Assembly (NCBI GenBank): GCA_048886185.1
Contig: JBHLKY010000006.1
Coordinates: 60,001 to 92,000 of the forward strand
Source: Candidatus Hermodarchaeota archaeon
GTDB lineage: Archaea > Asgardarchaeota > Heimdallarchaeia > Hodarchaeales > Hodarchaeaceae
DNA: 32,000 nt
Direction: 5' to 3'
Notes under the pieces: generated by a model
Told to the model about the DNA's origin: nothing
Seen by the model: the letters and a program-made list of their open reading frames with translations, nothing else
Database searches by the model: none
Part shown: positions 1-32,000 of the stretch, one piece after another
How positions within the stretch are numbered: position 1 is the stretch's first letter
How the letters are laid out: each line of letters begins with the position of its first letter
Position numbers and translations under genes: made by a program

Positions 1-1110
1 TTCGTGGGCAATAATTAGTTCTTGATAAAATTCAGGGGCATCAGGGTGTTGATCTTGAATAGATTCTGATATTTGAACCTGACATGGATACTCCATCCCG
101 CTATAAAATCCATATGCTTCTACCAAGTTGTAAGTAGCATAAGGATATGAACCATAAGAATTCATAAATAGAAGGAGCGAATTGACAGCTATATCAAGTG
201 TATGTTCCGCCCAGGAACCAGTACTGTGAGGTAAATAATAACTGCTTACATTAATACTATTATCCCCGATTATTGTGGATTCAACCTGAAAATACCGCGA
301 AGCAGAGAAGACTACTTCACGAACAGGATAATGAGGATTGTAGTAATTTTTGGTCGTTATTCCATCAGTTGAACTGTAAATCAATTCACCTGTTGCTGCA
401 ACAATCATTCCAGTTGGTACCTCAACCATTAGGTCATAATAGGCCATATCAAAATAGAAGGGATCACCAATAGAAAGATATGGGTCAATATTCCAGCCAT
501 CATATTTGTCATACACACAGGGTATTGGATAAAATGCAGTACAAGTAAACATGCGTGATCTGTTACTATCAAAACCATAAGAATTTGCCCTATCTTGACC
601 ATCAGGAAGGGTGGTATTAAAGACTATACGAAGCGAGGTACTTTGATTGAATTCAAGAGGTGAAGAAAGGTTCACCCACATTAATTGTTGATCAGAAAAA
701 ACCTTATAGGGGAGATCAATGGAAGGAGAACCTGTAGTTGTGACATTAAAAATCAAGATATCTCCTTCCCGACTTTTGAATTGCATACCAGAAGGATAAA
801 GATGGAATGGAATGGAGTCAAGTGTGATTGGATCATTGTTGAGATAAACCACTGTTAAATTGCCTTCAATTACTGATAATGCTTCATCTAATTTTACTGA
901 CAATGATAGATTTGAAAATATTCCTTCTTGCTTAATAATATCACTTTTAGCATCTCTATTTACAAGTGAATTCTTAATATTCTTACTATTGCTTGTTAAT
1001 AAGCGATTTTTACTAGAATTCAATGTGATTTCAGCCTTGAAGTTTTCTAGACCAGTAATGAAAATAAGAGAAAATATAAACACCAGTATGAAGACCTGTG
1101 ACTTTCTCAT
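1..1110 (-). CDS. Secreted/membrane M1-family zinc aminopeptidase (partial, runs off the left edge)
   Basis: Not in the ORF track because it has no stop in the window. Manual translation from ATG 1110 gives MRKSQVFILVFIFSLIFITG (signal peptide), FYPIPCVYD...GDPFYFDMAYYDLMVEVPTGMIVAATG, the exopeptidase motif SGMEYP, and IIAHE at positions 1-15 (start of HExxH). Confidence 0.88.
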   Translation of the reverse strand, partial: MRKSQVFILVFIFSLIFITGLENFKAEITLNSSKNRLLTSNSKNIKNSLVNRDAKSDIIKQEGIFSNLSLSVKLDEALSVIEGNLTVVYLNNDPITLDSIPFHLYPSGMQFKSREGDILIFNVTTTGSPSIDLPYKVFSDQQLMWVNLSSPLEFNQSTSLRIVFNTTLPDGQDRANSYGFDSNRSRMFTCTAFYPIPCVYDKYDGWNIDPYLSIGDPFYFDMAYYDLMVEVPTGMIVAATGELIYSSTDGITTKNYYNPHYPVREVVFSASRYFQVESTIIGDNSINVSSYYLPHSTGSWAEHTLDIAVNSLLLFMNSYGSYPYATYNLVEAYGFYSGMEYPCQVQISESIQDQHPDAPEFYQELIIAHE

Positions 1111-1388
1111 GGAAGGATTTTTCCTATTTATTTTTCTTGGAATATTACTGAGACTGTACATTCCATCATATTGAAGAGAACCAGACCAAACTTCTCTAAC
1201 ACCTGATTGGTGATATCTATGAGCTATTCTACCAGAATTTGATCTGTTTTGTCTGTTAGCTGGCTGGAAATGCTTTGTTTTTCCATTTTTTCTGCGTTTG
1301 AGATTTATCCGAATTATAATATATATCAACTCACTTTGAGGAATTATTAATTTCAAGTTTTGGAATTCAAATATTAGTTTAGAAACTA

Positions 1389-1409
1389 TTCGATTTCCGA
1401 ATACTCGAA
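1389..1409. promoter_or_regulatory. Copy 1 of a 21-bp motif (TTCGATTTCCGAATACTCGAA), candidate operator
   Basis: 19/21 identical to 2188-2208; lies in the intergenic region upstream of the M1 peptidase gene. Confidence 0.4.
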
Positions 1410-1498
1410 AAATATAGTTAACCCCAAAACAAATTTATCTGCATAAATCTTCATTATTTTAAAATTAGGGGGCTGTAGAGGGCTTTTCAGAAAAGAAC

Positions 1499-1762
1499 TT
1501 ACCCATACTGCTGCTTAGAATAGCTAATAAATCGATTAATATACATCCAAGAGTAATAGTTCATTAGAAGAACTCCGTTTAGTAACAGTTGGAGACTAAT
1601 AATTAAAATGATCCAAGCAGGAATTGCCAGTACAGTCCAAGGCATTAGGGGACTCCAAAGAATAACAACAAGAAAGAATATCCCTAGTCCACCTATAATA
1701 TTATAATTCAGAATTCGTCGAAAATTGTCATCCTCGAGTGCTATATTATAATTCAGGATCAT
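1499..1762 (-). CDS. Small membrane protein (about 2 TM) downstream of the PadR regulator
   Basis: Hydrophobic segments IIGGLGIFFLVVILWSPLM and WTVLAIPAWIILIISLQLLLNGVLL; starts 13 bp after the padR stop on the same strand. Confidence 0.6.
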   Translation of the reverse strand: MILNYNIALEDDNFRRILNYNIIGGLGIFFLVVILWSPLMPWTVLAIPAWIILIISLQLLLNGVLLMNYYSWMYINRFISYSKQQYG

Positions 1763-1775
1763 TCATTTGGTGAGT

Positions 1776-2147
1776 TCACTTCTCTTCAGTCAACAGTTGA
1801 TTGATAAGGGATTGAAGATCCAGCCAATCCCTTTTCTTTTCGTTTAAAACCTGCACTCCCTTTTGAGTTAAAGAATAAACTGACTTTTGCCTAATAACTC
1901 CCTTTGAATGGGAAGTAGTTTCTTCAATGTCTTTGGCTAATAACCCCATTGATTCTAATTTTACCATGTGAGGATAAATAGTTCCTGCTCGAAATGAAAT
2001 CATATCATTAGTCTTTGTTTTAATATCCCTAATCAGCTCATAAGTACTGGAACTCTTCTTATTATTTAATGCCGATAAAATAAGTAATGTAGATAAATCT
2101 TTCCCTAAATACGAGTTATATTCACGGGAAGAATCATTATGGCCCAT
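1776..2147 (-). CDS. PadR-family transcriptional regulator
   Basis: LLILSAL...TYELIRDI...GTIYPHMVKLESMGLL...KSVYSLTQKG...W matches the PadR winged-helix pattern. Confidence 0.9.
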   Translation of the reverse strand: MGHNDSSREYNSYLGKDLSTLLILSALNNKKSSSTYELIRDIKTKTNDMISFRAGTIYPHMVKLESMGLLAKDIEETTSHSKGVIRQKSVYSLTQKGVQVLNEKKRDWLDLQSLINQLLTEEK

Positions 2148-2187
2148 TCAAACCATAAGTATATAAATTTAAGAAATTTATAAATTG

Positions 2188-2208
2188 TTCGATTTTCGAA
2201 TATTCGAA
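2188..2208. promoter_or_regulatory. Copy 2 of the 21-bp motif (TTCGATTTTCGAATATTCGAA), with perfect palindrome TTCGAATATTCGAA
   Basis: Perfect 14-bp palindrome at 2195-2208, about 40 bp upstream of the padR ATG and adjacent to a TATA-like TTTATAAAT. Confidence 0.5.
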
Positions 2209-2536
2209 TGAATGAAGAGATTTAATGACATGAAAGGTCAAAATTTTCGAAACCGAGAATCCTCGAGTAGTTCATCTAAAGACCACTCCCTCAGAAGGTC
2301 TGAGATAGTACGATAAATATATCGCTTACTATAATTTATAGCCGTCTTAAATAATCCATCAATGAACTGGGATTCGTCCTGCAAATGAACTCCTTCATAT
2401 CAAAAGAAATGGAAGTGGTTCATAAAGCTAACTAAATAGGCAGGTTTGGCTGTAAAAAAAATGCTTAAAGACAAGAAATAGTCTTGGAAAGTGACTGTGA
2501 TCACTAGACCACTATCAGGATAAAGGAGCTATACAA

Positions 2537-2962
2537 GTGAATGATGTTGACACTGCTGTAAACTGTTTTTATGATAGAGATAATTGTGCTCAGGCAATTT
2601 TATCAACATTTGGGCCAAGATTAGGATTAGATAAAGAATTAAGTTTAAAACTGACAGAAGTATTCAGTGGGGGGATGGCACATACAGGAAACATCTGTGG
2701 AGCAGTAACAGGAGCATTCATGGTGATCGGGCTTAAATTCAGCGATTTAGATGTGAAACATCAAGAAGCTATGCACGATCGAGCTAAAGAATTTATACGG
2801 AAATTTAAAGAGAAATATCACTCCATAATCTGTAGAGAGTTAATCAATTATGATTTAACAACAATTAAAAATAGGAAACATGCAACTGAACGAAAAATAT
2901 TCAAAAACTGTCCAAAGTATGTTCGTGACGCGGCCGAAATTCTGGAAGACATGCTTTATTAA
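2537..2962 (+). CDS. C-GCAxxG-C-C family putative redox-active protein
   Basis: NCAQAIL, GNICGAVTGA, CREL and C-terminal CPKYV; GTG start after an AAGGAG RBS. Confidence 0.9.
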   Translation: MNDVDTAVNCFYDRDNCAQAILSTFGPRLGLDKELSLKLTEVFSGGMAHTGNICGAVTGAFMVIGLKFSDLDVKHQEAMHDRAKEFIRKFKEKYHSIICRELINYDLTTIKNRKHATERKIFKNCPKYVRDAAEILEDMLY

Positions 2963-3046
2963 AGTAGAAAATTTTTTCCTGATTTTTAATGTCACTGTCC
3001 TAAGAAATAAAATATAACTTCTATTTGTTATTACTTGTGCATTATT

Positions 3047-4642
3047 ATGAAAAAACTGGGGATATTTCTTTCTTTCCTTCTCATCATTGCTTTTACATCC
3101 ACTTTATATTCACCTGCGGTACCTGAACCTTTCAATATCATTACTTTTTCAGAAAATGACTTACTATCCCAAAAACCCATGTACCATCCATACTATTACC
3201 ATGTTGAACCTACACTTGTGATTACCGCCAATGGAACCCTTTTTGCAGGTTGGAAAGATGCCACCTCCCATAGTGGCATTGGAAGACGAGTAAGCTTTAC
3301 CAAATCCGTGGATAATGGCATCACATGGACAGAACCACTGACCATGCCGTTTCCTCCTGGATTGGAATGGAAAGCGGGGCAAAGTGATCCGTGGATGACG
3401 TGGGATGAAGAGAATGAGATCTTGTATTATGCATATCTCGAATATGAAGATGATTATTTCCTGAATTTTACGGGATTTTCGCAAATCACGGTTGCTAAAA
3501 GCACTGATTACGGCCAGAGCTGGACTATCGTTCCTGCATCACACGGGTTTGGTTTTGCGGATAAAGAAACTATAACAGTCAGTAATAATGGCACAGTATA
3601 CATGGTTTATGATGACGCTGATTTCACTTCTCCCGATTTAGATATTTACGTTCGTTTAACTCGATCGACTGATGGCGGGGAGAGTTTTAAAGAAGTTAAT
3701 GTCATCACTGATTCGATCACTCGACCTATAAGCCCATTCGCCCCCTATGTTACCACAAATAGTCATGGGCATATATATGTCGCGTGGATGCAGTATACTG
3801 ATGAAGATGCAGACGGGCGTCTTACTTGGGGCGATGTTTATCTGAGTTATTCTACAGATCAAGGAGAAACGTTCTCAGATCCTATCGACATCAATCCATA
3901 CAGCGAAAACTGTTCCTCTTCAGGAATTGTAGCAGGAAGAGGGACGTTTCCTGTAATCCGTTTTGATGCTCAGGATCGGTTATATGCACTCTGGGCAGGC
4001 AAATATGATCCTGATATTAATGCGAAATGGGATGTTTTTATTAAATATTCAGACGATTATGGCCAAACATGGAGTCCACGATATCGAGTGAATCCACGGG
4101 CCAATTGGGATCAATGGCATCCGGAAATGGCTATAGACTCATTTGGACGTGTTCACGTAGTCTATTATGACATGTACGAAACTGCAACAGAATTCCGGCC
4201 ATATTATCGAATGATTGAATTTGCTGATAATCTAACAGGAACCCCTATCTTTCATGATGCCATCCCCATAGCCAGTAGATATACAGACTATTATTTCAAG
4301 CGTCCAGGCGAATACTTTGCCATTAAGTTTGATTCGATTGATAGGCCGCATGTGGTGTGGACCCAAGGAGAAGGCGAGCGACGGGGGCCTTTGAATATAT
4401 ATTATGCCCATGGGCTAACTGAATCTGAACTTCCGATACCAACAAGCACTCCAGAAGCATCAACCACCCCGACAACATTCATTTCAACATCGCCACAGAC
4501 ATCATCTGGGATTCATGTAGCTAGCTCTACCACAAGCTCAATGACATCAGAAAGCACCACAAGCACAACATCAATAGCTAGTTTCATTTCTATTTTCTGG
4601 GTTATGTTTTGTCTTCTATTAGTTAAAAGGAAGAAAACCTAG
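3047..4642 (+). CDS. Surface-anchored Asp-box (BNR/sialidase-like beta-propeller) protein with S/T-rich linker and C-terminal TM plus basic tail
   Basis: Signal peptide MKKLGIFLSFLLIIAF (ATG 3047); five Asp boxes (SVDNGITW, STDYGQSW, STDGGESF, STDQGETF, SDDYGQTW); S/T-rich stalk; ends FISIFWVMFCLLLVKRKKT. Confidence 0.88.
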   Translation: MKKLGIFLSFLLIIAFTSTLYSPAVPEPFNIITFSENDLLSQKPMYHPYYYHVEPTLVITANGTLFAGWKDATSHSGIGRRVSFTKSVDNGITWTEPLTMPFPPGLEWKAGQSDPWMTWDEENEILYYAYLEYEDDYFLNFTGFSQITVAKSTDYGQSWTIVPASHGFGFADKETITVSNNGTVYMVYDDADFTSPDLDIYVRLTRSTDGGESFKEVNVITDSITRPISPFAPYVTTNSHGHIYVAWMQYTDEDADGRLTWGDVYLSYSTDQGETFSDPIDINPYSENCSSSGIVAGRGTFPVIRFDAQDRLYALWAGKYDPDINAKWDVFIKYSDDYGQTWSPRYRVNPRANWDQWHPEMAIDSFGRVHVVYYDMYETATEFRPYYRMIEFADNLTGTPIFHDAIPIASRYTDYYFKRPGEYFAIKFDSIDRPHVVWTQGEGERRGPLNIYYAHGLTESELPIPTSTPEASTTPTTFISTSPQTSSGIHVASSTTSSMTSESTTSTTSIASFISIFWVMFCLLLVKRKKT

Positions 4643-4676
4643 TTGATACTTTGAATCAATTCAAAAAATAGATAAT

Positions 4677-4703
4677 AATTCCCTTCCCAAGAATAAGGGG
4701 ATT
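4677..4703. terminator. Possible hairpin between convergent genes
   Basis: AATTCCCTT-N9-AAGGGGATT, a 9-bp stem with one G-U pair, between the convergent stops at 4642 and 4729. Confidence 0.3.
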
Positions 4704-4728
4704 GAAGGGGATCAATTAATGAAGAATT

Positions 4729-5139
4729 TTAATATAGCAAGACATTCTCCTGACTATCAGAGGAATCTCTCGCTGTTGACGTGTCATTTTTTGACTTGAG
4801 AATCCGAATGATATCGTTTCGTGTAAGAAGGAAGATCCGAATACGATCAGCTAAGGACCGTGCGGGATCAGAGAAGACATTCGTGATGATGAGCATTTTA
4901 GACAGAAGACGAGTGTTCTTCATTATCTTTTCAGCCCGAATCACAATATCCACACCGACAGCTCGTTTCCAGTCCTTTATAATGACCCCAATTCCCTCAT
5001 TTTCTTGACCATTTTGAATAACGAAATGAACCTCGTTGTCTCGAAAATGGCTGACATCTTTATCGACAACTAATCCACGTTGACGACAATACTCGAGCGT
5101 GAGCTCTTCTAATTCAAGTAATTCATAATTAATCTTCAT
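4729..5139 (-). CDS. Mrr-like restriction-endonuclease-fold protein, catalytic residues apparently degenerate
   Basis: Start reassigned to ATG 5139, which overlaps the upstream stop and follows an AAGGGG RBS. The pattern EVHFVI...IIKDWKRAVGVDIV...ITNVFSDPARSLADRIRIFLL resembles Mrr_cat, with H at the expected Asp and I at the expected Glu/Gln. Confidence 0.7.
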   Translation of the reverse strand: MKINYELLELEELTLEYCRQRGLVVDKDVSHFRDNEVHFVIQNGQENEGIGVIIKDWKRAVGVDIVIRAEKIMKNTRLLSKMLIITNVFSDPARSLADRIRIFLLTRNDIIRILKSKNDTSTARDSSDSQENVLLY

Positions 5140-6259
5140 GATAAATCCCCTTAAAGGTGATACGAGCATCCACAGAGAACGATGTCTCAAACGCAAGATG
5201 CTCTAAAATACCAAAAATAGCTTTATTAGGCCGATAAGCTTTTTCACGTTTATCACGATCAGTTGATTGTTCATAAATTAACGTACCACTCAACAAATCT
5301 CCTAAGTGGTGACTGATCGTACTTTTAGTTTTATTCATTAACCGAGTCAATTCTTTATGAATAATATACTGCCGCCTCTCAAAAGGAAGCGACTCATTCT
5401 GAACCTCTCTCACGAGGATCTCACGGAGGATGGGAATTTTACTCGGAGAGAAATTGTTCAGCACCTCAGGATCAATACCAAAGGTAAAACGAAAATCAAC
5501 AAAACTAAGAGAAGAATTTAAGGAGAAAAAATCCTCCAAAATGCTAATGGCGACACCAGGATTCCCAAAGGTAATAGAGGCAATGTTAGAAACAGTATTA
5601 GCAGGAATATACGGGATAGTTTGTTCACGATAGCAGACACGGAGGCGACGGTTCAGAAGGTTAGTGATCTCAATATGATTGAAATGAGGCATGGAGAGAA
5701 AATGTTGATAGGAAGTGTCCCCTTGTTGAATACAGAGACGACGATAGATCTCAAATTCGGTACTATCCATAATAGCAATGATTTTAGGGGAAAGAGGGGG
5801 AAAGGGAGAGTTTACCGTGAGGAGTCTGCGGAGAGTTTTATGAAGCAAAAAGGCATCATCCAGAAAGATAACATCCGCAGAACTCCAATCGATTGGGGGA
5901 TCTGAACCAGTCGTTTCCTTAAAAAAAGTGGAGGCGTCTTGATAGACAGCAGAAATGTTTAATTTCTGACTATACGCCTCAAAAATACGAGCAAAAATGG
6001 TTTTGCCCGTTCCACGAGGGCCCTTAAGAATTAACAGATCATAGGAAGATTCTTCAATAAATTCGACAATCTTGATAATGAGATCTTTGTACTGCTGATT
6101 CTCATCGCCATAAAAAGCATGAGGATCGTGGAGAGGGAGAAGAGGATCACAAGGATCATAACGGTATCCCAATTCCTGTAATCGCTTCTTTTGTTTGATG
6201 TCACGATCAGCATTTTCAAAGAGGGAATCGAGAGGATCATCGAGGGGGTGGCTACTCAT
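5129..6259 (-). CDS. AAA+ (ExeA/STAND- or Cdc6-like) ATPase with C-terminal ArsR-like winged helix
   Basis: N-terminal LGYRYDPC, Walker A GPRGTGKT, Walker B VIFLDD, lid ITFGNPGVAI, wHTH HKELTRLMNKTKSTISHHLGDL...DKREKAY. Confidence 0.85.
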   Translation of the reverse strand: MSSHPLDDPLDSLFENADRDIKQKKRLQELGYRYDPCDPLLPLHDPHAFYGDENQQYKDLIIKIVEFIEESSYDLLILKGPRGTGKTIFARIFEAYSQKLNISAVYQDASTFFKETTGSDPPIDWSSADVIFLDDAFLLHKTLRRLLTVNSPFPPLSPKIIAIMDSTEFEIYRRLCIQQGDTSYQHFLSMPHFNHIEITNLLNRRLRVCYREQTIPYIPANTVSNIASITFGNPGVAISILEDFFSLNSSLSFVDFRFTFGIDPEVLNNFSPSKIPILREILVREVQNESLPFERRQYIIHKELTRLMNKTKSTISHHLGDLLSGTLIYEQSTDRDKREKAYRPNKAIFGILEHLAFETSFSVDARITFKGIYHED

Positions 6260-7584
6260 GGAGACTCCCTCCGAGCAAAGAGAATGGACGAGGCTTCAAT
6301 ACTATAACGACGATGGGTTAACCGCTGATAAACAGTAATAATTTCTAATGCACTGGCAATTTGAGAATCCCACTCAACACAAAAAATTTTTGACCGAGCA
6401 TCATGAACATCATCAATTGTTGCTAGAATAGGGACAGGTTGAGAGGTAGTGAGTGGTTTGAGATGATAATTCATTGTTGAAAGGTTAACCCCTAAGTCTT
6501 TCGCAAGATCAGAGCTACGTAGGCCATCCACACCAGTATTAGGAAAGAAAAAGCGTTCCCGTAGATGATGACTAAGCATTAAAGCAATGATTTCTCGACG
6601 CTTTGGCGTGAGAATACTAATGGGTTCCTCATCAACGTCAGTATCCATAGATTCAACCAGCCGAACTGCTTCCTCATAACCCAATTCTTCTATTACTGGA
6701 GTAATGACATTCACGGTCGCTTTATCAGTGTCAAGAACAATTAATTCGTGTAAACAATCCGAAGCCAGCTTTAACGCAACAGATGGGATCCCAAGACTAT
6801 AATCAGCAATTAATTCAAGAGCTTTATCAGTAAAGAGGCTAGTAGGAGTCCGAGCAACTTTAAGGCGTTGATTTACGAGTTTGATGATTTCATTCTTGGA
6901 AAAAACCGGGAAGAAGAAATGTTTGGGATTAAAATAAGAAAGAAAGACCCGAGAAAGCATTAGATGTTCTTCTTCCAACAGAACGGTTAAGGTCAGACTG
7001 TTAACAAATCCAATGAGGATGACTCCATGCTGGGCTTGAGACTCAATATCAGAAATAAAATCCCGAATCTGGGGAATAGCTGCAGTTCCAGTGATAGTAT
7101 AATCTAAACTGTTAATAAAAATGATGAGAGGCTTTTCAATAAATTTTATTTGGGAGAGGAAACTTTCATAGGTCTCGAGGGTTTTGGAAGAAGAGCCAAA
7201 GGGCTCGAGAAATTCAGGTAATTCGCGCCAAGTAGCCAAATCAACATAAAGAGTTTCAAAATCTTGAAAACCGATTTGTTTCCACTCTCTATCGAAGTGT
7301 CTAGCTAAGGAAGATTTACCACAACCACGTAAGCCATGAGCGAGTACATGACGAAAGGGAGTTTGAGGATCTTGTTCAAACAAACGAGTGGCATCACCAA
7401 TACGCAAAGCAAAGTTGTATAAGACATCCTCGCGTTCGATGAGAAAATCAGGATTGTAAGGATCGGGGTCAGAGCGGAAAGGATCATGAGAAAAGCCGAA
7501 ACGTTCAAAGGGGGATTCCCTAATGAGCTCTCCAGAACGACCAGCTTTTAACGCCTCACGAAGGCGATCAGCTAACTTAGTCAT
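6256..7584 (-). CDS. AAA+ ATPase-like paralogue with C-terminal winged helix, degenerate Walker B
   Basis: FERFGFSHDPF, Walker A GLRGCGKS, Walker B LIIFINS (no Asp-Glu), lid FTDKALELIADYSLGIPS, wHTH SSDLAKDLGVNLSTMNYHLKPL...DARSKIF; ATGA overlap with the next gene. Confidence 0.85.
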   Translation of the reverse strand: MTKLADRLREALKAGRSGELIRESPFERFGFSHDPFRSDPDPYNPDFLIEREDVLYNFALRIGDATRLFEQDPQTPFRHVLAHGLRGCGKSSLARHFDREWKQIGFQDFETLYVDLATWRELPEFLEPFGSSSKTLETYESFLSQIKFIEKPLIIFINSLDYTITGTAAIPQIRDFISDIESQAQHGVILIGFVNSLTLTVLLEEEHLMLSRVFLSYFNPKHFFFPVFSKNEIIKLVNQRLKVARTPTSLFTDKALELIADYSLGIPSVALKLASDCLHELIVLDTDKATVNVITPVIEELGYEEAVRLVESMDTDVDEEPISILTPKRREIIALMLSHHLRERFFFPNTGVDGLRSSDLAKDLGVNLSTMNYHLKPLTTSQPVPILATIDDVHDARSKIFCVEWDSQIASALEIITVYQRLTHRRYSIEASSILFARRESP

Positions 7585-7622
7585 ACGATCAAGTCACACT
7601 CGACAGAGATAAATCGCGAAAC

Positions 7623-7641
7623 CTCGATGTTTATAATCGAG
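7623..7641. promoter_or_regulatory. Palindrome CTCGAT-N7-ATCGAG enclosing a TATA-like box upstream of the AAA operon
   Basis: Perfect 6-bp inverted repeat with spacer GTTTATA, 39-57 bp upstream of ATG 7584. Confidence 0.4.
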
Positions 7642-7672
7642 AGGAATGCTTTAATAGCAAATCAAAGGTGAA

Positions 7673-7724
7673 AGGACAAGGACACATAGAGAGGAGGACT
7701 CACGACACCCCGAGGACAGGGACA
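7673..7724 (+). repeat. Direct repeat AGGACA(A/G)GGACA, two copies 40 bp apart, in a purine-rich tract
   Basis: AGGACAAGGACA at 7673-7684 and AGGACAGGGACA at 7713-7724. Confidence 0.5.
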
Positions 7725-8616
7725 GGGGAGGCATGAGTATCATGCAGGAATGACAGTCGAATCAAATCGAACTAATCGAACCATCATATAAGAAGCTTTC
7801 TCAAACTACTTTCCTTTATATATATATAATTATTTTATAATGAGAAAGTGAAGCTAATATGATCATGATAACTTCATGAAATAGCCATCGAATTAATTTC
7901 TAGGGTACTACCTAGGAGCTTCACTTACTTCAAATGCCAGCCTCACTGCTTATCGTTGTTATTCTCTTCCTGTGACAACTTCCCTATTCACTTCATGAAC
8001 ACGTACAGATCCTCTCCAAAACTTGGAGACGTTTCCACGATTCTAGGGATTCCTTTTTCCTCCTGGTTCTCGTTTACTTCCATATGTATCGTTAAATTCT
8101 CTTCTATCACAAAGATATTCCTTAAAATCATTTAGAAACTTACATTCTGCCATATCAATCGCACTCTTTATTAATAAGAGAATAGGCTCTCTTTGAAGAA
8201 ATCATGTTTAATTCTGATCTCCCAAAGGTTCGAGAACTCCAACAAACTTCAGCTTTTATATACATGTATTATTTCTAAGAATCAATTTAGATTTAGATTC
8301 TACAAGTTCATATAATTAAGTCTAAAATAGTAATCTTTATTTTCCTCGGTTATCAATATACCTATTTTTCGGAGAGTACTAGGATTAATACTGACAATAT
8401 CTATCTTGGTGGCAGTCTTGGTGACGTATAACTCGTTCTAAGTCTGTGGATCGCTTATTTCCAGAAATTATTTATACAAAATGGTTTATCAAAAAGTGTC
8501 GTCTCTCCGATTTTCACGGATTTCTGAGTTCCAAGTATTTATAGATTTCCTTACTGGCAGCTCCTATTGCCTGATCACATATCTATAAAAAATATCTGAT
8601 TGAACCAAGACCCATC

Positions 8617-9975
8617 ATGTTGATCAATAAGATTTTAGGGACTCAAGAATTACCGTCTCAAGCTCAATACTACATGCGAGTATTTTTGTATCTTAGCATG
8701 ATAATCTCCTTTTTAGGGAGTTTATCCAGTACCTTTTACGTTCTCTTTAGTATTGATCATATTGGGTTTGCCCTTACCGCTGTCTGTACTAGTATCATGT
8801 TAGCAACCCAATTACTGTTTGATTATCCTTCTGGTGCATTAGGGGATTGGATTGGCCAACGCTGGGTCTTAGCGATCGCGTTTATTTTTTATGGTATCTC
8901 TTTTCTTTTTCTAATGTCGGCTCAAACGATGTCTGATTTTACAATAATTGCAGTGATTAATGGATTTGGGAATGCTCAATCATCTGGTACCTTTGCTACG
9001 TGGGTAGATAACAATTATCGTGTTGCAGTCGGTAATGCTGATCCTGACAGGAAGATTTATGGTTTTTCAACATCTCGTGTTAATTCTCTTAACAATTTTG
9101 CACTAGCAGCCTCATTTTTGATAGGAGGAACACTAGCTACACTTATTTCTCGTCGAATTGTCTTTTCCCTACAATTTGGATTAACAATCATCATTGTTTT
9201 CCTCGTTCTCTTGTATTTAAAAAACATCAAAATGGACAATCACATCCAAGTGGAGTCTTTCGAGGAAAATTCATTAAATCTTTCCAATTATTTCAAATAT
9301 TTAAAAGGGGGTGTTCAATTTCTCTTCTCCAGTAAGGCAGCTTTCCTCTTTCTCTTTGGAAATGCCATTTTTAATGTCACTTGGATGATTTGGGGTGGAT
9401 TGGTGTTATTTCCGTTATACTTTGGCTATACTGGCACCGATGCCCTTGCTGGTTTACTCCGTACCACCCTTTTTCTAGCTGGTATCCCGCTTTCATTTTA
9501 TATCGCGCATATAAACAAGCGAATTTCGAATGATAGACTCCCCATTTTTCTTTTCCTAAGTGCAATTTCATTTTTCCCTTCTTTTATACTTTTAACTCTC
9601 TTTATGCCTCCTACAAATGAATTTAATGTGTTAGGAATTGTTCTGACATTTATTCTCCTCTGGACAATTGTTGGTACAACTTTCAATATTGCTCAAACAT
9701 TAATCCAACGTATCATGATTGACTTTGTCCCATCTGAATACCGAAATTCTGTTTATTCCTTGATGCCAACCATTTTTTCCCTTATTGGTATCCCTGTGGT
9801 TCCCATGGCTGGAATTGTTATTGAAAATCATGGTTTGTCTGCAGGAATCTTTACTGCTGGCATTGTATGTATTATCGGGTCGTTATTAATCTCTTTTAGT
9901 GTCCATCTCATATATAGACAGCAAACTAAAGCAATCGAGCGCCAGGTGACTGATATTCAAGTAATCGCTCGCTAA
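8617..9975 (+). CDS. MFS transporter
   Basis: About 12 hydrophobic segments; MFS motif A-like FDYPSGALGDWIGQRW; QRIMIDFVPSEYRNSVYSL. Confidence 0.92.
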   Translation: MLINKILGTQELPSQAQYYMRVFLYLSMIISFLGSLSSTFYVLFSIDHIGFALTAVCTSIMLATQLLFDYPSGALGDWIGQRWVLAIAFIFYGISFLFLMSAQTMSDFTIIAVINGFGNAQSSGTFATWVDNNYRVAVGNADPDRKIYGFSTSRVNSLNNFALAASFLIGGTLATLISRRIVFSLQFGLTIIIVFLVLLYLKNIKMDNHIQVESFEENSLNLSNYFKYLKGGVQFLFSSKAAFLFLFGNAIFNVTWMIWGGLVLFPLYFGYTGTDALAGLLRTTLFLAGIPLSFYIAHINKRISNDRLPIFLFLSAISFFPSFILLTLFMPPTNEFNVLGIVLTFILLWTIVGTTFNIAQTLIQRIMIDFVPSEYRNSVYSLMPTIFSLIGIPVVPMAGIVIENHGLSAGIFTAGIVCIIGSLLISFSVHLIYRQQTKAIERQVTDIQVIAR

Positions 9976-10197
9976 ATCTCAGAAAAAGAGTGTAGTCAAT
10001 TCAATTTTTAATTGCATCTCTAGAATTACAGCTATCTAGATGAGATAAAGTTAGGTATATTAATCTCCATCCTTATTACGGGTGAAATTCTGTTAACACC
10101 AGATTCATCAACATGACTTATTAATTTCACATTCCCATCCAATATATCTATTGATAAAGAATTACCGTGGATTGTCTTTGATTGGTTTCTGCTAGAG

Positions 10198-10617
10198 TTA
10201 TGTAGTAACTGTAAATGTCAAAAACACCAATGTGGGGATTTTTGTTTGAATTCTTTTGTAGTGATAGATGAAGTAGCTGCTTCGTCCCTTATACGTTTCT
10301 AGCAGGAATGGTGAGGAAGTGGTCATCCCCAAGATCGTTTCTATAACCCATTGTTCAAGTTTCTCCCCGAGGAGAATATATTGGCTCTTTCTCTTCTGAA
10401 AAATGAATGGGAGCTTCAGTTGATCAAATAATGAGGTGGGAACTAGCTGTTTTAGGAATTCCAGTTCCCCCATTTCCACCATTGATTCCTCCCCGTTGTT
10501 GAGCTCAATGACTGGCTGTATGAGCAGAGTATTTAACGATTTTTTTGTTTTAGGCAATGATCCAAGAATTTTTGCTTTTTCACCTTTCCATAATCCTTCC
10601 AACACTTTTCGTGACAT
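10198..10617 (-). CDS. DUF61 (UPF0216)-like archaeal protein
   Basis: Start reassigned to ATG 10617 (MSRKVLEG); LPKTKKSLNTLL..PVI..NNGEES..EMGELEFL...LKLPF...LGEK...IPT pattern of DUF61. Confidence 0.72.
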   Translation of the reverse strand: MSRKVLEGLWKGEKAKILGSLPKTKKSLNTLLIQPVIELNNGEESMVEMGELEFLKQLVPTSLFDQLKLPFIFQKRKSQYILLGEKLEQWVIETILGMTTSSPFLLETYKGRSSYFIYHYKRIQTKIPTLVFLTFTVTT

Positions 10618-10660
10618 CACATATCGTCTTCTTGTTAAAATTGTGATTTTCCACTTGTGG

Positions 10661-11368
10661 TTAACGCCGACGACGTAACTTGATATCAGGTTTCGTTGCA
10701 GTATCTTCGGCCTTTGAGACTGACTCGGTAAGTTTTCGCAGCTCTTTGATCTGATCTTTCTCTTTCTGTATAGTTTTTTCTCGTACTGCTGAACTCTTTG
10801 TCTTTTCTGAAAGTGCCGATTTATATGTCCGTGATGAACGAACCGACCACACAATAAACCCTCCACCACCGATAATTATTCCACCCACAATTAAAAGAGC
10901 ATAAGTCATATCTCGGTTGGGATCTGAAGCACTAGGAGTCTCAGTTGGCTGCTCTGAAGCATCATAGTGAATTTTTAATAGTCGAATGCGGTAGTAGAGA
11001 TCTTCGTCTCCGTACGCATCCTCGGCTGGTATCATAAAGTCTTTATTTTCACCAACATTCATTCCAATGATTGCATCAATAAAACTCTGTAGATAGACAT
11101 TCTGAAGATCCGCTGCCACCTCCGCAGGTAAAGCGACATATACATCTCTGGGCACTTTTTCATTTTGATTTCGTCTGAGATATACATATGACAAAACAAC
11201 GTCAATATTTCCTGGCTTTTCGATTGTGTGCTCTTCATCTAACCAGAGAGAATAATTCACATCAATCACATCTCCCCAGTCAGCAGGATCTGCTGCCCAA
11301 ACGAACCCAATGCTTAATGCCCAGAAACTTATAATTATTGATAATAATACGAGTTGTGTGTACTTCAC
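10661..11368 (-). CDS. Membrane-anchored, exported FKBP-type peptidyl-prolyl isomerase-like protein
   Basis: Signal peptide, GDVIDVNYSLWL, FIDAIIGMNVGENKDFMIPAEDAYG (FKBP core), TM LLIVGGIIIGGGGFIVW, basic cytoplasmic tail. Confidence 0.8.
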   Translation of the reverse strand: MKYTQLVLLSIIISFWALSIGFVWAADPADWGDVIDVNYSLWLDEEHTIEKPGNIDVVLSYVYLRRNQNEKVPRDVYVALPAEVAADLQNVYLQSFIDAIIGMNVGENKDFMIPAEDAYGDEDLYYRIRLLKIHYDASEQPTETPSASDPNRDMTYALLIVGGIIIGGGGFIVWSVRSSRTYKSALSEKTKSSAVREKTIQKEKDQIKELRKLTESVSKAEDTATKPDIKLRRRR

Positions 11369-11655
11369 AGTTTCATCGCCTTATTCTATCTTACTCAGGG
11401 GCCTTTCTTTTGTGTACTTTAACTTTTTTTTACTGGGTGAATATAATTATGTTTTTATAAAATATGAAAATAAATCAAATGGATCCCGATAATGAGGTAT
11501 CCGTACTTGTTATAGCTGATCGTTAAGAGAGATTTGAGAACATTATATTAAACGTAATCGATATCAAGATAATCAAATCATTAAAAGGATTTTTTCAATG
11601 ATTATAGCTCTTTTTTCGCCATCATCACCCATATTAATACTTTAGGTTGAGCTGT

Positions 11656-12244
11656 GTGGAAAACAGTAATTGTTACAACATTCTAGCTATTGATGAAGAT
11701 AATACTGAATGCATGATAATTATTAAACATAATTCTTGAAAAATCTCTCCCTAGTGAGATCATAGTATTTTGGTTTGAGAATGGAGTTGATACTCTAGAG
11801 TTTCTTGACCTTAAATCATCCTCTCCTATCTCGATGATATTATTAGAGATTGAAAACATGTCTACTAATGGTCTGGTAAATTTAAAATTTATAACTGTAA
11901 TTTACAACTTAGATTTCCAACGAGTAAAAGATAGAGCAGAGGCTGTCGAAATGATTATTCAAGAAGGTTTAGGCCCTGATCCAATCCTTTTAGTTATTAA
12001 TATGCCACGAATGAATGGTTTTGATGTATTAAAGATTCTAAAACGCAACAATGAGACCAAATATATCCCTAATGCAATTTTGTCAACCTCTGCGAATAAA
12101 AAAGATATCTCACGTGCGTATTCACTTGGAACATATTGTTATATAGTCAAAGAAGTAGAAATCATCGAATTTCAAAGTAAAATACAGAGTATTCCAATAT
12201 ATTGGCTTTGTACGAATACTATCCCTCAGATTGTTCCGAATTGA
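11656..12244 (+). pseudogene. Frameshifted, degenerate tandem response-regulator receiver (CheY-like) gene
   Basis: GTG 11656 frame gives YNILAIDEDNTECMII and stops. A +1 shift near 11720-11726 continues NIILEKS...FENGVDTLEFL...MILLEIENMSTNG into the tracked ORF, which carries a second half-receiver (PDPILLVINMPRMNG...ILSTS...YIVK). Confidence 0.62.
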
Positions 12245-12377
12245 TAACTTAATCTTTGATTTGTGATGTCAAATGTATTATATGTTGGTTTGTCTTTACT
12301 TTAGCTAACACAGATTTCTTGAGACCAATATTATTCTTGATGTGAAATCTTTAGAATTAATACAAGGTGATTAGATT

Positions 12378-13157
12378 ATGAACAAAAAATCATCAGATCT
12401 TGTTTTTAGAACAGATCCAGAAAAAACTGTTTGTGAATGTTCAACAGACATAAGCCCTGATTGGGTTGTTGTTGGTTTTCCTGGACATGGATTAGTTGGT
12501 AATATCGCTGCTAAGCATGTTATAAAAGAACTTGAGATGGAGTGGATCGGATCAATTCGTTCTCCTCTCATCCCTCCTATATCTGTTTTCATTGATGGTG
12601 TTCTAGCTTATCCGTACAGAATCTATGGTAGTAAAATACATAAATTTGTTGTTCTCATTGGCGAGTCTCCCTGTCCACCTCAAGCCTATTATTTTCTTGC
12701 CCATGCAATGTTAGAATGGGCAATTGATATTGGAGCTAAACAAGTTATTTGCTTAGATGGATTTGTTGCAGATTCTTTTGATGAGAAGAGCGATAAAGTC
12801 TTTTTAGTAGCTGAACCTCAAGCGTACGAGAAAGACTCCAATCTGATGAAATTCGATCTTCCTAAACCCCATACAGGATTTATTGCTGGCCTCTCTGGTG
12901 CAATAATGAATGAAGCCTTACTTACATCAATAGAAGGCTTTTCACTACTTGTTCCAGTGACAACTCCGTATCCTGATCCGGGTGGGGCTGCAAAACTTAT
13001 TAATGCAATTAATCAGATAAAAGGGCTTGAGATTGATACCTCTAAACTCCTTAAAGATGCAGAGAAGATTCAGAAATCTCTTATGGAACTAGCTGAACGG
13101 AATCGACAGTTGACTCAAGGAGAAGGAATAGAACCAAGTAAAGGTTTGTATGTCTGA
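12378..13157 (+). CDS. PAC2-family proteasome assembly chaperone (PbaA/PbaB-like) with C-terminal HbYX
   Basis: VVGFPGHGLVGNIAAKHVI, PYPDPGGAAKLI; ends GLYV; AAGGTGA RBS. Confidence 0.92.
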   Translation: MNKKSSDLVFRTDPEKTVCECSTDISPDWVVVGFPGHGLVGNIAAKHVIKELEMEWIGSIRSPLIPPISVFIDGVLAYPYRIYGSKIHKFVVLIGESPCPPQAYYFLAHAMLEWAIDIGAKQVICLDGFVADSFDEKSDKVFLVAEPQAYEKDSNLMKFDLPKPHTGFIAGLSGAIMNEALLTSIEGFSLLVPVTTPYPDPGGAAKLINAINQIKGLEIDTSKLLKDAEKIQKSLMELAERNRQLTQGEGIEPSKGLYV

Positions 13158-13173
13158 AAAAGTCTTTATTGGA

Positions 13174-13683
13174 TTAGCGGTCACTTCGCCAGTCAAGTAG
13201 GCAATCCCAATTATCGAAGTACTCTTTCAGAGATTTAGCCAAAGCTTTAGATATTTTGTTGGTGGATTGCTGATTTAGAATTTGAAGATCAGAAAAGGGT
13301 AGTTCAATTATCCATTTATCTTCTTTGGTTTTCATTTTATGCTTCTTTACCAATTTTAAAAACTTTTTAGATTCTATCACAATGTGATGTTTCTCTACAA
13401 TCTCATCTTTGCCTGGTAGACGAACAGCTAAGATGATAAAGCTTTCATTGTTCATAAAAAACCCAATTTCAAGCTCCCAGACAACCTCACTTTCTTTTCG
13501 GACGCCTGTACAGACTTTAATGTCAGCATAGCGCACACGATCCCCATTTTCTGAACGAATGATCATATCAACTTTACCTGTGGTTGTATATGGACTGAAT
13601 GACTCCACACCCATTTGATATAATTTCACTTGGGTATCTAGCTCATCTATTCCTTCCAAGCTAAAATTTTCATCGGAATCCAT
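13174..13683 (-). CDS. Putative PD-(D/E)xK nuclease-fold protein
   Basis: GIDE...L..MGVESFSP....KVDMII....YADIKV resembles the E...PD/VD...(D/E)xK core. Confidence 0.55.
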   Translation of the reverse strand: MDSDENFSLEGIDELDTQVKLYQMGVESFSPYTTTGKVDMIIRSENGDRVRYADIKVCTGVRKESEVVWELEIGFFMNNESFIILAVRLPGKDEIVEKHHIVIESKKFLKLVKKHKMKTKEDKWIIELPFSDLQILNQQSTNKISKALAKSLKEYFDNWDCLLDWRSDR

Positions 13684-14163
13684 TCACATAATGGCCCCTA
13701 GTTGTCCCTTCATAATCAAAAGTATAAATGTATCGGAAAAATTAATGTCAATTAATTTTTGGATGGCCTCATTTCAGTGTAATTCAACGAGATTTCTCAA
13801 AGTTTTAATTAATAAAAACTTTTTGAAATTTATTTCACAGAGGAGAGATTTTCTTATTCAAGAGAAATACACAACATGTTACTAATAATAAACTGCTACA
13901 TAAATCCTTAGTTAAAAAAGCGATCTCTTATAAGTTTGGTAATTGCATGAATTTTCGTGTGTAGATAGATTAAAATATTGATTTGAGGTATGGTTATAAC
14001 TTCACATTTAGTTATTGGAATAGGAATGATCTCTAACGTAGCATGGTGAATGTACAAAGTAGGTATTATAGAATTCAAAACAGAGCAACTAGTGTCATAA
14101 TTAAGCAAAGATTATCTATAATGCTTGGTGTTAATGTGTACAAATCTTTTAATCAGGAATGGT

Positions 14164-15141
14164 TCAAGAAGTGGGATTAGAAAACAAGGTTAACCGTTGA
14201 TGGCACATAGGGCATTGATTGAAAACTTTTAACCACTCTAGTAAGTGATTTCGGTGAAAGGAGTTTTGGCACGAAGGACATTCCACAATATCTTCATCTG
14301 GTTCAATGATGTAACGACATATTACACAATGTTTGTCATATTTTTGAGAGTTCTCCCACGATATACCTTCAACCACACTCCCCTTATAGGGACGTTCTAC
14401 TGTTAAGATCAAACTACCACGTTTATTATGATCTAAACTTCCACCAACCTCACCTTGAGATAAAATATGATCAATTATCTGTTGAAATAAATAATCATCC
14501 ACTATCTGATCTTGAATATGCTTTTGGACTTTGAAAAATAAGTAATCATACTCAATTTCGTTCCGAGGCCGAGAAAGTTGTATATTGATAGTGGTTAAAA
14601 TCCTCTGTCGTATTTCAGCTAAAAATATAATATTGGCACGCTTTTTTCTTATTTCTTTTTTAGCTTCATCTAATGATTTGATAATTTCTTTTAACTCCCT
14701 TTGAATCCGTGAATTGTGAATAGGAGAGGAATTCATTGAGATTTCTTCTGAGGTAAGAGAATAGATACCTTCCATTTCCGAATTAAGGTCATCCACCTCT
14801 TTGAGAGCTGCTTTCAATGTAAATATCGTTTGCAGCGGTTCTATCATTATAGCACGAACTGCTGCCTGTTGTACATCAAATCGCCGATTAACTAGCTCCT
14901 CTAAATACCGCGAGGTTTCTATAAAAAAAGGTTGACGCATTTTTTTATTTACAAAGTATGAAATTAAGACACTTACCCCGAATCCTCCCAAAAATGCAAA
15001 TTTATCGGTATTAGACGACACTCCAGCCCCAATAGCTCCTACGAAAAGGATTCCTCCAATACAAGTCAGTACAAAGATGATTACATTCCCAGATGTCTTG
15101 TTTCGAGACAATCGAGAGAGCTTTGTGACACTTGTAGCCAT
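14164..15141 (-). CDS. Membrane-anchored RING-like zinc-finger protein (putative E3 ligase-like)
   Basis: Two N-terminal TM segments, a coiled coil, and C-terminal C-x2-C-x12-C-x2-C-x4-H-x2-H-x3-W-x6-C-x2-C. Confidence 0.85.
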   Translation of the reverse strand: MATSVTKLSRLSRNKTSGNVIIFVLTCIGGILFVGAIGAGVSSNTDKFAFLGGFGVSVLISYFVNKKMRQPFFIETSRYLEELVNRRFDVQQAAVRAIMIEPLQTIFTLKAALKEVDDLNSEMEGIYSLTSEEISMNSSPIHNSRIQRELKEIIKSLDEAKKEIRKKRANIIFLAEIRQRILTTINIQLSRPRNEIEYDYLFFKVQKHIQDQIVDDYLFQQIIDHILSQGEVGGSLDHNKRGSLILTVERPYKGSVVEGISWENSQKYDKHCVICRYIIEPDEDIVECPSCQNSFHRNHLLEWLKVFNQCPMCHQRLTLFSNPTS

Positions 15142-15276
15142 TATTGCACCTTAATGTATATCTTAATAATTGAAATTTCCTCTAATTTCTTTATGTACAA
15201 GAATTTATTAAAAACTAGTCTAGAAAAACGATCCGCAAAGAATTAGGCGTTATTGATCTATTGATTTTTAGTTTTT

Positions 15277-16221
15277 TCAGTGAAATTGTTCAAAATAGTC
15301 TGACTTAATTAAGGAATTTTCATAATTCCTAGTAATTCTGGTATCAGGAAGAACAACACAGTTCTGTAAAACAACTTTTTTTCCAATAATCGAGTTATCT
15401 CCAAGAATGGAGTTCTTAATGATAGCTGATTCGTCAATATAGACATTTTCCCCCATCAAATTTCCATTAACTTTCCCCTTGATTGTTTCATGCAGAAGCT
15501 CAAGGTTAAAATGCCATAAATCACGGGCTGTACTGATATGACAGACTCGTCTGGCAAGTAATCCACCTACCTGATGACCTTGGTGTATTGCTTTATTTAT
15601 TGCAGAAGCTAATTCATACTCACCTCGTGCGCTTTTTTCAATATCTCTTAACATATTGAAGAATGATTTTGAAAATATATATAGAGCTGCTGAATTTAGA
15701 TCACTTAGTATTTCTGCAGGAGTTTGGGGTTTTTCTCGCACCTGATAAACCCGTCCATCCCTGTAATCAACTGTAGAGGATTCTTTCATCAAATCAAAAC
15801 CCATTTTTTCGAGGGAAAGCGTAATGATGTTTTCTTCTCTAAGATGAGTATTCTTTAATTGCTTCAAGAAAGACGCGGAAAAAAGTGAATCCCCTGCAAT
15901 GACCAAGAAATCCTTTGTAGTAAGATGATTCTCAATCTGTAAAACCGCGTGGGCGGTTCCCAACGCCTCTTCCTGGATGATAAAAATTGGATTCAGGTCT
16001 GGAAAGGCAGTATTAATATAGGAAGGAATAATCTGGTCATTTTTTCGAATTACAACACCAATATCTGAAATATGAGCCTGTATAAGACGTGATATTGAAT
16101 GAAATATGATTGGTTTATTGAGTAAAGGTAATATCGGTTTGGGAGTGCCATAAGAAAATGGATACATCCGAGTTCCTTCACCTGCAGCTAAAATAAAAGC
16201 TGAAATACTCATTTTCTTCAT
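15277..16221 (-). CDS. Sugar-1-phosphate nucleotidyltransferase (RmlA/GlmU-like) with short left-handed beta-helix
   Basis: ILAAGEGTRM.P...PKPILP, QEEALGTAHAV, EKP, SARGEYEL, C-terminal hexapeptide repeats. Confidence 0.9.
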   Translation of the reverse strand: MKKMSISAFILAAGEGTRMYPFSYGTPKPILPLLNKPIIFHSISRLIQAHISDIGVVIRKNDQIIPSYINTAFPDLNPIFIIQEEALGTAHAVLQIENHLTTKDFLVIAGDSLFSASFLKQLKNTHLREENIITLSLEKMGFDLMKESSTVDYRDGRVYQVREKPQTPAEILSDLNSAALYIFSKSFFNMLRDIEKSARGEYELASAINKAIHQGHQVGGLLARRVCHISTARDLWHFNLELLHETIKGKVNGNLMGENVYIDESAIIKNSILGDNSIIGKKVVLQNCVVLPDTRITRNYENSLIKSDYFEQFH

Positions 16222-16340
16222 TTCACTTGACTTGACAATTATTTTATCTATTTCAATTGTTAAAAATTTATAAGATGTATTGCTGATATTTTGTTTAAAG
16301 ATAAAATAATCTTTCTTTCTTCTTATGGGAGAATAAAAAA

Positions 16341-17081
16341 ATGGTTCGTCTCAAAGCAGTATATTTAATCACCGAGGAAGGATTTGTTATCTATAACCAA
16401 TCGTTTGGTGTAACAGAGCAGGATCAGGACATGGTTGGCTCACTTCTTATGGCGTTGAGAAGTTTTGGCAAGGAAGCTTTAGGAGAGGGATCATTGTCTA
16501 AAGTAGACTTTGGAGAAGGAGCAGACATGATTTTGGAATCAGGTAACAGGATAATTGCGATTGCTGTGGTAATCCTCGATAAGGAACATAAAGAGAGAGA
16601 GGAATATGATATTCGTAAAGATTTATTGAAATTTGTAAGAAGAATTGAGGAAATTTACGTGGAAGAACTGGATGACCCCATCTTTCAAAAAAGTGCCTTT
16701 TCAGGGGTTGGAACCCAAATATACCAGCATTTTTTCCGTGATAAAATGTCTAGGATCCACAACAATCAATTTGCTAGTTTGAATGAGTACTTAAAATATC
16801 CAACAACCCTCCTTTTTGAGATAACTCCTAGGGGTGGAAGACTATACAATTTTTATAGAGAATTTCCTAAATTTACTGAATTAATTGGAGATATCCAGAA
16901 GGAGGATTTTGATGAATTGATAGTAGGTATGTTAGATAAAAACAGCATGGTTTCATTTAAAGACTGTCTTGATTATTTCGGTGAAGAACGAATGGATAGA
17001 ATTTTTGAAGTCTTCAAATTTCTTACAAATCGAGGTATGTTCGAGGCGTATAATTTTGAGCGCATAGCTATTGAAACATGA
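16341..17081 (+). CDS. Longin-like domain protein with probable C-terminal winged helix
   Basis: N-terminal beta-beta-alpha-beta-beta-beta-alpha-alpha pattern (AVYLITEEG..IYNQ; DMVGSLLMALRSFGKE; IIAIAVV; IRKDLLKFVRRIEEIY); C-terminal SFKDCLDYF..RIFEVFKFLTNRGMFEAY. Confidence 0.78.
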   Translation: MVRLKAVYLITEEGFVIYNQSFGVTEQDQDMVGSLLMALRSFGKEALGEGSLSKVDFGEGADMILESGNRIIAIAVVILDKEHKEREEYDIRKDLLKFVRRIEEIYVEELDDPIFQKSAFSGVGTQIYQHFFRDKMSRIHNNQFASLNEYLKYPTTLLFEITPRGGRLYNFYREFPKFTELIGDIQKEDFDELIVGMLDKNSMVSFKDCLDYFGEERMDRIFEVFKFLTNRGMFEAYNFERIAIET

Positions 17082-17124
17082 TCACTATAACCAGTAAATC
17101 GGTTTTTACAGGAAGACGAAGATA

Positions 17125-17976
17125 TTAGGGTTCTTTTCGTTGTGTGCGTACAATAAATGCAGTCATCTTTTTCATTTCTTTTTGCATTGACGTAAGTTCA
17201 GCAATAACTCGCTGTTCAACTGCAGTGTTAATCTGTTGATTCATTATCTCTGGGAGGGAGCTAATACTCTGAGTTAATTGACCTGTTGCTTTAACTAATC
17301 TTTGAAGAGTTCCATCTTGTGAAGCTAATTTTTCAGTTACAGATGTTTTTAGCTCGTTGACTGATGCTTCCAAGTAAATAACAATACGGTCACGCAGCGA
17401 AGCCAATTCTACTTGGATTATTGCATTCACACGATCCCGAAGTTCAGCAACAGTAGCTAGCTGATCAGTTTGATTTTCTATTAATGCATTTAAATTACTT
17501 TCAATATTGTCAAGCTTATCTGAAATCACTACAAAATTAGCGGTACTGGCTTCGAATCGGCCTTTTGTTTCCTCGGTAGATGATTCTATCATTCCTGTAA
17601 TATCATTAGATAGTGTTCGCATACTCCCAACAACATCTTCAACATAGCTGACTTTGATAAACTTCAGATCATTCTTTGTTTCTTCAGCTGTGGTCACAAA
17701 AGTCTTTTGGAACGATCCAATGGATTCTTCAAGATTTGTAATGATCAGAGGAAGGTTTTGAATTGAAGTTTGTAATTCTGAACTAATTTTCGAAGCATCT
17801 ACTATTTGTTGGATTGCTGACAACCTTTCCTCAAGATTACTTAATACTAGAAAAGTATTTTGTACTGATGATTGAACCTCTGCCATTATTTTGGAGGGAT
17901 CTGCCACTCTCTGGAGCGATTGCTTTATTTCCAGAACTTGATCCTTAATGTTTTTAATGTCATCTTCTAAGCCCAT
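17125..17976 (-). CDS. Coiled-coil/apolipoprotein-like helical protein with internal 34-aa duplication
   Basis: Continuous amphipathic heptad pattern, no TM; aa 26-59 versus 60-93 share 15/34 identities; GTGAGG RBS. Confidence 0.8.
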   Translation of the reverse strand: MGLEDDIKNIKDQVLEIKQSLQRVADPSKIMAEVQSSVQNTFLVLSNLEERLSAIQQIVDASKISSELQTSIQNLPLIITNLEESIGSFQKTFVTTAEETKNDLKFIKVSYVEDVVGSMRTLSNDITGMIESSTEETKGRFEASTANFVVISDKLDNIESNLNALIENQTDQLATVAELRDRVNAIIQVELASLRDRIVIYLEASVNELKTSVTEKLASQDGTLQRLVKATGQLTQSISSLPEIMNQQINTAVEQRVIAELTSMQKEMKKMTAFIVRTQRKEP

Positions 17977-18134
17977 TCTATTTCCTCACATCTTATTCTA
18001 TCATTATAGAAAAATATTGAACTCAAAAATTCTAAAAGATTTTCGAAACCTTACGACTCTGATAGCTTTTATTTCATTCTTGAAAAAAACCTAGTATGAG
18101 CTTTTGAGGTTTGTTCCAGCATTTCAGAGAATAT

Positions 18135-19217
18135 CTATTTCAAGCGTCTTAAGAAAGTTACAAACGTCTCATTTTCCAACATTGAATTATTCAACCGATT
18201 GATAAGGATGATCGTTTCTGATGAAATTACTCGCTTGATTTCATTTTCTGTGGCATTTTGCGCATCTAGATCAACTACTTTAACAACACTGTAAGAAACA
18301 TTAGGTATTCTTGATTCTAGGTCACCCGTTCCAAGATTATAGTTTTTTAGAACGCCTGAAGAGATTCGAAGAGAATCTTGTAAACTCCGATTGTTCTCTA
18401 AATACTCTGATATGTTTCTATAGTAGCTTTCCACTATCTCTTGAATTTGTTCTTGTTCGGTAGATGTGGGAGTTGAGTCGGGTTCGGAAGGAAACATTCT
18501 ACGAAGGTTTTGTAGTAGACGAGCAGCAGGAGCTTCTCGTAATAATTTTCTTATAAGAACTCTAAGAGTAAAAGCAGGAATTTTAATTATTTCGTGGTGA
18601 TTAGAGAAGTTAGTTTGGTGTTGTATCTCATAACGATGTAGTTCTTTACATGCAGCAAAGTAATAATTGGGAAAACCCAAATGAGATAAACTTGAGTATG
18701 AGGCTAATAATTTTTCAATAGACTCAATTATTCCCCATTTATCAAGATAGACCGCGTTTCGTTGAAAATGACCAATTTGTTCTGGTGTTACCTGAACTAC
18801 TTTCTTTTTTGACACAACTGTAGAAGTTGAATAACTAGAGAGATCCTCAAGTAGAGTAGTTATTTTTGAGTGAATGGCTTCACTTTTTTCTAGAATATTT
18901 AGGTCCGACTCTGGTTGCATGAGTATTTTAGAACAGAACTCCTGAATCATGACCAAAGTTGCAATCAAATCGTCAGTTAAAGGATGTTCCCTCTGTAGAA
19001 TTTGAACTAGATTTGTGCTTAGGTTAATAAGTAAAAGATTTAATCCAATTAAGAGATTAATCTTTTCGCCCATGTTCCCCCGTGATGTCCAAAAGTCCAG
19101 TGAAGGGTATTGAGGTTTCTCAGTCTCAGGTTTGGGTTTGATTTTATCTTCTTCAGATTGTAATAAATCCTGGCTTTTATTAATATTTTCAAATCCTGAA
19201 GGCTCTTTTTCGTCCAC
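18135..19217 (-). CDS. Hypothetical protein directly downstream of the tubulin-like gene
   Basis: 360-aa ORF, GTG start 20 bp after the tubulin-like stop; disordered N-terminus then helical; no motif recognised. Confidence 0.75.
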   Translation of the reverse strand: MDEKEPSGFENINKSQDLLQSEEDKIKPKPETEKPQYPSLDFWTSRGNMGEKINLLIGLNLLLINLSTNLVQILQREHPLTDDLIATLVMIQEFCSKILMQPESDLNILEKSEAIHSKITTLLEDLSSYSTSTVVSKKKVVQVTPEQIGHFQRNAVYLDKWGIIESIEKLLASYSSLSHLGFPNYYFAACKELHRYEIQHQTNFSNHHEIIKIPAFTLRVLIRKLLREAPAARLLQNLRRMFPSEPDSTPTSTEQEQIQEIVESYYRNISEYLENNRSLQDSLRISSGVLKNYNLGTGDLESRIPNVSYSVVKVVDLDAQNATENEIKRVISSETIILINRLNNSMLENETFVTFLRRLK

Positions 19218-19237
19218 TTTGATCCAGCACCATATAT

Positions 19238-20602
19238 TTATTCTGGTTTAATGTAATAACCAAATAATTTTTCCAAATCGTTTACTGCAGCGTCCAATTC
19301 TTTCCGTGTGGTTCCTTTTGATCGTTTAAACCAATGCTGCTTCAATTCCGAGTCTCCACTGTGAAGATTTATGAGAGCTTTAGCCTCCTCAAGAATATCA
19401 TGTAATTCTGGTATTTTTGGCAGACCAAATAATAGAAGAAGTGAGGCACGAGTGGTGTCATCGTCATATGCACAATAAGTTGGAGATATACTCGCACCTT
19501 TAGCTAAAAATGGTGTTAATGCTTTTTTCAAAAGGGGGTCATATTCTACTCGAGCAATATTACGAGGGCCGCTGAGAACAGAGAAAACAGATGACGCTGA
19601 AGGGTTCGTACCCATGTCAGTTAAGCTACAATTGGAAAGAGTGTATTCAACTGCTGTTGAAAATTGAGAGTCCATCCCACCTATTTCAGGGAAGACAGAT
19701 AAATCGTCAAACATTGCAGGTACAACAACACTATCTAATTTTAATGCAAAATCACCAATATCAGTCGTTGGCAGAACTTCTTTTCCTAACTCAGGTACGC
19801 CAGGAGACAACATTTCAGCAATAGATTCTAAAGCTAAAGGGTTAACCAGTTCGACAAATGCCTCCTCCATCTGAGTAGGATATGCTGTGCCATCTTGGCC
19901 AATAATACTTGGAATATTTGGGCCAATCTGTTCACTGCTCAAATCAGCTAGATCTTTTCCTATTTGTCTACTTAATAAATCAACAGATTCCCCGCGTTGC
20001 CAATTTAAAACCCTTTGAAGCATTGTTCTATTAGAAAGAAGAAGAATAAGATCAGGTCCCATATTTCCTTCCTCAAGCTGAAGTCGAAGCAATTTAGATA
20101 GTGCCCAGACGCTGTTTACGGCTTCTGATGACTGGTTAACGAAAGGTAATACCCCAAAGACATAGATGAATATTTTACGTTTTTCTTCCTCCGCAAATCT
20201 CTTTCTTAAAAGACGTATTAAAGCTGGAGTACCTCCACAACCAGTTCCTCCTCCAAAACTAGTGAAAATGCAAAATCCACTGATTCCCTCGTAACCTAGT
20301 CCCTGTAATTGATTTAAAATAATATCCTGGGAATTCATAACAGCATCGTAACCTGAGGAAAATTTTCCACCAACTCCAATCTCTGCGTCTGAATATAGAA
20401 GTGTTCTCTTTTTCGATATGGAATATTTCTTTCGTGCTTTCAATAAGTCACCACGATCGGTATTCAACACTAAGTATTCTCTAATACGTTGGGGTAACTC
20501 TCCTCTCTTGGATCGTGCCAAGTAACTACCCACAAGATTGCTACCGCATTCGCCAATACCGATCGCAAATATCTCAGATTCAGACTCGCCTTCAATTGAC
20601 AT
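19238..20602 (-). CDS. Tubulin/FtsZ-superfamily GTPase (CetZ/tubulin-like)
   Basis: T1 GIGECGSNL, T2 LNTD, T3 GVGGKFSSG, T4 signature SFGGGTGCGG, VLPF, LSN, T7-like TTDIGDF, C-terminal LLLFGLPKIPEL helices. Confidence 0.92.
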   Translation of the reverse strand: MSIEGESESEIFAIGIGECGSNLVGSYLARSKRGELPQRIREYLVLNTDRGDLLKARKKYSISKKRTLLYSDAEIGVGGKFSSGYDAVMNSQDIILNQLQGLGYEGISGFCIFTSFGGGTGCGGTPALIRLLRKRFAEEEKRKIFIYVFGVLPFVNQSSEAVNSVWALSKLLRLQLEEGNMGPDLILLLSNRTMLQRVLNWQRGESVDLLSRQIGKDLADLSSEQIGPNIPSIIGQDGTAYPTQMEEAFVELVNPLALESIAEMLSPGVPELGKEVLPTTDIGDFALKLDSVVVPAMFDDLSVFPEIGGMDSQFSTAVEYTLSNCSLTDMGTNPSASSVFSVLSGPRNIARVEYDPLLKKALTPFLAKGASISPTYCAYDDDTTRASLLLLFGLPKIPELHDILEEAKALINLHSGDSELKQHWFKRSKGTTRKELDAAVNDLEKLFGYYIKPE

Positions 20603-20642
20603 TATGACACACTCAATTCTTTCTTTTTAATTTGTAGCTTGT

Positions 20643-23600
20643 TCAATTCTCCAGTTGGATTCCAGATTTAATTTCTATTAGTAATTTCATTACTAGGCTC
20701 AGATATGAACGAATTACCTTATTATGAGGATAAGTTTCCTTGATTTTCTTTGAAATTTCCTTATACTGTCGTGAGTTTTCCTCAACACTATCTGTCGGAG
20801 TGTATCGAGAACGAAACATACGAATAGCGCGATGCCAATGGTTCAACTGTATAGATACTTTTTTCCATTCTTCTCTTTGTTTATCTATCTTTGGTAATAA
20901 TTCTAATATATATCTGAGATCATGAGAGTCGAGAAACTCTTCTCGTGCTTTTACTAAAGTTGATAAGGGAAAAATACTCTTCGAAGCTTCCTTTGTATAT
21001 CTCTTGAAGACTTCTTGAATATTCGAATAATATTCTAAACCTCCCAACTCTGTTTGCAACGCAGCATTTCTATCCTTTTCGATTTTCTTCATGATTTCAA
21101 TTACTGTTCCTCGAACCGAGACTAGTTCAAGAATCGCTTGTGTTAGCCTGCTAATATGATTAACAGTCGCAGTCTCCTGAAATCGGCTTAAATATGCAAG
21201 ATCCACGTGTTCATCCTGACGTAAATCAATTTGATAGTGATTGAATAGATATTCAACTGTATCCTGGATCTCTGTAATGTATCTTTTTCCCATAGACCTG
21301 ATTTCACGGCAAGCATTTGAATCGGTCTGTAAGCGATCAATTTCTACAAAGACATCTGTTATTTCCCGTAACTCAACATTTTCTTGATTCTTAACAATAA
21401 TTTGACTGAAATTTTCGATGTATCCCCCGACATACTCGATGATGTTTATCCCGACTTCTTTTAAATCATTAACATTTTTCAAAACCCTTCGTGATTCCTG
21501 TACACCATGGGTCAGTAGGATAGCTACGATTTCAGTATCATACATGTAAATGAGCTGATGTAATTTGTGAGCTAATCTCTCATGAGATGCTTCTTCAGCT
21601 TCAAAGTCTGCAATCTTCTTCTCTGCAGCAAATACAGGATCATTGATTGGTGTTATTTCATTTATTCTAGGAAGGCTAACTCTTAACCAATTATAGAGGT
21701 TTTGATGCAGCTTAGCTAGTGAATCTTTCGCCATCTGTAAACTTTCCAAGCTATAACTCTCATAAACGTTGACTAAACGAACAATATCTTTGTGTGTTTT
21801 AATTTCAATCATTTTTTCTTCCATAAGTTTCAGAGTTTCGTTAAAAAAAGTTGCATACTGACTAGGAAGTTTCGAATAGTCTTCTATATGAGAGGAAATT
21901 TCCCGTTCCATCTGTTCAGCCAAGGTGGAAGATTTCCGCTCAATAAAAGCTTGTAATTGCCAATATTCTGTTAAAGCTTCAGAATAATCAAGATCACTAA
22001 TTTCCTTTTCAGTGGAATAAATTAGGCTGCTCTTACGAGATTTTAATAATCGAAAGAGTCTCCTATCGACCCCCTCCAGATTAGCAATTTGTTTCTTCAG
22101 TTCAATAAGAATTTCATTTTTATTTTCTTCAATTTTTTCTAGGAAAGATATGTATTCTTTAATTACAGCTTCAATATTTCCAGATTCTGAGTATTCGTCA
22201 ATTAAAGTGATAGTTTGGTTACGTTTTTCCCTTAGGTCAAATCGTGTCTCTATAGGGATCAAAGGAAATGGAATTGATTTTAAATTTTCACGGATCCGTG
22301 AAGATATTTTGTACTTCCAGATAGGGATCTTTTCGTATTCATCTAAAAACTCTTGAATACTTTTCTGTGATGCTACGCTGATTTCCTCTCTGAAAGTTTT
22401 AATATCATCCAGTGTGAGAATGGGGACATGGGTTTTTAATTTTGGCGGAATCGTCTCTAGATTAGTTAGTTGATTATAAATTGGATGTATTTCTGTATCT
22501 ATTTTGTTCCAAAGTTCAGTCTTAATGTTTGTATTTAGGCGATGAAGTCTTTCTATCTCATGAACTAAATCTCGAATATCTATCTCTTCTACAATTTTAT
22601 GCTTTCTCTGATATTCGATCTGATCTTTCAGGTCATCAGATAGAATATCACGCAAACTTTCACGCGAATCAAAGAGATTTAGCAAATTTTGTCTAAGGCT
22701 TTGTTGAGCTGGCTTAGAGAAATATGCAACCAGACGGGTTTCCCAATCTTTTATTTCTCGAGCTTTGTTACTTAATTCACTAGGAGATAAGGCTTCAAAA
22801 TCACGAATGATTGGGATTTTTGGGCCCTCACTAAGATTTATGACTTCTTGTATGTGAGGATTTTCCAATAATCTGTAGAAATAGTTCTGACATTCTTCAG
22901 CGAGTGATGATTTCAACCCATGATATCTTTTTGCTATTTCTACCCACTCCTGAAGTTCTCTTGTTTCTGAGGCTTTTTTTTCAATCAAACGTACTTCTTT
23001 CTCAAAATTAGGGGGAACTGATATCTTCATTGCCTGAATGGATTTAGAAGCGTTGATTAATTCGGATGTACTGATTATCTTCTTTGTTGCAATGATTTGT
23101 TGCTGACGCCAAGAACGGATTTTCTCAATATCTTGAATAATAGTTGGAATACTTGTCGATGAAACATCAGTTTCAGGAGCTGCTGAATAAGAAGACTCTA
23201 GCTCTACTTTTCCAACAATCTGTATAATTCGTCCGATTTGGTCTTCAGTTTCTGTTTTTAGTGATATTTCGTATGTCCTGAGAGCATTTACGAATTCATT
23301 AGTAAGACTATTCAGTTTCTTTTCTAAACTAATGAGATTTTCAACCGATGTGGTTTTATCCGCACTAACTTGAATTTCTTGTACATCTTCTTTCAAAACA
23401 TCAATTTTTCTCCAAAGATCTAATCCTATTGATGCTACGGTATCAATGTGTTGTTGTAGCTCGGAAGACATTTGAATTATTGCCAGTTGGATTTTTCCTT
23501 CAGTTCCCTTCCGTCGTTGCTTCAAATATGCATTTTCAGCTTCTAACTGACTATATACTTCAAGTAAATCCGTGATCGTCATGACATGTATACTGGTTTT

Positions 23601-24170
23601 TGTTGTTTGATTTGTTACTCGAATCTTTTCTTCATCAAAATTCACAAATTTACCATAAAGCTCTATAATCTCACGATTAAATAACAAAATCGAAACGCTT
23701 TTCCCTCGTAAGACCTCAGAAGTCCGACTATATGTTCTAAGAACATCTGAACTAAATTTTACGATCTCATTGACATTAAAACTAGGAATTTGCAGCTTAC
23801 GAATGGTTTCTGTTTCTTGGGGGATAAATTTAGCAATCTCTTTGATATTATTTGCTAGGTCAAAGTAGATCTTGCGAAAACCAACCAGAAGAGAGTTTAA
23901 CAACTCATCAGTTAGTTTATTATATCTTTCTTTATTCTGCGTAAGAGCTTTCTTGATTCCTCTTTTTTTCAGGAATCCTGCTGTTGGTAAGTCTTTTTCT
24001 AACTTTTCAATTTCACCTATTACTTTTTGTGCTTCATTTAATGCAGGAATAACTTGCACAGTCGGGTCAACTGATCGTAATTCAGTCACCAATTCTCTAA
24101 TCTTGTGTAGAACTTCCTTTGAAACGAGAAGTTCTCTCGAACTCGATTCCGAGGTCATATTAGCTAGCAT
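20643..24170 (-). CDS. 1175-aa all-alpha helical-repeat (rod-like) protein
   Basis: No TM or nucleotide-binding motif; recurring N-cap plus amphipathic helix motif about every 68 aa; stop lies 40 bp before the tubulin-like start. Confidence 0.88.
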   Translation of the reverse strand: MLANMTSESSSRELLVSKEVLHKIRELVTELRSVDPTVQVIPALNEAQKVIGEIEKLEKDLPTAGFLKKRGIKKALTQNKERYNKLTDELLNSLLVGFRKIYFDLANNIKEIAKFIPQETETIRKLQIPSFNVNEIVKFSSDVLRTYSRTSEVLRGKSVSILLFNREIIELYGKFVNFDEEKIRVTNQTTKTSIHVMTITDLLEVYSQLEAENAYLKQRRKGTEGKIQLAIIQMSSELQQHIDTVASIGLDLWRKIDVLKEDVQEIQVSADKTTSVENLISLEKKLNSLTNEFVNALRTYEISLKTETEDQIGRIIQIVGKVELESSYSAAPETDVSSTSIPTIIQDIEKIRSWRQQQIIATKKIISTSELINASKSIQAMKISVPPNFEKEVRLIEKKASETRELQEWVEIAKRYHGLKSSLAEECQNYFYRLLENPHIQEVINLSEGPKIPIIRDFEALSPSELSNKAREIKDWETRLVAYFSKPAQQSLRQNLLNLFDSRESLRDILSDDLKDQIEYQRKHKIVEEIDIRDLVHEIERLHRLNTNIKTELWNKIDTEIHPIYNQLTNLETIPPKLKTHVPILTLDDIKTFREEISVASQKSIQEFLDEYEKIPIWKYKISSRIRENLKSIPFPLIPIETRFDLREKRNQTITLIDEYSESGNIEAVIKEYISFLEKIEENKNEILIELKKQIANLEGVDRRLFRLLKSRKSSLIYSTEKEISDLDYSEALTEYWQLQAFIERKSSTLAEQMEREISSHIEDYSKLPSQYATFFNETLKLMEEKMIEIKTHKDIVRLVNVYESYSLESLQMAKDSLAKLHQNLYNWLRVSLPRINEITPINDPVFAAEKKIADFEAEEASHERLAHKLHQLIYMYDTEIVAILLTHGVQESRRVLKNVNDLKEVGINIIEYVGGYIENFSQIIVKNQENVELREITDVFVEIDRLQTDSNACREIRSMGKRYITEIQDTVEYLFNHYQIDLRQDEHVDLAYLSRFQETATVNHISRLTQAILELVSVRGTVIEIMKKIEKDRNAALQTELGGLEYYSNIQEVFKRYTKEASKSIFPLSTLVKAREEFLDSHDLRYILELLPKIDKQREEWKKVSIQLNHWHRAIRMFRSRYTPTDSVEENSRQYKEISKKIKETYPHNKVIRSYLSLVMKLLIEIKSGIQLEN

Positions 24171-24530
24171 CCTACGGGATTAAGGTGTGGTTTCTACTTG
24201 TTACCATTGTAAGGAGAGGGTTCTTTATATGTTTCAGTATTATTACTGAATTATAGCTCACAATGATTTTTCCTTTTTTAAATTAATCCAATAATTGGAA
24301 CTCTTGAATGTTGGACGAATCAATGAATATCAATATCCTGGCTGAAAACTCTTAAAAAAAGTGATAAATTATATTAAGCAAGTTCCAACTCATATCGATA
24401 ACAGAAAAGAATTTCAGGTAATTATATATAACTCATTTTCAGCTAAATCCTCATTCAGGAGTTTTGATCTGACAAGTGTTCATTCTACTGGAAAATTCGT
24501 AGATTTATAATTTTTGAGGGATTTCTAAAA

Positions 24531-25337
24531 ATGAGAGCTTGTTTGATATCTATTGGAGATGAACTTCTATCAGGTAAAACAGTCAATACAAATGCGACAT
24601 TTCTTGCTAAAAATCTTACAAATTTAGGATTTATTGTAAAGAAAATACTAACTATTCCTGATGATCCAAAAGTTGTACCCAAGGAGATTTTTCAAATAAT
24701 ATCTTCATCTGAATATCGACTTATTCTGATAACAGGAGGCCTAGGCCCAACCTGGGACGATTCAACCTCGGTTTTTCTAGCTAATGCGATTAATGTTTCC
24801 ACAGAACTCAATTCTGAAGCTTTAGCAATAGTTTCAAGGCGATATCAGTCTCTATTTACTAAAAAACTAGTAGAAACGTCTGAGATTACACCAGAACGCC
24901 AAAAAATGGCTATTTTACCCGTTGGAGCTGAACCAATTGATAATCCTATTGGAACTGCGCCTGGCATCTTTCTTGAGCACAAAAATTCCAATACATGGAT
25001 TTTTTGTCTTCCTGGAGTACCCCGTGAAATGAAAGCGATGTATCATCTAATTGCACCAAAAATCTCTATTTTAAAAAATGAAAAACCATTTGGTTATCAT
25101 GAAATGGAAATTACTACATCCTTCAAAGATGAATCTTTACTTGCCCCTTTCCTAACAAAAGTACGTAACAAACATGATGTTTGGATAAAATCACTACCTG
25201 AAGCTTATCAAGAGGAAAAAAATATTCATGTAATCATTTCTAAGTCAGCAGATTCAGAAGAAGATGCCAAAAGAGAAGTTCTTGCAGCAAAAGCCTATCT
25301 TCAAAAACAGATTGACTTATACAGTAATGATAGATAA
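24531..25337 (+). CDS. CinA-like molybdopterin-binding-domain protein (COG1058-type, no PncC domain)
   Basis: IGDELLSG..VNTNA.FLA..L, TGGLGPTWDD, NPIGTAPG, LPGVPREM. Confidence 0.9.
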   Translation: MRACLISIGDELLSGKTVNTNATFLAKNLTNLGFIVKKILTIPDDPKVVPKEIFQIISSSEYRLILITGGLGPTWDDSTSVFLANAINVSTELNSEALAIVSRRYQSLFTKKLVETSEITPERQKMAILPVGAEPIDNPIGTAPGIFLEHKNSNTWIFCLPGVPREMKAMYHLIAPKISILKNEKPFGYHEMEITTSFKDESLLAPFLTKVRNKHDVWIKSLPEAYQEEKNIHVIISKSADSEEDAKREVLAAKAYLQKQIDLYSNDR

Positions 25338-25404
25338 AATATTAATTTTTCTCACAAACTCAGATTAAATTAGTGAAAAATTGATTTAAGGAATTGCTCG
25401 CCAG

Positions 25405-27711
<2,307 letters not shown>

Positions 27712-27719
27712 TTTCCTTC

Positions 27720-28676
27720 TCAGTCTTCATTAGCTTCAGATGACCGAGTTGGTTTATAAATGTCCAAAGGCCATTGCTTTTTCATTAATTTTAAAAGCAC
27801 TCGCGAATCAAACTGTTCAATCTCAATTGATGCCGAAGCTGTTTTCATTAATCTTTCAGCAATTAGTTTAGCTCGTACAACAGAATCAGAATACCCAATT
27901 ATAAGGCCAATTACTAAAGGATGGTTCTTTACAATAACTAGTTGAAGATCGGAAGCTGTAATAACTTCCATTCCAGCTGGATTCAGAGAAAGTTCTTTTA
28001 CTGTTTCACTTATCCCCATATTAAGCTGATCTAAGATTTCCTTTGCAATATTAGTAAATTTTGTCGTGTATATCTGGTGTGACTCCAGATCTATCAGAAT
28101 CGCCACTCGTACTTTACTCTTAAATGTAGATTCTTCTCCTACGAGAACATCAGCTATCCAATCAAAAGCATCATAGAAATTTTCTCCCGTTTTTGCGGAG
28201 ATACGAAAAAGACCTACTGGTCTAGCAGATCTTTGCGCACGTGTCAGATCGAGATCTTGGATTATCAGGTCAAATGCTCGAGCCCCAGGCAAGTCTATTT
28301 TGTTTGCGATAAAGAGGACAGGAACTTTCTCATTTCGCTGAATTGAATCCCAAAAAGCCGTGGACGCTTCTGAAAGACGGAGATCAGCACTATCAAGAAC
28401 GAAAACGATCGCTGAAGCTTTTTCTATAGAATCATACCAAAGAAGGTTACGATAAATCTCTTGTCCCCCAAGATCTACTAAATTGAACTCAATTTGACGA
28501 TATTTTACAGTTCGGTAGTTCACACCTAAAGTTCGTGTTGTAGGCACAAATTCTGATCTTAATAATCGATTGACAATCGTTGTTTTTCCAGCACCGTCGA
28601 GACCGATAATAGTAATTTCGTATTTATCGGCTTTTTTTCCTTTGAAAATTCTTCGTAATATACTCGACACTGACAT
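27720..28676 (-). CDS. Arf-type small GTPase fused to a C-terminal longin/roadblock-like domain
   Basis: N-terminal amphipathic helix MSVSSILRRIF, G1 GLDGAGKTT, G2 TLG, G3 DLGGQ, G4 NKID, G5 SAK; extra ~130 aa with a beta-beta-alpha-beta-beta-beta-alpha-alpha pattern. Confidence 0.92.
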   Translation of the reverse strand: MSVSSILRRIFKGKKADKYEITIIGLDGAGKTTIVNRLLRSEFVPTTRTLGVNYRTVKYRQIEFNLVDLGGQEIYRNLLWYDSIEKASAIVFVLDSADLRLSEASTAFWDSIQRNEKVPVLFIANKIDLPGARAFDLIIQDLDLTRAQRSARPVGLFRISAKTGENFYDAFDWIADVLVGEESTFKSKVRVAILIDLESHQIYTTKFTNIAKEILDQLNMGISETVKELSLNPAGMEVITASDLQLVIVKNHPLVIGLIIGYSDSVVRAKLIAERLMKTASASIEIEQFDSRVLLKLMKKQWPLDIYKPTRSSEANED

Positions 28677-29090
28677 TCACCGATTATTATAGATCAGTCA
28701 TTGTTTCTAAGAATAATTAATGAGTTTGCTGTAAATAGCATTTCCGTTTGCACTCAAAAGGTTTTACAAATCCCATTTATGGTAACTACTAGATTAATTT
28801 TTTGTTTTTAAAAGGAAAAAGACAAGGAATCTTAAGTCACTTAATAAAGAACCCATGTGGCTCAATGTTTTGAGTGTCTCATTAAAAGTTACTTTTCCAT
28901 TATTATTTCATTCTAGAGACTCTTAAATATGTTGTATCCTGAAAAATTCTTTAATTTCTCAGAACTACTCTTTACAGCTTTATTGCAATCTTCCTTAGGA
29001 ATAGGAAAATTAACAAAAATACGTTTTAAGGCAATACTAGAAATATTAAGGATTTTTATACTTGAATTAAAAGGTATTAGGCGATCTTAA

Positions 29091-30053
29091 ATGAAGAATT
29101 TTAGATTGAAAAAAAATTTTACAGAGACCCCAGAGTTTCGTGAGCTCAAAAATACTATGAAGGAAATTAAGAATTTAAGCATTCAAGGTGCTACAAATGT
29201 CGCTATTTTTGGGGTACAAGCTTTTGCAAATCATGCAAAAACTGTTCCATTGAAAGAAAAAGAACTATTTGAACATCTGGAAAGTATTGTTGACCAACTC
29301 AGTAGTGTAAGAGTGACAGAACCAGCATTGAGGAACGGATTACGATATGTTATGACAGGAATCCGTCTTGACGGAAAAGAAAAAGCTGATATTCATGGAA
29401 AAAAATATATTGACCTAATAAATGAAGCTAAATTGAAGATTTTTAAAACTGGTGCTGAACGAATCCAAGATGGTTCAATAGTTTTCACACACTGCCATTC
29501 ATCAATCACGGTTGGAATATTCCTAGAAGCTGCAAAACAGGGAAAAGATTTCGAAGTTATCAATACAGAGACACGACCATTATATCAAGGCCGAAAAACG
29601 GCTAGAAAGCTCTTAGAGAATAATATTCGCGTTACTCATATTGTGGACTCAGCAATGCGTTGGGCAATGAACGCTTTCAATCCACATATGATTTTTATGG
29701 GAGCTGATGCCATTACTGTAGAAGGAGTGGCTTTAAATAAGATTGGTTCTCGTTTATGTGCTCTTGCATCAGAAGAAGAACATATTCCTCTCTATATTTG
29801 TACTTCACTTTTGAAATATGATCAAGCTACCAGTATTGGTCGGCTTAGTGAAATCGAAATGCGAGCTCCATTTGAAATCTGGGATGATGATGTCCCACCA
29901 GGCATAAAAGTCTTAAATCCTGCATTTGAAACTATTGATCGAAATAACATCTCTGCTTACATCACAGAGGCCGGATTGGTTCCTCCTCAGACGGTTCACA
30001 TGACTTTTCAACGTCTTTATGGGAAAAAAATTCAATATTACCATGCTTTATAA
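29091..30053 (+). CDS. e2b2: Ribose-1,5-bisphosphate isomerase (eIF2B-like family)
   Basis: IQGATNVA, RVTEPALRN, THCHSS (catalytic Cys), TETRPLYQG, GADAIT (catalytic Asp), NKIGS. Confidence 0.88.
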   Translation: MKNFRLKKNFTETPEFRELKNTMKEIKNLSIQGATNVAIFGVQAFANHAKTVPLKEKELFEHLESIVDQLSSVRVTEPALRNGLRYVMTGIRLDGKEKADIHGKKYIDLINEAKLKIFKTGAERIQDGSIVFTHCHSSITVGIFLEAAKQGKDFEVINTETRPLYQGRKTARKLLENNIRVTHIVDSAMRWAMNAFNPHMIFMGADAITVEGVALNKIGSRLCALASEEEHIPLYICTSLLKYDQATSIGRLSEIEMRAPFEIWDDDVPPGIKVLNPAFETIDRNNISAYITEAGLVPPQTVHMTFQRLYGKKIQYYHAL

Positions 30054-30095
30054 TTCTTAAAGAAATTTCAGAATAGTGGTTCTTACAGGACTAAT

Positions 30096-30452
30096 TTAGC
30101 GTATATCAGGACCATCCCCTAGGTAGTATGCATCATCCTCAACAAATCCTATTCTTTCAAGTTCTTCTCTTATACTTTTTAGAATAAGAAGCTCTTCATT
30201 TTCATCGTCTTCATAGGGCCAAATTGTGAAACCAACGATTATTTCACAGTTATACGTTTCATCATCAAAGCTATCTAGTTCGATAGAAAAGGCTCGGGCT
30301 GTTCCAGCAAAGTCTTTCTCCAATGTCTCACTAACTTCGATCATGTTAGCATCAGCAATTTCAAAAGACATCTGTTCATCCCCCTCACGAAAAAGCCCAT
30401 TGAATACGTAATAGCGTGTAATTGCTGCGGTCAAAGACTCATGATAGCTCAC
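30096..30452 (-). CDS. Small acidic hypothetical protein
   Basis: 118-aa ORF, GTG start; 30 Asp/Glu versus 8 Lys/Arg by my count. Confidence 0.68.
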   Translation of the reverse strand: MSYHESLTAAITRYYVFNGLFREGDEQMSFEIADANMIEVSETLEKDFAGTARAFSIELDSFDDETYNCEIIVGFTIWPYEDDENEELLILKSIREELERIGFVEDDAYYLGDGPDIR

Positions 30453-30690
30453 AAGAATTCACACTCAAGGAATTCTTTTCCTTGTTTCTGTATATAAATT
30501 TCTCTGCAATTTAATCTAAAATAATTTTGACTATGAATGGTAAATACAAAAGGGCATTATCCATTATAAACTTGTTCTTCTCTATCAGCATTAAAACTAG
30601 GAAATAAGCCTATAGATTGGAAAAGCAACTCTTTCGTGACCAATGTACCATCTTGTTAAATAATATTAACATGCAATTGAAATCTTTGAT

Positions 30691-31959
30691 TCAGAAATAG
30701 GCATCTAATGTCTTTCGGTTCAAGATTGGACTTTTCTGAAAGTAATAACGCATAGGAATTGTTAAATTGTTAGCAATGAATTTTAGTGCTTTTTGTAAGT
30801 CACCAAAACGACGACATGGATTTTTAACCGCTTTACGCATATTTTCACGAACCTGCCATACACCCAATGGAATTGCATACCCTTTTCCTACTTCTCTAAA
30901 TGCCACGACTGCAGCTTTCCGTTTTAGCTGATCAAGTTTTTCCAATACAGCAAGTCTTGCAGCATAATATCCTCCAACAGTATTGATTGCATAGGTTGTT
31001 CGTCCATTAGGCCCTTCTGTATCGGTGCCAATAAATGGAGCTGAACCAGTCAAATTCCAAGCACTCTTTCTTTTCCAAGTTTCGTGGTAATCAAAATGCC
31101 ATTCACGTCTAGGAACAAATAAAATCCAAAAATCGTTATCTAAATATGAATTGTGAAACACGAGATAATCCTGAATTTCAGGATTATCCCGAATTTTCCT
31201 TCTGAGATAGTTCCCAGCCATATCGTCAACTGCGGTTATACTCCACCTTGTAGGGACTAATTTACGACTTTTAATTTCCCCTAATAGGCCAGCTGATAGA
31301 ATTCTTGCTATTTGAGTTACTGTTGTATCCACTTTATATAGTTCTGTAACTGCAGGGACAGTTCTTAAATCAGAATCGTTTGTGATGCGTTCTACTTGAT
31401 GACTTACTTTGGGTGTAGAAGCTAGTTGCATTGAATCGACTTTAATGCGAGCCCCCATAGGCTGGGTATAACGATCAAAATTTAAACTTAATTTGGGTTT
31501 TTTGGAGAATTTTACTTCCAATTCAACAGGAGTAAAAGATTGTATTTGCTCTTGTGTGATCTCAAGAATTCTCGATGGGGAAGTTGCTTCCGTTATATGA
31601 ATTGGTTCAGCGATGAACCGAAATAACTGAGCCCGAATGTTAACAACGTCTTCTAATGACATATTCGTTTGCCATAGGTCAGGTTCATCTATTGTATCAA
31701 TACCTTCCCAACTCAACGCTGCCATGGGACCCAATCTAACATTTGGATATCCGAACCTCCCAACAAAAATACTTGGAGGGCTAGGTCCATAGTATTCGTT
31801 TTTTAGTTTAGGTAAAATCTTTCTAACTGGTACTAAAGCTTTTGTTTTCAGAATTATAGGACAATAGGAGAGCCCGCACAAGAATTTACCCCCTTTACAT
31901 CGGAGACACAGCTCTTGTTTTGCAGGGACTCTAACCATAATTTTCTCAACACATATCAT
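30691..31959 (-). CDS. nreA: Nre-family DNA repair protein with C-terminal PIP box
   Basis: CxxCKG...LCGxxxCP, SPPSIFVGRFGYP, LVPTRWSITAVD, GGYYAARL, PLGVWQVRE, C-terminal RKTLDAYF; the true start may be ATG 31938. Confidence 0.93.
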   Translation of the reverse strand: MICVEKIMVRVPAKQELCLRCKGGKFLCGLSYCPIILKTKALVPVRKILPKLKNEYYGPSPPSIFVGRFGYPNVRLGPMAALSWEGIDTIDEPDLWQTNMSLEDVVNIRAQLFRFIAEPIHITEATSPSRILEITQEQIQSFTPVELEVKFSKKPKLSLNFDRYTQPMGARIKVDSMQLASTPKVSHQVERITNDSDLRTVPAVTELYKVDTTVTQIARILSAGLLGEIKSRKLVPTRWSITAVDDMAGNYLRRKIRDNPEIQDYLVFHNSYLDNDFWILFVPRREWHFDYHETWKRKSAWNLTGSAPFIGTDTEGPNGRTTYAINTVGGYYAARLAVLEKLDQLKRKAAVVAFREVGKGYAIPLGVWQVRENMRKAVKNPCRRFGDLQKALKFIANNLTIPMRYYFQKSPILNRKTLDAYF

Positions 31960-32000
31960 TATGTTTAAAGTGGTATTTATGCTTTTGATACCCAGCTTAT

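Follow-up and report, generated by a model that had tools for sequence, protein, structure and literature searches.

The DNA analysed here (the window) is a 32,000-nt stretch of the genome of Candidatus Hermodarchaeota archaeon (GCA_048886185.1, contig JBHLKY010000006.1, positions 60,001–92,000, forward strand). It contains three coupled genes, designated A, B and C:

6256..7584, minus strand: gene A, 442 aa; AAA+ domain, helical lid and ArsR/MarR-like winged helix
5129..6259, minus strand: gene B, 376 aa; full-length paralogue of A
4729..5139, minus strand: gene C, 136 aa; small Mrr_cat-fold protein

The open reading frame that holds C spans 5196..4729, and the orthologues begin at the ATG at 5139, which yields the 136-residue protein. 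A and B overlap by 4 nt (ATGA, 6256–6259) and B and C by 11 nt (5129–5139), and the ORF calls thus bear out the three-gene operon with stop/start overlaps that was proposed in the initial annotation. Comparable coupling was found in three other assemblies (4-nt overlap or 2-nt gap; 8–11-nt overlap), and genes for PAC2, RING, a 235-aa protein and Hef are common neighbours in several assemblies, showing that the synteny is conserved. The window contains no tRNAs, and Rfam matched neither the window as a whole nor the intergenic region upstream of A. Literature searches did not yield a description of the operon and no characterised system was matched in Pfam, TIGR or PADLOC, in agreement with its being called undescribed. 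The data support the presence of an undescribed, conserved operon for paralogous AAA+-winged-helix proteins whose ATPase sites are degenerate and for an Mrr-fold protein that is likely non-catalytic.

The distribution of the genes was assessed in the nearest genomes. A was present in 18 of 21 (G000 included), and both A and the C orthologue were missing from three genomes (G063, G065 and G077). A and B are single-copy in their own genome. B was missing from five of the 18 A-carrying genomes, in which A and C are still adjacent. These five genomes, with only A and C, indicate that B is dispensable and do not support the obligate A–B hetero-oligomer that had been put forward. A and C are the constant core of the operon and B is an accessory paralogue. 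A prediction of the A+B+C complex with C as partner scored 0.00, a value that was obtained without controls and says nothing either way. Overall, the operon is a lineage-specific, vertically inherited chromosomal unit of Hodarchaeales-type Asgard archaea, a single order.

Alignment of the A and B families with hhalign gave a probability of 98% (E 1.3e-13) over 339 aligned columns, which establishes A and B as paralogous AAA+-winged-helix proteins over their full length. The N-terminal motif noted earlier in both ATPases, (F/L)G(F/Y)xxDP, was recovered in the family alignments as G-[FLY]-x-x-[DN]-P-[FC], with the G and P (near-)invariant in the A family, the B family and the wider family. In A, this motif reads FGFxxDPF, the Walker A motif is GCGKS, the Walker B motif is IFINSLD (with N158) and the lid motif is GIPS; in B, the Walker A, Walker B and lid motifs are GTGKT, IFLDDAF and GNPG, respectively. 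The recognition helix is NLSTMNYHLKPL in A, where it is invariant, and KTKSTISHHLGDL in B; the motif (S/T)T-x-(S/N)-Y-H is kept throughout the wide family.

Walker A is kept in both A and B. Column counts show an hhhhDE Walker B in neither family; the column of the catalytic Glu contains D, N, S or V in the A family and N, R, K, D or S in the B family, with no Glu in either. The GxP lid is well conserved (G265-x-P267 invariant in A; in B, G232 invariant and P234 present in 22 of 25). The column counts also confirmed that neither family has the lid/sensor-2 Arg: A reads GIP-[T/S/I/A], and B reads GNPG with an invariant Gly. One of the two proteins had been designated a pseudo-ATPase. This holds for the A of the window, with its IFINS sequence and N158, but it is not a trait of the family, as the residue is D in 21 of 24 orthologues; neither family has hhhhDE, and the ‘pseudo-ATPase’ state of A is limited to the sub-lineage of the window. 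Judged by their motifs, A and B appear to have kept nucleotide binding (Walker A, and the Walker B Asp in most members), and they have neither the catalytic Glu nor the Arg of sensor 2; most likely, they would act as slow nucleotide switches and not as motors.

The predicted model of B (pLDDT 80.8, pTM 0.83) was used for comparison with known folds; the model of A is of low confidence (pLDDT 62.7), and its top structural matches were the same as those of B. The best solved neighbours of B were Orc1/Cdc6 proteins (2qby_A, Z 13.6; 1w5s_A, Z 12.4), followed by PAB2304 (2qen, Z 12.3) and then RuvB and the NB-ARC resistosomes. The alignments to 2qby_A, 1w5s_A and 2qen_A (Z 12.3–13.6) covered 273–291 residues, and E-values in Foldseek ranged from 4e-8 to 2e-7 (1w5t_A, E 3.9e-8). 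The winged helix of the model matched those of MarR/ArsR with an rmsd of 1.7–2.9. The Foldseek comparison suggested in the initial annotation thus places archaeal Orc1/Cdc6 nearest, and RuvB and STAND NTPases next. In sequence-profile searches of the PDB, the matches of A and B were all weak ones to P-loop or HTH proteins, and C had none.

Orc1/Cdc6 proteins resemble A and B in having an AAA+ domain, a lid and a C-terminal winged helix in one chain of about 370–440 aa, in forming paralogous pairs (e.g. Orc1-1/Orc1-3 on origin DNA, PDB 2qby) and in the linkage of the gene to its likely DNA sites. Unlike Orc1/Cdc6, A and B have a winged helix of the ArsR/MarR type and lack both the DE of Walker B and the Arg of sensor 2. 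Sulfolobus Orc1-2, an Orc1/Cdc6 paralogue, is reported to be a transcription regulator (PMC6061795). The ‘Walker-type ATPases’ PAB2304 and SSO1545 (2qen, 2fna; ATPase_2) are, like A and B, archaeal AAA+-plus-winged-helix proteins, and they matched B over the whole length (Z 12.3 and 10.4). Pfam ATPase_2 did not match A or B, and matched one distant relative weakly (19.2 bits vs 33.2); we know of no report on the function of PAB2304/SSO1545. In ExeA, an N-terminal hGhxxxPF motif precedes the P-loop, as in A and B. Some distant members of the A/B family bear the JGI label ‘ExeA’, ExeA clusters are present among the Atlas structural neighbours, and one distant relative (L032) passes the threshold for the ExeA/GspA-like AAA_22 ATPases (COG3267; 38.7 bits vs 27). 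Pfam AAA_22 (PF13401) matched neither A nor B, and, unlike A and B, the ExeA proteins in the Atlas rows carry peptidoglycan-binding or SPOR parts and no ArsR-like winged helix.

C scored 45.6 bits on Pfam Mrr_cat (PF04471; cut-off 21), with residues 8–113 aligned to positions 7–114 of the 115 in the profile, and retains the conserved KDWKR motif. It has in common with E. coli Mrr, a type IV restriction enzyme, a K-x-W...VG segment and a TT/TN-x-FS...A...A segment; unlike Mrr, it is only 136 aa long and lacks the N-terminal DNA-recognition domain. In an alignment anchored on W...VG, K221 of Mrr corresponds to the invariant K55 of C, Q219 to the hydrophobic I53 (I/V/L/M/T among the relatives) and the Asp of the GID motif to H38 (D in 21 of 30 relatives, otherwise N/S/Q/T). 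The HMM alignment of C to Mrr is weak (1.7 bits), and the positions of the catalytic residues are therefore inferred. Since H38 and I53 take the place of the acids, C is probably non-catalytic. The characterisation of C as Mrr-like without catalytic acids thus applies to this copy, which passes Mrr_cat; most relatives have the Asp, however, and the Lys is kept. The C orthologues are 55–77% identical. C scored 12.7 bits on NA-iREase1 (PF22722), below the cut-off of 27; as a lead only, NA-iREase1 is often carried by the Atlas neighbours of C, and in one bacterial Atlas cluster Mrr_cat is fused to an AAA+ domain of the RuvB_N type. The suggested comparison of C with Rpb5-N found no support, as Pfam gave no match at E up to 1 and the Atlas neighbours include no such cluster.

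STAND NTPases (NB-ARC/NACHT/AVAST) share with A and B an NTPase domain, a GxP helical domain and a winged helix, as well as a DD-type Walker B and the absence of a sensor-2 Arg; the latter two features suggest switch-like behaviour. Some of them have an N-terminal inactive restriction-endonuclease (REase) domain, Pfam NA-iREase1, and are, like the operon, tied to a non-catalytic REase fold. The scores of A and B on Pfam NACHT, nSTAND3 and nSTAND_NTPase5 were 13.4–14.4 bits (cut-offs 26.7–34). Unlike STAND proteins, A and B end after the winged helix, without sensor repeats or effector domain; the REase-fold protein C is encoded by a separate downstream gene, and the operon is vertically inherited, single-copy and chromosomal.

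In principle, A and B could be STAND-like sensors of foreign or modified DNA which, with C as REase-fold partner, constitute an autoregulated module for defence or conflict, whether still active or domesticated. Autoregulation is seen in many immune or toxin–antitoxin operons, and the operon's own promoter is the sole strong DNA site (see below). The weak Pfam matches, the GxP lid without sensor-2 Arg, the DD-type Walker B, the NB-ARC resistosomes and AVAST5 among the fold neighbours, and the NA-iREase1 and RuvB_N-type partners among the Atlas neighbours of C are all consistent with such a role, and some distant relatives adjoin HerA–NurA and OLD–TOPRIM genes. However, no PADLOC family was matched: in PADLOC-DB 2.0, C gave no hits and A and B matched only wHTH or P-loop fragments of CARF-HTH or PDC models (E 2.5e-6 to 0.03). 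Integrase or other defence genes were not found nearby, and C, being without catalytic acids, has no evident effector activity. The single-copy state, the one syntenic site in 18 of the 21 nearest genomes, the strong conservation and the vertical inheritance conflict with the earlier proposal of a domesticated defence module. The locus is not a defence island, and we regard a defence or conflict function as unlikely.

A module for DNA repair or junction processing is a further conceivable reading. A and B could be a RuvB-like ATPase pair, and C, which is about Hjc-sized, could replace the Holliday-junction resolvase Hjc, which is missing in the order. Pfam Hjc (PF01870) was not found in the own genome nor in any of the 23 genomes of the order-level group of the window (f1 and f2), whereas four sister families (f3, f4, f5 and f7) have it in 45 of their 47 genomes. 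By fold and by sequence, RuvB ranks among the best neighbours, and the helicase–nuclease Hef adjoins the operon in three assemblies. The contrast between Hjc and the operon represents a single evolutionary event, however; Hjc is missing too from many other Asgard families without the operon, and small C-like Mrr proteins occur alongside Hjc in the sister families. B reached 11.2 bits on TIGR00635 (RuvB), for which the cut-off is 299. Comparison of C with Asgard Hjc (hhalign probability 0.1%) ruled out a diverged Hjc at the profile level, and C is without acidic residues for catalysis. A repair function is highly improbable.

The region upstream of A contains the following features:

7585..8616, no strand: intergenic region upstream of A, 1032 nt
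7784..7791, minus strand: TATA-like box TTATATGA, just upstream of the array, read from sequence
7755..7781, minus strand: distal repeat array, candidate operator, 172–196 nt upstream of the ATG of A
7623..7641, minus strand: proximal palindrome CTCGAT-N7-ATCGAG, about 40–57 nt upstream of the ATG of A

Neither an ORF of at least 60 aa nor an Rfam match nor ORB-like repeats were found in the intergenic region. The array consists of TTCGAT (7780–7775), TTCGAT (7771–7766) and TTCGAC (7761–7756), spaced by 9 and 10 nt. It was found once in the 4.84-Mb genome, where about 0.1 occurrences are expected (0 in shuffles of the window). At most orthologous loci, too, the array has a TATA-like box in front of it; the strict pattern of array beside TATA-like box is present at 16 of 19 loci and a degenerate form at the other three. 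The proximal palindrome encloses a second TATA-like sequence (TTATAAA) and has the TCGAT core in common with the distal array; TTCGAT at −56 is also present in L004, L014 and L015. A like array lies upstream of a distantly related AAA+-winged-helix pair (17–20% identity) in another Asgard family (L025–L027). A search of the genome for double TTCGAW repeats gave 17 sites, about the number expected by chance and mostly inside genes, and no other convincing array sites were found. A sigma-70 promoter scan carries no meaning for an archaeon. The conserved array lends support to the DNA-binding, regulatory or switch-type role that was envisaged at the outset. Most likely, the recognition helices of A and B would bind the TTCGAT array and the proximal TCGAT palindrome; the array could instead be bound by another factor or be core-promoter sequence. 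With only its own promoter as target, the operon would encode a regulator without obvious output.

Genes for Orc1/Cdc6 are usually linked to oriC, and the array might be read as a set of iterons that belong to a secondary origin, to a partition site or to what is left of an integrated replicon, and that A and B recognise as initiator-like or site-marking proteins. The closest solved folds, including the Orc1-1/Orc1-3 heterodimer on origin DNA, the co-inheritance of gene and candidate binding array across Asgard families, the single array in the genome, the long upstream intergenic region and an AT-rich stretch beside the array are in line with this. A and B scored only 25.7 and 10.7 bits, respectively, on TIGR02928 (Orc1/Cdc6; cut-off 181.3), however, and did not match Pfam Cdc6_lid or WHD_Cdc6. 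The same model retrieved four other genes from the genome (178–439 bits; A, 22.8 bits), which are its canonical Orc1/Cdc6 genes. Origin features like those of Orc1/Cdc6 loci were not found: the search for ORB-like repeats, inverted clusters included, gave none, and the GC skew does not turn anywhere on the 233-kb contig. What is present is a three-unit direct-repeat array, located directly after a TATA-like box as an operator would be, and the ATPase sites are degenerate. The initiator-like role that had been considered for the locus is thus not supported, and we consider it quite improbable. Slightly less probable again is an ORC-style heteromeric, ATP-bound complex that, with a dead nuclease-fold subunit, marks one unique chromosomal site (secondary origin, partition or chromatin-organising) via the co-inherited array. 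If true, the ORC-like pair, of ancient duplication and with ATP sites that have degenerated, would be a site-marking complex and not a simple autoregulator.

The explanation that we favour, and to which we assign an even chance, is that of an autoregulated, nucleotide-switched DNA-binding module. It builds on the gene structure, the paralogy, the fold class, the degenerate motifs, the vertical conservation and the conserved, single-occurrence cis-array observed here. A, and B where present, would be minimal Orc1/Cdc6-like and STAND-like P-loop proteins, composed of an NTPase domain, a GxP lid and an ArsR-type winged helix. Their winged helices would sit on the array and on the TCGAT palindrome at their own promoter, and nucleotide-dependent oligomerisation along the 9–10 bp-spaced sites would set the expression of the operon. 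C would be a catalytically degenerate Mrr-fold partner, produced in step with A and B, that probably supplies a second DNA-binding or DNA-sensing surface, possibly within a physical complex.

Origin recognition, the loading of clamps and helicases, and STAND signalling all depend on AAA+-plus-winged-helix proteins. The system described here represents a compact, conserved and uncharacterised branch of this class in the Hodarchaeales, which are central to ideas on the origin of eukaryotes and are often placed as the order closest to them. The candidate array, present once in this genome, provides a testable DNA target, and the three-gene and two-gene forms of the operon offer a natural comparison. 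The system may equally prove to be an ordinary autoregulated regulator, or it could reveal the way in which DNA recognition makes use of paralogous, hydrolysis-poor ATPase subunits together with an inactivated nuclease fold.

The three genes of the operon, of which A and B encode AAA+/lid/ArsR-like winged-helix (wHTH) proteins and C a small protein of the Mrr_cat fold, take up window positions 4729-7584 as minus-strand open reading frames:

7584..6256, minus strand: gene A, ORF of 442 aa
6259..5129, minus strand: gene B, ORF of 376 aa
5139..4729, minus strand: gene C, 136 aa, starting at the ATG used by its orthologues

The stop of A and the start of B have ATGA in common, and an 11-nt overlap links B to C. 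The 1032-nt intergenic region 5' of A holds no ORF of at least 60 aa, and tRNA and Rfam searches of the window gave no match. In other assemblies the genes are ordered and coupled start to stop in the same way, and they have recurrent neighbours: Hef, a 235-aa gene, PAC2, a 169-aa gene and a RING protein. In the window the PAC2/RING block lies at 10.6-15.1 kb, and over 4729-15141 the operon is inverted against the 235-aa gene/PAC2/169-aa gene/RING block when compared with the other assemblies. A gene for an MFS-type transporter (8617-9975) is located between operon and block. In one assembly, the long region 5' of the operon contains a 131-aa TnpB/Cas12f1-like fragment (Pfam Cas12f1-like_TNB; locus L003:4324-4719).

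A and B were scored against Pfam and NCBIfam, and all matches were below threshold. For A these were AAA_16 (20.6 bits) and AAA (18.5 bits) in Pfam and TIGR02928 (orc1/cdc6; 25.7 bits versus a cut-off of 181.3) in NCBIfam; for B, HTH_5 (16.4 bits), nSTAND_NTPase5 (14.4 bits) and the MsvR winged helix (31.9 bits versus a cut-off of 220). Comparison of the family profiles by hhalign (98%, E 1.3e-13, 339 columns aligned), together with the family alignments A1, A2 and A3, shows that A and B are paralogues over their full length. The AlphaFold model was good for B (pLDDT 80.8, pTM 0.83) and poor for A (pLDDT 62.7). The structures closest to the B model are archaeal Orc1/Cdc6 (2qby_A, Z 13.6; 1w5s_A, Z 12.4; 1w5t_A, E 3.9e-8), followed by eukaryotic Cdc6 and Orc1, the archaeal Walker-type ATPase 2qen (Z 12.3), RuvB and NB-ARC resistosomes, and its C-terminal domain can be superposed on MarR/ArsR regulators; the leading matches of the A model were the same. 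In the ESM Atlas both proteins adjoin an unnamed 410-aa archaeal cluster, and then Orc1/Cdc6 and ExeA clusters.

The Walker A Gly-Lys does not vary in either family. The Walker B Asp is present in 25/25 B proteins and 21/24 A proteins, with Asn in the window copy of A and its two nearest relatives. No member has Glu at the catalytic-Glu position (D/N/S/V in A; N/R/K/D/S in B), and the lid retains G-x-P and lacks the sensor-2 Arg in both. Candidate arginine fingers are R212 in A (21/24) and R174 in B (25/25). The recognition helix of the winged helix is invariant inside each family, and (S/T)T-x-(S/N)-Y/H-H in this helix is common to A, B and distant relatives. From the Walker, lid, sensor-2 and winged-helix motifs together we infer that A and B would be nucleotide-binding switches of the Orc/STAND kind and not motors. 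The window copies have oddities of their own (N158 in A, Y34 in B and H38 in C). The B family has four nearly invariant cysteines (C34 and C37 in a CDPCDP motif, C176 and C209), which could make up a metal or redox site; in the window's B, Tyr stands in place of the first Cys of the motif.

C matched Mrr_cat above the Pfam cut-off (45.6 versus 21 bits). When C is aligned to E. coli Mrr with W...VG and the TT-x-FS...A...A segment as anchors, the invariant K55 of C lies opposite Mrr K221, hydrophobic I53 opposite Q219, and H38 opposite the Asp of the GID motif, a position that is D in 21/30 relatives and otherwise N, S, Q or T. Because N, H, S, Q or T is tolerated at this metal-binding Asp, it appears unlikely that the C family depends on catalysis; the conserved basic residues K55, K58, R59 and R68 would fit DNA binding. 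In the Atlas, C is surrounded by small Mrr_cat proteins of archaea and by bacterial families with NA-iREase1, and one cluster there has Mrr_cat fused to a RuvB_N-type AAA+ domain. Three more small Mrr_cat paralogues of C (124-144 aa), which share its (K/R)DW(K/A)R motif, are encoded in the own genome, none beside an AAA+ gene (G000:C5:120955-121389 and G000:C26:24319-25360, two of the three in tandem). Small proteins resembling C are widespread across Asgard genomes. A search for the Pfam Hjc resolvase gave no match in the own genome (completeness 96%) or in any of the 23 genomes of the order-level group (families f1 and f2), versus matches in 45/47 genomes of f3, f4, f5 and f7, four sister families in the same class. 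This distribution would suit an operon that substitutes for Hjc, but C lacks both Hjc similarity and the acidic residues, which makes such a role very improbable.

Every close homologue is from a metagenome-assembled genome that carries the label Hodarchaeales, Heimdallarchaeota or Promethearchaeota. In a search of 400 Asgard genomes, strong A matches were obtained in 18 of the 21 nearest genomes, the own genome included. Neither an A nor a C orthologue was found in G063, G065 and G077 of this nearest group, and the search of G059 gave a C orthologue at the beginning of a contig but no A. The own genome has single copies of A and B, and four canonical Orc1/Cdc6 genes on other contigs. The distribution pattern, with single copies and shared gene order, coupling and neighbours, points to vertical inheritance rather than a defence island. 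We consider it unlikely that the operon is a defence or conflict module: the domain logic agrees with this, but the inheritance pattern does not, and no effector is evident. A PADLOC scan of the operon proteins matched no system.

In five genomes (G057, G058, G061, G062 and G064) A is adjacent to C with a gap of 76-106 nt, and B was not found in genome-wide searches. Four of these form one clade in the A tree (support 100/100), nested among three-gene lineages, and two AAA+-wHTH genes occur in the sister family within the order, next to a C-like gene in G078. The simplest reading of the nested clade and the two genes in the sister family is that B was lost in the two-gene lineages. B is dispensable, and A and C are the constant core.

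A broad A/B profile retrieved 1272 representative clusters at E ≤ 1e-10, 53 of them at E ≤ 1e-30. Named members belong to Hodarchaeota, Wukongarchaeota, Hermodarchaeota and Odinarchaeota and are annotated as hypothetical, ExeA, ArsR or RuvB; they are covered by no Pfam family. Their gene contexts vary: some adjoin HerA-NurA and OLD-TOPRIM genes, and one lies in a run of three 408-474-aa genes, which may be paralogues. At loci L042 and L043, distant 360-aa relatives head gene runs with HerA (DUF87), NurA and OLD-like TOPRIM genes, possibly mobile or defence contexts.

The region upstream of A contains the following elements:

7791-7784, minus strand: TATA-like TTATATGA, directly before the repeat array
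7780-7756, minus strand: repeat array TTCGAT, TTCGAT, TTCGAC, spacing 9 and 10 nt, ~190 nt 5' of A
7641-7623, minus strand: proximal palindrome CTCGAT-N7-ATCGAG, enclosing a second TATA-like box

The degenerate triple-repeat pattern had no match in 100 window shuffles and occurs once in the 4.84-Mb genome versus an estimated ~0.1 by chance. The array is present 5' of A in 16/19 loci, in degenerate form in the other three, at 172 to 230 nt from A where the A start was mapped; the two-gene lineages also carry it, and related loci have TTCGAT at -56. Few copies of the triple pattern occur in relatives: a genome that has it shows one to three, and G065 has none. G063, despite having no A match and no C orthologue, has one loose triple TCGA-repeat match (G063:C178:4263-4291), which may be chance or a remnant locus. 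In another Asgard family, a TTCGAA array of the same kind (in L025 four units, three of them at a 9-bp period) precedes a tandem AAA+-wHTH gene pair with 17-20% identity to A and B, in an operon without a C gene. Unrelated loci compared had no such array, except for one match inside a gene. The array is a candidate target of A/B, chiefly in view of its co-inheritance with the genes and of the invariant recognition helices. It lies between the TATA box and the expected site of transcription start, a placing that suits a putative archaeal operator. Pyrimidines predominate (CCTCCCCTGTCCCTGTCC...) in the putative leader between array and start codon (7660-7745, minus strand), which also contains an upstream ORF of 31 codons; in G074, too, the array is followed by a CT-rich stretch. 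The fold and the linkage of genes and site would agree with an initiator or site-marking system, but ORB-like repeats and a GC-skew turn were looked for as origin features and not found, and we regard this reading as improbable.

No description of the operon was found in a literature search. A 2025 survey of the Asgard replisome assigns the gain of ORC2-5 to the last eukaryotic common ancestor, and its passages matching our search terms do not mention the operon genes (PMC12680538). The present analysis contributes the form of the operon that lacks B, the occurrence of the array in a distant Asgard family, the mapping of C residues onto E. coli Mrr, the Hjc distribution and the oddities of the window copies. 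Overall, the best reading, to which we give roughly even chances, is that the operon is a DNA-binding module, autoregulated and switched by nucleotide, whose Mrr-fold partner is non-catalytic.

Follow-up and report, generated by a model that had tools for sequence, protein, structure and literature searches.

Organization of the locus

The window (the whole stretch of DNA that was analysed, 32,000 nucleotides long) contains three minus-strand genes in a row, which encode a giant protein, a tubulin/FtsZ-superfamily GTPase and a small protein, with gaps of 40 and 20 bp between them. A gene for a coiled-coil protein follows the small gene after a gap of 158 bp. The open reading frames agree in order, strand, length and spacing with those listed in an earlier, preliminary description of this DNA. 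The main features are:

20643..24170, minus strand: giant partner gene (P0001); 1175 aa if the first ATG is used, 1171 aa with the more probable ATG at 24158
19238..20602, minus strand: Asg.Tub tubulin/FtsZ-superfamily GTPase gene (P0002), 454 aa, identified by PF00091, AF2, Foldseek and a family profile
18135..19217, minus strand: small partner gene (P0003), 360 aa, GTG start
17125..17976, minus strand: neighbouring coiled-coil gene (P0004), 283 aa
24171..24530, no strand assigned: divergent intergenic region ahead of the giant gene, containing TATA-like boxes
18083..18089, minus strand: candidate archaeal terminator, a run of seven T, 46-52 nt past the small-gene stop, read from the sequence

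Both the giant orthologues and the database record start at residue 5 of the giant reading frame, where the methionine (M5) is nearly invariant, which favours the ATG at 24158 as the start codon. For the 360-aa gene, the GTG start is backed by orthologues that begin with MD(E/R)K at the same place. The TATA-like boxes upstream of the giant gene are ATATAAAG at 24223-24230 and TTAATTTAAAAAAGG at 24271-24285. Runs of five or more T are absent from both the 40-nt and the 20-nt gap, and the run of seven T is a candidate for the element that closes the three-gene unit. The fourth gene, which the preliminary description had treated as a possible further member, comes after this run, is preceded by a TATA-like box of its own (18001-18014) and by GAGG ahead of the ATG, and has adjacent homologues in only four loci, all within the source genus (L027, L028, L032 and L033). 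It is probably a separate transcription unit with its own promoter, and it falls outside the conserved trio. A family scan of the window ORFs of 100 aa or more found no member of the secE, nusG, rplK or sepF families, which make up the typical ftsZ context; the preliminary description had likewise noted its absence.

Conservation, co-inheritance and duplication of the three genes

The order giant, GTPase, small, on a single strand, is kept in all 20 of the orthologous loci that we inspected, which represent Hodarchaeales, LC-3, Thorarchaeota and a further seven Asgard families. The genes in these loci either overlap or are separated by no more than 70 bp, with the exception of a 137-bp gap in one Hodarchaeales locus (L026), and an inserted ORF is present in one of the 20; overlaps between reading frames of the trio occur in several lineages. 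The flanking genes vary while the order of the trio persists across nine Asgard families. The phyletic patterns tell the same story: among 301 sampled Asgard genomes the giant was found in 118, the GTPase in 114 and the small protein in 113, all three being common to the same nine of the 30 families, namely f1, f2, f10, f11, f13, f17, f19, f20 and f28, and absent from the other 21 (for example, 0 of the 68 genomes of family f14). The arrangement is far beyond chance, and in roughly one third of the sampled Asgard genomes the three genes are co-inherited. The synteny search that the preliminary description had proposed as a check of its operon was thus strongly passed.

In the source genus, paralogues of the giant and the GTPase lie next to each other and are both present in the same eight genomes, with identities of 55-57% between the paralogous GTPases and 21-24% between the giants; these two genes have been duplicated as a unit. 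The paralogous locus has no small gene, and the trio is therefore not strictly obligatory.

Adjacency could in principle be conserved without any shared function. We give this reading very little credence, because the order is kept although the flanks differ, because the presence and absence patterns are identical, because a pair was co-duplicated and frames overlap, and because the giant is predicted to bind the GTPase (see below) where the controls are null.

The GTPase

P0002 matches the Pfam family PF00091 over residues 10-171 with 62.7 bits (cut-off 33), and is an intact tubulin/FtsZ-superfamily GTPase. Three of its elements are relevant here:

20231..20254, minus strand: T4 nucleotide-binding signature GGGTGCGG, residues 117-124
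19751..19771, minus strand: T7 loop PTTDIGD, residues 278-284
19871..19981, minus strand: variable, predicted-disordered H6-H7 insertion, residues 208-244

Across 119 family members, G117, G118, G121, C122, G123 and G124 of the T4 signature are invariant, and G119 and T120 nearly so. P0002 follows the GGGTG(S/T)G pattern with Cys replacing Ser/Thr, at a position that is Ser in tubulin and Thr in FtsZ. In the T7 loop, which aligns with TDLGDF of CetZ, P278, T280, D281 and D284 are invariant in the same 119 members; the two acidic residues of this loop activate GTP hydrolysis in the adjacent subunit of a protofilament. The AF2 model (pLDDT 83.7, pTM 0.85) has the full two-domain fold plus C-terminal helices, and Foldseek matched it to OdinTubulin, gamma-/beta-tubulin and CetZ at 1e-19 to 1e-18, with probability 1.00 to tubulins and CetZ and TM by query of 0.59-0.67. 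The H6-H7 insertion, of about 30-37 aa, has pLDDT below 50 at residues 208-211 and 215-244, and the alignment consensus is undefined there. As far as its sequence indicates, P0002 retains every element for GTP binding and hydrolysis in a head-to-tail protofilament.

These features bear on the possibility that the three proteins form a complex in which the GTPase makes no extended filaments, i.e. that it is a monomeric or dimeric GTP switch, or a short oligomer on a helical scaffold, which the giant regulates by binding to its lateral face. The insertion, large and disordered, lies next to the longitudinal interface, resemblance in sequence to relatives that polymerise is weak beyond the N-terminal domain, and co-inheritance and predicted binding would fit such a switch equally well. 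However, the T7 acidic residues act only when one subunit inserts its T7 loop into the nucleotide pocket of the next, and the invariance of both, together with the retention of the complete fold and its C-terminal helices, makes a GTPase that does not form filaments unlikely.

Sequence comparison places P0002 in the Asgard-only Asg.Tub group, the 'CetZ-like group in Asgardarchaeota' named by Santana-Molina, del Saz-Navarro and Devos in 2023 (PMC9871819). Their set comprised four sequences, from two Thorarchaeales, LC-3 and B3-JM-08 (KXH77455.1, OLS30664.1, OLS26264.1 and PWI48967.1 in the supplementary files), and their supplementary alignment contains the strings GIGECGSN, GGGTGCGG and TTDxxD, as in the P0002 family. 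The LC-3 assembly GCA_001940645.1 is the source of locus L035, whose GTPase is 56% identical to P0002; the Thorarchaeota members are 56-58% identical to it, and every named source of the family is an Asgard archaeon. The same paper described the Asg.Tub gene neighbours as unknown genes, mostly with coiled-coil regions. It is a phylogeny of four sequences and makes no mention of the conserved three-gene unit or the families of the two partners, nor of co-inheritance, paired duplication or contacts. Our literature search found no biochemical or cell-biological study of Asg.Tub and no paper describing the trio. The statement in the preliminary description that this gene combination was not recognised must be qualified in that the GTPase family already had a name and its context had been noted.

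The giant and small partner proteins

The giant has no Pfam or PDB family match and no evident transmembrane helix (maximum 19-residue hydropathy 1.24). Its hydrophobic moment peaks at 100-105 degrees, an alpha-helical periodicity, and two regions can be distinguished:

22281..23543, minus strand: internal repeat region, spanning residues ~210-630; period ~125-135 aa, half-period ~64 aa
20712..20840, minus strand: C-terminal docking block (predicted GTPase contact), residues 1111-1153

When 140-residue windows of the giant were aligned with each other by hhalign, probabilities of 93, 87 and 86% were obtained at offsets of ~122-135 residues, and the Pro/Gly autocorrelation peaks at 63-65 and 126-135. 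The giant thus reads as an all-helical, modular repeat protein. Orthologues outside Hodarchaeales are roughly 900 aa long and are without about residues 360-600. The most conserved stretch of the family is residues 1041-1160, and within the docking block W1112 and I1143 are invariant and H1113 is nearly so.

In the small protein, a disordered N-terminus is followed by a three-helix bundle at residues 44-135 and then by a conserved C-terminal domain, all-alpha, at residues ~150-360; its AF2 model has a pLDDT of 76.9, rising above 90 over most of 150-360. It has no Pfam family and no convincing PDB or Atlas fold match, and only 56 matching clusters were found among 1.84 billion representatives.

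Both partners are orphans, and it is typical of the TubZRC and PhuZ systems that a tubulin-like GTPase shares its operon with dedicated partner genes that evolve fast. This would be compatible with a DNA-segregation machine of the TubZ kind (type III partition), with the giant or the small protein as adaptor. We nevertheless consider partition improbable. Family searches, which a novel fold could escape, detected no DNA-binding domain in either protein. Neither the operon nor its flanks contain an iteron or centromere-like repeat array; in the intergenic region 24171..24530, too, tandem and direct-repeat arrays are absent. Furthermore, the trio genes are chromosomal and mostly single-copy, their distribution tracks lineage boundaries and not mobile elements, and their neighbours are housekeeping genes.

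A predicted contact between the giant and the GTPase

We modeled the GTPase together with residues 760-1175 of the giant, as the preliminary description had suggested for segments of this protein. The three predictions gave ipSAE values of 0.77, 0.77 and 0.76, compared with 0.00 for the best control, with a partner pLDDT of at least 84 and at least 54% of contacts shared between runs; these scores are the model's own confidence, not a measurement, and cover this one segment of the giant. The same mark is reached by 58 of 80 solved complexes and by 2 of 110 mismatched pairs, counts that apply roughly here because our own alignments were used. As the giant has no PDB relative, it is unlikely that the prediction reproduces a structure on which the model was trained. 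The surface concerned is:

19631..19705, minus strand: predicted docking surface on the GTPase, the S7-H9 loop (M-loop position) and helix H9, residues 300-324

On the GTPase, residues 200 and 204 also belong to the predicted interface. The interface residues of the giant are more conserved than random residues from 760-1175 (0.64 vs 0.54; 1.4% of random sets match this), and those of the GTPase are less conserved than the protein average (0.54 vs 0.68). Between the two paralogue pairs, the residues in contact show systematic differences in both proteins, as would be expected for a specificity interface. In the predicted complex, the C-terminal block of the giant sits on the lateral face of the GTPase, at the S7-H9 loop and H9.

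Proposed function

Our preferred explanation, which we regard as probable, is that the three genes are one operon for a dedicated tubulin-superfamily system in part of the Asgard archaea, in which the GTPase forms filaments and the giant decorates them. Judging from the conserved motifs, Asg.Tub would form GTP-dependent filaments, and the giant, a modular all-helical rod, would dock on them by its last ~135 residues. In a lone protofilament this lateral face is exposed, and in microtubules it mediates the side-to-side contacts. The giant would thus decorate the filaments, with its long repeat arm projecting from them; the arm could serve to cross-link or space the filaments or to attach them to another structure. 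A third obligate component, acting as a cap, a regulator or an anchor, would be the small protein. Of the idea in the preliminary description, the part of a dedicated Asgard system whose repeat protein binds the tubulin-like GTPase is supported by the conserved linkage and by the predicted contact with its clean controls; polymerisation, the bundling, scaffolding or anchoring of filaments by the giant and the cellular role of the trio are inferred.

A more specific version, possible but doubtful, is that the giant is a prokaryotic counterpart of microtubule-associated proteins (MAPs): its conserved C-terminal domain would clamp the M-loop/H9 face of Asg.Tub protofilaments, the variable number of 65/130-aa helical repeats would set the spacing or length of the array, and Hodarchaeales would run two insulated filament systems made of co-duplicated, co-evolving giant/GTPase pairs. 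If true, tubulin-type polymers with dedicated lateral-surface partners would be present in the lineage proposed to be closest to eukaryotes.

Both the division and the shape of cells depend centrally on polymers of the tubulin superfamily, and the question of how tubulin gained so many partners bears on the origin of the eukaryotic cell. The putative operon described here joins a tubulin-like GTPase to two dedicated, co-inherited partners in about one third of the sampled Asgard genomes, Hodarchaeales and Thorarchaeota included. The interface predicted here, on the lateral side of the tubulin fold, is concrete and mutable, which allows the system to be tested directly with recombinant proteins even though culturing the organisms is difficult; with the naturally duplicated giant/GTPase pair, a test of specificity is already built in.

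Comparison with known systems

By sequence, the nearest characterised family is CetZ (PDB 4b46, 3zid and 4b45). When the GTPase family profile was compared with the PDB, the only chains with E up to 1e-5 were CetZ (1.2e-11, 9.9e-8 and 9.3e-7), in a match that covers the N-terminal GTPase domain alone (residues 15-160 of P0002), and NCBIfam gave only a sub-threshold ftsZ match (32.8 bits vs 295). CetZ and Asg.Tub agree in their fold, in having a T7 loop of the TDxGD type and in their C-terminal helices. Asg.Tub differs in its Asgard rather than euryarchaeal sources, in the Cys of T4 and in the H6-H7 insertion, and has giant and small partner genes where CetZ has neither, so that P0002 has neither the distribution nor the context of a CetZ. 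The published phylogeny likewise called the group 'CetZ-like', kept it apart from CetZ proper and found the genomic contexts of the two unrelated (PMC9871819). P0002 has no Tubulin_C match and is not a bona fide tubulin (eukaryotic, Odin, AtubA/B or BtubA/B); it matches tubulin chains at E of 3e-4 or worse, over residues 90-148 only, and is 12-17% identical to tubulins in structural alignments. Nor does the locus show the features of the TubZRC type: family searches, which a novel fold could escape, found no TubR-like adaptor, and a centromere repeat array is absent.

The preliminary description had compared the system with FtsZ and its partners EzrA and SepF, with which it shares the idea of a rod-like helical protein that organises a polymer of the FtsZ family. 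EzrA and SepF bind the C-terminal tail of FtsZ, whereas Asg.Tub has no such tail, its C-terminus being made of structured helices, and its predicted contact lies on the globular lateral face. Further analogues are BtubA/BtubB with BtubC, and eukaryotic tubulin with MAPs. BtubC is encoded beside BtubA/BtubB, MAPs are cross-linkers or spacers, and both bind the outer or lateral surface of the polymer. The giant and the small protein have no sequence or fold relationship to BtubC or MAPs, and the giant is far larger than BtubC; the likeness is one of working principle only, i.e. a tubulin-fold polymer with a dedicated all-helical partner.

Arrangement of the locus and its conservation

The giant, GTPase and small genes (the trio) are followed on the same strand by a coiled-coil gene:

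20643-24170, minus strand: giant gene, ORF of 1175 aa
19238-20602, minus strand: GTPase gene, ORF of 454 aa
18135-19217, minus strand: small gene, ORF of 360 aa with a GTG start
17125-17976, minus strand: coiled-coil gene, ORF of 283 aa

These ORF coordinates bear out the gaps of 40, 20 and 158 bp that the preliminary description had reported among four consecutive genes. The giant more likely starts at the fifth codon of its ORF (ATG 24158, giving 1171 aa), because the database record begins there and M5 is nearly invariant in its relatives; the GTG start of the small gene agrees with orthologues that start MD(E/R)K at the same position. We infer the limits of the presumed trio operon from features read in the sequence, i.e. 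TATA-like boxes in the 360-bp divergent intergenic region that precedes the giant gene, the lack of a T-run in either the 40-nt or the 20-nt gap, a T7 run 46-52 nt past the stop of the small gene, and a TATA-like box, then GAGG, ahead of the 283-aa coiled-coil gene. Homologues of the coiled-coil protein adjoin the trio in this genus only, and we therefore treat its gene as a neighbour outside the conserved unit: the spacing of 158 bp after the trio stands, but membership of the unit does not. The three genes could also be read as a DNA-segregation system; the 360-bp intergenic region upstream of the giant gene holds no repeat arrays.

Across Asgard genomes the synteny of the trio was strongly conserved. 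Giant, GTPase and small gene were found in one order and on one strand in every orthologous locus inspected, i.e. four loci of this genus, two of its sister family, Heimdall LC-3 (1396, 454 and 392 aa), two Thorarchaeota-type contigs (895, 459-460 and 359-362 aa) and a further ten from seven more Asgard families, with the reading frames of the trio overlapping at several loci. In a single, evenly drawn set of 301 Asgard genomes, which covered thirty families, the GTPase profile matched 114 genomes, the small-protein profile 113 and the giant profile 118, and the matches were confined to the identical nine families, with none in the remaining 21 (e.g. 0/68 in family f14). A search of 1.84 billion representative proteins with the small-protein profile returned 56 clusters only, and all the source names checked were Asgard archaea. 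The rival explanation that adjacency of the trio is mere synteny has the kept gene order in common with a functional unit; against it stand the matching occurrence of the three families and the genes flanking the trio, which vary by lineage.

Two loci depart from strict adjacency. In one species of the genus (genome G002) a 1202-aa ORF (L033:10355-13963) that belongs to no Pfam family and is not detectably similar to the giant lies between the giant and GTPase genes and separates the pair by 4.3 kb. In genome G073 of family f11 (contig C69) the small gene lies ~8 kb downstream of the GTPase gene, not adjoining it, which suggests an insertion. In the two Thorarchaeota-type loci a divergent gene for a WD40 beta-propeller of ~650 aa lies upstream of the giant gene (L034:4098-6047 and L036:3294-5264); it is absent at that position in Hodarchaeales.

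The usual ftsZ neighbours, described as missing here, are indeed not found among window ORFs of at least 100 aa. The other genes of the window are typically Asgard (Cdc48, Arf-family GTPase, prokaryotic RING finger, PAC2, Nre, eIF-2B), and the named sources of close homologues are Hodarchaeales or Heimdallarchaeota. The Arf-family small GTPase (27720-28676, minus strand, 318 aa; PF00025, 1e-33) has a C-terminal extension of ~140 aa; its gene is on the far side of Cdc48, 3.5 kb upstream of the operon. A 325-aa protein (14164-15141, minus strand) has a C-terminal prokaryotic RING finger (PF14446, 28.9 bits against a cut-off of 29.1; zf-RING_2, 24.3 bits), and its gene is near the PAC2 proteasome-assembly gene (12378-13157). 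A 246-aa ORF without a Pfam match (16341-17081, plus strand) lies between the coiled-coil and nucleotidyl-transferase genes.

The GTPase

The GTPase, P0002, scored 62.7 bits against the tubulin/FtsZ GTPase domain PF00091 (cut-off 33). When 119 members of the family were aligned, GIGECGSN (the T1 loop), GGGTGCGG (the T4 signature) and the T7 residues T280, D281 and D284 proved invariant or nearly so. In protofilaments of FtsZ and tubulin, the two T7 acids are the residues with which one subunit completes the GTPase site of the next, and their invariance argues for head-to-tail assembly of P0002. A GTPase complex without polymerisation is the rival to such assembly; it would share the predicted contact with the giant described below, and it is the invariant T7 acids that speak for a polymer.

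The AF2 model of P0002 (pLDDT 83.7, pTM 0.85) contains the entire two-domain fold and three C-terminal helices, with H6 and H7 separated by a disordered insertion (residues 208-244). Foldseek searches with this model grouped OdinTubulin, gamma-tubulin, beta-tubulin and CetZ (E 1e-19 to 1e-18, TM 0.59-0.67), and the only PDB structures that the family profile matched at E <=1e-5 were the three of CetZ, over the N-terminal domain alone. The source genome of the window (G000) has three PF00091 genes, i.e. one FtsZ-like gene, P0002 and, on a different contig, a paralogue of 57% identity; no bona fide tubulin of the Atub or Odin type was found across this genome. Many archaea have both FtsZ1 and FtsZ2; in G000, which is 96% complete, a single FtsZ-like gene was found beside the two Asg.Tub paralogues.

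By its sequence, P0002 is a member of Asg.Tub, a small group to which Santana-Molina et al. (PMC9871819) gave its name, because the four Asg.Tub sequences in their supplement carry its motif strings and because the LC-3 assembly used there is the source of our locus L035. Thorarchaeales contributed two of those four sequences, LC-3 and B3-JM-08 one each; their placement was unstable between CetZ and tubulins and was judged CetZ-like, and the genes beside them were described as unknown, with coiled-coil regions in most (PMC9871819).

The giant and small proteins

Glu, Leu, Ile and Lys are abundant in the giant, and Gly and Pro make up ~2-3% each. Averaged over the alignment, its hydrophobic moment has a maximum at 100-105 degrees, as expected for alpha-helix, without a beta peak, and profile comparison in 140-residue windows revealed internal repeats over residues 210-630 at offsets of ~122-135 residues (probabilities 93, 87 and 86%). 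The helical-moment peak and these repeats agree with its earlier description as a helical-repeat protein, and its Pro/Gly breaks show autocorrelation at spacings of 63-65 and 126-135 residues. Orthologues of ~900 aa outside Hodarchaeales lack residues ~360-600, roughly two repeats, and the repeat number therefore varies; conservation is highest over the final ~135 residues, and an N-terminal region (41-240) is conserved as well. No consistent family emerged when the giant was scanned against Pfam and NCBIfam, or when its 39 aligned relatives were all scanned against Pfam. PDB profile matches (best E 0.026) were dismissed as helical-bias noise, and the ESM Atlas held no model of the giant or its Thorarchaeota orthologue, its sole feature match being the family's own cluster.

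The model of the small protein has a disordered N-terminus, a three-helix bundle (44-135) and a confident all-alpha C-terminal domain (~150-360). Pfam and NCBIfam scans gave no consistent family, a PDB profile search gave nothing significant, the best Foldseek match of the fold in the PDB had an E of 0.28, and an Atlas shape search reached TM <=0.32; the Atlas's own model is poor (pLDDT 0.39). VIA-align matches to generic bundles (Z 8-10, below the trusted level for helical proteins) were rejected; they involved the N-terminal three-helix bundle only and barely covered the C-terminal domain, for which we found no convincing structural neighbour, although on its own it was barely searched.

Predicted contact and paired duplication

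We predicted complexes of the GTPase with residues 760-1175 of the giant in three runs, alongside three controls. The ipSAE values were 0.77, 0.77 and 0.76, against 0.00 for the best control, with a partner pLDDT of at least 84 and between-run contact agreement of at least 54%. In calibration the ipSAE mark was reached by 58 of 80 solved complexes and 2 of 110 mismatched pairs, counts that are only roughly applicable to our custom alignments. The predictions support binding of the giant to the GTPase but fall short of demonstrating it. In the confident contacts, residues 1111-1121 and 1142-1153 of the giant meet residues 200, 204 and 300-324 of the GTPase. By the order of elements in the AF2 model, 300-309 form the S7-H9 loop, at the position of the tubulin M-loop, and 310-324 form helix H9. 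The surface contacted is the lateral face, which in tubulin structure is apart from the longitudinal contacts made via T7, H8 and the nucleotide face. The predicted contact would thus allow the giant to bind along a protofilament.

The giant-side contact residues, including the invariant W1112, have a conservation of 0.64, above the 0.54 of residues drawn at random from the segment (1.4% of random sets reach 0.64), whereas those of the GTPase are less conserved than its average (0.54 versus 0.68). Contact residues on both proteins vary systematically between the two paralogue pairs described next, which fits a specificity-determining interface without proving one.

Eight genomes of the genus, G000 included, have a second GTPase gene, and in each case a second giant gene lies immediately before it on the same contig. 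In G000 this paralogous locus is arranged as follows:

Contig C10, L024:4562-12601: 311-aa orphan, giant of 1141 aa, Asg.Tub GTPase of 444 aa, and a convergent Gtr1/RagA-family GTPase of 740 aa

The paralogous GTPases are 55-57% identical but the giants just 21-24%. Such joint duplication of the giant and GTPase genes, with later divergence, would be expected if each giant works with its own GTPase. In a paralogue tree that used the FtsZ of G000 as outgroup, the position of the duplicate within Hodarchaeales was not resolved; the branch to the outgroup is very long and the basal forks are open. No small gene is present at the second locus, and each of the genomes carries only one. The 311-aa gene was rejected as its stand-in (hhalign probability 0.07%, unrelated by BLASTP). 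Among three other genomes of the genus checked, it is kept upstream of the second giant in two and the Rag-like gene in all three.

Interpretation and relation to known systems

The trio is best explained as a dedicated three-protein Asg.Tub system, with the giant docking through its C-terminal module on the lateral face of the GTPase. The GTPase would probably form filaments; this, a scaffolding role for the giant and the role of the small protein are what we infer. Our literature search returned no paper on the trio operon and no experiment on the trio. The GTPase family was already known and named; to this the window adds the joint duplication of giant and GTPase in Hodarchaeales, phyletic patterns that match across the three families, a repeat number that varies among giants, and a specific predicted giant-GTPase interface that is open to experiment.

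Follow-up and report, generated by a model that had tools for sequence, protein, structure and literature searches.

A CetZ-related protein of the tubulin superfamily in Asgard archaea, encoded in a conserved operon with two partner genes

The gene at 19238-20602 of the window, by which we mean the whole stretch of 32,000 nucleotides of DNA that was analysed, raises the question of where its product belongs in the tubulin superfamily and with which other proteins it may work. A sequence-only reading had described the product as a GTPase-competent, polymerising protein with hybrid tubulin and CetZ motifs, belonging to a clade distinct from FtsZ and carrying an insert before helix H7. The frame is open on the minus strand, begins with ATG and encodes a product of 454 aa (P0001). 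The Pfam search matched residues 10-171 to PF00091 (Tubulin) with 62.7 bits (cut-off 33), therefore this match to the superfamily did not arise by chance. The features discussed below are collected in the table.

Regarding its family, P0001 does not represent a new lineage but falls in Asg.Tub, a published and still uncharacterised CetZ-like group of Asgard archaea described in 2023 by Santana-Molina, del Saz-Navarro and Devos (PMC9871819). The 'CetZ-related Asgard archaeal clade' appeared again as an outgroup in 2026 (PMC13394414; bioRxiv 10.64898/2026.02.15.705738). P0001 and the published group are the same family, with no difference at the protein level. Supplement 35 of PMC9871819 names the members OLS26264.1, PWI48967.1, KXH77455.1 and OLS30664.1, and the published C-terminal alignment holds four sequences, from Heimdallarchaeia LC-3, B3-JM-08 and two Thorarchaeales. 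These sequences show the same motifs as P0001; the one from B3-JM-08 is near-identical to it over residues ~247-454, and the LC-3 record was recovered among our matches as P0084. More than 150 homologues were 52-94% identical to P0001, and all the named matches came from Asgard archaea. Furthermore, in a 50% clustering with 1.84 billion representatives we found only two full-length representatives, after which the score dropped from 611 to 167 bits. The motifs and the insert are real, yet they are traits of a group already published. What is new with respect to PMC9871819 is the larger membership, the insert as a family trait, the fixed order of Asg.Tub and its two neighbours, which we call BIG and D360, their matched phyletic patterns and the duplication of BIG together with Asg.Tub.

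The claim that the protein is distinct from FtsZ stands. Against the FtsZ equivalog TIGR00065 of NCBIfam, P0001 reached 32.8 bits, below the cut-off of 295.2, whereas the real FtsZ of the host genome (P0125) reached 378 bits. In our trees Asg.Tub was monophyletic (support 98/99) and FtsZ formed a clade apart from it (100/98).

Table. Features of the Asg.Tub locus (positions in the window).
Feature	Position	Strand	Basis
Asg.Tub gene (P0001), 454 aa	19238..20602	-	ORF/translation, Pfam, AF2 model, published alignment
T1 loop GIGECGSN, residues 15-22	20537..20560	-	translation, 39-homologue alignment
T4 signature GGGTGCG, residues 117-123	20234..20254	-	translation; invariant in alignment
Family-specific H6-H7 insert, about residues 203-246	19865..19996	-	two short low-confidence helices, then variable, mostly acidic loop
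H7 base-contact candidates F249-N254 (FVELVN)	19841..19858	-	both residues invariant; in modelled helix 241-268
T7 loop TTDIGDF, residues 279-285; catalytic candidates D281 and D284	19748..19768	-	invariance; CetZ 3zid alignment
C-terminal motif W424-F425...K429-G430, ahead of last helix	19313..19333	-	invariant in 39-homologue alignment
Upstream partner BIG (P0003), 1175 aa, all-helical, 40 nt upstream of Asg.Tub	20643..24170	-	synteny, co-occurrence, co-duplication
Downstream partner D360 (P0002), 360 aa, GTG start, 20 nt past Asg.Tub stop	18135..19217	-	synteny, co-occurrence
Run of seven T, about 46 nt past D360 stop	18083..18089	-	sequence reading

The T1, T4, T6, H7 and T7 motifs named in the sequence-only reading were all found where it had placed them in the translation. 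We aligned 39 homologues, with 39-94% identity to P0001, and in all of them G15, G17, E18, G20, N22 and G117-G123 were invariant, as were N191, F249, N254, D281 and D284. T6 reads LSNRT, with Asn191, and the H7 stretch reads F249-V-E-L-V-N254-P-L. For F249 and N254 we assume a role in contacting the base, taken from tubulin Y224/N228 and FtsZ F182/D187. The proposed equivalence of Asn254 and tubulin N228 is plausible in the model, where Asn254 lies in H7, at 27 residues ahead of the T7 Asp versus 23 in tubulin. T2 is NTD (residues 47-49), and T7 aligned residue for residue with 'SVTDLGDF' of CetZ 3zid; both of its acidic residues (D281 and D284) are kept, as had been noticed. The consensus of T7 in tubulin is NxDxxE. 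Judged by their residues, T2 (NTD) and T7 (TDxGD) are of the CetZ/FtsZ type and not of the tubulin type, while T1 is tubulin/CetZ-like, and the label 'hybrid' is a fair one at the motif level. As the nucleotide-binding loops and the acidic residues of T7 are invariant, it is also fair to expect that the protein is GTPase-competent. The Cys of T4 occurs at the same position in other non-canonical archaeal groups too.

From Asn191 to Asn254 the distance is 63 residues, exactly as claimed. However, the insert that causes this spacing is not special to this gene, because the equivalent spacing was 50-69 aa across the 39 members and the insert was found in every one of them; thus it is a trait of the family. 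The structure prediction did place it between H6 and H7, but most of it had a pLDDT of only 33-57 and therefore its structure and exact position are uncertain. Its variable loop is 17-36 aa long across the family and is short in the paralogue P0105. About 30 aa of the insert are missing in P0127, the nearest outgroup, the H6-H7 stretch is about 28-30 aa longer than in CetZ, and hhalign gave no match of the insert to CetZ, FtsZ or tubulin profiles. This insert of ~30-45 aa has a conserved proximal part followed by a variable, usually acidic and flexible loop, which would fit a role in docking or regulation at the nucleotide-side face of the subunit better than one in the structural core. It may also affect the lateral contacts or bind operon partners, as the sequence-only reading proposed.

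The remainder of the AlphaFold2 model (pLDDT 84.2 and pTM 0.85 for the protein) is a two-domain tubulin fold in which a long H7 joins the domains. It contains three C-terminal helices (residues 398-413, 419-429 and 433-450), and hence the statement that the C-terminal helices follow the fold holds.

The Asg.Tub gene stands in the middle of an operon whose order, BIG -> Asg.Tub -> D360, is strictly conserved. In every sampled orthologous locus, and these span at least 8 family-level groups, the three genes lie on the same strand with gaps of up to about 40 nt or with overlaps; BIG adjoins Asg.Tub on the same strand in 20/20 sampled loci and D360 adjoins it in 19/19 orthologous loci. Unknown coiled-coil genes had already been reported as neighbours of Asg.Tub (PMC9871819). 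Among 400 Asgard genomes, BIG was present in 129, Asg.Tub in 126 (about a third of the sample) and D360 in 123, in the same families only, and the three were absent from the remaining Asgard families, for example 0/135 and 0/31. Asg.Tub and D360 occurred together in 121 genomes, and all 7 mismatches were assemblies that are 67-86% complete. Furthermore, BIG and Asg.Tub were duplicated together within the genus: a second pair lies on contig C10 and is found in G067 as well, and the BIG copies of the two pairs are 23% identical over their full length (E 9e-68). This paralogous module has no D360, which means that D360 is not obligatory for every member of the Asg.Tub family.

Regarding the partners, BIG varies from 870 to 1185 aa across the family and D360 from ~300 to 370 aa. 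For BIG we found no Pfam or NCBIfam family, only weak generic helical matches among PDB profiles (E >= 0.05), and in the ESM Atlas only its own Thorarchaeota cluster. The model of D360 shows an N-terminal helical bundle and an all-alpha C-terminal domain (residues 150-360) with a pLDDT above 90. D360 had no Pfam or NCBIfam family, no ESM Atlas lead, no PDB profile match and no Foldseek match at E <= 0.001, and a wider structural comparison returned only generic helical bundles, over residues 41-140 and with Z <= 9.8. Since neither partner has a recognisable domain, their roles can only be guessed. The prediction of a complex between Asg.Tub and D360 scored 0.00 (mark 0.32), which speaks neither for nor against their binding. 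We did not count the 262-aa gene that follows P0127 as a homologue of D360, as the hhalign probability was a faint 21%.

The reading that we prefer, with a probability of about 0.7, is that Asg.Tub belongs to an Asgard-specific, CetZ-related branch and forms GTP-dependent filaments, with BIG and D360 as dedicated operon partners. Going by the conserved residues, GTP would be bound through the T1-T6 loops and H7. The subunits would then join head-to-tail into protofilaments, where D281 and D284 of one subunit would complete the GTPase site of the next one, by analogy with CetZ, FtsZ and tubulin; this GTP-dependent protofilament mechanism is presumably common to Asg.Tub and CetZ. GTP hydrolysis and polymerisation are thus suggested by residue conservation. 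BIG and D360 would most plausibly serve the filament as dedicated subunits, be it as scaffold, adaptor or regulator, and one or the other may be in physical contact with Asg.Tub. In the cell, the system may act on shape or on the remodelling of membranes and not in division.

Could Asg.Tub simply be an ordinary CetZ orthologue acting in cell shape or motility like Haloferax CetZ1, its insert being a lineage decoration? CetZ (Haloferax volcanii CetZ1/CetZ2, 4b46/4b45; Methanosaeta 3zid) is indeed the nearest profile in both the GTPase and the C-terminal domain, and CetZ structures were the best PDB sequence matches of P0001, namely 4b46 (1e-13), 3zid and 4b45. In hhalign the family matched canonical CetZ at E 1.8e-31, FtsZ at 5e-16 and tubulins at 2e-14, and these scores are affected by the unequal depth of the alignments used as references (45, 13 and 5 rows). 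CetZ was also the best fit of the C-domain (residues 247-454; E 1e-5, probability 82%, 105 columns), and for this domain PMC9871819 reports no match of its CetZ_C model to Asg.Tub. The T7 type is that of 3zid, and one database record names a member 'Tubulin-like protein CetZ'. Nevertheless, we consider this identity very improbable. The canonical CetZ clade leaves Asg.Tub out with support of 96 in one tree and 97/96 in another; in our sample of sequences, the Thermococcales CetZs that define the published CetZ boundary are unlabelled. The clade is anchored by P0149 and P0150, which match CetZ1 4b46 over the full length (1e-87 and 2e-40), whereas the match of P0001 to CetZ is limited to the GTPase domain, with E 1e-13 or weaker. 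Asg.Tub is also 60-90 aa longer overall than CetZ, has its own C-terminus with an extra helix, and sits in its own two-partner operon. The genomic contexts of CetZ and CetZ-like groups are unrelated (PMC9871819).

On the opposite assignment, Asg.Tub would be a divergent tubulin proper, or else the prokaryotic sister group closest to tubulins, and could form tubules like OdinTubulin or AtubAB; the case for this draws on the fold. The top structural match of the model was OdinTubulin (Z 37.7, rmsd 3.0 A, 363 residues, model 7-454), beta-tubulin and BtubA followed with Z about 36, and the tubulins as a whole reached Z 36-38 over 355-365 residues, and the coverage was full-length, including the C-terminal helices; CetZ 3zid gave Foldseek TM values of 0.59/0.72. 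OdinTubulin and AtubA/B (PDB 7evb, 9f6t, 9hxc) resemble Asg.Tub in the GxGxCGN type of T1, in length and in the C-terminal helices, but share just 15-20% identity with it. The best ML tree joined Asg.Tub with the Tubulin_C-positive Asgard tubulins, but weakly (81/39), and the grouping of Asg.Tub with CetZ was not rejected (AU p 0.30). The label 'CetZ-related' therefore rests mainly on profile scores, and there the N-domain favours CetZ (1e-29) over tubulin (1e-14). The conserved W-F...G motif ahead of the last helix recalls tubulin H11'-H12, but this similarity is faint and not significant (E 0.0026-0.0085 over ~33 columns of the profile comparison). Moreover, T2 and T7 (TDxxD) are not tubulin-type, and Tubulin_C (PF03953) had no match in the host genome or in any Asg.Tub-bearing family; its matches were in 8/400 Asgard genomes, none of which is among the 126 with Asg.Tub. 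The authors of PMC9871819 also found the position of Asg.Tub unstable, with some trees placing it between tubulins and CetZ, and decided on indels against a tubulin affiliation. Taken as a whole, an assignment to the tubulins seems improbable to us.

A role in cell division, with Asg.Tub standing in for a lost second FtsZ, is hardly credible. Many archaea carry both FtsZ1 and FtsZ2, whereas the host genome and 10/10 other near-complete genomes of the genus have a single FtsZ locus, which would suit such a replacement. However, a single FtsZ is also found in related families without Asg.Tub (7/7 genomes in f4 and 2/2 in f6), and the Asg.Tub-bearing families f8, f10, f11, f28 and f31 have two FtsZ loci (40/40). 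These counts reveal no link between the presence of Asg.Tub and the number of FtsZ loci, the operon has no division genes nearby, and we rejected the replacement.

A filament-forming, CetZ-related Asg.Tub with its own partners would resemble other cassettes. BtubAB is encoded with BtubC, a TPR protein, and TubZ with TubR/TubY. In the haloarchaeal 'Halo_adaptin' system a CetZ-like protein is encoded with dedicated partners (PMC10936438). All of them, like the Asg.Tub cassette, would combine a GTPase of the superfamily with lineage-specific, non-enzymatic partners, although BIG and D360 have no similarity to BtubC, TubR/TubY or adaptin-like proteins that Pfam, NCBIfam or PDB profiles could detect.

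A more far-reaching version is unlikely, but worth stating: an undescribed cytoskeletal system of three components in Asgard archaea of the Heimdall/Hod and Thor types, where an Asg.Tub filament would be built, anchored or regulated by BIG and D360 as proteins of new folds. Among prokaryotes, Asg.Tub together with relatives that lack the insert, such as P0127, would then stand as the closest sister of true tubulins, and the tubulin-like C-terminal helices and the flexible acidic H6-H7 loop might be early equivalents of the surfaces used by eukaryotic microtubule-associated proteins.

The descent of tubulin from FtsZ/CetZ-like ancestors is a still-open question, and only a few groups, Asg.Tub among them, fall between CetZ and tubulin in trees; Asg.Tub is widespread in the sampled Asgard genomes and strongly constrained. 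Its constant pairing with two unknown partners, one of them co-duplicated, turns the name of a branch in a tree into a concrete three-protein target for experiments. The Asgard strains cultured recently may allow Asg.Tub to be studied in the cell (PMC12583498).

Regarding the extent of the operon, the gene D283 (17125-17976) was left out of the system, as it is found in this genus only, lies beyond a run of T and has its own TATA-like box. Oligo-T acts as a terminator in archaea. The run after D360 is likely to be the end of the transcription unit.

In the window, an ATG-started frame of 454 codons on the minus strand encodes protein P0001. Translation bore out this frame and every motif quoted in the sequence-only reading, and the Pfam Tubulin/FtsZ GTPase model matches residues 10-171 with 62.7 bits (gathering score 33). 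The interpretation given in that reading holds in part. It proposed a clade distinct from FtsZ, and this clade is not new: P0001 belongs to Asg.Tub, which was published in 2023 as a CetZ-like group from Heimdallarchaeia and Thorarchaeales and is uncharacterised (Santana-Molina et al. 2023, PMC9871819). There, its position was described as unstable, between CetZ and tubulins, its C-terminus as having no match to other families and its neighbours as coiled-coil genes of unknown kind. All 4 sequences in the supplementary C-terminal alignment of that paper share the P0001 motifs exactly, and the one from B3-JM-08 is nearly identical to P0001. None of the literature that we found gives a function for Asg.Tub.

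A search of 5.8 billion proteins found more than 150 homologues of 440-467 aa with 52-94% identity, and all the named ones come from Asgard MAGs (Hodarchaeales, Heimdallarchaeota, Thorarchaeota, Hermodarchaeota and Promethearchaeota). Among 1.84 billion 50%-identity representatives, a profile search gave just two that were full-length and the next score dropped from 611 to 167 bits, therefore the family is sharply bounded. In our family alignment of 39 sequences, which share 39-94% identity with the query, there is no variation at F249, N254, the two T7 aspartates or the nucleotide-binding loops. P0001 adds a member to a family that was known but uncharacterised; the insert before H7 and the mixture of motifs are real, but they are family traits.

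Location of the main features (w, window; r, residues of P0001; counts are Asgard genomes with a match)
Feature	Location	Strand	Length or motif	Remark
BIG (P0003)	w 20643-24170	-	1175 aa	129/400; ends 40 nt upstream of Asg.Tub
Asg.Tub (P0001)	w 19238-20602	-		126/400
D360 (P0002)	w 18135-19217	-	360 aa	123/400; starts 20 nt downstream of Asg.Tub
D283 (P0004)	w 17125-17976	-	283 aa	gene after D360
BIG paralogue and P0105	contig C10 of the same genome, L004:9559-14330	+		second module
T1	r 15-22		GIGECGSN	
T4	r 117-123		GGGTGCG	
T6			LSN191RT	
H6	r 191-203			after strand S6 (model)
Two short helices	r 205-214, 218-222			pLDDT 51-57 (model)
Disordered loop	between helix 218-222 and H7			model
Long H7	r 241-268		F249VELVN254PL	extent from model
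T7			TTD281IGD284F	

The family itself being already published, the main new point is a conserved, co-duplicated three-gene cassette. We fetched 20 loci from at least 8 family-level groups, and the order BIG, Asg.Tub, D360 was found in all 19 orthologous ones, with short gaps or overlapping genes. D360 measured 293-366 aa and BIG 873-1185 aa, except at locus L021, where BIG is a piece of 287 aa. Across 400 Asgard genomes the three genes are restricted to the same families (f1, f2, f8, f10, f11, f12, f28, f30, f31 and neighbours) and all are missing elsewhere, including one family of the same class (0/31) and the largest family (0/135). Asg.Tub and D360 occur together in 121 genomes, and the 7 mismatches are all in assemblies 67-86% complete.

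Regarding the duplication, contig C10 encodes a 1141-aa paralogue of BIG (23% identity over the full length, E 9e-68), followed 11 nt on by P0105, a 444-aa Asg.Tub paralogue with 55% identity and the shortest insert loop of the family (17 residues). A second BIG and Asg.Tub module is also present in a complete genome of the same genus (L017). D360 is absent from the second module. Upstream of this module lies a 2470-aa ORF of unknown nature (L004:19-7431), and the 266- and 311-aa ORFs between them are unrelated to D283 and D360. D283 was rejected as a part of the system, being found only in the genus, after a run of seven T and with its own TATA-like box; its helical segments are repeated within the protein, and its only matches, of the Baculo_PEP_C type, are weak.

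Neither BIG nor D360 has a Pfam, NCBIfam or PDB profile match. D360 was modelled as an N-terminal helical bundle (residues 40-136, moderate confidence) and an all-alpha C-terminal domain (residues 150-360, pLDDT >90); Foldseek returned no match to this model, and all that the VIA-wide search returned were generic bundles matching the N-terminal region. No clear transmembrane segment was found in BIG, Asg.Tub or D360, residues 56-74 of D360 being borderline hydrophobic. BIG has a conserved 'AGF.KKR' motif at its N-terminus, and the half of the protein most similar across lineages is the C-terminal one (residues ~650-1165), where W1112-H1113 is invariant.

The AlphaFold2 model of P0001, made with the family alignment, reached pLDDT 84.2 and pTM 0.85, with low confidence only at residues 1-6 and 220-246. 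The modelled order is H6, short helices, loop and long H7, so the extra residues that had been noticed before H7 are predicted to lie in the H6-H7 connection. Asn191 and Asn254 are 63 residues apart (50-69 in the family). The variable loop of the insert has 17-36 residues and is usually acidic, and the proximal part is conserved, with M194, L195, R197 and D217 invariant in the 39 sequences and L210 nearly so. P0127, the nearest outgroup, shows 29% identity to P0001 over the first ~300 residues and retains the GIGEGGGN, GGTGCGG, LLSN, VNP and D..D motifs; its H6-H7 connection is ~30 residues shorter. Aligned by segment with hhalign, the insert matched none of the CetZ, FtsZ and tubulin profiles. 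The H6-H7 region of tubulin and of FtsZ is on the nucleotide-side face, contacting the next subunit, and by analogy the Asg.Tub insert would be located on that face.

By sequence profile, Asg.Tub is nearest to CetZ. The first PDB profile matches of P0001 were CetZ structures (CetZ1 4b46, 1e-13; 3zid, 6e-9; 4b45, 5e-8), followed by beta tubulin, gamma tubulin and OdinTubulin (1e-6 to 1e-5). Against reference alignments built for this analysis, the hhalign E values were 1.8e-31 (canonical CetZ), 5e-16 (FtsZ) and 2e-14 (Asgard tubulins positive for Tubulin_C). The N-domain gave 1e-29, 4e-16 and 1e-14 respectively, and the C-domain 1e-5 for CetZ and just 0.0085 for tubulin, confined to the last helix. 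By structure the tubulins rank higher: the best superposition of the model is with OdinTubulin (Z 37.7, 363 residues, rmsd 3.0 A), followed by beta-tubulin and BtubA (Z ~36), and CetZ 3zid was 30th in Foldseek (TM 0.59/0.72). This ranking probably reflects a longer C-terminus. In the trees, Asg.Tub is monophyletic (support 99; 98/99), groups with P0127 and P0136 (100/99), and lies outside FtsZ (100/98), tubulins (100/100) and the canonical CetZ clade (96; 97/96), which we anchored by proteins with CetZ1 matches of 1e-87 and 2e-40. The separateness from FtsZ that was proposed earlier is supported; the insert is family-wide in the published Asg.Tub. The best tree joined Asg.Tub to tubulins at just 81/39, and the AU test did not reject joining it to CetZ (delta lnL 1.36, p 0.30). 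The backbone around Asg.Tub is weak, and the published CetZ/tubulin instability (PMC9871819) recurs here.

Among the 400 genomes, Pfam Tubulin_C identified true tubulins in 8, and none in the window's genome or in any Asg.Tub-bearing family. These 8 genomes and the 126 with Asg.Tub show zero overlap, only a pattern to watch, given the few tubulins and the non-independence of related genomes. P0127 (457 aa, L025:8001-10149, Logan SRR7811641) is without BIG upstream and sits downstream of genes for SMC-ScpA and pyrimidine synthesis; at its 3' side it overlaps an ORF of 262 aa, which has a faint D360-like 'F.W....L' motif. P0139, a non-canonical tubulin-superfamily protein (435 aa, T4 GGGTGCG; L026:8001-11238, GCA_027028455.1), overlaps a 648-aa unknown gene and adjoins a ubiquitin-like system (ThiF, UQ_con, Prok-JAB, YukD, Prok-RING).

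Asg.Tub might be thought to replace FtsZ in division. The number of FtsZ loci does not follow Asg.Tub: there is one in the window's genus and in related families lacking Asg.Tub, and two in Asg.Tub-bearing Thor-type and other families. A replacement division role is therefore unlikely, and the cellular role is probably another one. The best-supported reading is that Asg.Tub forms a predicted GTP-dependent, CetZ-like filament that would work with two dedicated partner proteins. In sampled genomes at least 90% complete, a single FtsZ locus was seen in the window's genus (11/11) and in the related families f4 (7/7) and f6 (2/2), and two in most other Asgard families.

The gene content of the window is archaeal and Asgard-like, with Cdc48, PAC2, Nre, IF-2B, a prokaryotic RING protein and an Arf-family small GTPase (27720-28676, minus strand; Pfam Arf 1e-33, residues 5-176) whose C-terminal extension of ~140 aa has no family match. 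The RING finger is C-terminal in a 325-aa protein (14164-15141, minus strand) and scores slightly below the Pfam cut-off; near it lies a 246-aa protein without Pfam match (16341-17081, plus strand).
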